64,000 nucleotides of DNA. Origin: Octopus vulgaris. Lineage: Eukaryota. The translations under genes were made by a program, and so were the position numbers. The notes under the pieces are model-generated. The model did no database searches. It was not told where the DNA came from and saw only the letters and a list, made by a program, of their open reading frames with translations. The DNA lies in contig OX597822.1 of the NCBI GenBank assembly GCA_951406725.2, forward strand, positions 107,694,001-107,758,000. Direction: 5' to 3'. Positions 1 to 64,000 of this stretch are shown one piece after another; positions within the stretch are counted from its first letter, which is position 1; each line of letters starts with the position of its first letter.

Positions 1-590
1 CTTCAGGAGACTAGCGGGGAATCTATCAGGGCCTACAGCAGAGTAGTATTTGACCTCATTTATTGCTGCTATGATGTCAGTGGCAGTGAAGGTTATGCCT
101 GAGATTTTATGTTGAGAGTCAACTTCGTTCGTCAATATCAGTGGGAACACTAAAGACAGAGCAGTATTGTTTCTGCAGTATTTCTGCCATTTCTTTAGCA
201 TCGTGTTGGGGAATGCCGTTATCATCAATCAATGGCCCAATGGGGGAGACAGTGGTTCTATGCTTATTTGCATAAGAATAGAACACTTTTGGGTTCTGTT
301 TGATGTTTTTTGATTACCCACTGTTCCTCTACAGCTCTTTGATTTTCAATGGAGGTTTTCATGTTAGTCTGCAGATGAAGTTTTTCAAGCTCTAGCCTTT
401 TCATTGTTGTTGAATGTGGATGTTGCGTGTGGGAATATTTTAATTGGTTGATTTTTTTGTTGAGTCTTTCGATGTGCCTGATAAGTGTTTTTTTTTCTTT
501 TTAGGGAGCCGGTTTCTGTTTGTGTTAGTAGATTTCGTGGGAGCGTGTTTAGAGCATGTATAGGTGACAATGTTTTCAAAGTGCTGCCAT
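1..590 (-). mobile_element. CR1-group LINE ORF2 fragment (pre-RT region), decayed, runs off window start
   Basis: Manual minus-strand translation gives KNIKQNPKVFYSYANKHRTTVSPIGPLIDDNGIPQHDAKEMAEILQKQYCSVF and ITFTATDIIAAINEVKYYSAVGPDRFPASLLK, the usual NPKxFYSY / IGPL / EMAEIL / SxxGPD motifs upstream of CR1/L2 RT; frameshifted. Confidence 0.85.
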
Positions 591-597
591 GCGGTCT

Positions 598-678
<81 letters not shown>

Positions 679-1289
679 CAAGCGCTTCCTATGTCTCTCA
701 CAATACTTAGTAACCGAATGGTTTATCGTTCTACACTCCTCATATATTCTTTACTCTCAGAGATGTCATATGAACCACGATCATATATATATAGAAAAAT
801 CTCATTTCACAAATTCACAAAAAGCGATAAATAAAATCATGGGACTTACAAGAATGAATCAACTAAACGAAAATTTATCAGAATATAAACAACGTTGATC
901 AGGAAACGAGCCGCACCCTTCGTATACCGAATACCGAATAAAACACCGAATAACGCCATTTATCTTGTTGTTGAAGGAAAATCTATTTTCTCTCTTATGT
1001 TAAGTCGATCTATGTTTCTGAATTGATGCATTCATAGTTTAAATCAACAAAATGAACGATTTCGCTTGGAAGTTTATTTCGTGGAAAGGGAGTATTTACG
1101 CTTTTACTTCATCTTGCCCCAATATTAACATAATGTTTCATCTGTAAACATTCTCATTATTCTTTCTACATATCATCTTTTTTTGTTTGTTTTTGTTTCA
1201 CGTCCCAATGAAATTTCTTTTCGTGTTACTCTAGCTATCTGTTTCTATATTAAATGTATGCATTTAACTGAAACAAGTTAAAGGGGAAA

Positions 1290-2390
<1,101 letters not shown>

Positions 2391-2925
2391 ATACATAATT
2401 GAAAAGATACTTATCTGAAACTGTGTATCATATGCTTATATACTCATATATTTGCATAGATACATTCCATGGACACCAGAGAAAACCAAATATAGTTGCC
2501 ATTAACTCATAAAGTCTCCGAGATGAAATATTACAAAACACATACCATATGTCAAGTAATACAAATAAGACATTAAACGGAATCCATCCTACCCTCAATA
2601 GTTTTACCCTTTATCTGTGTAGTGCCGTTTATATATACATTGAAAGTAGAAAATTCAGTTGGAAAATCATATGAGAAATTTGTAATAGCTTGTCAAGATG
2701 AACTCCCGCTAGCGTATCTTCCTTACTTTCAATTTTATTCCAATGCTGCTTGCTAATATATTACATTGATGAAATTATATTTTTGTTTTTGAGGTAGCTA
2801 TATTGGAGCTGCTATTTACTAAGTTGCGCGCACCCCACTCCACATGCACACACACTCCTAATATATATATATGCATATATATGCATATATACACACATAC
2901 ATACATACATACATACATACACACA

Positions 2926-2957
<32 letters not shown>

Positions 2958-2958
<1 letters not shown>

Positions 2959-3125
2959 TTAAGTTCACTAAAATTTAGATTCAGATGAATATGTTACTTA
3001 AGTTAAAGGCAACAGAATTTAATATGGTATATCCATATAATTTAAAATAAGGTAATTATAATCAAAATAAGCAACAAGTATATCCTGCATTACCTCTGGA
3101 CATCTTTATTGCTTATTTTGAATAT
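2958..3125 (-). mobile_element. 3' fragment of an HHR-bearing repeat family (same as 48490-48700) with short inverted piece
   Basis: agattcagatgaatatgttacttaagtt...tcaaaataagcaacaagtatatcc matches 48489-48598; 3085-3121 is an inverted copy of part of the same family. Confidence 0.7.
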
Positions 3126-3539
3126 ATATATATATATAAATGCTCTATTTGACTCTTATTTCTGGCAATGCCGATGCTCACTGCACCCTTCATTACTTGT
3201 GAATTATTTCTCTGTTGTTTTAAAATTGCGTGTAGCCACCATCACTTGCAGTATAAGTTTAAAGATTTGTTTTGTAAGGTGATAACAATTGCAGAATGTA
3301 CAAAGTAAACTACAAAAAGAAAAGGGACAGAAAACAAGAGAAAACAAGAGAGAACAAGTTGCAGTTTCTCCTTGTATTTCTATATGTTGTAATTATAACC
3401 GCTTCTTCGGGACATTTGGAAAAAGTGGTATTTGGAAAATGTCGTTGTGCAGATGCGTGGGAGGAAGGAGGAAGAGTTGAGAAAAAGAATGGCAGGTAGA
3501 AGGAACCTGACACTCCTATGGCGGTGTTGCTACAGTGAC

Positions 3540-3855
3540 CTGTCTGTTTCATCTAGATTGTTCCTGTTGTTAATAACTGATCTCAGTTTGGGCCTCCATG
3601 ATTTTGAGATTGTCCCTGTTGCATTGGATGGCCCTGATAGAAACTTGAAATGTACGGGTTTAGCACTTCTATAGTTGTTCTCTGCTTATGTGTCCGGTGC
3701 AGATATTCTTGAAACGGAGGTGCTATTTCCTGCTGGTCCTTCCTTTATAAGATACCTCACATATACTGCAGACTACTTCATATACTACACAAGGCCTTGG
3801 GCACGTTTTCATATCGTTGATGGGGCAATCGTGTAGTGTGATTCCAATGATGTTA
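3540..3855 (-). mobile_element. Penelope-like element GIY-YIG endonuclease remnant
   Basis: Manual translation CPINDMKTCPRPCVVYEVVCSICEVSYKGRTSRK*HLRF and downstream LKIMEA fit the PLE pattern VVY..CxxC..YxGxTxR..R. Confidence 0.75.
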
Positions 3856-3859
3856 TCTA

Positions 3860-5022
3860 TGGTATTATACCTCGAAAGGTATGATCCACTCTGAATAACA
3901 TATTCTGCTGGTGTCCCTTCATTCTTTGGTCGTATCTTACCATCTTTGCTTTCTTTTCAAAGAGGCGCTGTTTCAGCTCCTCCATTAGCTCTCTCAGGTC
4001 ATTTCTTACAATACCATACTTCCTGTTCAGTGCCCCGTTTTTTTTTTTTCGCATTTAAGCTCTCCCTTCTCTTTTCGGTCTAACACAGAAATGTCCTTCG
4101 GTAGCATTTCTAACCCCGCTTGTATTCTTCTTTTCCACCATGGATCTTTTCTTTTGTCATTCCCATTATATTTATTTTTCATGGCATCAACACCCACATT
4201 TTCTGCTACAACAATACTTGTTGCCTAGGTCAAATTATTTGTTTCTCTGATATATTTCGGAATTTCATTGACATTTTTTGTTTATTGGTTAAATTTTCAC
4301 CGAACAATCTTTGAAGGTTTCAAATAACGTAGCTATCGTTCACCTGTTGCCTTACCTTTATTCTTTCGTAGATTGCCTTTTCCCCATCACCATTAGTTTT
4401 ATTGTCTTCATCCAGACCATGTCTATGTCTCTCATCGAGGAAGCTATCACCGTTCCTTTCCTGTCGTTTATTAGAGATTTCGCATCTGTTTTCTGCTATG
4501 GGGTTACTTTTATCAGGAGGAACTGTATTTTCATCGTTTCTTCTGCTGCTGTTTTCCAACACCCATCTTTTGATAGCTTCAAGCTTTACTTCGATTTTTT
4601 CTTATTGCTCTAGCTTGAACAAATAATCTCTGTTCCATGAGTTGAAACAATTCCCTTCCTCTCCATCGATCATACATACGTTGTCAGTATCCCCTAATAT
4701 GAACACCATTTTTGTCTACAGGGTTGCTCAGGTAGTAACACTACATGACCACAACATCGACTTGTTTGTTCCATCTACGATGTATGTGCTGGAAAAAGGC
4801 AGGCTGAAGCCGGACCAGTAAGTCTGCGCCTGCCGGTTTCAACACTGTCACTATCAAGTGCCTCAGTTTCATTAATAACGTTATTCACAATATTTTCTTT
4901 TCCATTGTCACTCATATGAGGTAGCGATTGTCATGTTGCACACATACCAGTGTTTTTATTCTGACACAATCACTAGATGCATCATCAATCAGGATATGGG
5001 GAGATTCCAACCGTTTCCTTTC
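3860..5022 (-). mobile_element. R4/Dong-clade non-LTR retrotransposon, 5' end and N-terminal ORF, decayed
   Basis: ATG at 4915; RRWNKQVDVVVM*CYYLSNP...RMYDRWRGRELFQLMEQRLFVQARAIRKN and EELKQRLFEKKAKMVRYDQRMKGHQQNMLF are R4/Dong N-terminal motifs; 5' end abuts a (TAA)n tract. Confidence 0.8.
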
Positions 5023-5102
5023 ATTATTATTATTGTCATCGCTGATATTATTATTTTTATTCTTTTACTATTTGTCATTGTTAATATATCCTCTCATTCG
5101 AC

Positions 5103-5154
<52 letters not shown>

Positions 5155-5238
5155 GTTATTGTTATAATTATTGTTGTTGTTGTTGTCGTTATTGCTATTA
5201 TTATTATTATTATCATCATTCTTTTTCTTCTTCTTCTT

Positions 5239-5269
<31 letters not shown>

Positions 5270-5279
5270 TTATTATTAT

Positions 5280-5319
<40 letters not shown>

Positions 5320-5345
5320 TGTAGTAGTCGTAGTAGTAGTATCAT
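5023..5345. repeat. Compound trinucleotide microsatellite (TTA/TTG/TTC/TAG)
   Basis: Direct reading. Confidence 0.95.
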
Positions 5346-5683
5346 TTCCGTTTATTATTAAATCTTATTATTGAATTTTGTTTAGTATCCACATTTGCTT
5401 TGCACTTGAGATAATTATAAATATGTGAGTGTTAAAGGGAGGAAGATAAGCAGCTTGGTGAATAGATCCAACTTATAAAGGTCTGTAAATAGATTCGGCA
5501 GACGGTGAGGAGATCAGCAATGGGAATTCCAGTGCGATAATGCGACAACAGAGACCTCACATCTTTGGGGTCAGCAGAGGTCAAATGTGTATACTATTTC
5601 TCGCGGTCAGTGAGAGCACTGACCTTGGCCTTGAAAAGAACCAATTCACCTTGTTCTATTTTAAATTCCCGATAGAAAAAAAT

Positions 5684-5755
<72 letters not shown>

Positions 5756-5993
5756 TAAGGGTAGAAATTGATATTCATCAATTAAGACCAGTGGTCTAGC
5801 ATATTAAAAAAGAATCCGAAGATTAAAATATTTATATATACCAATTAAGGACTGAACACGAAAAGTGGACAGTCAACATGCTAGATATAGACGTCAAATC
5901 GCCCTTCACCACAAAAGATTATGTTCTCAGATCAAACTCAACACAAAACCATAGCAATAAACAAGTGAAAAATATACGAAATAAAATAATTAC

Positions 5994-6058
5994 CCATGTA
6001 CTAACTTAGTTTCAGCTGTTATTTTCCGCAAGGAAAACTGCAGCCATCATCAGCATGG
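5994..6058 (-). ncRNA. Type I hammerhead ribozyme, copy 1
   Basis: Exact reverse complement of 6970-7034. Confidence 0.85.
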
Positions 6059-6516
6059 TCCGTTATAAATGTAATTTGCTGGACTAGATGCAAACACGAT
6101 ACCGAAATATCGCGTGCATGGAGTTCAGCCTATTACATTTGAATATATCTTTCAAATGCCTTTACTTTGGCGCGTTGAAACCCGAGAAAACTAGCCTGCA
6201 GCTAATACTTAGCAGCAGTTAATTTATCGGTTAGAGAACATATTTATTTATATAAAATTAATTAAGGGTAGAAATTGATATTCATCAATTAAGACCAGTG
6301 GTCTAGCATATTAAAAAAGAATCCGAAGATTAAAATATCCGAAGATTAAAATATTTATATATACCAATTAAGGACTGAACACGAAAAGTGGACAGTCAAC
6401 ATGCTAGATATAGACGTCAAATCGCCCTTCACCACAAAAGATTATGTTCTCAGATCAAACTCAACACAAAACCATAGCAATAAACAAGTGAAAAATATAC
6501 GAAATAAAATAATTAC

Positions 6517-6581
6517 CCATGTACTAACTTAGTTTCAGCTGTTATTTTCCGCAAGGAAAACTGCAGCCATCATCAGCATGG
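6517..6581 (-). ncRNA. Type I hammerhead ribozyme, copy 2
   Basis: Exact reverse complement of 6970-7034; 523 nt from copy 1. Confidence 0.85.
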
Positions 6582-6969
6582 TCCGTTATAAATGTAATTT
6601 GCTGGACTAGATGCAAACACGATACCGAAATATCGCGTGCATGGAGTTCAGCCTATTACATTTGAATATATCTTTCAAATGCCTTTACTTTGGCGCGTTG
6701 AAACCCGAGAAAACTAGCCTGCAGCTAATACTTAGCAGCAGTTAATTTATCGGTTAGAGAACATATTTATTTATATAAAATTAAATATGTTCTCTAACCG
6801 ATAAATTAACTGCTGCTAAGTATTAGCTGCAGGCTAGTTTTCTCGGGTTTCAACGCGCCAAAGTAAAGGCATTTGAAAGATATATTCAAATGTAATAGGC
6901 TGAACTCCATGCACGCGATATTTCGGTATCGTGTTTGCATCTAGTCCAGCAAATTACATTTATAACGGA

Positions 6970-7034
6970 CCATGCTGATGATGGCTGCAGTTTTCCTTGC
7001 GGAAAATAACAGCTGAAACTAAGTTAGTACATGG
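6970..7034 (+). ncRNA. Type I hammerhead ribozyme, copy 3 (inverted arm)
   Basis: CCATG-CTGATGA-T-GGCTG(cag TTTTCC ttgc GGAAAA taa)CAGCT-GAA-ACTA agt TAGT-A-CATGG: stem I CCATG/CATGG, intact core, extended stem II, stem III ACTA/TAGT, GUA cleavage triplet (cut after 7029). Confidence 0.87.
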
Positions 7035-7185
7035 GTAATTATTTTATTTCGTATATTTTTCACTTGTTTATTGCTATGGTTTTGTGTTGAGTTTGATCTG
7101 AGAACATAATCTTTTGTGGTGAAGGGCGATTTGACGTCTATATCTAGCATGTTGACTGTCCACTTTTCGTGTTCAGTCATTAATT

Positions 7186-7265
<80 letters not shown>

Positions 7266-7349
7266 GGAAAAAAGCAACAAGAATGGATCAATATATCGGT
7301 ACAATTGTTTCGCACGAGGAAATCTTTAATAAAGCTACAAAAATTGCAG

Positions 7350-7352
<3 letters not shown>
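7266..7352 (-). mobile_element. Fragment of the 62.4-kb HHR repeat family (3' half of ribozyme)
   Basis: aagcaacaagaatggat...gtacaattgtttc...aaaaattgcag aligns with 62555-62635; contains GAA-ACAATTGT-A on minus strand. Confidence 0.7.
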
Positions 7353-7384
<32 letters not shown>

Positions 7385-7564
7385 TGACGTTCACATTGTT
7401 CAATTGTTGAATTTCTGAATGTCTATTTAAAAATTATTTCGTTGCTTCTTATAAGTTTTGTCGTGGTTTACAGTTTTTGTAATTGTGCAGTTTGTATATA
7501 TTGGCAAGTTCTTACCTCCTTAATTTGTTTTATCGTGCATTTAATTGTGTTGTTGCAATAAAAT

Positions 7565-8035
7565 GTATGTTTACATATTCGGGTTGTCAGGAAGAAAAGA
7601 AAGATTAAATTTTCACACAAAATTCTACCTATTAAGGTTATTAAATTTTTTAAAGATGTTCGTTTTTATGTCCGATCAGAGAAGACTGTAGTGTATTTAT
7701 TCTTTTCAAAAATAAATATGTTTACATTTTCGAATACTCAGGGAGAAGGGAAAAGAAAGAAAAGGAGGGTAAAATTTTCACAGAAAATTGTAGATATTAA
7801 AGTTTTAGGATTCACTAAATATGATATTTTCTTTGCCCATACAGCAATAGAATAGAGAGAATGTTTACATTTTCGAATACTCAGAGAGAAAGGAAAGGGT
7901 AATATACTCAGAAGTTGTAGATATCAAAGTTGTTAAAGCTGATCGTTTGTGTGTTCAAAAAATTAGATATGTAGGTTTTGTATCTTATTTTGAGGGAAAT
8001 TTAAAATACTCATAGGAAATTGTAGATATTCCAGT
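7565..8035. repeat. Degenerate ~145-150-bp tandem repeat, about 3.5 units
   Basis: atgtttacat(a/t)ttcg...aaattgtagatatt motif recurs near 7568, 7718, 7861 and partially near 8000. Confidence 0.6.
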
Positions 8036-8406
8036 CTTTGGGAGTTATTTTTCTGCTATACTGCTGGGTTGTATTAGTATTTCCGTGTATTCAGCTGCTG
8101 ACAGGTTACAGCATCAAAGAACACGTCATGCCGCTGTCATTATTATTATATTATTATTGTTATTATTGTTGTTGCCGTTGTTGTTATTAAAATATTTCAG
8201 AAAAATTATATTAATGGATCCTACTTGTAAAAATTCTACTTATTTATTTGTGCAGCTGAAATTGATGCAATGATTGCATTGTTCAATTGAATGTAGCCGC
8301 TTGAAACGGTCGTACTGAATCACTACCTGATATCCCGTTCCTTGTTTTGATTTTATTCATCTTACTTCGAGCTGAGCGGGTAATACTCAACTGAATCTCA
8401 ATTCTG

Positions 8407-8443
<37 letters not shown>

Positions 8444-8490
8444 TATGTATGTATGTATACATATATACAAATATATATATAAATATATAC

Positions 8491-8523
<33 letters not shown>

Positions 8524-11500
8524 CGTGTGTATGTATGACCTTGTTCACGCAAGGTGTCATTTTTAGTATAAATGTAGAATATCAGACTATTCTCACTAGT
8601 TTAGCAGGGATTTTGAGTAAAGCTTATGCTTTTATTGTTTAGTACCTGTAGCCATGTCTATCTAAACAGCATCAAGGCACTGATATCATTAGTTGTAATA
8701 TAATTTTAATGGATACATGTTAAACAGTGCTAAGTTGTATTCTCAAAAACAGGATCAATTTCTCTTAGGTCATATCATATCATAAACATCGTTACTGAGT
8801 ATTTTTATCCATTGAAATCTAGTGAATGTTTATTACTTGAGATTTATTTTACAGCATTTTATCACCAGCAAAGTAATAAAGTAATTTCTATACACTCGAG
8901 AAGGAAATTTACTTTATCCCATCCTTTTCATTTTATGTCTTGCACATCTACACATTTCTCCTCAGGAAAATAAAGTATTTTCGTGATGATTCATTTAGTG
9001 TCGTGTTTATGTTGTTCCTCATGAGACTGATAAAATATTATGCAACTGAAGTTAGGATAATTCTAAAACTCTGAGATATGGAATCGAAGGAAGTTTACGA
9101 GAAAACGCACCATTTTATATCGTGTATTCCCTTCTAGATCAACAAGGCTTTTAAGAAAGATAAGAAAAAAAAAGTAACTGCCAATAAAAAGAATTTAGTT
9201 ATTTAAACAGATAATTACAGCTGCACGATGCATCATCTCTTGGGTTTTGAGATAGTTTCTTACAACAGATAATAGTATTGGCTCTTTGCAGTAACCCATC
9301 CTGTCTCTTGCAGGTTGGAATTATCTAAATTCTGGTTTGTCACATGCAAGCAAATATTTGAGGGTTTCTAAGAAATATAAGCATTTTGCTTCACAATATC
9401 TACCGGATTCGTGCAAATATGCTTAAACACTATTATATCTGATGCCAGGAAACTGTCATGATACATGCAAGTAAACGAGAAAGCTGCAATGTGGCTGCAT
9501 GTCATTAGAAATACCAGTCAATTTTTTTTCAAAATCATGCCAGTGTTTCAAATGAAGAAAAACATGGTTTACAATATAGTATTTAATATGCAAGACAACT
9601 GGATGATCAAAGAACAAATGTGGTAAACGTTCTACACATTCGTATAAAATAAAAATTAAATTAAAAAATCCATTCCACATGGTTATAGTTTTTTTCACCC
9701 AGTTTCTATGACATAAATAGAAATATATGCTGCAATAAGTATTCTCATTGTATTAGAAACTAAAGTATAATAGTGTGTAAATGTATTTTATATCATAATT
9801 GGAGCAACGCAGTATATCGACTAGTTACGGTTTCAGGTGTTCTAACAGTGGTATGCAAGGAACTGTCAACAGGTTTCTGTTTTATCATCCATGTTTATGT
9901 TGAAGCTATATTTCAGTCACAAATACCTGCTACGTCCGCACTCTTCATGGAGATGCAGAAACGCACGCGCCTACTCACACACACACACACTCTTACACCC
10001 CACACACACGCACACGCGCAAGAACGCAAGCACACTTATGTATTTATATACACGAAACAAAACTCAGAAGCAATGCATTTATCACCCAGAAACTACGATA
10101 GTAGATACTTGATCAAGGTATTGATCAGTAACATATATCCAGAAACTTGTGAAACTTGTTGAAAAGGGAACTTTATAACCACGCGATCACAATTCGATTA
10201 CATATAGATATATATATATATATAGGAATAGACGCGCAAACACATGCACAAATACATACACACACACGATATAAACTTGTGCAGACATAAACACATGTCA
10301 AATGTATCCATTTCCCCTTAGTTCGATACATATTCAGTTTCTTTATCTGTATCCACTAATTGCAGAAAGGCAAATAGACAAAGTGTTTATAATCAGATGA
10401 ACGCCAGGGGATTCGGTGAACTGAAGCTATCAATATACTTACTGCAATTGTGTAACACCTTGTTTTAATACCAGCAGCCTGTCAATAGGGACCTCTATTC
10501 ACACAATATAAAGGTATGATATAATATATGTAAACTTACGTAGGAGATGAGCAAATAGGTCTTATTTACCTATTTCTTCGTCAACTGAAAAAATGATGAA
10601 CGCTAATACATACCGTAAGAAATAATTCTATGTTTTTTATATTTCTTTATTTTAAATTGTTTTCATCAATGGGAAATTTCGTTTCTTCTTTTACTGATTA
10701 GAGATAAATTATTCTCATGCCACGCGGTTTTACGGCATAAGTTTAAGAAAGCAGAGGTAATTCAGTTATGCACACTGTCGAGACAAACGTTATTTTCAGA
10801 TAGTATCTGACGGATATTTATTGTTTCTGTATGATGGGAAAAATCTATTGCATACTAAAATGAATATCTAAATGTTTTATAAAAAGAAGACACGAAACTT
10901 CTAAGATTATAGAAATGTGAACAATGAAATATTTCAAGTTTTTTCTCTAAAATAAAAGATTTTATGAATAGGTATCAAATCCTTGAGGACTAAAAATCTT
11001 TGGCATTAGTTATCATTTCGAATTATAGATTGTCGTTTTATCTATCTCCATTTCATACTTTTTACACTGAAATATAGACCATCTCAATTTGTGAATAATC
11101 ATAGCAACAACACAATCGTTGCAGGGAATATGAATGTGATTCCATACAACGTGTTCTTGACAATGTTTTAGAGGAAAATAATCCGTACGAGGCAAAGAAA
11201 CTGTTTATTTATTTGTATTTTGCAGTAAGTGATAAATTCGATAGGATGATAAATTAGGCCGTGATAACGAAGGATTTAATTTTGATAGCTTATCTATTAA
11301 TATTTACTGATATTTCTTCCAGTGTTGTTTGATAATGGTTTGGGGAAAATCTTCTCTAGATAGATTTGGAATATAATCTACATTTATTAACTTCGTTGAA
11401 TTTTCACTAATCCTTATTAATGCAAATAATTAGAATTCGAGAAAGGCTGATCTTCAAATCTTACAAAAGCCTCTTTGCTAAAACAACCGGTATTCTCGCA

Positions 11501-11696
11501 AGTAATGCAAGCGTCATAAATAAAGTCAATACTTTGTTACAAAGACAAATTTGCACATATAATCCAATACGTATATATATATACATACATGCTTGTGAGT
11601 TTGTGAGTGAACATATACATGCATATATACCTATATATGTATATAAATATTTGTATGTATAGCATATATGTATGTGTGAATGGTGAATGTATAGTA

Positions 11697-11733
<37 letters not shown>

Positions 11734-11760
11734 TCCCTCTCTCTCTCTCTCTCTCTCTCT

Positions 11761-11827
<67 letters not shown>

Positions 11828-13098
11828 GTGTGTGTGTGTACACACTTTTAGCATTCACTGAGAATGTTCCTTGTAAGGGATGTTAAAAACCAGCATCATT
11901 CACATCACCCACACTCATTGAATATGTATTAACTGACTCTGGTGCATTGTTTTCACCTCGAGCTAGACGGGTCTCAAAGAACAATGGTTCGGTTGTGTAA
12001 ATAATCAACGCAAGGGACACAATGCTAGGATGTGATATGAATAGATAAAACAATTATTATCATTCTACAGGATCTCTATCACCGTTTCTAGCCCCTTTCT
12101 CAAATTAATTTGAAATCTTTTAATTTTGCACGGAATCAATATTTCTCTGTAAGAATATGTTAGTTTCTTGAAATATTTACTCTATGTTTCGCCTGTACTT
12201 ACTGTTAGATTCTTAGGTTTTAACCGATACTCAAGACTCTATGTGTTTCGCGCTGAGCTTTGAATCACTTTCTCAAAAGCTCGAACCTTATAAGTAAAAT
12301 GAAATGTCTAAACTCCTGACTGAAAGCCAGGAAGAAGAATGTATTACCAGCAGTTTAACATTATTTTCTTTGTCTATCTAAATCTGTTCCTATCTCTGTC
12401 TCTGTCTTCCTCTTTTGTTGACTGATACCTATTTACCATCGTAGAAGAAATGCTTATTGTATTATCTCTTCATCATTAAAATTGTGTGTTCTCTTCCTGC
12501 CATTCTTCTTTCGTCCCTAGAGCCACAGACCATTGTAAATAGACTAATAATACAAACGGCTAACATAAATACACTCCCATGCAAATATATGCTTGTGTGT
12601 ATTGTGTGTGGGATTGCATGTGTGTTTGTGTATCGATGTACTTGCTTGTCTTAATGTATTTGTTTCTTTCTGTATGTTTCCTACCAAAGATAAGATAAAT
12701 CCCTTCAAACTAGTAAAGATAATTACTTTCAAATAAAGGAAAACAGTTTCAACTCCAATAGTTGAAAATTTCCATTTCTGTGCGTTTTCTGATTGTTCTT
12801 TTATTTCTATTCATAAAAATATTTGTACTGGAAAACCATTGAGAAAGACCGTTTGCATACATCGTAAATAAAGTTCGCTTGGAAGGAACACGTTTTAGAG
12901 AAAAATATTTCAACATTAATATTTGAAATACTTCAGATGAGAAAATTGTCAAGACGCTGCTCAAACGTAAACACCTTTTTTTCTAAATAAACACAACACA
13001 TGGACATGACCATCTATACCCACATAAACATATACATACAGATTCATGTAATTTATGTATGTATGTACTTAAGTACGTATGTATGCATGCGTGCTTGA

Positions 13099-13133
<35 letters not shown>

Positions 13134-14777
13134 AATACAGATGTGCACTGTATATCAACACATGCACACCCACACATACAAATATATATATATATATATA
13201 TTTTGTTGCATATGCATATACATATGTATATGCATATGCATTCGTACACACGTGTATATTTGATACCAAACGCTTTCTGAGGTTTTGCATATGATGGCTC
13301 TGAGATCGAGTCTCTCGGAATATTTTTCAAAATGTTTATCGAAAAGATTCCTTTTATATTTTTTAGCAATGAAAAACACTTAAACTCTTAATAGAGTCTA
13401 TGCGACTATCAACTGACAACTCGATAATAATATAGGTTTTGTACATGTAAAGTTTAATAACATATAAACTGAAGAAACTAGACGTTTCAATGTCTTCAAT
13501 ATATTTACATTTAATATTTTTATTAGCCAATTTACTACGCTAATCTAACAACTGCCAATAGCATAATGTCTCTTATATTAATATCTACCATTTTGATATC
13601 TCTCCCTGAAAATTTCACAGCAGCCTTTACTAATTCTGATTGTTGAGGCCTTCACTTACGGAAGAGAATTTAACACACAAATCAAGTACACTTTGCAGTT
13701 TTATACTTATATCTCACGTTGGTAAGGACATTCCAATAAGGAACACAAAGCCTCATTACCGAAACCAATATCTGGTCGCTCGACCTGATTGGATTGAATA
13801 CCAAATCTATTTTCATAACATCCTGTCTTCAAGATGTAAAAAATATATTGGGCAATTTAGAATATATTCTTCGATACACTATGTTTGAAAGTAAAACGAC
13901 GACTTATTCGTAGCTGAAAAGTATTTGATCAGTATTCATGTGGAAGTAAACAGCAAGAACGCCTACGAAGCCATCAACAAGAAAACCATATCAACAGTGA
14001 TTTTGCTCATGTTTTAAATAAGATAAACATAAAAAGTAGTGAACTTTTATTAAGCAAACGTGTATTTGATTTCAGTCTTGTGGTGATGAACCATTGCCAT
14101 TCACAGTATAAAGATTCGTTTATTCTATCAAGCGGATTACCTGTCTCTGAATTATATTTATTTTTTCTGATACCGTTAAATATCTATCGTTTAATTTATT
14201 TTTAGTCAGAATCAAATTTATTGCAGTTAAAGGCCCCTCTCTCAAAAGCTGATAGCAAATTTCCACTGCATAAACCTTTTAATAATGCATATATTTTCAA
14301 AATTACCAAACGGAAAAATAAAAATAAAAGAAAGGAAGGAACTTATGACAGCTGAATAAACTAGAATTCGGAGTTGTACTTGCTTGCTGCCTCATTTGTC
14401 CTTTTTGCTTATACATAAAGACAAAAAGGATTCACGAAAGCCATTTAATGATTCCCTAACTGTTACATATACTTACTTTCCGTTCTTAATAATAGATTTT
14501 GTCATAGTTTTGTAACTGTTCACCGACACAACTCCACTGTATCTATGTTATTTTACGAGAAATAGAACCAATTACCCGAACATCAGCAGTTAAATTCCAG
14601 TGAATCTGGAAATCCTATTGTAAGAATATAAGTTGTTTAACTCTAAATTTGGCGTATGTAATACCTTATCTTAGTCTACTGAATTCTATTTTAGGAGAAA
14701 CCATTCAGAAACGTACCGATTTTCGACTATTTGTTTCATTCCGAGATACCTCCTTGTAGTTTCCGTCCAATGAATTG

Positions 14778-14862
14778 ACCCCAAGGTGCAACGCGGTGGG
14801 ACTGAGCCTGGAACCATGTGATAGTGAAGCAACTTATTACCACACAGTCACGCCTACACCTA
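14778..14862 (-). mobile_element. tRNA-SINE family A, 5' fragment
   Basis: cccaaggtgcaacgcggtgggactgagcctggaaccatgtg matches family A head (see 35091). Confidence 0.75.
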
Positions 14863-16397
14863 CACCAATATTCAAAAGTTTTAACGCAAATACATTTTGA
14901 ACCTTTTCAGTTTTGTTGAAATGTCATTCTTAGAACTCTTTCAGTTATAACAGTGTGAATAGTACTTTATGAAGTAATTAATTACGAGAATATATATTCG
15001 TAAATAATACTGATATTTAAAGGTATATGCAATAAAATGAGATTAGGTGTACGATCTGTAACTTCATTTCCTAGTAAATTATATTCAATAATTAATCTGT
15101 TAAGATGTCTCATAAATTTATTGCAAGTTCTCATTAAAACAGCTTGCAACTTTAGGCAAGTTTATAGATGTGGAAATTTTATTGGGAATAAACTGCATTA
15201 TATAATATTAAATAAAAGAAAGAAAGAAGAAGATAATTACCACGAACGTAGGTAGATATGCTCTCAATATATTCAAAGTATATCATATTAAACCTGGGAA
15301 TATTATTTAACGAAATAATTGCACCTTTCTGCCAATGTAATTTATATAAATAGTTACTAAGAGCAGAAATCCTTCTCTATGGAAACATGCATAATAGATC
15401 GATTTTCAGTTGATAAACTTTAAGTAGTATCTTATGAAGTCTTAACGGACGAACATTCTTCATCATGTCACGTAACACATTCAATTCAACATCAATGACA
15501 AATGATGAAGGCTTCGTTAAATAAGTCAAGCTGATGAAAGCATTCTACGGATATTAAAAGTGTGGAATGATATGAATATATCATCATCTAAGAGACAACA
15601 CAGGATCTATTACATTTTACTCAATATTCGCCGGCAGAATTTTCCTACAAATCTTCGAAAATGTAAGAGTAAATAACATGAAGCTACATCGATTAGGAAT
15701 GGATTCTCATTGGTCATTGGCCAGTGAAATTGGTTAGTCAAGCGTAAGTGTTGGTTAATTATACATAAATTCAGCTCCAGAAATCATAAGCGACTGATAA
15801 CTAATTTTCATTATAGTAACAACTGCACTAAATCAGCAGAAATCAATATGATAAGAGCATCTTCGCCGAATTGTCATTAATACGTTTAATGTAAGTAGTT
15901 TTCAAAGATGATGGTTATATTAACTGCAGGTCATTTTTGTGGTTTACCTCAGGTCATTTCATATAGAAGAGACGTGATACACTAGACGTTCCAGCTGCGA
16001 ACATCTCGCCTTTTGCATATATAAAAGTATAATTTTCATTCTGTTTTGAATAGAACTGGGTAGAAATCAAATGATATCCGACTACTCTTTGTAGTATGCC
16101 ACAGATATTTGTTGTCAAATAAAGATAGTTGTTCTATCTGTTTCTTAAATCCATTGTGATTTACACGCAGCAGATTTTATATTTTGTATAATTTCAATGG
16201 TTTGGAACTTTGAATTGATAATCATAATCAAATGTAGGACTCACTTTCCGACAATATAAGAGTAGGCATGAAAATAAATAAATAAAACATCTTAAGATAA
16301 AATACTAAAGTCATAGTGTCATTGAACTGGACATCAATATGCGACAAAATGCTTTCAAAGATATTCATTTATTATTATTGGAAGTAGTATTTTTTTA

Positions 16398-16631
16398 AGG
16401 CGGCGAGCAGCCAGAACCGTTAGCACGCCGGACGAAATACTTAGTTGTATTTCGTCTGCAGCTACGTCTGAGTTCAAATTCTGCCGAGGTCGACTTTGCA
16501 TTTCATCTTTCCGGGGTCAATAAATTAAGTACCAGTGAAATACTGGTGTAGATGTAATAGATTTATCCCCTTCCCACAAATTTCAGGCCTTGTGCCTCTA
16601 TTAGAAATGATTATTATTATTATTGTTAATA

Positions 16632-16675
<44 letters not shown>

Positions 16676-17975
16676 GAGGAGGCGAGCTGGTAGAATCATT
16701 AGCACGCTCAACAAAATGCTTAGCAGCATTTCGCCCGTCGCTACATCCTGAGTTCAAATTCTGCTGAGGTCGACTCTTCTTTTTATCCTTTCGGGGTCGA
16801 TAAATTAACTTTCCACTAGCTTCGATGAAATCGACTAATTCCCTCTCCTCAAATCTCAGGCCTTATACATTTAGCAGAAATGATTGTTGTTCGTGTTGTT
16901 GAAGAGGCGAGGTGGCAGAATCGTTAGCATGCCGGGCAAGATGATTAGGCGCATTTCGTCCGTCGTTATATTTTGAGTTCAAATTCCGCCTAGATCGAAT
17001 TTGCTTTTCATCATTTCGGGGTCGATAAAATTTGTGCCAGTTGATAACTAGTGTTGATGTAACCGATTTACTCGCCCCCCCCGTGGAATTGCTGGGTTTG
17101 TGCCAAAATTTGAAACCGGTATTGTTAATAATGGTGGTGCAGGCGAAGTTTTCTATTTACTAGAAAACCAGAATTAACAAATCAAAAGTGCACATAACAC
17201 AACATAAAGTGTGAAGAGATAAAGGAAAGTGTGAAGAGATAAAGGAAAACTTTTAGTGCAATTCAGCGAAGGAAACAAGTGCTATTAAAGAATTAAACTA
17301 CATTTTCACTAATAAGTGTAAAGACAAAGAAACGAGAGATTGAGACATATTTCATTAATCATTAATTTCAAGGTAACTTTAAATATTAATGTTTTTTTAT
17401 TCCATTTCCGATAAACGAAGCAATCTGTGTTGTTGATGTAAAATTGAGAAGAATAGAAAGTTATTCTTGGCAGATTGTTATACGCCATACATATTTTATA
17501 ATTATCTTTCTCTTTCACCCTAGCTGTACAATAAACGGTTGTTGGAAGTCTATGTAATTGTACCTAGCTGGCAAAAACAGTTAGCACGGCGGGCGAAATG
17601 CGTAGCCGCATTTAGTCTGCCGATACGTTCTGGGTTCAAATTCCGCCGAGGTCGACTTTGTGTTTCATCCTTTCGGGGTCGATAAATTAAGTACCAGTTA
17701 CGCACTGGGGTCGATATAATCGACTTAAACCGTTTGTCTGTCCTTGTTTGTCCTCTCTGTGTTTAGCCCTTTGTGGGTAGTAAAGAAATATGTATTTCCT
17801 CTGTCTTTAGGTTCTGAGTTGAAATTCCGCCGAGGTTGACTTTGCTTTTCATCCTTTCGGTGTCGATTAAATAAGTACCAGTTAAGCACTGTGGTCGATA
17901 TAATCGACTTAATCCGTTTGTCTGTCTTTGTTTGTCCCCTCTGTGTTTAGCCCATTGTGGTTAGTAAAGAAATGT
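16398..17975 (+). mobile_element. Cluster of four SINE family B copies (about 16398-16610, 16676-16885, 16904-17120, 17565-17975)
   Basis: Shared ggcgagctggcagaa.cgttagcacgccgg...gagttcaaattccgccgaggtcgactttgc.tttcatcctttcggggtcgataaattaagtaccag; central block resembles the Deu/Nin SINE domain (from memory). Last copy has its 3' part duplicated. Confidence 0.85.
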
Positions 17976-18026
17976 ATATTATTACACCCGTCCTAGTACA
18001 CTGTATGATTTCTACCCCCGTCTCCC

Positions 18027-18680
18027 TTTTGGTGAAACATTGCGAACTGCTGTTTATATCAATTTTATATATACACATTACCGACTTGCTAAATCAACCA
18101 ATTATTTGGACGACGAAAACATAAATACTAATAGCGAAGAAAAATCTGAATGGTCGGGCTGATGAGGCAACGGAAACTGCCGAAACCGACAGAGGTGTTA
18201 ACAATTCACGATTGGTATTTTTCGGATAATTAAGGTCCCGGTTAGTATATAGGTTTTCATTAATGTGTGTTAACCACGGCATTAGAGCTCTTTAGCTCTG
18301 ATTTCTAGCAATGTAGGTGTTTCCTAAAACCCTAGTCACATTTAGTGAGATTTGTAATTCTTTTCGGTGAAACATTGCAATGTGCTGTTTATATTAATTT
18401 TATAAATACATATTAACGAATTCCTAATTCCCATTATTTGGCCGACAAAACCATAAATACTAACGGCGAAGTGAGGAAAGAACCAAAAAATCGAGCGGTC
18501 TTGACTGATGAGGTAATGGAAACTGACGAAACTGACGCATCATTATTAAGAATTCTCGATTGGTACTTTTCGCACGACTATGTGCCCTGTTAGTGTATAT
18601 CTCTAGCAATTTAGGTGTTTCCTAACACCCTAGTCACATTTTGGTGAAACATCGCAAAGTTATGTTTTTATAAATCTACA
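18027..18680 (+). repeat. Diverged ~280-345-bp tandem repeat, each full unit with a hammerhead core
   Basis: ggtgaaacat unit starts at 18031, 18366, 18643; CTGATGA-GGCA acggaaac TGCC-GAAAC at 18159-18186 and degenerate copy at 18505-18532. Confidence 0.75.
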
Positions 18681-18699
18681 TATACACACATACATATAT

Positions 18700-19057
18700 G
18701 TACATGGTGCGTAAGATATTTGAGGACAGATCTATGCATATGAAAAAAAGCATATATATACTAACACATAATAAGTTTGTTTATCAAAAATAATATGAGG
18801 ATAAAAAATACACTTTCATTTCTATAATGTTATTGAATAAAGCCACTTTTAGCTTCAACGACTACTTCTATATGAGTCCTAAGTGCTCGAATCAAAAGAT
18901 CCTGGTTCATTTTCGACTTTACTCTGACTATGGCAGCTTTCAAAGTATCTTTGGTGCTATGGGCGTGTTCGGTGACCCCTCTCTCAACAACGCTCAGCAT
19001 GTAATAGTCCAATGGATTGAGATCTGGGGAATTAGGAGGCCAAATGTTAAGGGTTAG
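18700..19057 (-). mobile_element. Tc1/mariner (DD37D maT-like) transposase 3' remnant
   Basis: WPPNSPDLNPLDYY...HSTKDTLKAAIVR...VVEAKSGFIQ*. Confidence 0.85.
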
Positions 19058-19236
19058 GTAAAAAGAAATGGAATGGTGAAACTATTTTCCGTTTTCTGAA
19101 AAAAGAAACGGTTTGGACTAACGACACTTTTGCATAATAGAAACGATATACAGTGCGATGTTGGTCCGTTGAACTCTGTACTTTTTTCTGTGTCCTGTGT
19201 TTCCACATTCTCTCTCCTTGTTATTCCTTTTCAATA

Positions 19237-19315
19237 CTTACTGTCGAAGAGATTAGGCTCGGAACGTAAAGGGGTTTTTCCATTCTTCCCGAGCGTTAAG
19301 CTAATACACCTGCTT
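19237..19315 (+). mobile_element. Short repeat with decayed minimal HHR (relative of 23959)
   Basis: ctgtcga-a-gaga ttag gctc-gga-acgt-a followed by tcccgagcgttaagctaatac. Confidence 0.6.
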
Positions 19316-19404
19316 AAATTAATACATACAGATATGGATGTATGAATGTATGTATGCATGTATGTATATATGCATATATATATGCATATATATATGTATG
19401 TATG

Positions 19405-19475
<71 letters not shown>

Positions 19476-19651
19476 TTATATATATATATATATATATATA
19501 TTATTTATTTAAATACAAGCATACACACACGGACGCACACCTATATGCGAACAATATAATAATTTTACGAATATATGTATGTGAATTCCTAATCGATGAA
19601 TTTCCCACCACTAATTTAAATAGTATGTCGTATGTTTGTATATTTGTGTGA

Positions 19652-19691
<40 letters not shown>

Positions 19692-20364
19692 GTATATGTT
19701 CACGGATTTACACACTCATATGCATCAATGCTATGTGACGTTATACCAAAGAGGTTCTTTTATTTTATTACGGATATAAAAATAATATTAAAGGACGACA
19801 CCAAAGTCCTGTCCTAAATGACCCTGGGAAATGCATATCACGAGTGCAGAAGTATCAGTTGCAAACGATTTAATGCACAGATCAAATGCATCTCTAAGTG
19901 TTAGTGTTTATAGCCCTTTAATTTTGATGTTTTCAAACGAAAGGAATTTTTTCATAATCGAATGATTTTCTTGCGAAACATAAATATTATTAACAATAAT
20001 ATATTGAAGATAAATAGTAATAAAAATGAAAGGATCATAAAACACAGGTGTGGGCATATGTACTCCTCGTTGTGTGTGTGTATTTGTTTGCATGTGCGTG
20101 TGTAGTTGTGTGCTCGTATGAATGTGGGGAAGTGTTCTATTTGCATATACGCGTCTAAATACTTCGTGTCCTTCTCTTTTCCCCATATATACATATACAT
20201 ACAAGCATACATTACATTCATTCCTACATTCATTCCTACATGCATGCATACATACATGCGTATACACTAACATGCACATGCATATGTACTTAGGTTTATC
20301 CATTTGTATGTAGTACGAAATATAAGTATTAATATTAAAGAAAGAATAAAATAGTTTTAATTCA

Positions 20365-20985
<621 letters not shown>

Positions 20986-21577
20986 ACTGAAGGAGAAAAT
21001 GTAACGATTCTGTGGGACTCTGAAGGAGAAAATGTAACGATTCTCTGGGACTTTCCTGTACATACAGACCGACCCATCAAAGCCAATAAACCAGATATTG
21101 TTGTGAAAGACCAAATCAGTAAAGTTTGCTTATTGATCGACATGAGCATCCCCTGTGATCATAATATCTCGGCGGAAGAGTTTGACAAGCTCAGAAAATA
21201 TAAAGACCTGCTCATTGAAATTGAGAAAATGTGGCATCTCAAGGCGGTTACAATACCAGTGATCGTAGGAGCACTAGGAATGATCAAGAAGGGAACCGAA
21301 AATTATATGAGAATGATCCCTGGCTTACCATCCCTGCAAGAAGTGCAAAAGATTGTCTTAACTGGTACATCACACGTATTGAGAAGAGCATTGTCGATGT
21401 GAGAATTATTACTACCCATGTATTTTAATTTAACTTTATTTCTATAAAAAAAAATGAACGAACTAGTGAGTTTAGTTTAATGGCCTACCAATGTATACTA
21501 TGAGTTTCTTTGCCCTAGGAGTCGGGAAGACACTCGGCAAAAATGGAAGCAAATTTGAAAGAAGAAGGAAAGAAATA
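20986..21577 (+). mobile_element. 5'-truncated R4/Dong element: restriction-like endonuclease C-terminus and 3' UTR
   Basis: Open to stop at 21402: ILWDFPVHTDRPIKANKPDIVVKD...LLIDMSIP...KLRKYKDL...IPVIVGALG (PD-(D/E)xK RLE); (TAA)n on both sides; ~30-nt duplication at the 5' junction. Confidence 0.92.
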
Positions 21578-21602
21578 TAATAATAATAATAATAATAATA
21601 AT

Positions 21603-21742
21603 AGTGTTTGTACAACACTAAGTACGAAATCAAATATATGGCACCCTAGCCATAACACCAATAAGAACTTCCAACTTGTCGTCTCTTGAGGTTTCTGGGT
21701 GAGCCAGCTTGTGCAAATGTAAAGAAAAAGTCAAATATAGAA
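21603..21742 (+). mobile_element. Second Dong-like 3' UTR fragment
   Basis: Diverged copy of 20686-20832, ends in (TAA)n. Confidence 0.6.
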
Positions 21743-21753
21743 TAATAATGATG

Positions 21754-21822
<69 letters not shown>

Positions 21823-21840
21823 TTAATAATAATAATATTA

Positions 21841-22274
21841 ATACCACAGATTTGCTTGTCAGTTGCTTGACCTTAACCAGTTAAGCATGTCCCTTAGTGG
21901 CTGACGATATGTGCATCTCTGATCACGAGCAGAAGTAGTGGGGGAGCATCATAGCCATGTGTTGAGAGGGATTCTTTGGGGTTTGAATATTTCACCTCTG
22001 GAAACATGGGTGGTTTTTTCAATATCCTTAAACAACTCTTATTCAGGGACCGTTTGAGCGGGATGGGCTACTCAACCCGAAGAAAATTCTAACTGGGCCC
22101 CACCTGCAAGGTCATGTGCTGTTTACCTTGATATGAGATCACCATGTCGCGCACATATGGTTGTGATGCATGTGCCTGGTGTACCTTTATCAGACGGGTA
22201 GTCATGATGGGTATATTGGGCTTCGTATATTTTACCCCAGTGTCACTTTGATGGGATGAACTGCTCTCTCACTC
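21841..22274 (-). mobile_element. Unclassified ~430-bp non-coding interspersed repeat in (TAA)n
   Basis: GC-richer block with sharp edges against TAA tracts; no ORF; single copy here, so class and strand are tentative. Confidence 0.5.
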
Positions 22275-22348
<74 letters not shown>

Positions 22349-23886
22349 TAATAATAATAATATTTATGATGATTTCGTCATTAACAACTAAGCTTTTATA
22401 AAAAGAAGGATCGTGGGCAGTATACAGGAAGTCGCGTAAACAATAAATGGACGAAATTAAATTCAACGAAGGAAATATTCTTGGTATCTCAGCCACGCCC
22501 TCAGAAGGGGCGTGGTTGAAATACCGAGAGGATTTTCTGGAAATCCCTCAAAACGAGAATAGTCAACCTGACCACTTGACAGATTACCCTCTCTTGCACC
22601 TCATCTCATTTAAAAGTGCATGACAACGTCATGTCTGTGAATAACGATGTCTTATTGTTATACATAGCATGCCTTCGCCATGAAACACAAGTTCAGCAAT
22701 AGTATTTAGGTTTGTTTTTTTAAAAGCATTTTTTAAAAAAAATAGCCCACACAGGTTACTCACAGGTTACAAAGATTCCCAGTGGAACCCCACTGTTTAC
22801 ACTGCCTTGTTGGATGGGGAGAATTATGACAGAGGAACTACGAAGCTGTAACTGGGGAAATAAATCTAATTTTTGGTGGAAACAAAACAGTTGTTTCTAT
22901 TTCCTGGTCAATTTTTTTCATCTTCCTCTGAAATATATTCCCTGAAGTATATAGGTGTGTATGTCTGTGTATACATATATACATACGCTCACACACACAG
23001 ATGGGAAGAAGACAGCTAGTCACACCTGTGTAAAAATGTATGTACATATATTAGTATACAAACACACATACACACAGATGAACGAATATAGAGTGCGAGT
23101 TCGCGGTGAATAAATCAGTGGAGGAGATGTCTTCTTGGGTTCAAATAGCTGTATCGTCGGCTCTCAGACAACATCTACGTTAAAGTGACCATGAACACTA
23201 CAATTTGGTTTGTATACTGCATGCTTTCTGTTGGAAAGCCCGAAAAAGAAGGTCGCGTTGCGTTCTTGAGCAAAACAATTTATTGTTTGCGCGTTGGGTT
23301 CTTCTGCAAAACACTTTATTTCACGTTGCTCCTGGGCTCTTTTCAGGAGGGAATTTATTTCACCTGCTCGTACTGCTAGCGGAATGGCGTCATTCGAAGG
23401 CTACAACAATGTAAAAAGTATTGTGACCAGAGATGTGTAACAACGTCAGATAGCCTGCTCGGTCACGTGATCACGTGATATTGCCTCTATCAGAAATAGA
23501 GATATTCTAACGGGCTAGATTGCTAGTTACAAGATCAGTGATTGTATGGCACTGTATTAGACTGATGCCACACCTGGCGATCGAGTACCCACCGACCGAT
23601 GAAGTGATCCAATAAGATCGAAATTATGTGATCCGGTTGTCTCACACCTAGGGCGGTCGGAGTCCTCTCCCGCTTGCAGTGAATATCGAGTGCCAGAGTG
23701 CACTGCATAAACCAGCTGGAGGAGATATGTTCCTGGGGTTAAAACAGCAGTATCATCGGATAGCAGAGAACGCTCACGTTAAAGTGGCAATTAACAGTAC
23801 TATATACATTAATATCTATCTATCTATCTATCTGTCTACATGTCTATCTCTCCCTCTCTCTCTCTATATATATATATATCTATCTA

Positions 23887-23957
<71 letters not shown>

Positions 23958-23958
23958 A

Positions 23959-24093
23959 TCTTTCTGTTGAAGAGCGTAGGCTCGAAACGTTAAAGACTTG
24001 TTTTATTTATATTTCCTGAGCGCCATACTAATACAATTGTTTGTTTGTTTTCCACCTGCCTTCGTCTTTTGTCTATTTTCATAAAGCTTCCCG

Positions 24094-24095
<2 letters not shown>
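23959..24095 (+). mobile_element. Short PLE-type repeat starting with a minimal type I HHR (23959-23996)
   Basis: TCTTT-CTGTTGA-A-GAGC gtag GCTC-GAA-ACGT-T-AAAGA; downstream part matches 50872-50966 (minus). Confidence 0.7.
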
Positions 24096-24136
<41 letters not shown>

Positions 24137-24137
<1 letters not shown>

Positions 24138-24437
24138 TGTTGTGTCTGGGGAGACTCATTCTCCTTTGGTGCCTTATAATTCCTTTTTATTTTTCTAAAC
24201 TTTTCGGTGCGACTTTCAACATTTTCAACACTTTTCGATTAAAACTATTGAAAAGGCTGCAAGACGCAGCGAAAATTTTAAAATTTTAGAAAAATGAAAA
24301 CGAAACAAGTGGAAATTTTACCGGTGCGGTTGTTAAATTATTAGCCACCAAAAGAGAATGACTCTCCCCAGACACAACAGAAAATGCTTCAACACACGAA
24401 CTCACATATAAAATCTTGTAAACCAAATCTCAAAATG
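24137..24437. mobile_element. MITE/foldback-like element with ~40-bp inverted repeats
   Basis: ctgttgtgtctggggagactcattctcctttggtg (24137-) versus caccaaaagagaatgactctccccagacacaacag (-24380); TA tracts flank. Confidence 0.65.
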
Positions 24438-24486
<49 letters not shown>

Positions 24487-25212
24487 CACATATACATTCA
24501 CACACGCAGGTACACATACAAACGAACGGTTATATATGTATGTTTATATACGCATGCGTAGTCGAACACAACGCCCACATACACATATTTAAACATAGTC
24601 GGAACCACACGCGCTCGCACACACACGTACACAGTAAATTATTTCTGTCCAGTTCTTCAGGGTGTAGAAATCTATCCACCTCTACAGTTTATTCTGCGCA
24701 GACATCTGCTGACTGGCGCTAGAGTTTTGTCAACAGTTGTCAGTTTCACAAAAATAGATTCAGCCACAATATATATATATATATATAGTAGAGCTATTAT
24801 ATGCTTGTCGATATATCAGCTGCTATCTTAGCAAATACATTGTGTTAATATCAGAACAAATCTATCTTGGATGTTTATCTCTGAAGAGAAGTGAAAACAT
24901 TTCAACAACTCGTCCATCATTACTACTTCCCGCGAGACTTCGTAATAAAATAACCATTTATTGAATTGTAGCACTTCAAGTTAAACTCAGTGGGAATAAT
25001 GCACACATACAACCGCACGAACACGCATACGCACATATACATATCTAGATAGCACTAGACTTTTAGCTTTTTGTCTCGACTATCAGATTTTCCAATGTTA
25101 CATAAAGTGGGTAATTGCTTTCAGTGATAAGTAAATTAAACGTTTGCTCTTTTGAACACATCTAGACACACATTCATACACAAATACTCATCCCCATACA
25201 AATACGCAAAGA

Positions 25213-25254
<42 letters not shown>

Positions 25255-26154
25255 TATATATTATATATTATATATATATGTATATATATATATATATATA
25301 AATACAGTGTGTTTGCAAACTTCGAATAAGTGTAAGACACTAAGATATTTCGCGGAAAATTCCGCCTTCCCTATTGGTAACATAATACGAGATATATCTG
25401 GGGCTTACAAATATATTTGTTAAGCGACTCTATTTCTGTTTCAAATAGAGCACTATTTTTCTCTTCTATTTTGCAGCTTTACTCATGCCTTTTAGTTTGC
25501 TATTGAAATCCGTCCACTAAACTTGATTCAGTTATCAGCAGAAAGATTTTATGATGGAAAAAAAAAGGGGAATGTGTAAATATCTAAATAAGGTATATTG
25601 AACAAATATAGAAAATACTTGCCGGTTTTATTATGTATAGCATCATCTAAAATAGAGGCTGCTTCTTTCCAGTTATGGCTAGAAATATATCAAATTATAT
25701 AAATAAGCAAATACGAAGGAATGGACCATTTTCTGTATCAATTATCTTTAAAATCATATTTATATTTTTAATTCATTGTGTTGTGGAAGAAAGGCATGAT
25801 CTCAGAACATGAACTTTGAATAATTTAGGTGTTTCTTTGGCCCGATCGAAGAACTATGTTTTAAAAACCGAAACTTTCAGCAGAACAACCTTTCTCATTG
25901 TATTCATTAATATTTTCTGTATTCCACCTCTGGTAATATTTTGTGTCATGTGTCCTCTCAGCTGGAATTCTTGCTATGTTAATGCATCAGTGTCTGTTGA
26001 ACGATAGCTGTACACATTATTGACAAAATAATTCCTCCGATAATCAAACTCGCACTCCTTGACAATCGTGTTTACGACAAGAGATCTTATATTTTCACTT
26101 GTTTATCACATCCCACATAATTTGAAAATAAAATATCCTCAGTACAGCGATATT

Positions 26155-26385
26155 GCGGGCGAGCTGGCAGAAACGTTAGCACGCCGGGCGAAATGCGTGG
26201 CCGTATTACGTCTGCCGTTACGTTCTGAGTTCAAATTCCGCCGAGGTCGACTTTGCCTTTCATCATTTCGGGGTCGATAAATTAAGTACCAGTTGCGCAC
26301 TGGGGTCGATGTAATCGACTTAATCCGTTTGTCTGTCCTTGTTTGTCCTCTCTGTGTTTAGTCCCTTGTGGGTAGTAAAGAAATA
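26155..26385 (+). mobile_element. SINE family B copy
   Basis: Close match to 17565-17790. Confidence 0.88.
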
Positions 26386-26629
26386 GATATTGCGGAACTT
26401 TCTCACTATATTTACTAATATTTTAAAGAATTTCTTTGAAGAAAGAAGAAACAATTTCTTTCTGGAGACTGTCAGAATGTGTAGGCGTCTCTGACGAGAA
26501 ACCAATAATGTTAAAAAATCGTTAAGAGTGTCCCTCATTTTTTCAGTCTGCAGAGAAATTGCATAAATTTGCCCTGTTTATAATTATTTCATGTGATATA
26601 TATATATATATATATATATATAACATACC

Positions 26630-26673
<44 letters not shown>

Positions 26674-26704
26674 AAGCAAACATATACACAAGAACGTGCA
26701 TGCA

Positions 26705-26747
<43 letters not shown>

Positions 26748-27064
26748 GTATATATATATATGTGTGTGTGTGTGTGTATATATATATATACATATATGTG
26801 TGTGTTTATATATATAGAGAGAGAAAGAGAGAGGAGGGGGAGAGAGAGGGAGAGAATAGGAGAGAGAAATACATGCACACACACAAACATACACACCAAG
26901 ACACATATATAGAGTATACCAAAAGAAATCAGCCTGAAGAAATAGTTCCACACTGGGTTCACAACTCCAATATGGCTAGACTGAATTCATAATTTTAAAT
27001 AACATAGGATGTGGACTCTGCGCCCTATATATAGATGGAACACACTGAGCATAGTCATTGTTAA

Positions 27065-27430
27065 TCTTTATATATAAATGTGAGGTTGTGTGCTGTCTGT
27101 CTCCTACGATTTAGATTCCTAACTACTCCCACATATTGCGGTGCAGTTTAACCAAAACCGGGTATCTTATAGTCGAGATTCATATCGAGCCCTTCTGGGT
27201 ATTAGCGCGCGTCTACGATTAAAAAAAAACATTCTTAATGCATTTTTGGCATATATAAGGGAAGTAACTCTCTAAAAATGTATTATTAAATCTCAGAACG
27301 TAAAAAGCTACAGTTACACCCCCCATTTGTGGTTAGCCATATTGAGATGACTATTATACTTTACATCTCTAAAAATGCTTATATAGTTATTTCCCTTACA
27401 CACCCGAGCAACGCCGGGCGATACTGCTAT
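27065..27430 (+). mobile_element. Non-autonomous Helitron
   Basis: 5' TC, subterminal hairpin cccgagcaacgccggg, 3' CTAT (CTAG in the second copy at 61768-62163). Confidence 0.82.
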
Positions 27431-27589
27431 GGCTTTATATGGTTTAAAGCATAGGTACGTGAACAAATTCCACTCGGACTGCAAGTTTAACTTTGTACTC
27501 GTAATTACTGGGACACTGGTATATTTATATAACTGTCAAAGTTCCAAAAATGGGAAATTACTATTCTGCAGATGACTAGAGATATAATT

Positions 27590-27806
27590 TATCAACGGAA
27601 ATGTTCGCTCGCGGTCTCCTGAAAATTCCTTGAATGGAAAGATCTTTAACTCTGAATATGATGTAAAAGTTCACTTGGATGAGCTCTTTCTCAGTAAAGG
27701 CAGATTTTTTTGAACAGGGAATAATGGATCTGCCCAAAAGTTAGCAGAAGATATTGAAACTAAACTGCGATTATGCAATTGATAGTGAATAAATTGCATT
27801 ATGTTT
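27590..27806 (+). mobile_element. Mariner transposase C-terminal remnant
   Basis: NSLNGKIFNSEYDVKVHLDELFLSK...EQGIMDLPKS*QKILK; mariner-type TIR ttttggccaacctaata at ~28659-28675 (degenerate twin at ~28149). Confidence 0.7.
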
Positions 27807-27820
27807 ACAACTTGAGTCAT

Positions 27821-28108
27821 TTTTTTCTCGGCCTTTTCAAGCCTAGCCAGGCTCATGGGCCCGGTTTCCCGGTTTCTGTGGCGTATGTGTTCCCCCGCAG
27901 CGTTACTCAGGAAACAGGAAGAGAGAGAGTGAGAGAAAGTTGTGGCGAAAGAGTACAACAGGGGTCGCCACCACCCTCTGCCGGAGCCTCGTGGAACTTT
28001 TCGGCGTTTTCGCTCAATAAACACACACAACGCCCGGTCTGGGAATCGAAACCGCGATCCTACGACCGCGAATCTGCTGCCGTAACCACTGGGCCATTGC
28101 GCCTCCAC
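27821..28108 (-). mobile_element. tRNA-SINE family C, tail type 2, with 14-bp TSD
   Basis: Head ggaggcgcaatggcccagtggtta...ggtttcgattccc (A/B boxes); TSD acaacttgagtcat at 27807-27820 and 28109-28122. Confidence 0.9.
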
Positions 28109-28227
28109 ACAACTTGAGTCATATTCTCATTAAAGAAGCGAACAAACATTTTGGCCAATTTAACATTTACATATACTGAGATGTTTTATCTTGTTAGAGT
28201 TTTAGTGTAGTAGTTACTCTGATATAA

Positions 28228-28618
28228 TGGAATGGAAGCACTCCGTCGGTTACGACGACGAGGGTTCCGGTTGATCCGAATCAACGGAACAGCCTGCTCG
28301 TGAAATTAACGTGTAAGTGGCTGAGCACTCCACAGACACGTGTACCCTTAACGTAGTTCTCGGGGATATTCAGCGTGACACAGAGAGTGACAAGTCCGGC
28401 CCTTTGAAATACAGGTACAACAGAAACAGGAAGTATGAGTGAGAGAAAGTTGTGGTGAAAGAGTACAGCAGGGGTCGCCACCACCCTCTGCCGGAGCCTC
28501 GTGGAACTTTTAGGCGTTTTCGCTCAATAAACACACGCAACGCCCGGTCTGGGAATCGAAACAGCGATCCTCCGACCGCGAATCTGCTGCCCTAACCACT
28601 GGGCCATTGCGCCTCCAC
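28228..28618 (-). mobile_element. tRNA-SINE family C, tail type 1
   Basis: Same head as 27821-28108; tail ...cgtcgtcgtaaccgacggagtgcttcca matches 49769-50057. Confidence 0.9.
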
Positions 28619-29397
28619 ACAACTTTAGTCATATTCTCATTAAAGAAGCGAACAAACATTTTGGCCAACCTAATATTTACATATACTGAGATGTTTTAAC
28701 TTGTTAGAGTTTTAGTGTAGTAGTTCCTCTGATATAAAGTGATAAGGAAATCCAGTCTTTCTTCATTGGCACACACAATTTTTGTGTTCTTCCTTATTCA
28801 AATATGAAATCTTGTTATTTGCCTTCCGGCCTGTGTAAATACATAAGTTTAATAAATTCATATTCAAGTCTCCATTGTCAATACTGTAAAAGTACATCTT
28901 TCATAGCTGTTTTATTCTTTCCGATGAACGTATATGATAGCAGCGTAGATGATAATCTATAAAGCAGTCGGTTCATTGACTTCTCGTTTAGACTCAAACT
29001 AAACATTTTAATATGTTTTCATAAATGTCACCTTAGATATTTGCCAGACACTTCGCAAAATATTTATATATAAGTACATTCAAACAAACATTATTCTGCC
29101 CACGTATCAAGATTCCGCATGGCATAAACTTTACTGAAATAAGTAATTACAAAACCTACACGCTTTTAATTATTCATTTGAGAATTAGCATACATAATGT
29201 TTTTGTATTTTCTAACAAAGATAAATAGTTTGATTTTTATTTTTCAAATTTTGTATAATTTTAGCTTTTATGTCTGTATCCTAAATTAGTTTCTAACCGT
29301 TTCATGCCAACACTTCTCCAATAGTTGCTAGCTTTTCTGCTTGCGCTCTTGAACAACTGCTTACACTGACTTCCATTAGAACCACTCATACGCGGCC

Positions 29398-29950
29398 TAC
29401 ATAGAAGTGCAAATATATGAACAATCCAAATTACAATACGGCTTGAACTACTACAAGTACCTGTTAGAGAATTGGAAACGATATTTCGATGATTGCCTCA
29501 TTCTATGTTCTCACACATTCAACCACCTCAGTGAATTCAAAAACCTAATTATGGGCAACAACAATCATATCCAATTTACGAAGGAATATAGTCAAAACAA
29601 ACTCCCGTTTCTAGATATTTGAATCATAGAAAAAGGCACAAACATCGAAACTGATGCTCATTACACACCAACTGATTGCAAATAATACATTCTGTTCACC
29701 TTTGACCATGCAAAGCAGACGAAGGAAAACATTCGTTTTAATCTAGCTAGAAGAATTTGTACAAATTGTCTCAAATTATGAAACTCAGAAGTTCTTCTCG
29801 AAATTCTACTTGAAAGACGGTACCCATCATCATTAATTGATAATGGAATAGACAGGATAAAGAAATCGACATCCAACTTTCACGAAATGCGAGACAGACT
29901 CAGAGTACGGTAAATAATCTTCCACATCTCTGAACACACAACCCAAGAAG
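29398..29950 (+). pseudogene. Penelope-like element reverse transcriptase remnant
   Basis: WKRYFDDCLI...IQFTKEYSQNKLPFLDI*IIEKGTNIETDAHYTPTDCK*YILF...TKENIRFNLARRICT: PLE RT catalytic motif and thumb, with stops. Confidence 0.9.
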
Positions 29951-29964
29951 CGCAGTTTATATAT

Positions 29965-30001
<37 letters not shown>

Positions 30002-30006
30002 TATAC

Positions 30007-30084
<78 letters not shown>

Positions 30085-30264
30085 TATGCATATATATATA
30101 CATATATGTACTACCTACCTCTACATGTATATATACACGCATATATGAGTACAGGACACCAAAAAAAAAAACGTCGAACACAATGAGAAGCGAAAACATA
30201 GACACAAACCCAAGGAACTGGACATTTTTCTTAAACAACAAAAAAATAGGCTACAGGACAAATA

Positions 30265-30317
<53 letters not shown>

Positions 30318-30334
30318 TATACATACATACACAC

Positions 30335-30368
<34 letters not shown>

Positions 30369-30599
30369 CATATATACATACATATATATGTATGTATACA
30401 TATCTCTCTATATATATTATTTTGCACAGGGTGTAATGGGTAAATTGTCGGCATGTTATATTTTATATACCGCAGATTGCTTGTTTTTGATTTTGTCAAC
30501 TACACAGTGTAGTAGCATAAGTTGGGAACCGTCTGTGAGAAAAAACAGCACCATGACGCAATTCACTATGTGAGAAATTTGGAAACGGCATACTGTACT

Positions 30600-31280
30600 G
30601 CTTGGCATTCACGCCGGAAGCTCCAATACAATGTGCCGGAAGTTCCAATACGAAAATATATCGAGAATGTTAAAAATCAAACATCCAGTCAATATCATGG
30701 AGTTTGGAGCGATCAAGAATGACGCCGGTGTTATGCCTACATTCATCTGAACACACGGCCTCACACTCAACGCGGAGGTCTATATCAAGTGCTTGGAGGA
30801 GGTAGTGTTGCCCTGGGTCAAGAGAGTGGCTTTTGGAAGACTCTATGTCTGCCAACATGACTCTGCATCATGCTACACAAGCTGAAGAACCTAGTCAAGC
30901 CTGCCAGACAATTTCTACAACCACACTATCCCTAACCACACTATCCTGGGCACTTAACTCTCCAGGCTGCATTATTATGATTTTATGAGTGGGGTGCACT
31001 TGAGCGACAGACCAATGAAATCCCTTGTAATACCAAAGATGAACCGAAGGAAAAGATTATAGCAGCATTCATGAACTTAAGCAGGGAGACCGTTCAGAAG
31101 AGTTGCAAGGGATTCCAAAATCATCAGGAAAACGTGGTCGAAGCCAACGGCGATTTTATTGAATAAATGTACTCAGGATATTTTAATGTAATTTAGGCAA
31201 ATATATATGTTAAATTGAGATATCAATATTATTTCCATTTCTGCGTAATTTAGACAAATGCCTTATTCATCGCGCCTTCA
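30600..31280 (+). mobile_element. Tc1/mariner (DD37D maT-like) transposase remnant
   Basis: LNAEVYIKCLEEVVLPWVKRVAFGRLYVCQHDSASCYTS...NTKDEPKEKIIAAF...VVEANGDFIE*, with stops and frameshifts. Confidence 0.85.
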
Positions 31281-31786
31281 ATATATATCCTTGCATTCAT
31301 ACACACGGTGCGCGCACATATATATGTATGCATGTATTTGAGTGGGTGAAACGCATGACGATATATAGATTTTTTCATTGACTGACACGATGTCAGCTTA
31401 AGCAGCTCAGGTCGAAGAAGAATCGGACGGAAGCTACTCTGGCAGGGAATGTCCCGTGTCATCGTTTGTACTCTACTATATATGAAAGGAATTATGCACA
31501 GAATATACTATGCTGTACGAACAGTTATTTTAATGTAAATATATACTATCAATATTAATTTCAAATTTTAATGCACTTTGTTCCTCGTGTAATTTGCATC
31601 TTTATTCAACGCTATGTATCAATCTAATTAATACGTGTCGATGTAGATATAAGCCCGCACTGAACACACAAACATATACAAAACAAAATATTGGCATAGG
31701 TATACACGTAAGTAGATATATACACATGTGTATGTGCACAAGAAACCCTGCAGTAGTGCCTGTACAAAATTGTACGCATTTGCTCT

Positions 31787-31838
<52 letters not shown>

Positions 31839-31889
31839 AATGTGTTTGTGTGATTATAAATATATGCAAATATATGAACATTATACACA

Positions 31890-31942
<53 letters not shown>

Positions 31943-31943
31943 A

Positions 31944-31978
<35 letters not shown>

Positions 31979-32684
31979 ATGTATGTATCTATCTATCTAT
32001 CTATCAATATATCTATTCACATTTACACAAACTGACGTATATATTGACGTATATATATCTGATCATATTTTCTGTGTATATATGTTGAACCAACCAGAGG
32101 CAGGGGACGATGGCTTTATTAATAATCTTGATAAGTCGATCGACGGATGAATATTAATGTGCTGGTGAGAAGGTAGTTTGAAAGGACGAATAATTCAAAT
32201 CAAACTTTTCATAAACAATGAAAGAGGTCATACTCTTACAAGGGAAATCTCATAAATCTAAAATACTACTTTCACCTTTCTATATGTAACTACATTGTTC
32301 TGTGCTTATACCAGGAGTTCAGTTTCTCGCCAATTGTAATTCATCGTAGCTTTACGTTTACATTTGATAGACTATACAAAATTTACGGAAATGGTAAGTA
32401 TAAGTTTAGCGTAATATACAGATATGATAAGTTCTTATTAACAAATTCTATACAATCCCATTCTCTGGCCGTTCTCATTATATACATACATATATATACA
32501 TACCCCGTCGCACACACATATATCTATGCGCGCGTGTGTGTTGTAAGAATTTGGTCCCTAACAGTATGGCCCCAAAATCAGTCTAGGTGTCTTCTCGTAT
32601 AGCGTTTTGCCGGACAAAACCTTGTCATGTGTTAGATGGAAATTGAAAGCTAATCGTGTAAATATATATGTATGTATCTACTGG

Positions 32685-33500
32685 CTATAATCCAATGGGT
32701 GCAAAAGAATAGCATGCTGCTGGATCAGAACACGCTTGAGTTAATCCACTTCGAAAAAGAGGATACCCTGAGAATCATATACTCCCTTCCTTTGGGTGAA
32801 ACTCTCATGGCATCCAACAACATCAGAGTCTGGGGAGTAATTGTGGACAACAATATAAGCTGAGCCGCTCATATAAACAACAAAGTTGACATGGCCCGAA
32901 CTATGTGTTCCTGGTTCTTCAGGACTTTCCAGTCGAGAGATATCCACTCCATTATCCTTCTCTTCTCTACTTTTGTCTGACCCCACCTTGAATACCGTTG
33001 TCCACTATGGTCTCCCCTAACGACACAAAGTATCAGGAAAATTGAAGCAACTCCAATGTCAATTACAAAAAAGATAGGTGGCATGACAGTCCTTGACTAT
33101 CGGGATCAAGTAGAAAAGCTAAAGCTTTATTCCCTCCAACGCCGCCGTGAGCGCTACATCATCTGCATGATGTGGAAAATATTCCATCAGCATTGACCAA
33201 GACTTAGATCCATGCTATCCGCCCACAATATAAATCATATTTGCATCACATAACAATAAAACGGCACAATTATTTCATCTCAATTGAACCCACTCTTTTC
33301 AGCATTACATCAAATCACATTACAGGAAAAACAGACTCCATTAATTTCAAGACGTCGTTGGACAGACTCCTTCAAATAATCCCGGATAAACCTGCTACAT
33401 CCGGATATCTCTCCGCAAAAAATAACTCTCTTCTCGATTGGGCCATGTTGTCCGATTCCTGATTTGGATGACTTTGCCAGGTGGTGCTATTAAGTTAAAC
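32685..33500 (+). mobile_element. CR1-group LINE 3' fragment, decayed (same family as 52545-53465)
   Basis: ASNNIRVWGVIVD...PHLEYRCPLWSP...LYSLQRRRERYIIC; 3' UTR aggtggtgctattaagtta. Confidence 0.9.
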
Positions 33501-34521
33501 CGTTAGGCTGTCAAGGACAAACCAACTGCTTTATCAGGCTACTCGCCAGTTTCGGGAAGATTATAGACACACAACTCGAGCAGTGTACTCTGTACATTAA
33601 AAGACTACGTCTCGACCAAACAAGCGGGCGCACATTGAACATACTCGCATATACCTAAACACACACACACACACACAATGAAAGACACTGAAAATTCAAT
33701 ATTGTAAAACTACAAGTTATATATGTATATGCATATCTCTCTCTCTCTTTATATAGAGAGGGTGAGTGTGGGTGTGGGTGTGAGTGTGTGTGGGTGTAAG
33801 TGTGAGCGTGAATTGTAAATCAGTTTCAACAAAACGGAAAGATAATTTTTGCAAATCAACGAAAGATTAATTAGCTATATTTTATTTCTGATTTCAGAAT
33901 TTTTTTTTGTCCAATACAGATGGTTAATGATAATAATTTTAAAACTTACGCAAAGGCGAAATAGATATTTCCAAAGTCACGACAACATTTGAGCTAATTA
34001 AGAATTATTGGATTGTTGATATGTTTTGGTCAGAACTTTTACGTGTCAAAAGGTGAAACCCATGCAACCAGTTAGCCTGTCGCGTTAGCGATATCAATAA
34101 CAAATTTTTGGGGGTAACGAACTGATACAAAGGGAGGAGAAGCCAAAGTTGTATGTAAAATGCGTTTTTCTCAAAGCATGCCTTCCGTAGTTATTTTATC
34201 GGGATAAAAAAAGACTCTCACAGGCATTGATATGATAGTTATTGCAAGATAGGAAGAGGACGGGGGACACAGAAAAGATTTCATAGGTGTTTTTCTTTAA
34301 ACTTGACTAGTGGAAGCGAAATGGAAACACAGCGAAGTATCGATCTGGACGAGTTTCCTTTGAAACAGAGTAACTATTTGGACAAGTTTTCAATGTGGTT
34401 ATAAATAAATTATGTTCTTAGATTAACTTTTGAGTTATATAAGAATCAACGGACATGCAGTGCATGACTAGAGTGTCTCGACTGCACGCCATATAATTAT
34501 GTGTGTGTGTATATGTATGTG

Positions 34522-34591
<70 letters not shown>

Positions 34592-34679
34592 TTTGTATAT
34601 ACATATGTATATATATGTGTGTATATTTGTATGTGTATGCCAATGGGATTCGGTCCGAGATCAGACCTTGTACCCCAAA

Positions 34680-34990
34680 TCTGTGAATCAATGTTCTCAC
34701 TATCTCCCATTTCCCACAAAGAATGCTACATGTACCTAGGCATTGATGAAACCATCCTACGAAGGCGCGTAATTTTAAAGTTAGAGTGATCCCAGGCTTA
34801 GGAAAATATGACAGCTAAAAATCTCATCTTACAACAAAACGCCAACCTACAAGGCTTTTGCACTATCTGTGCTGAGCCCAACATTTGGAATAGTTGAATG
34901 TTTTGTAGAGAAACCCATTCCACAGATGTTAAAACCCATCAGATACGGACAACAACTGGAAACTAAACGTTGGAGATCAGTGTAGACAAC
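34680..34990 (+). mobile_element. R4/Dong RT C-terminal remnant
   Basis: [10 protein letters not shown] and SYNKTPTYKAFALSVLSPTFGIVEC resemble YKYLG and NKxxAxNxFAxPVLxPxFGI motifs. Confidence 0.6.
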
Positions 34991-35090
34991 CTTCTATTGC
35001 CACATAGTCTCTTTCAGATACCACTTGATACACAGCAGCATTGAAAATAAATACGTGAACTTACTGAAAAGTGAAAAGAACAATATCTTA

Positions 35091-35492
35091 CACAGGAGTG
35101 GCTGTGTGGTAAGTAGCTTGCTAACCAACCACATGGTTCCGGGTTCAGTCCCACTGCGTGGCATCTTGGGCAAGTGTCTTCTACTATAGCCCCGGCCGAC
35201 CAATGCCTTGTGAGTGGATTTGGTAGACGGAAACTGAAAGAAGCCTGTCGTATATATGTATATATATATGTGTGTTTATGTGTTTGTGAGTCTGTGTTTG
35301 TCCCCCTAGCATTGCTTGACAACCGATGCTGGTGTGTTTACGTCCCCGTCACTTAGCGGTTCGGCAAAAGAGACCGATAGAATAAGTACTGGGCTTATAA
35401 AGAATAAGTCCCGGCGTCGATTTGCTCGACGAAAGGCAGTGCTCCATCATGGCCGCAGTCAAATGACTGAAACAAGTAAAAGAGTAAAGAGT
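35091..35492 (+). mobile_element. tRNA-SINE family A, full length
   Basis: A box tggctgtgtggt, B box ggttcagtccc, internal (TA/TG)n, tail ggcggtgctccagcatggccgcag...ctgaaacaagtaaaagag; many copies in window. Confidence 0.92.
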
Positions 35493-35639
35493 TACGTGTT
35501 GGTAGTGAAATCCATAGGGTCACGCTGTTCTTGATCACTTCCCAAACAAAGCTCAAATTACCGGACTAACATACCTCAGAGAAAACTTACGTGTGAAACC
35601 TCAGCATACCAGAATTGAATACGCATGGGCGTAAACACG

Positions 35640-36045
35640 CGCGGGCGTGACTGGGTGGCAAAAAATTGGTTCCCAACCACATGGTTCCTGGTTCAGTCCT
35701 ACAACATGGTGCCTTGGTCTAGTGTATTCTACCGTAACATCGGGCCGACCAAAGCCTTGTGATTGGATGTGGTAGACGGAAACTCTAAGAAGCCTGTCGT
35801 ATTATATATATGTATGTGTGTATGTGTATGTGCCATTTTGTCTCAGTGTCTGCATTTCTCACCCAAACCACCGCTTGATTACCACTGTTATGATGTTTAC
35901 GTCCCCGTAACTTAGCGGTTCGGCAAAAGAGAGGAGTCGAATAAGTACCAGGCTTAAAATAGAAAATGTAAATAGCACTCTCGATTCACTTGACTAAAAA
36001 TTATTCAAGGCAACGCCCCAGCATGGCCACACTAAAATGACTGTA
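35640..36045 (+). mobile_element. tRNA-SINE family A, older copy
   Basis: Diverged match to 35091-35492. Confidence 0.85.
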
Positions 36046-36049
36046 TGTA

Positions 36050-36096
<47 letters not shown>

Positions 36097-37001
36097 TTAT
36101 TTATTTATTTATTTTTTATTTTATTTTATTTATTTATTTTTTGTGTGTTCTTTTCTTCCCTTTTACGATCCTTCTTGATCGAAAATCTACGCCACCCCCT
36201 TTTTTTGTTTCTTTTGTTTTTTGTTATTTTTCATCCCCCAAAAGAAAAGCTCTACCTTGTAACTTGTTCCATCTGTGTGCAGCCCTGTGTGGCCAATAAA
36301 GAAACTTAGCTAGCTATCTATCTATCTATCTATCTATCTACCTATGTGAAGACAGTGAGACACAAAGTATTACTGATTAGTCTTTGTACTAACAACATCG
36401 GGGAGCACTTATGTATAGAAGAATGTTATTAGAAACAGCGTACAATGTTATTAGAAACGTACAGAACACGAAATCCAAAAACAGAAAAGTTCTGTTTTAC
36501 AAAATAACTTGGCTTCGACAAACGTCTCCCTTTCTGGCAGTGACGTGTTGTCTTCAAAATCTGCAAAATTCACGGGACCGAATAACATGTAATTCAATAA
36601 CATGTGCTTCTTTCATATTTTCTCAAAATAATCTATAATAAAACTTTTACACCAACGGCTTTTGTTCTTGAAATATTTGTTTCCTTAAGACCATCAGCAT
36701 CTGCTCAAAATGGCTGATATAATCTGCGATATCAGTCATGCGTTCATTGCAGCATGACACGACTACCTTGATTTATTTCATTTTTGTGTGTTTATTGGTG
36801 TTTCCATTGCTATTCGGTTTATCGGCAGCATTTATATTTTCCTGTTTTCTTATAAATTTATAATTGTAGCATTAACGTTACTTGTATTTTAAACAAAAAT
36901 ATAAGTATACATACATACGTATATACATACCCACAGATATATTTATATGTATATATGTGTGAATGTGTGTGTTATATAAATGTTATATATAAATGCTATA
37001 T

Positions 37002-37038
<37 letters not shown>

Positions 37039-37082
37039 TATAGATATAAATACATATAAGCATATATGCCTGTGTATGTATG

Positions 37083-37117
<35 letters not shown>

Positions 37118-37529
37118 TAATATGAATATTCGTGTGTTTTCAAACACTCTCCATAAACACTGCTTTAGAATACTGACTGAGTCACTGACAATGGCCTCCA
37201 CTAATCTTATCTTTGTCGAAGTCGATAACAACTGTCTGGGAATTTCTTTTTAAGAAGTCACTCTTTCATATACAATCAGTTTAGGCGAAGGTAACTCCAG
37301 AAGTTGTTATGCAAGACACCAATCTTCTTTCCGATACATCGACAAAAGTAAAGCCACTGGGTTTGTTATAGCCAACGGCACACCACATAAGTGAAGCGCA
37401 GAATCCTAGAGAAAACCCTGTCTTGTGTAAATGGATATAAGAAATGCAAATCATGCTTTTCAAGAAGTACACTATAAATTTAGCCAAGGTCCGAAGTTTT
37501 CCACATATGCAAACATATCGACACAATTC

Positions 37530-37627
37530 TTGTGTTTTCTACTATAGCCTCGAGCCGACCAAAGCATTGTGAGTGGATTTAGTAGACCGAAACTGGAAGA
37601 AGCCCGTCGTATATATGCATATATATA
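37530..37627 (+). mobile_element. SINE family A 5' half (split by LINE)
   Basis: tctactatagcctcgagccgaccaaagc...gaagcccgtcgtatata. Confidence 0.85.
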
Positions 37628-39100
37628 CAGAGCAGATGCCAAAAGCTATAGGCCTATCTCTCTGACTTCACACATCAGCAAAGTCATGGAACGGATAGTC
37701 AGAAAGAAACTAATCGCATTCCTTGAGGAAAATAACTTGCTGAGTGATTCCCAGCATGGTTTTCGACCAGGTAGGAGCTGCCTGACCCAGCTCTTACAGC
37801 ATTATGACTGGGTGTTGAGGCAGTTACTCAACACATCAAATGTGGACGTAATCTACCATGATTTTGCAAAAGCTTTTGACAAGGTGGATTATGGTATGAT
37901 ATGACACAAACTACGTGACCTCGGCATACCTGGAAAACGTGGAGTGTGGTTACATGACTTTCTGAAAGATAAGAGTCAGGCAGTAGTAGTTAATGGAGCC
38001 ACCTCTATAAACACACAAATAGTGAGTGGTGTTTCACAGGGCACTGTCTTGGGACCACTGCTTTTTATAGTGGCTCTCCCAGATATGCCTTCAAATGCCC
38101 GGATAGCCACTCTGGCAAGCTATGCAGACGATACGAAAGTCTCGCAGAAAATACAGAACCCCAGCGATGTTGCACACCTGCAGCAGGAGTTGGACTCAAT
38201 CTATAGATGGGCTGAGGATAATAATATGCAGTTTAATGCTGAGAAATTCCAGGCCCTGCGCTACCAGCATGCGAAACTGAATATTAAACTTACGGGATAC
38301 ACCGGTCCACAGGGAATTTCAATCCCAGAGCCTAAGTCTGTGAGGGACCTGGGTATCGACATGAGTGATGATACCTCTTTCCAAGTGCACATTACCAGGA
38401 TGGCGACAAAGTGCAGACGACTGGCTGGGTGGATCCTAAGAATATTCAGAACCAGAGATAAGTAAACCATGATGGTTCTCTGGCGGATATTCGTCCTCAG
38501 CCGCCTGGATTACTGCTCACAGCTATGGTCACCCACCAGTGTAAAATTAACAGCGGACCTTGAAGCAATCCAGAGAAGATTCACAAAGAAGATCGTCTCT
38601 TTGCAACAGCTCAGCTACTGGGAAAGTTTGAAACAGCTAAGACTCTACTCCCTGGAGAGAAGACGGGAGAGGTATGCAGTAATATATGTCTGGAAGATCC
38701 TGGAAGGAATTGTGCCAAATTTTGGCATTGTAAGCTACACCAATGCTAGAACGGGACGACACTGCATAGTGCCAAAGATCCCAGCAATGCCATCACGCTT
38801 CAGGACCAGCTTCTGCAACAACCTGGGTTTTAAGGGCCCACAGCTTTTTAATATTCTCCCAAAGAGTCTGAGGAACTTGCACAAAGTAGATGTAGCGGTT
38901 TTTAAATCAAAGCTGAACATCTTCCTGTCGAGAGTCCCAGATGAACCTACCTCACGGCAAGAGGTGTAAATGAGAGTAGCTATATCAAACTCCATTCTTC
39001 ACCAAGTGCCACATGTGAGAGGAGGTTCTTCGTAATAACAGTGTAGCACAAAACGGCGGTGCATCTGCATGGCCGCAGCTCTTAGCTGAAACGAGAAAAA
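37628..39100 (+). mobile_element. 5'-truncated CR1-group LINE: RT domain, C-terminus, 3' tail
   Basis: One frame with two in-frame stops: YRPISLTS, QHGFRPGRSCLTQLL, DFAKAFDKV, SGVSQGTVLGPLLF, YADD, LDYCSQLWSP, LYSLERRRERY. Confidence 0.95.
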
Positions 39101-39322
39101 TATATATATATGTTTGTGTGTCTGTGTTTGTCCCTCCAACATCGCTTGACAACCGATGCTGGTATGTTTACGTCCCCGTAACTTAGCGGCTCTGCAAAAG
39201 AGACCGATAGAATAAGTACTAAGCTTATAGAATAAGTCCTGCAGTCGATTTGCTTGACTAACGGCGGTGCTCCAGCATGGCCACACTCAAATGACTGAAA
39301 CAATTAAAAGAGTAAAAGAGAA
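39101..39322 (+). mobile_element. SINE family A 3' half
   Basis: Continues the SINE interrupted at 37627. Confidence 0.88.
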
Positions 39323-39486
39323 TGCATATATATATATATAATGAATGAGGAAAATAGTCTAATAAAGGGGCATAGAAGTCCGCGACAGAAAAAAGAAGGC
39401 CTTCCTCTCCGCGTGGGAGTCGAACCTACATTCCTTTCTTAACGCGACTAAGTGTGTTACATTTCAAGCAGCGAGCACCGACAGTA

Positions 39487-40540
39487 TATATATATATGCG
39501 TATAAGAAGGGATGACCACTACGTGGACATCCAACATGGTAAAAATAGTTCACCTCGATCTAACCACGAACGAAAATAATGTTCTTTAGAAAAATTTAGC
39601 AAACACCAGAACATAAGCGGGTAAGACAAATGGAATCCAGAGAAACAGTTCTGCAGAGGATAATTTACTACAATGAATATTGCCATTTAGAGAACACAAT
39701 TATTTAATCTTTAATAATGAGGGTGATAAATTGAATATTAATTTAATTAATATCAATTTAAAACCAGTGGCCTAGCATATAGAAAAATATGAAAATTCAC
39801 AAAAAATGTATTATATGCGTATAAGAATGATGACCACTTAGTGGACATCCAATATGCTAGAAATAGATCATCTACGATCAAACCAAAAAGGAAAAGAATG
39901 TTCTCTAGAAAAAATTAGCGCGCCAGAGCTGAGACATTTGAAAATTACTCCAATGTAATCGGTAGAACTCTACACAGATCTCATTTTATGAGGACAATCT
40001 GTGTATAGTTCTGCATGTTATATTGAATTAGAACGGTCGTACTGAAGACCTACTTACCTTGTTACGTAAGTAAAATCGTTAATGGTGAAACTAGTCTACG
40101 ATTAATTTTTTATTTTGTATATTTTCATTTGTCTTACCCGCTTATGTTCTGGTGTTTGCTGAATTTTTCTAGAGAACATTTTCCTTTGTGGGTAGATCGT
40201 AAGTGATCTCTTTCTAGCATAATGGATGTCGATTTAGTGGTCATCTTTTCTTGTACGCTTGTAATACAATTTTTCTGAATTTTCAGATTTTTCTATATGC
40301 TAGACCACTGGTTTTAAATTGATGTTAAATTAGTACTCAATTTATCACCTCCCTTATTTAAATTTCAAATAATTATGTTCACTAACCGGCAATATTCATT
40401 GCAGTAAATTATCTTCTGCAGAACTGTTTCCGGGATTTAGCCTGCCAGAGCTGAGACATTTGAAAATAACCCACTGGTTTTAAATTGATGTTAATTAAAT
40501 TAATATTCAATTTATCACGTCATTATTTAAATTTTAAATA
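39487..40540 (+). mobile_element. Diverged relative of the 5.7-kb HHR element (~522-bp unit, inverted 5' segment)
   Basis: Shares accagtgg.ctagcatat, gtggaca..caa.atgctaga and gagaacat blocks; gccagagctgagacatttgaaaat at 39922 and 40444; 39487-39920 is inverted relative to 40125-40435. Confidence 0.8.
40035..40103 (+). ncRNA. Type I hammerhead ribozyme, slightly degenerate
   Basis: GGTCGTA-CTGAAGA-cc TACTTAC cttgttac GTAAGTA...ggt-GAA-ACTAGT-C-TACGATT; GUC triplet, palindromic stem III; base of stem II imperfect. Confidence 0.7.
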
Positions 40541-40567
40541 TATATATAAAAATATATATATATATAT

Positions 40568-40828
40568 CCGTGCCAGGATCATGGGACCGGTTTCTCGGTT
40601 TCTGTGGCGTATGGGTTCCCGCTAGCTGGGCAGGACACCAGTCTATCGCAGCGTTACTCAAGAAATAGGAAGAGAGAGAGTGAGAGAATTTTGTGACCAA
40701 AGAGTACCTAGTGGATCTTTTAAGTATTTTAGCTCAATAAACACACACAACGCCCAGTCTGGGAATCGAAAATGCGATCCTCCGACCGCGAGTCCGCTGC
40801 CCTAACCACTGGGCCATTGCGCCTCCAC
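40568..40828 (-). mobile_element. tRNA-SINE family C, tail type 2
   Basis: Matches 27821-28108. Confidence 0.85.
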
Positions 40829-40938
<110 letters not shown>

Positions 40939-41017
40939 TTGTGTGTGTTTGCGTGTGTGTGTTTGCGTGTGTGTGTATAAATATGTAATATAATATGTGA
41001 TAATTATTCAGTTGCAG

Positions 41018-41079
41018 GAGTAAAACTCCGAGTTTCGGATACCGAGGCAGAAATCTGCTCCGGCATCTCGTCAGTTATC
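41018..41079 (-). ncRNA. Type I hammerhead-like motif
   Basis: GATAA-CTGACGA-GATGCCGGAGCAGA tt TCTGCCTCGGTATC-c-GAA-ACTCGGAGT-T-TTAcTC on minus strand; long stem II, GUU triplet, weak stem I. Confidence 0.65.
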
Positions 41080-41240
41080 AAGGCAATCAAAAAATTTATT
41101 TTTTTATTGCCTCGATAACTGACGATAGTATGGGGTGGTTTATTAGCAATTTGACAACCTAAAGGCAATTTTATGAACATCACTAAAGTGACAGACGGCA
41201 CTAAGGAGTTCACATACATATGTATATATATATATATATA

Positions 41241-41582
41241 AAGGGTAAAGACCCCCTTCGGTCATGAATGACCATGGGATTGCACCTAGAAAGTTACCCT
41301 CCTAGACACAAGTCCGGGCAAGGTTGTTTATGGAAGGCCAGTAGTCGCCCATGCATACCAGCCTCTCCCATCCACGCCACTAGTGTTATCCAAGGGAAAG
41401 ACAAAGGTCGATACAGCTTGGCACCAGTGACGTCGCAACTCATTTCTACAGCTGAGTGAACTGGAGCAACGTGAAATAAAGTGCCTTGCTCAAGAACACA
41501 ACACGCAGCCCGGTCCGGGATTCGAGCTCACAACCTCACGATCGTAAGCTCGACGCTCTAACCACTGAGCCATGCGCCTTCT
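41241..41582 (-). mobile_element. tRNA-SINE family D
   Basis: ggcgcatggctcagtggttagagc...gagctcgaatccc head, ttcttgagcaaggcactt core; second copy at 46335-46640. Confidence 0.88.
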
Positions 41583-41608
41583 AGATATATATATATATAC
41601 ATACATAT

Positions 41609-41667
<59 letters not shown>

Positions 41668-42261
41668 CAGCTAGATAGGTATAGATAGACAGATAGATTG
41701 ATATAGATATATATATAGAAAGAGAGAGAGAGTGAGAGGGAGAGAGACATACATATACATATATACCAAGTAGTTTTGCAATGTTTTTTGTGAAAAGATA
41801 TGTGTTTATATCCACATTAAATTATCTAAAATGATTATACTGTGTTTGAAAAATGATTGAGCCAACTTGAATGAATGTAAAAATCGAGAATTTAGAAGTT
41901 TTTCGATCTCTGAATCCGGAAAGAAATCTGTTATCATTGTGTCTTTGGTGTTAGAAATTCATTTGCTAATATTTTAGAATTACTAAAGATGACGTGCTAT
42001 GTAAGCGTGAATAACATGTATGTGTGTATGTCTAGTTTATGCATAGTTGTTTTCGCGTGACGGCACATGCGAGCGTGAGACCACTGAATTCTGTGGTAAC
42101 TGACTTCTGCGCCTGTAATTGCATTGATCTGGCTTAAAATGAAAATTTGAAGACTACTAGACATCAGTGTAATCACAATATACAGTGAAACAGCAATTCC
42201 TTGTCTAAACAGCTGATAGAATAAAACATACCTCAAGAGTGATAATAACGTATATGCGTAC

Positions 42262-42302
<41 letters not shown>

Positions 42303-42394
42303 TCTATATATATATATATATACGTATATATATTTATATATGCATGTATATATATATATAGATGTATATACGTATATATATGTTTGTATGTATG

Positions 42395-42425
<31 letters not shown>

Positions 42426-42428
42426 ATG

Positions 42429-42468
<40 letters not shown>

Positions 42469-43476
42469 ATGTATGTGTATATATATATATATAGCGAGAA
42501 ATTGAGGTTATAAGAGATAATGGTGTCATTGAGACCCAAAGGTGTCAGGTAATGCTGAATAAGTGCTATAGACATACCATAGGTTCCAGATTAGGTAATA
42601 TTGCGAATAAAGGGTTCAACGTTGGTTCTATGTCGGTGTGTGTATATATATGTATATCTATAAATGCTCTAATATCTACACAGCCTTGGTTTTTTTTATC
42701 TTATTACTCAAAAAAATTCTTGTATATATATATGTTTTCTGTATATACATATATATATATATATGGGTGCGTGTGTGTGTATGTACGTGTGTGTCCGTGC
42801 GTGTGTGTGCATGTGTGTGTGTGTGTAGAGGTGAAGATTCTATACATTTTTGGGTGTGTGGTAAGGACGGCATAGACATATCATGTGAAATTTGTGTATG
42901 TAATGTTTTTTTCTATGGTGATATTATTCACCTTTTCTATCTAAAGGAAATCTTATTAACAAACAGGCCTGTCATTTTTGATCTAACCTAACAAGCAAAA
43001 GCACCTGGGTCATTTTTCGTATATCCTGATTAATTCATTTCTATTCCTTTTTCTCCTGTTGTTTTCTATTCGCTCGTCTTATTGACAAGTTAATCCAAAC
43101 CAGTGTTTTGTTTTATTTTCATTCAGTGATTTGTTTTCTTTTCATGCAAATATAATCACGATATCCTGCCCAAATGAATTTGGATATAAATTGTTGATAG
43201 TTGTAATATCTACAGCAAATGATAAGTTGATTTCCTTATCTTATGGCATGTTATCGAAATATTTTTGAGATCGAGTTTCAATGAACCAAATGCAAATTGA
43301 TGTAATAAAAGGACTTCCTCACACAATTCTCCTTGTTCGTAATTGTAACGTATTTATGGGCGTACAGATTACCGTCAGTCTAATATCCGGCGCCCATTGA
43401 TTAGCTTAATAAAGAAAACTTCAGTGCTAACGGCCTAATGAAATTATATGTGTGCGTGTGAGTGTGTGTGTCTGTA

Positions 43477-43682
43477 TACTCTTTACTCTTTTACTTGTTT
43501 CAGTCATTTGACTGCGGCCATGCTGGAGCACCACTTTTAGTCGAGCAAATCGACCCCGGGACTTATTCTACTTATTCTATCGGTCTCTTTTTGCCGAACC
43601 GCTAAGTGACGGGGACGTAAACGCACCAGCATCGGTTGTCAAGCGATGGTGGGGGGGGACAAACACAGACACACAAACATAT

Positions 43683-43728
<46 letters not shown>

Positions 43729-43954
43729 GACAGGTTTCTTTCAGTTTCCGTCTACCAAATCCACTCACAAGGCATTGGTCGGCCCGAGGCTATAGCAGAA
43801 GACACTTGCCCAAGATACCACGCAGTGGGACTGAACACGGAACCGTGTGGTTGGTAAGCAAGCTACTTACCACACAGCCACACCTGCGCCTATACAGCCA
43901 CTCTTGCGCCTATACAGCCACTCCTGCGCCTATACAGCCACTCCTGCGCCTATA
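43477..43954 (-). mobile_element. tRNA-SINE family A with 5' 20-mer repeated four times
   Basis: Full match to family A; cagccactcctgcgcctata x4 at 43875-43954. Confidence 0.92.
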
Positions 43955-43965
43955 TGTATATGTAT

Positions 43966-44180
43966 TTATAAAGTTAATCCAAACATGAAAACAAAAAGAG
44001 AAAACACAACAACGCGAGGACGTGGAACAAATATAATATTATTGGACGCTCAGGAAGGATGGGAAGAAGGGTTTAACGTTTCGAGCGGATCTCTTCGTCG
44101 GAAACATAGGAGAAGGAAAGGTCCAGAGAAGGGAAGACGGAGGAAAAGAAAAATCGCCAACGGTACACACGTAGTCACAT
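43966..44180 (-). mobile_element. Short PLE-type repeat with minimal HHR (44071-44105)
   Basis: GTTT-CCGACGA-A-GAG atccg CTC-GAA-ACGT-T-AAAC on minus strand (one core substitution), then TCCTGAGCGT as in the 23959 family. Confidence 0.65.
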
Positions 44181-44234
44181 GTATTTATCTATCTATCTAT
44201 TTACATATATATATATATAGGGAAAAACTATCCT

Positions 44235-44515
44235 AATTTCCAAACCCACTGCAACAGCAACCCCACAAAATTATTGAACAATAACTTGTCTTCCTACAAT
44301 TTACAAAGCTTTTACTGCAATAATATCGCAGAGAATGAGTAACCATCTGGATGAAACCTGTTTCATCCACATGTTTACCCAAAGCCAAGGGCTCATGCGG
44401 CTGTAAATATCAGTTACTGATCCATAAAGCCAGAACTGAAAACAGTCGTAGAAAGGAGGGTCTAAGTATTGCATGCATCGATTACCGAAAAGCTTTTCAT
44501 AGTATTCCCCACGTA
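44235..44515 (+). mobile_element. R4/Dong RT N-terminal remnant
   Basis: ITCLPTIYKAFTAIISQRMSNHL and GSCGCKYQLLIHKA...LSIACIDYRKAFHSIPH. Confidence 0.8.
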
Positions 44516-45052
44516 TTGAATACTACTAGGTGAAATTTGTTGATTTTATTAAATTAATTATATTTCACCCTATATCTGAAATGCTTATATATATATATAT
44601 ATATACATATATATGCAGAAGGAGATATATTTAAGAATTTATAAAAAAATTGGAGTGGAATAACAGACGTGTCTGTCTCACATTTTGTCTTGTGTGTAGA
44701 AACATTCCTTAGCTACACACGAGACAGAAAATGTCAGACAGAGCAGTTACTCCTATATATATATATATATATATATACTACCAAACAAACATGATTTTCA
44801 TTGAACTCAAATTACTTATTTCAGTCCCGTTCTCGAATGGTTTCTTGAATACTTCCTTGTAAACTGTTTCTAACATTTCCTTATCATTATCAAAGAATGT
44901 ATGACTATAGTTTAATACCTTTTTGATAAGCAGTACTTAACACAACAAAGCTTATACAAAGTTTTACATTTTACTTTTGACAATCTTTCTAAAAAAGTGA
45001 GACCGTTCAACTCAATAATCATCTCTAAAAGTCCATTGCATTTTCAAATATA

Positions 45053-45129
<77 letters not shown>

Positions 45130-45281
45130 GACGGACTTATTTCAGATCCCGACTACCGAAGCTTTGTTCGGCCCGAGGCTATAGTAGAAGACAACTGGCC
45201 AAGGTGCCATGCAGTGGGACTGAACCTAGAAGTATGTGGTTGGGAAGCAAGCTCCTTACAACACAGCCACTCCTGCGCCTA
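45130..45281 (-). mobile_element. SINE family A 5' part
   Basis: Matches family A head. Confidence 0.8.
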
Positions 45282-46334
45282 TTTGTATAAAATTTAATTT
45301 TTTATTTTATATTTTTATTCTGTGAATATTATTTCATTACTGTGTATTTGCACATATCAATCACATTATCATAGAACGGCATTTATTTCTGCAACTTTGG
45401 GTTGCATGGCCTTTTATTATCTCCTTGTATTTTAATTCATTGTATCTGATTATGTCCCGTAACTGACTCCTGTTTATTTGACTTCATTTATGTAATATTA
45501 TTTTCCCACTATTTTATTTGGTTTTTCTAGTGCTTTACCTTTTTTCTTGGTTATCATTTTCTTGTAATCTTTATCATTTTAGTTTACCCTATTGATTGGT
45601 GTATAATTTCATTAACTTCTAATCCTAATAAAATACCTATTTTATTTTATTTAATATTTTATTTTACCTAAATCTCCCGTATCGATTCCCGTATTATACA
45701 TTCTGAATAACTTGGAAAAATAAGCTACCTTAGATAAGCACATGACAACAAACACTAAGCTAGAACACCAGTAACATAATAGTAATCCAACAAGCTATGG
45801 CCTTTATATAGCAAAAATTATCAAGAGATGATCACTAGAGAAGTTTGTGGGTATCAAATTTCAATAAACGTTGATACTATTTAACCCTAGTAACAGTCTA
45901 CAACAAACTAAGACTAATGACTAGAAAGGGTTACCTTGGTTATTATGAATACAACCGTAACTAACTTTTCTCCCCTCCTCTTCCTTAATTTCCTGGTTTC
46001 TTCTCTCTCTCTCCCTCTCTGTCCGTCTTTTCCCTTTTATCCTCTTCTATTTTCCTATTTTCATTCTTTCATTCCATTACTCTTCACCTTTCTTTCTAAA
46101 TGTTTATTATTTTCGATTTCGTACACCTTTGCATAAAATCCGCCGGTTCTGAATACGATAACATTTATAACGGTCGTTCACCCTTTCCAAGCGATCACTC
46201 CACTGAGTCAGTAAACGGAAACATGAAAGCAAGTAAAATGCAAATGAGAAACAGATATAAGGCAACGATACACAAATAAATAAATGTATAAAACCCATTA
46301 TTTATGCTTTCTGTGGTATATCACACTATGAAAA

Positions 46335-46640
46335 CGGTAAAGGGAAAAGACCATGAAATATCACCTAGAAAGTTACCCTCCGATGCATAAGTCCGGGAAA
46401 GGATGTTTGTGGAAGACTATTAGTCAGCCATGCATACAAGCTTCCCTTCTCCACGCCACTGATGTTATCCAAGGGAAAGGCAGAGGCCGATACAGTTTGG
46501 CACAAGTGATGATACTGAGTGAAGTGGAGGAATGTGAAATAAAATGTCTTGCTCAAGAACCCAACAGAGCCTGGTCCGAGAATAGATCTTACAACATCAT
46601 GATTCTGAGCCTGACGCTCTAACCACTGAGCCACACACCA
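46335..46640 (-). mobile_element. tRNA-SINE family D, older copy
   Basis: Diverged match to 41241-41582. Confidence 0.8.
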
Positions 46641-46831
46641 TACTAAATTGGGAATGTAACCATGGACTGTTGGTGGATTACATCTCCAGATCACGTCTTA
46701 AGATTACCTGGAGATCTATATAATTCAAGAAAACCTACTGTTAGCCTGGTTTATTTATGTTGACAGGGGGCTTAAGGAGATTTCTGCTCAGATTGAAAAT
46801 ACCTTGTTATCCTTGTTATTAACTCTCTCTT

Positions 46832-46906
<75 letters not shown>

Positions 46907-47076
46907 GTATATACATATATGTATATATATATTACATATATATGTATATATATGTAATATATATACATACATCAAAATGTATGTATATATGTATATATAT
47001 TTATATACATATATATATATGTATATATGTATATAAATATATATACATATATGTACACATATATGCATATATAAAT

Positions 47077-47236
47077 GTGTGGCTGTGTGGTAAGTAGCTT
47101 GCTAACCAACCACATGGTTCCGGGTTCAGTCCCACTGCGTGGCATCTTAGGCAAGTGTCTTCTGCTATAGCCCCGGGCGGACCAATGCCTTGTGAGTGGA
47201 TTTGGTAGACGGAAACTGAAAGAAGCCTGTCGTATG

Positions 47237-47296
<60 letters not shown>

Positions 47297-47506
47297 TGTC
47301 TCTGTTTGTCTCCCTAGCATTGCTTGACAACCGATGCTGGTGTGTTTACGTCCCCGTCACTTAGCGGTTCGGCAAAAGAGACCGATAGAATAAGCACTGA
47401 GCTTACAAAGAATAAGTCCCGGGGTCGATTTGCTCGACTAAAGGCGGTGCTCCAGCATGGCCGCAGTCAAATGACTGAAACAAGTAAAAGAGTAAAGAGT
47501 AAAAGA

Positions 47507-47508
<2 letters not shown>
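47077..47508 (+). mobile_element. tRNA-SINE family A
   Basis: Close match to 35091-35492. Confidence 0.92.
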
Positions 47509-47601
<93 letters not shown>

Positions 47602-48360
47602 CATGTAGTAATAATTAAATTTGATTAAACAACCGAAAGAAAGAAATACTTTTCTAATACAGCATTCACCGTTATTTCAAAAGCATTCAAGTAAATATAC
47701 AATGATTTCGTTTCATTTCAGGTTACACAGGATGTTTTAAAATTTTCGTATTATTTAAAATGGTGAAACGAAACTTTACTATTCGAAAACACTTGTTTTA
47801 TACATGACAAACTTTCAAACTTAAGTTGACCTTCAATATGATATCGCTGAACCAGGACATAAAAGATGAACCCAAATGTTGTCTATGTAAGACAATAGAA
47901 ATATATTCTTGCCACAATCGATTTGGCATTACTGAAGTAAAATCCAAAGAAGAATAAAATCTTTATCTTGCGCCTGCTGCAAGTCTTGAAAATAGATTAT
48001 ATGTCAGAGTATAAACAATATCATTCACCACTTTGAGTTATCTACAAATAACATTTATGACGTAACAATAAAAGATTGCCATCTTAACCTTTTATATAAA
48101 GAGTTTATTGAGTACCTTCAAGTTAATTCACGACATAATTTATGGTAATGTATGTTAATCTATGTATCATTCGTCTTCAGAACTGCCATTAAAATATCTT
48201 TCAATATCAGTGAGTTGCATTCGTTATATAAAAATCGAATCAAAGTTGCTATATATTTTTAAATTCCAAATTGTGCAAAATTATATAAACCACAATACGC
48301 ATTAACATACATACATACTTACATACATACATACATACATACATTCACATATACACATAT

Positions 48361-48900
<540 letters not shown>

Positions 48901-48929
48901 ATGTATATTCCGTATTGGGACGTGGCTTT

Positions 48930-50390
48930 TTTTTAATCCAAGTTCGTTATCCAATACAACACGATGAACTCTATCTAGGATATGATGCTAACTATCAATA
49001 AATTGTGATTCTTTGAAACTCATTTCAGCAAACAGTCTTTGCAATTGAATTACAATGACATTTCTTTTCCCAGTGTTCACACACATTGAATCAGCGACAA
49101 TCATCTTTACACAGTTCTATAAATTGTATTCATCTAAAACAACCGTTATTCCTTTCACAGCACTATCGGCTTTTCCCTTTGGTAATTGGAGTGCTTCTAA
49201 CTTAACTTCTCACTGTTCATTCTTTAAAACTAGCACTTGGTATTCTTGGTCATCAATACGTTTACCATTAAAATGCAATGACAAGTTTTCTAAATGTAGT
49301 ATTTTCATTTTCGTTTTTAGTTGAACATCTCCTTTGATACTCGATCTGTAAATACCAGATTGGGAAGGATTCTTAACATCTATCCCATCTTGAGATAAGT
49401 GTCGACAAACTGTTGCTGCTTTTGTGGTCGATAGCTTGGAAGATATTAGTAACTTGGTTGGAGTTCCAGTTTTGATACACTTCCTCCTTGCTTATGTCGA
49501 TTCATCATCTGATTTTTAGGACTCTTGATATTCACTTTCAGTCACTGCTTCAGACGTTTAAGTTGGTATTAAGGACCCATTTCTTCTTTTGGATGGATGG
49601 ATAGTTTTGGAACTGGCTGCCTTTCCAACCTGTTCCTTCCTTTCAATTTGAAGATTATATAACCTTCTATACTCATTGCACAGCAATTTACCATTTTCCT
49701 TTGTGATTTGAAAAATCACTTTCAATGAATCCCATTTTCCTCGTTTTACACATTGATCTTAGGTATTCCTAAAGCTCCACGAGGCTCCGGCAGGGGGTGG
49801 TGGGGATCCCTGCTGTACTCTTTCACCACAACTTTCTCTCACTCTTACTTCCTGTTTCTGTTGTACCTGTATTTTAAAGGGCCGGCCTTGTCACTCTCTG
49901 TGTCACGCTGAATATCCCCGAGAACTACGTTAAGGGTACACGTGTCTGTGGAGTGCTCAGCCACTTACACGTTAATTTCACGAGCAGCCTGTTCCGTTGA
50001 TTCGGATCAACCGGAACCCTCGTCGTCGTAACCGACGGAGTGCTTCCATCCCCATCCTAGGTATTCAGCACTTTGTTCTACTTTTGCTTGTATATTACAT
50101 TTTGAATTGATAACTATGGGTAATTTAATTCCTTTTGTCATAAAAAAATGTTACTTCTTTTGAAATTTCCTTTGGTCTTTCTTACCTTCCTTTGATGGTA
50201 TCTCCAAGGTAGCGACCGACAATTTGACGTTTCTTTGGTATTCTGCTGTTGTTTTCCAAAGAATATTCTTCTTGAGGAACAAGTCTTCCGTTCCTATCTG
50301 AGTATTGAAATGGCACGATACAGTTCGTCCTGATTTTCGTTTCCTTTAGTGACACAAGAACTTCTCTTTTGAGACATTATTTTAGATAGT
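48930..50390 (-). mobile_element. hAT-superfamily (hATm-like) transposase remnant, interrupted by a SINE
   Basis: SLHFNGKRIDDQEYQVLVLKNEQ*EVKLEALQLPKGKA...LDEYNL*NCVKMIVADSMCVNTGKRNVIV...HHILDRV fits LHxDGK / DTTxxNTG / CxHH motifs; upstream boundary uncertain. Confidence 0.7.
49769..50057 (+). mobile_element. 5'-truncated SINE family C (tail type 1) with TSD
   Basis: TSD taggtattc at 49760-49768 and 50058-50066. Confidence 0.9.
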
Positions 50391-50801
50391 CTAGTTGGAT
50401 AAGCCTAATATTCTGAAAAACAGTTAATATAGTCAGAGCTTTTAGCGTCACATAAATAAAAAGGCGAAGAAGAGAATATTTCCCAAAGTAGGGCCTCTAA
50501 GCGACAATAAATTTAAAACACAATAACTCCTAACCTACTTAAACTTGAAAGCTGAAATTTGAGATATACAGCTTCTGCAATGCATTAGGTAAGCACACCA
50601 AATTTGGAAAAACTTGCGTAGGCAAATCCCCACCTCCTAGAATTTTGCATGATTTTGGTCAAAAGTGGAGGCACATTTCTTCAGCTGGGGTGACATTTAA
50701 AACAAAATCTTAAAATAGATGTTATTTTCCCCCTACTCATATGTAACTGTTCATTGAATTTTGATAGTGTGAGTTGTTTACTTCCCCAGAAACTCTGTCA
50801 T

Positions 50802-50851
<50 letters not shown>

Positions 50852-50871
50852 ATATATATATATATATATAT

Positions 50872-51087
<216 letters not shown>

Positions 51088-51862
51088 GAGAGAGAGAGAG
51101 AGAGAGAGAGATAAATAAATATGTATACATAGGTGTGTAAATATATAAATATATGTAAGTATATTAATTACACCACACATTATTACAGCCGATCTTACCA
51201 ATTGATTTCATTACTAAATAACTGGGTACTAAATTAATTGAAGAGATCGGATGTAATAGTTCAATAATACTGTATATTTCGATTAATATACATAATCGAT
51301 TGTAAAATGTGATGTGATTGTGCCTATTTCTTGTGACATATAGACAGAGAGAACTATTACTCAAAGACGTATATACCTTGCATTCATATGATTTATAATG
51401 CGTTAAGGAAATAGCTCTTATCCCATGTCAGTTGATGCTTGTTTTGATTTTTGCCCAATATTATGAACCCTACGTTGGCTAATTTAATGAATATCTAAGT
51501 GAATGTTTGTATGTGTGTGCTCTCCGTAGTTGTGTGCACTTAGAAGCAAGGCTTCTACTTTACATAATTTATGTATCTATGCCCACACAAACATACACAC
51601 TTATAGAGACACAAGTACGTGACAAGTACGTAAATATATACCCTCAAACACATCATTTTATGTTTATTCTAACTTGTAAAGTTTTATATTTTTTATTAAT
51701 TGACATTCGTATGTATCAGGTTCTATATGACTGATTAATCATGCCATGTATAAAAAGAAGCCTTTTCTAATATCTCTACATATCTCACATCTATTTTCAT
51801 TCCTCCACCTCACTCACAATTTCTTATATAAATTAACTATTATTTAACCATACTCTCACAGC

Positions 51863-51968
51863 GTCTCAGATTAAGGGATATAATAAATATCGTGGAAACA
51901 GCTGTAAGATCTACTATCTATAAATATTCAAAGATTTACACAGCTTTGGTTTTTTTTATCTCATTACA
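51863..51968 (+). mobile_element. PLE-type repeat end with decayed type I HHR (51863-51910)
   Basis: GTCT-cagatta-a-ggGATA taataaa TATCgtg-GAA-ACAGCTGT-A-AGAT; tail tacacagc.ttggttttttt also at ~42677-42700. Confidence 0.6.
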
Positions 51969-51984
51969 AAATATATATATATAC

Positions 51985-52045
<61 letters not shown>

Positions 52046-52079
52046 TATAAATATATATATATATATATGTATATATGTA

Positions 52080-52425
52080 TAGGCACAGGAGTGGCTGTTT
52101 GGTAAGTATCTTGCTTACCAACCACATGGTTCCGGGTTCAGTCCCAATGCGTGCCACCCTAGGCAAGTATCTTCTACTATAGCCTAGGGCCGACCAAAGC
52201 CTTGTGAGTGGATTTGGTAGACGGAAACTGAAAGAAGCCCGTCGTATATATGTATGTGTGTGTGTGTGTATTGGTATGTTTACGTTCCGTAACTTAGCGG
52301 TTCGGCAAAACAAACCGATAGAATAACTACTAGGTTTACAAAGAATAAGTCCTAGGGTTGATTTGCTCGACTAAAGGCGGTGCTCTAGCATGGCGGCAAT
52401 GAAGTGACTGAAACAAGTAAAAGAG
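52080..52425 (+). mobile_element. tRNA-SINE family A
   Basis: Match to family A with internal deletion. Confidence 0.9.
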
Positions 52426-52463
52426 TATATATATGTATATATATGTATATACATACATATACA

Positions 52464-52525
<62 letters not shown>

Positions 52526-52544
52526 CATACATAAACTTAGACTT

Positions 52545-53465
52545 AGATAAACTTAGATATGTTTCGACCAAAGATTGGTCCAGGCCATGTCTAACTTAAT
52601 AGCACCACCTGATAGGATTATTCGAATCCTGTTTAAGTCAAGTTTTGTTCAAGTAGTGAGTTCTTGTTGGGTGAGTTGTATCCAGTTTTGTTCAAGTAGT
52701 GAGTTCTTGTTGGGTGAGTTGTATCCAATTATGGGTGGCTTATCTGGTATTCTTTGAAGGAATTTATCCAGACTCTGTTTAAAGTTGATGGGATCCTTTT
52801 CCTCTTTGATCTCTCTCGGGACAATGTTAAATAGGGCAGGGCCTGTTGAGGAAAAGAAATTATGTTGCAGTGTGCATGTATGTTGTGATCTTGAATTGGG
52901 CAGGGGACGTATAGCCCGTGGTCCAAGTCTTGGATGAACCTTGAAGCTAATGTTTAGGTCGTTTGGGCATAGTTGGCGGTATATTTTCCACATCGTACAA
53001 ATGATGTACCGCTCACGGCGACGCTGGAGGGAGTAAAGTTTCAAGGCTTTAAGGCGATCCCAATAATCGAGAGCAGCCATGCCTTCAATTAGTTTAGTGA
53101 GTGCCCTCTGGGGTGACTCAATTCTGGAGATGTTTTGTCTTGTGTGAGGAGACCACAGTGGGCAGCAGTATTCAAGGTGTGGCCGTACAAAGGAAGAAAA
53201 AAGTGGTATGATGACACCTTGTTCTCTGGACCGGAAAGTTCTTAAGATCCAGGAACTCATCCTACGAGCTATATCGACCTTCTTGTTGATGTGTGCACTC
53301 CAACTGAGATCGTCATCAACAATTCCACCCAGGTCTCTGATATTGTTAGAGGCTGTGAGCGGTTCCCCTGAAGGAAGAGAGTATGGCTGTTTTAGTGAGG
53401 AGTTTCTTCCAAAATGCATCAGCTCAAATTTTCCCTCGTTCAGTTGCATTTTGTTTCTGTCTGCC
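52545..53465 (-). mobile_element. 5'-truncated CR1-group LINE 3' end, ORF still open
   Basis: 266-aa ORF: IRDLGGIVD, FVRPHLEYCCPLWSP, LYSLQRRRERY; 43-bp tandem duplication 52641-52726; short-repeat tail (tctaag). Confidence 0.93.
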
Positions 53466-53480
53466 CATACATATATATGA

Positions 53481-53512
<32 letters not shown>

Positions 53513-54524
53513 TTACGTACACACATTTATTATATATATATATTATACATGGAGAGAGAGAGAGAGAGGGGGGAGGATTGAGGATGAAGGACGGAGAGAT
53601 ATAAACGGAAGATGAGAGATTGTATATATATATTTATTTTCCCCATCTTATGCACGTTCATTTATATAAGTTTGATATCTGTATTATATTTCAAAATACA
53701 TAATGCACATTACACAGTCAACACTATCAAATCGTCAGAGACGCCTATTTACTAAACATAACATAGTTACTGAAAAGGTGACACTCGCCGTGGTTTGCAG
53801 AGCCAAAGATAACATATTTATCCTACAGTGTATCCTAGTAGGATTGTTATTACTATTTATTCTCACTATATACTGAAATCACCGCATTTTACAAAGTTAT
53901 ATCAATTTTCCAATTATATATGCTGTAGGTGTGTTTTCAAACCAGTGTGTCTTTTTGGAATAATTACTGAATGGCGTATTTACGTGCGGCCATAATATAT
54001 AGAGAGCCTTATATAAAAAACGTTTCACTTTGTAATACATAAAACATGGCTGCTACTATGGAGTTTTTATAAAATTTACAATGGATCTAAAAAAATTTTA
54101 AGTGTCATTTTCCGATATGAAATAGGTATATTAAAAACTAAATTATTCATAGGAAACCATTATCTGATCAAAAGTGTAACCATGATGTTAGTAGAGAATT
54201 GTGGTTATATGTTTTATTTATATATAATGCATATATACTAAATACTCTATGTATATATATATATATATACACTATACATGACATCACACACAAAGATATA
54301 CATAATACTTACATAATGCATCACACATACATACATACACACATGCATATATATCTACGTGCATTCATACATATTTTATGTGTTATGAGTGTGAGTGTGT
54401 ATGTGCAATAAAAATAAGATAAAGTGCAAAGGCACGACGCAATAAATTTATGATTGCAGTTATTACCTTGATACTCTGGCGCACACACACGCATGCACAA
54501 CCAGTAACAGACACAATTACACCC

Positions 54525-54558
<34 letters not shown>

Positions 54559-56962
54559 ATACTAATATATCTTACAGATACATACATACACATATATATG
54601 TATATATTTATTCATACAAGGATACATACATACATACATCTACATACATATGGGCATATGTGTTTGCACTTATATGCTCTGTGTTTTAAAGGTAGCTATA
54701 TACAATAAAAATAAGTTCAGTATGTAACTAATGTATCTGCATAAAAGGTTTTAGTTCTCTAACAACATTCTTCCTTGTGTATCTCGTTATACTTCTGTAA
54801 CTTTTACCATCCATTAGGTAACGAGTGAGATAATCCAATAGTTAGATTGATGATAAAAGGTATATCTCTCTTACTTTCAGTTTGATGAGTACACAGCCAT
54901 AAATAAAGTAAACATTGATAAAATTGGAGGAATATGGTAGCAAGCAGAATATCCATTCCATTATTTCCTCACAAAACTTGTAGTTCTATCCTTAACTGTA
55001 ATTCGAAACAACATTCTATAGCAATAACAATCAACACAACATGCACGGGATAAATAAATATTTCTCGTTGCTTTCCTTTATGTATTTCTTTTCATAATAT
55101 TGTCTTGTGTTCTATGTACACCGTTACTTTTTTAAAACCGAATAAATAACTGTTTCAAGAGTTGTTTTATGAAAATCACAGGGTATCCTCTAAGTGCGGT
55201 TGAAGTCTAACATAACGGCATAGATATTTTCAGTAACATCTCTGGTTTGTAATGTTTCTGATGTGTATGAATTACTACTGAAATTATGTTCATCGGAGAA
55301 AATCTGTCACGTTAAATATAATCAAAGTATGCATACAATACGGAAGGAACGTGGTGTAGATTATAAAATATATATCCATCTCACATACAAGGATTCAAAT
55401 TTGGTGAAAAGTACTATTTCAATATTTATGAGACATACACGTTTGAAGAACATGCTTTAGATCAAGAAACCCCTATTTTGGGAACCCACTGCATCCTTCC
55501 GTAGAATACCCAGTAGATTGCCCTTAGTTGCTTTTGTTTCAAAAAGGTATGTTTAATACAACCTTGAAAGTAAATATGGCGTCATTCAGAAGAGAAGAAT
55601 TGTTGAGATTCATTTTTCCCTTTCGTGAATAAAATATGGAGAACTCCTGACACGTTTCCAAGGCCTATTTTAATTCGAGAAAATCCTTAATCTATTTAGA
55701 CACTATCTCATTGTTAAAGTGGTTTCTGATGATATCAAACGGATATATACTGAAGTCAGTGGGGGTATCAAACGGATATATATTGAATTCAATGTAGTAA
55801 TTCTAGTAGTAACTTCAGCATATGCTATACAATATATTTCTCAAATCGTAAAGAATATTCTAAAATTGAGCTATATCAAATACGTACAAGAATCGTATCA
55901 TATAACATTCACTATGGATATCGTGTTTAAAATTCTTATAAAGAAAATCCTCTCCTATAAGACAAACTACAATTTATTGTGTCTTTTATTAATTTTAGAT
56001 CAATTTATCTGAAATGTCTGAAACATCTAACAATCCTAAGCAAACTATTAAAACATCCTAGTGGTAAATATTTTTTGTATGCGAAACTATAGACAAATCA
56101 TTGTTCTTATCATGAATATTAAAGCAGAAATAGATTTCAAGTTCATAAATATAGAGTTAGGTTTTCAATTATAAAGTGAAGTGTTTCGGAGGGAACCCAT
56201 TAAAATGAAATCAAATATTAAACCGTTCAAAATATATTAAAGTAAATTAAGCTCACACTTCAACCCACTGGAGGTACGTAGATATTCCATTATTCATAAA
56301 GGGCTAAAATACCACAAAAACAAGAAAAAAACAAACACCATTTACCTCCCATTTTGTTTTAAAATGCTGACATTAAGATTTAAAAACAAAAGAGGAAAAA
56401 ATTCAATATCTAAAGCTAAAACGTCAGTTGAGACTTATTTCATCAACAGAAGCGTACTGGTCATTATATCTGTGTCGAATTATACTTATTTGCTCTAATC
56501 GAAAGAGTTACGCTTGACACGTTCCCTGGTATGTCACCTGGAGACTATTGTAGTTTGAACATTGGGAGGAGGTGAAGAAAGGTGCTTCCTTTTAGCTTAC
56601 TTTGCCTTGTTCTCCATAACGGGTTTAACGAGTCAATAGAGCGAATAATTTACATAATCTAAACTAAGAAATAAAAGTTTATCTACCCTCTTGGGTATAA
56701 AATGATTTTTGTCTGTTTATATTAAATTTCTAGGTAATAATCTTAGTGTGTAACACATTAATGCACCAGTGTTACTGTGAACCATGTGGGACGGTTACAC
56801 AATATACGCGGACATATTAATATATACATATAGGTATAAGCACACACACACATGCACACGCATATATATACTTGCATATATATGTATATCTATCTATGTA
56901 TATGTATGCATAAATATATACATATACATATGCATGTATATATATTATATAATATATATATA

Positions 56963-57009
<47 letters not shown>

Positions 57010-57787
57010 TATATATATAGAGAGAGAGAAAGCTAGATAGATAAATATATAGCTAGATATATAAATATAGATACACAGAAAGAGAAAGAAAGAGAGGGAG
57101 AAAGAAAGAGAGAGATAAAGTATTTTTATGTTTTAATCTGTGTATCATATGCAAGGGAGTTTTCAAAAATCAATTTATAATTCATATCGTGGTGGCTTAA
57201 CCTATGAACTAAATTCAGAAGAATTTATTATAGAATCCTATTTGGCGCGGGAAATAAAACAAAATTAGACGCTTGCACTATCTTAGATGTATTATGTCTT
57301 ATGGGAGAAATTTTGTTTATTCATTTACTTATTTATTTATCTATTATTATCAGTTTAGGTGTTGTAATTCCATAAAGTGAATATCTCGCAGCTATTTTCC
57401 TTTTTAAACCATTCACCAAATAATCACTTTAAATTATTACAAAACAGCATCAAATGAAATAAGTTATTCCAGTATAATATTGCTGTGATTAGGAGATGCC
57501 CCAAACTTAATATTCCATGATATCGATCATGAGATCAAAACTATTGTATATTTTTCCTTTATACTTTAGTTTATTAATTTAATCTGAAGAATATACTTAA
57601 AGTTTGCTGAGGCTAAATATTTATGACGCAACTAACTTAATTCATCAATAACTTTAGGTACATCGCATTTTACTTACATGCATTTTTTTCCTTATATGTA
57701 CATTTACATACATACATGAATACGCACACGCACCAGCGCACACACACATTTTGGTAAAAATACTTAATGAATATGGTTATATATGTA

Positions 57788-58560
<773 letters not shown>

Positions 58561-60584
58561 CTATCAAAATATTTCTACAAATATATACTCGTGCTTTACC
58601 CTGGACGTATGTCTTATATCAGTGGTCGTTGCAGCTAACGCTTTATTATTTACATCATTATACGTCATAATTCTGATATCAAATGCCACTATATTAACGC
58701 TGTATTTTCGATCAAACACAGTTCATCGCAGTCACTGCAATCAGTTTGTATGACTGTAATCAGTTTTTGAATTATGATATTTGGGATGAGTGGAGGCTCA
58801 ATGATTGACGAGGGGAGGAGATAAAGGAAACGAGTAATGAGTACGTAAATGGTAGTGGAACGATAAAAAATATCTCTGACGAGCGAAGATCACAAGATCA
58901 CTCTAGTAACGGTAGGAAAAGCAGTGAGGCAAACCTTAAGGAGGTGGGAAATTTAATCAGCCAGAAAGTCAGGTTGCGTTGGTGACTGTCCTCATACGAT
59001 TAGCTTTTCTGTTAATGCGGATTCATTCGAAACACCGTCGCAGAAGTAAGAAATTACTATACCATTATTGATCTTACAAGTTCTTCGGTAGGGAGATATT
59101 TTCTTGAGGGTGGGAGAGGGTGCCAGTTTTGAGATAGTCTTTTGACCGTGCTGGGAATGGATGTACGTCTGGAGTAATCTACAATAATGATGAGCGTTTA
59201 CATTTGTAGAGTCCACGAGCGATCTAATCGCTTGCTTTAACGTAGATGTATAAAGACGAATATAATATTTCTTACAGCGTGTAGCGACTGTGCTCTTGTG
59301 TTCATTGTGGGAACAAGCTTCGGATATGAATTATTCCAGATCATTTCTACATAATATAGTTCCTAGCAATAAAGCAGACTTGATATTAATTCTTTCCAAT
59401 ATACCTGGGTTAAAAGATTAGTCAAGTAGTTGTATGTATTTTGCTATTTACCAATTTATCTGTATCCTCTACGAAGTGCAAAGAATTTATATATGTAGCT
59501 GAAAAGATGATGAATGATGAATTAATCACTCCAAATTTAATGAAATGCTGTCATCTGGAATTCATCTATACAGTATACTTTGATGAATGATAGTAAATAT
59601 TATATGTTTTCTAAGCAGCTCTAACAAAATTTCAGAGTTTCATAGTCTCCTCAAGCTCAGATGTCTTGGATTATTGAGATAACTGAGTTCAGTAAATGTG
59701 ATTGATAATAATTTGCAATGAAGATTTCTGCGAAGAACGAAGTAAATTCAATTCAGTATTAACAATCGTATCGCCAATTTCAAAACAATTTGTTGTTTAC
59801 TGTTATCGTCACCGCCTTCGGTGAAATACAATATTAAGCAATAGCACGCAGAAAATTACTAAGCACGTTTTTCACAACGTGTAACTTTGTGGTTAGAAAA
59901 TTAAAAGCTTGAGTTCAACTCTTGCTGCCGGACAGAAATATAACATAAATAGGAAGTTAACTATCAAAAGAGTCAATTCTAAAGAAGGCAACGTTGCAAA
60001 CATCTAATACCGAATGGGTTATCAGAGAATAAGCTGTTTATGAATCAAGTGAATAGACCCTTTCTCCATCTGTTTCGAAAGGTAATGTTCGATTTTCGTT
60101 ATATAACTTTGTTATTTCCTATCTTGTATTCTTATAAAGAGAATCAAATCTCTTGTATCAATTCACGTTAACACAAACTGAATTGGTTTCTACAGATGTA
60201 AAAACCAGATTAATTAGATGTATTTTTCAGGACGCTTATGCATCACCAAGCTTTAATGTAGTTTTACAGCATTATTAATCATCCATGGCGGCTGAAGTAT
60301 TTTCCTTTAGATCTATGGATTTATCTTTCTATTTTATCCGTATCACTTTTGGTAGTCAAGCGGAATTGATACTCTAGTAAGACGTAGATTCCTTCTTATT
60401 CAGGTTTCGGGATATATAACTATCGCAAAATGTCGATGTACACATCATACAAGAAACCGTTTTCTCTCTTTTTTCCCAGTTTATATACGAAAATATAAAT
60501 ACACATACAAATTATAATTTACGAAGTATATTTTTATAGTAGCATAATTATATCACTGTATACAACAGCGCAGCCATATTTAAT

Positions 60585-60745
60585 CTATACATATAAATTT
60601 GACATGGGCGATTCTTTCTTGTCTTGGGATTCACGGTCAAACGGCTGGGTGGAATTGCGTGAAAAATTCCACAGATGTGTAGAATGATCCGCTGGTGATC
60701 CTGGGCTTTGTATTTTTTCATAGGTCCCATGGTTACCGATGTCAT
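60585..60745 (-). CDS. Candidate terminal coding exon of a host gene (receptor-like cytoplasmic tail)
   Basis: Acceptor tattattatattAG at 60747-60746; phase-1 frame gives DIGNHGTYEKIQSPGSPADHSTHLWNFSRNSTQPFDRESQDKKESPMSNLYV* (TAG at 60587-60585); unique, GC-richer than flanks, no TE motifs. Confidence 0.55.
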
Positions 60746-61767
60746 CTAATATAATAATACTCTTGTGTTTATGAATGAGAAAGTAAGGGGTGATAGATGA
60801 ATAAGGAAAGAAGAGGTGATGTCATAATTGAGAGTGTACGCTGAAAAAATAAATCAAACAGCGTTTCAACTCTGTGTGAATATATGTGTATGTACGTAAA
60901 AATTGCGTATGTGAATATTTGTGTGTGCGGAGATGTGTGTAATTGTGTAAGTGCATGTGCGTGAGCAATATTTCATCTTTGATTGCTTAGTATTTGGGTT
61001 TATTTTTGATTTGGTTGAATCTTTGTTGTTTTCTTGTTGGTCAGTTATTTGTAGCGTTTTGATAGATCCTGCCTAACTTATTACTCTATTGGACTCTGTT
61101 TTAACTATTATACTTTCCGAACTTTCGATACCTCTCCTCATCCAAATAACCACCCGGATTACCATTGGGCCTTCGTACTCTTTGGGACTCCATGTTCTTA
61201 TGTCCATGGATCTTACTGGCTATTTTCGTCGATATAAATCACACTAATCTACCGCAAGTTTTAAACTCTGTGAACTTTTGAGCTCCGTACGTTAATAACT
61301 TTGCCCTATTCTCTCCATCTAAATTATTTTCGCCTTGTCTTCATTCGTAATCATAAATGCTTCCTCCTCCACCTTTACCTCTGCCTAAAAAAATATATTA
61401 CCACGTCTCATTCCCTCCTTTCTGCTGCGTTCAACCTACTATTAATCTTTCCCTATTCATTAAAAAACGAAACCCACCTTTCTCTAGTAACGTTTTCCTA
61501 TTCAGTCGCTCCCTTCATCACAACCTCATCTCAAAAGATTTCCGCCTCCATTTCCACCCTACCTCTCATTCTACTTTGCCATCTTACCCATACTTCGCTC
61601 CACAATCTGCCTGATCTTGCGTACCACCATTCATCCTAAGATCTCCAAAATACACACCTTTCCCATACTTCTCTCACTCTCTTCCGCCACCTCTTCTTTT
61701 GCTGCCTACCATCTGTTGCTCACTCTGTTTTACGCTTTAACCTCGATCTAAACGACTTTATTCAAGA

Positions 61768-62163
61768 CTAGCAGAATCGCCCGGCGTTGCTCGGGTTTGT
61801 AAGGGAAATAACTATATAAGCATTTTTAGAAATGTAAAGTATAATAGCCATCTCAATATGGTTAACCACAAAAGGTGGGGTGTTACTGTAGTTTTTTACG
61901 TTCTGAGATTTAATAATAAATTTTTAGAGAGTTACTTCCCTTATATATGCCAAAAATGCATTAAAAATGGGAAAAATTGGTGGTCATTTTTTAAAAAATC
62001 TTAGACTCATCGTAGACGCGCGCTAATACCCAGAAGGGTTCGATATGAATCACGACTATAAGATACCCGGTTTTGGTTAAACTGCACTGTAAAATGTGGG
62101 AGTAGTTAGGAATCTAAATCGTAGGAGACAAACAGCACACAACCTCACTTTTATATATAAAGA
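61768..62163 (-). mobile_element. Non-autonomous Helitron
   Basis: A|TC...hairpin...CTAG|T termini; same family as 27065-27430. Confidence 0.88.
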
Positions 62164-62390
62164 TTTGCTCAATCGCATTAGACAACAAACTTCACTCACT
62201 CTCTCATCCTGTCTCACTCGACGCCATTACACACACACACCTCCCCATCCTCCCCATCCCATACACTCTCATCCTCACTCCCACCTTTCCATTACTCCAA
62301 CTCTCACACCACTTCCTACTTTCTTCCCTCCCAGCTTTCCACCCCATGTATGCATACGTGTGTGTGTGTGTGTGTGTGCGTGCGTCCGTT

Positions 62391-62424
<34 letters not shown>

Positions 62425-62431
<7 letters not shown>

Positions 62432-64000
62432 AGCAATAAAGATTCAATTTAATTTAAATGAATTTACTTGAATATGGTACCTAACTTAGATGCACCAAAA
62501 AAAACTATACTGTTTTAACAATACAGTAATGTGGGGTGATTATAAGCGAGAAAGAAGCAACAAGAATGGATAGGTTTTTAGTACAATCGTTTCATACAAG
62601 GACAGGCTTTATTAAAAGTTGCAAAAATTACAGCATATAAACGTGTCCCGTACTCATCAGCTAAAATACATGTGAGTTCTCTAGACATCCTAGTGGTTGA
62701 GGCTATACTCATGAAGTAATGTAGATAATTAAGTAACATAAACAGATTTCCAAAGTTCATTAAAGTTCTTTAAAGATGATGTACAGTCTTATCACAGAAT
62801 TTTAAAAAAGTTTTAATAGCATCACAGAGAAGGTGACCTAATCCATAGTGCACATATGAATTTCCAGAGATATGAGGAGGGATTACATACTCACAGACGA
62901 CAAATTTATCCATTGTTAATCACAACGAGGTGGCTCTCAATCCCTGCTTATTAGCATTACAGAGAGGGTGAATTAATCCTTTGTATAGATGCACAATTTC
63001 CAATGGTGTAGATGTAAATTTCCAGAGAAATGAAGAGGAATTTCATATTCACAGGCGATAAATTTATCAATGGTTGAACACAATGAGGTAGGTATCAATT
63101 CTTGTTATATGATTAGGTATTTGCCACATTAATCACATTACTGCTATTTACAAGAGGCTGTAGCTATTTAACTTTTAAAGGCTGAAGGGCTTTCTAGAGA
63201 TGCAAAGAACAGAAAAGGGAAGGGAAGAGAAGAAAAGAGAGAAAATAAAGGAGGAGGGAGCAAAAAAAAGGGGGGGACTAAAAGAGAAGAGAAAAGGAAA
63301 AAGAGAATAAGAAGAAGAAAAAGAAAAAAAGAGAAAAGAGAAAGAAATAGGAAAAGAAGGGAAAAAAGAAAAAGAAAAAAAGAGGGTTCTAGTTATACAG
63401 AAGAATTAGTAGACGGCAAGACTGGTTTTAATTTACAGGCATCTAGGAACTAGAGGAGAATATTATTCTTTGACCAGTAAAACAGCCAATTTATTGCTGT
63501 TGAAAGCAGCTATGAATTTAAAGAGAATCTAAAGAGATAACACGGTCAGGGGTTTAGGGGTCAGAGGCTAAAATCAAAAGAAAATACATTAGGAAAATCT
63601 AAGTATAATCTTATCAAAAAGTCATTAAAATTTATTTATTTAATTTATTCATTTTATTGTCTTAAGGAGTTGCCGTTATTATTCATACATTGACGGACTA
63701 CAGGTCAAATCTTAGAAGATCATTTACAAGGTGTTAGGGAATTGTCTATCATAATGAAGATAATCATATTATCACCGAGGGAGTAGCCTTATTTATTTAA
63801 TTTTGAAATAGAATTATGGGGCTTTAGTAACTCATTTTATTTTATTAAAGTTATGCTACTTAAATTAGATTAAGTTAAGAATTAAAAAAATATGTTTATG
63901 TTACTTAATTATCTACATTACTTCATGAGTATAGCCTCAACCACTAGGATGTCTAGAGAACTCACATGTATTTTAGCTGATGAGTACGGGACACGTTTAT
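62425..64000 (-). mobile_element. Non-coding HHR-bearing element with inverted copy running off the window end
   Basis: Abuts (TA)n; perfect 108-bp inverted repeat 62637-62744 / 63893-64000; internal ~75-bp degenerate direct repeat (62859, 63017) and purine tract 63205-63385. Confidence 0.75.
62576..62666 (-). ncRNA. Type I hammerhead ribozyme
   Basis: TTTTAG-CTGATGA-GTACGGGACA...TGTCCTTGTAT-GAA-ACGATTGT-A-CTAAAA: 6-bp stem I, intact core, long stem II, near-palindromic stem III, GUA triplet. 5' half of an inverted copy starts at ~63971. Confidence 0.83.

What the first reader, a model, noticed from the sequence alone, without database searches (positions are those of the whole stretch)
62425..64000. 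Third intact hammerhead family in a >1.4-kb non-coding element with perfect inverted copy
Seen: full type I HHR at 62576-62666, identical inverted arm from 63893, no sizeable ORF between, abuts (TA)n; relatives at 7266, and more distant ones at 2958 and 48490. Inference: a young, longer non-autonomous PLE-dependent element. Arm identity suggests recent insertion; sense orientation inside a putative intron could cleave host pre-mRNA if active.
Basis: partly seen in the sequence, partly recalled or inferred. Interest (0 to 1): 0.72.

Follow-up and report, generated by a model that had tools for sequence, protein, structure and literature searches.

The report
Truncated Penelope retrotransposon with twin hammerheads
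This fold-back repeat is the cut-short, non-coding tail end of a young protein-coding Penelope-type jumping gene plus a mirror-image copy of its tip, a known layout; its predicted self-cutting RNA motif would likely be trapped by the mirror copy and so is unlikely to cut a host transcript.

Summary
The hammerhead motif (minus strand, 62576-62666) and the inverted arm are real. Read beyond the window, the arm is 204 nt, near-identical, and ends in (TA)n. The element is not a separate non-autonomous family. Longer copies run on into a reverse transcriptase + C-terminal GIY-YIG frame, uninterrupted in full-length copies (949 and 957 aa). The window copy stops 246 nt short of the stop codon, so its interior is 3' UTR. 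Motifs, (TA)n targeting and a telomerase-like predicted fold fit the Hydra clade of Penelope-like elements. The inverted 5'-truncated partner and one-sided tail are published. Family-level differences: 4.65-kb unit, 120-nt tail, very long stem II. All 32 two-ended insertions had one long and one short end. Cleavage of host pre-mRNA is unlikely: no host gene was found, and either transcript would make the antisense arm first. Side finding: in full-length copies a strand just after the ribozyme is predicted to pair with the start codon. The scan has reported this architecture on other DNA many times. Ordinary; low interest.

The parts
62393..62425 (.). (TA)n target microsatellite, left flank; a second (TA)n follows the right arm beyond the window (L011:3093-3120). 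No target-site duplication can be resolved in TA repeats.
62426..63887 (-). Long arm: 3' UTR / pseudo-LTR of the Penelope-like element, 5'-truncated 246 nt downstream of the parent's stop codon
   Evidence: maps to L040:7556-8918 at 96.3%, stop ends at L040:7310; longer copies continue into the ORF
62426..62545 (-). Tail of about 120 nt, present on this arm only, between the short end (site A, 62546) and the long end (site B)
62558..62570 (-). 13-nt strand that, in full-length copies, is predicted to pair with the start-codon region about 190 nt downstream; its partner is absent from this truncated copy
62576..62666 (-). Type I hammerhead motif, long branched stem II, self-complementary stem III; predicted cut between 62582 and 62581; activity untested
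62845..63108 (.). Two 78%-identical copies of about 105 nt, 158 nt apart, inside the 3' UTR; shared by other copies of the family
63201..63384 (.). Purine-rich (plus strand) low-complexity tract inside the 3' UTR; part of the element
63888..64000 (+). Short inverted arm joined head-to-head to the long arm through an A-rich junction; continues to L011:3091 (window-equivalent 64090), carries the second hammerhead (core at 63977) and ends at site A without a tail

Best explanation
The element is a 5'-truncated copy of a young, protein-coding Penelope-like retrotransposon, holding only its 3' untranslated end plus a shorter inverted copy of the tip, and it was likely made in one insertion event into a TA repeat. 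Shown: the parent is a unit of about 4.65 kb (short leader, 949-957 aa RT + C-terminal GIY-YIG frame, about 1.7 kb 3' UTR ending in hammerhead and tail), preceded in full-length copies by a tandem copy of its own 3' end; insertions end at two fixed points about 120 nt apart, one at each side. Inferred: the element's protein cut both strands of the (TA)n target, primed two cDNAs on the element RNA, one at each fixed internal site, both stopped early (after about 1460 and 204 nt), and their ends were joined at a short A-rich match. Inferred: both fixed sites lie 3' of the predicted ribozyme cut, so the template was uncut at that ribozyme or was a re-ligated circle; the ribozyme's role is in the parent (trimming the 5' end of its RNA, probably as a dimer or with protein help), not in this stump. 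Inferred: any read-through transcript of this stump would fold into a 200-bp duplex that hides the ribozyme.
For: Longer copies extend the long arm into the ORF (5 of 19 other loci clearly). Uninterrupted frames from ATG in L033 and L040; 7 family copies with open frames of 970-984 aa over the N-terminus and no stop in the match, among 150 scored matches. 42 homologues at E<=0.001, many with PF26215; Atlas neighbours carry PF26215 and RVT_1; model pTM 0.73 with telomerase RTs at Foldseek ranks 1-7. Ends: of 40 loci, 32 showed two outer ends and all 32 were one long + one short; 28 were classed by script and 4 (L022, L028, L029, L050) by eye; 20 of the 32 were picked with a query containing the tail, 12 were picked by the RT region; 8 loci showed one end only. 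Hammerhead pairs covary over 9 sequences from related families: 92% of cells paired, 9 of 21 pairs changed on both sides, stem I 100% paired. Core and stem I intact in 71 of 73 family arms. Literature: inverted 5'-truncated partner and one-sided tail (PMC8557442 passages; PMC3846280 passages); two internal RT start sites and both strands extended in vitro (PMC11167929 parts 1-2 of 4); opposite-strand hammerhead pairs in truncated PLEs and weak dimer-dependent cleavage (PMC4209133 parts 1-2 of 4).
Against: Pfam gave no significant match for the parent protein, so the assignment rests on motifs, homologues and a predicted fold. No tree with named PLE clades was built. The hammerhead's free fold is no better than shuffles (z 0.02) and the unconstrained minimum differs from the catalytic fold. 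The two-primer model is borrowed from a Poseidon-clade element; fold-back self-priming, as proposed in PMC3846280, is not excluded. No empty site was seen.
Confidence: 0.9

Rival explanations
1. A distinct non-autonomous, retrozyme-like or MITE-like element of about 1.6 kb that borrows PLE proteins.
For: No coding sequence in this copy; inverted ends; most copies are short.
Against: 5' ends differ from copy to copy and longer copies enter the ORF; no head-to-tail small units as defined for non-LTR retrozymes (10.64898/2026.07.22.740005, part 1 of 5 read); outer ends are unequal, unlike terminal inverted repeats.
Confidence: 0.04
2. The inverted arm arose by fold-back self-priming or template switching of a single cDNA, not by a second priming event on the other target strand.
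For: Arms within an insertion are more often identical than arms of different insertions (13 of 29 vs 13%); short A-rich match at the junction; self-priming is proposed in PMC3846280.
Against: In loci picked by the RT region the long body ends at either site and the partner always at the other (12 of 12); copying a tail-less first strand cannot supply a tail to the partner.
Confidence: 0.12
3. The ribozyme in this copy cuts a host pre-mRNA and affects a host gene.
For: The core is intact in both arms; family sequence is present in contigs of runs guessed to be RNA.
Against: No host domain among 116 window ORFs scanned (only LINE RT and weak sub-threshold hits); stem III has 2-3 pairs and needs a same-strand partner (duplex -5.8 kcal/mol); in both directions the antisense arm is transcribed first (duplex -353 kcal/mol); a related PLE hammerhead cut only with protein.
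Confidence: 0.04

Closest known systems
Hydra clade of C-terminal EN+ Penelope-like elements (Craig et al. 2021, PMC8557442; passages, section 11, supplement passages and part 2 of 59 read), including Hydra-1_Obim
   Same: Single RT + C-terminal GIY-YIG frame; RWK, DKT, CxCx5C, CxxC and CxH motifs; no CCHH; (TA)n insertion; hammerhead with palindromic stem III in the 3' end.
   Different: Unit about 4.65 kb against <3 kb (2507 bp for Hydra-1_Obim); two Asn-rich inserts; 1.7-kb 3' UTR; about 60 nt between the core halves against loops of 3-10 nt in the listed Hydra hammerheads; tail about 120 nt against 30-40. Compared with Hydra-1_Obim by eye only: same motifs, clearly different sequence.
Poseidon element PAc of Anolis (Frangieh et al. 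2024, PMC11167929; parts 1-2 of 4 read)
   Same: Two internal RT start sites that define the tail, AT-rich targets, both strands extended, hammerhead near the ORF start.
   Different: Different clade; in PAc the start codon lies inside the ribozyme and the RT start sites lie inside the ORF, here ribozyme, both sites and a structured leader lie upstream of the AUG.
Penelope families of Adineta vaga (Arkhipova et al. 2013, PMC3846280; passages read)
   Same: Inverted pLTR, optional tail on one arm, Asn-rich inserts that keep the frame open.
   Different: 31-bp tail; target-site duplications resolvable; clade not Hydra by the authors' description.
Metazoan non-LTR retrozymes (10.64898/2026.07.22.740005, part 1 of 5 read; PMC7229834 seen as search listing only)
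   Same: Type I hammerhead, link to PLE pLTRs.
   Different: Those are small protein-free tandem units; this is the end of a coding element, with two ribozymes on opposite strands.

Membership tests
EN+ Penelope-like element | Single ORF with telomerase-related RT and GIY-YIG endonuclease | tested here: met
   In parent copies L033/L040; telomerase RTs top the fold search. Absent from the window copy by truncation.
EN+ Penelope-like element | Partial tandem pLTR in front of full-length copies | tested here: met
   L031, L032, L033, L038, L040
EN+ Penelope-like element | Inverted 5'-truncated partner and one-sided tail | tested here: met
   32 of 32 two-ended insertions among 40 loci; tail longer than published
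EN+ Penelope-like element | Hammerhead motif in the pLTR | tested here: met
Hydra clade | RWK, DKT, CxCx5C linker, CxxC and CxH, C-terminal EN | tested here: met
   positions 37, 124, 818, 915, 945 of the 957-aa frame against the list
Hydra clade | CCHH motif absent from the endonuclease core | tested here: met
   one cysteine (841) between the two halves of the GIY-YIG core; judged from the sequence, no reference alignment
Hydra clade | (TA)n insertion | tested here: met
   outer ends followed by TA repeats
Hydra clade | Length generally <3 kb (descriptive) | tested here: not met
   about 4.65 kb; the excess is Asn-rich inserts and 3' UTR
Hydra clade | RT phylogeny groups with named Hydra elements | not tested
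Naiad clade | N-terminal endonuclease, no canonical hammerhead | tested here: not met
   EN is C-terminal and a hammerhead is present
Non-LTR retrozyme | Protein-free head-to-tail units each with a hammerhead | tested here: not met
Active hammerhead ribozyme | Self-cleavage | not testable with these tools
   core and covariation only

The most novel reading that the evidence does not exclude
In this lineage the RNA between ribozyme and start codon is a conserved folded domain, closed by a 12-13-bp helix that buries the AUG, and it is the dock that places the enzyme's two start sites (both fall in predicted unpaired linkers, the short end 10-13 nt after the helix strand) while switching the RNA between translation and copying. 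Support: start-codon duplex beyond shuffles in 8 of 13 loci tested, with a different sequence in a family at about 42% protein identity; pair probabilities near 1; 97.8% of helix cells paired, one pair changed on both sides. Against: 5 of 13 loci not significant, few compensatory changes, rows partly chosen by start-context pattern, A-to-G changes are common anyway.
Probability: 0.3. Interest if true: 0.55.

Novelty: new member of a known kind. Interest (0 to 1): 0.25.

Why it matters
As a locus it matters little: it is one of many stumps of a known class of retrotransposon. The family is useful as material. It has several uninterrupted full-length copies, two sharply defined insertion ends that always pair one-with-the-other, a long-armed hammerhead that Rfam misses, and a predicted leader fold over the start codon. 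That makes it a candidate for testing how Penelope-like elements form inverted insertions, a step the read papers call unresolved. The 200-bp perfect fold-back would be a double-stranded RNA substrate if transcribed (inference).

Tried and rejected
Rfam: no hammerhead match at either threshold. Pfam on the parent protein: nothing significant. Six-frame search of the interior for PLE coding remnants: none. Host gene: 116 window ORFs of 62 aa or more, low-complexity ones filtered out, gave only LINE RT and three sub-threshold hits; short exons would be missed, so the intron question is open. Expression: no RNA holder listed; contigs of four runs guessed to be RNA cover the pLTR-ORF junction without any joint, so no intron in the leader was seen; contigs cannot show strand, level or cleavage. 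Presence/absence: contigs of four runs hold the family but no listed piece bridged the arm junction or an empty site; uninformative. Selenocysteine idea: the in-frame TGA of L021 is TGG (Trp) in L033 and L040, so it is a private stop; rejected. Chimeric arms in L029: the short arm is the same family with deletions; rejected. Naiad: rejected on domain order. A pattern search for a full-length copy of the 48490 family found 5 matches, none a pLTR-ORF junction. Start-codon helix not significant in L109 (23/300), L140 (216/300), L153 (224/300), L150 (188/300), L151 (170/300); for alignment A3, 14 of 17 candidate loci were used: L094 failed the start-context pattern (it breaks the terminal pair), L127 (interrupted leader) and L111 (no ATG) were left out. 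Motifs at 18159 and 18505 have core and stem II but failed the descriptor. Literature: no description of the start-codon helix or of this family in searches (listings; passages of PMC13725137); the library lacks most subscription papers and Repbase, and only 1 of 59 parts plus search hits of the Craig supplement were seen; bioRxiv supplements are closed.

Full report
Observation. The minus strand at 62576-62666 holds a complete type I hammerhead motif; a strict descriptor gives 4 hits in the window and 0.02 per shuffled window. Rfam misses it. The inverted arm is real. The neighbouring genome stretch (L011; window = L011 + 60999) completes it: it runs to L011:3091, carries a second full hammerhead on the plus strand and ends in (TA)n. 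The arms differ at 3 of 209 aligned columns. There is no sizeable frame and no remnant of the element's protein between the arms. The named relatives are related beyond chance but are fragments or have a mutated core.

What it is. The first 321 nt have 1680 genome candidates; 40 of 40 scored are 99-100% identical. In 19 other loci the long arm stops at different points, and in L017, L019, L021, L025 and L030 it continues past the window copy's end into a GIY-YIG and RT frame. A search with the RT region gave 300 candidates; among 20 fetched loci, L033 and L040 have uninterrupted frames of 949 and 957 aa from ATG, preceded by a tandem copy of the element's own 3' end. Seven copies show open frames of 970-984 aa over the N-terminus. 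The window arm maps to L040:7556-8918, starting 246 nt after the stop codon. The unit is about 4.65 kb. The genome is probably an octopus: inferred from a source name on a 70%-identical protein and from earlier scan notes, not shown.

Protein. Pfam finds nothing, but 42 homologues exist, Atlas neighbours carry PF26215 and RVT_1, and the model (pTM 0.73, two disordered Asn-rich inserts) matches telomerase RTs best. The motifs listed for the Hydra clade in PMC8557442 section 11 are all present and CCHH is absent. The family is not Hydra-1_Obim (2507 bp, different sequence by eye). No tree was built.

Insertion anatomy. Ends fall at two fixed points about 120 nt apart. Of 40 loci, 32 show two outer ends, always one long and one short; 20 were picked with a tail-containing query, 12 without such bias; 4 were classed by eye; 8 loci show one end. 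The inverted partner and one-sided tail are published, and two internal start sites with extension on both strands were shown in vitro for PAc. I infer two priming events on one RNA, early stops, and a join at a short A-rich match. Both ends lie 3' of the predicted cut at 62582/62581, so the template was uncut there or circular.

Ribozyme. Across 9 sequences of related families stem I is fully paired with 3 of 4 pairs changed on both sides; whole structure 92% paired, above all 500 shuffles and all slid controls (related rows, not independent events). Stem II spans about 60 nt, against loops of 3-10 nt in published Hydra hammerheads. Stem III is self-complementary, the dimer design described in PMC4209133, where activity was low. 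The free fold is not better than shuffles. In this stump the two motifs are on opposite strands, and in either direction the antisense arm comes first and would form a -353 kcal/mol duplex against -11.6 for the catalytic fold. No host gene was found. Cleavage of host RNA is therefore unlikely, though untested.

Age. The long arm is a median 96.3% (93.4-98.8%) identical to other copies in 29 alignments; core and stem I are intact in 71 of 73 arms. The family is young; polymorphism of this locus could not be tested.

Side finding. In full-length copies a 13-nt strand just after the ribozyme is complementary to the start-codon region. The duplex beat dinucleotide shuffles (at most 1 of 300) in 8 of 13 loci, which amount to two independent sequence solutions, this lineage and a family at about 42% protein identity; 5 of 13 were not significant. 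RNAalifold predicts the same helix as the closure of a multibranch leader, with a second 9-bp helix that has a compensatory change. Rows were partly chosen by start-context pattern and 3 of 17 were left out. I found no description in searches. The partner strand is absent from the window copy.

Earlier scan notes report the same layout, long stem II and Hydra affinity on other DNA; one gave me the lead to check Hydra. They are not counted as support.

Verdict. Real, ordinary, a new family member of a known kind. Interest 0.25.

Noticed in passing
window 5740-7190: A different repeat with three identical intact hammerhead motifs (6053-, 6576-, 6975+): a 523-nt tandem unit plus an inverted arm between TA repeats; looks like a small protein-free PLE-type or retrozyme-like family.
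   Followed up: partly
window 40030-40120 (+): Candidate hammerhead with core, 6-bp stem I and palindromic stem III but only 2 proximal stem II pairs; failed the strict descriptor.
   Followed up: partly
window 18159 and 18505 (+): Two related units about 346 nt apart with CUGAUGA, short stem II and GAAA but no recognisable stems I/III under my descriptor.
   Followed up: partly
window 7266-7352, 2958-3120, 48490-48660: Fragments of two sister PLE families (910 and 1544 genome candidates for the first and last); intact members elsewhere carry hammerheads with covarying stems.
   Followed up: yes
L138, L139, L140, L141, L145-L147: At least three further families with long uninterrupted RT + GIY-YIG frames (836-1072 aa, 42-75% identical to this one) in the same genome.
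   Followed up: partly
L011:3121-3330: Another high-copy repeat begins right after the right-hand TA tract; also seen next to TA tracts at other loci.
   Followed up: no
L011:3092 and short ends of other copies: The short end is often followed by a G before (TA)n where the element itself continues with T; possibly a non-templated base.
   Followed up: partly
P0038: A database protein named as an ankyrin-repeat protein starts with about 200 aa that are 70% identical to this element's N-terminus; gene-model artefact or exonised PLE.
   Followed up: no
window 37548-38966 (+) and 52652-53512 (-): Decayed LINE-type reverse transcriptase fragments (Pfam RVT_1 for the first).
   Followed up: partly
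L018:6276-6802: One copy has a 158-167-nt piece of the 3' UTR repeated twice at the junction between its arms.
   Followed up: no
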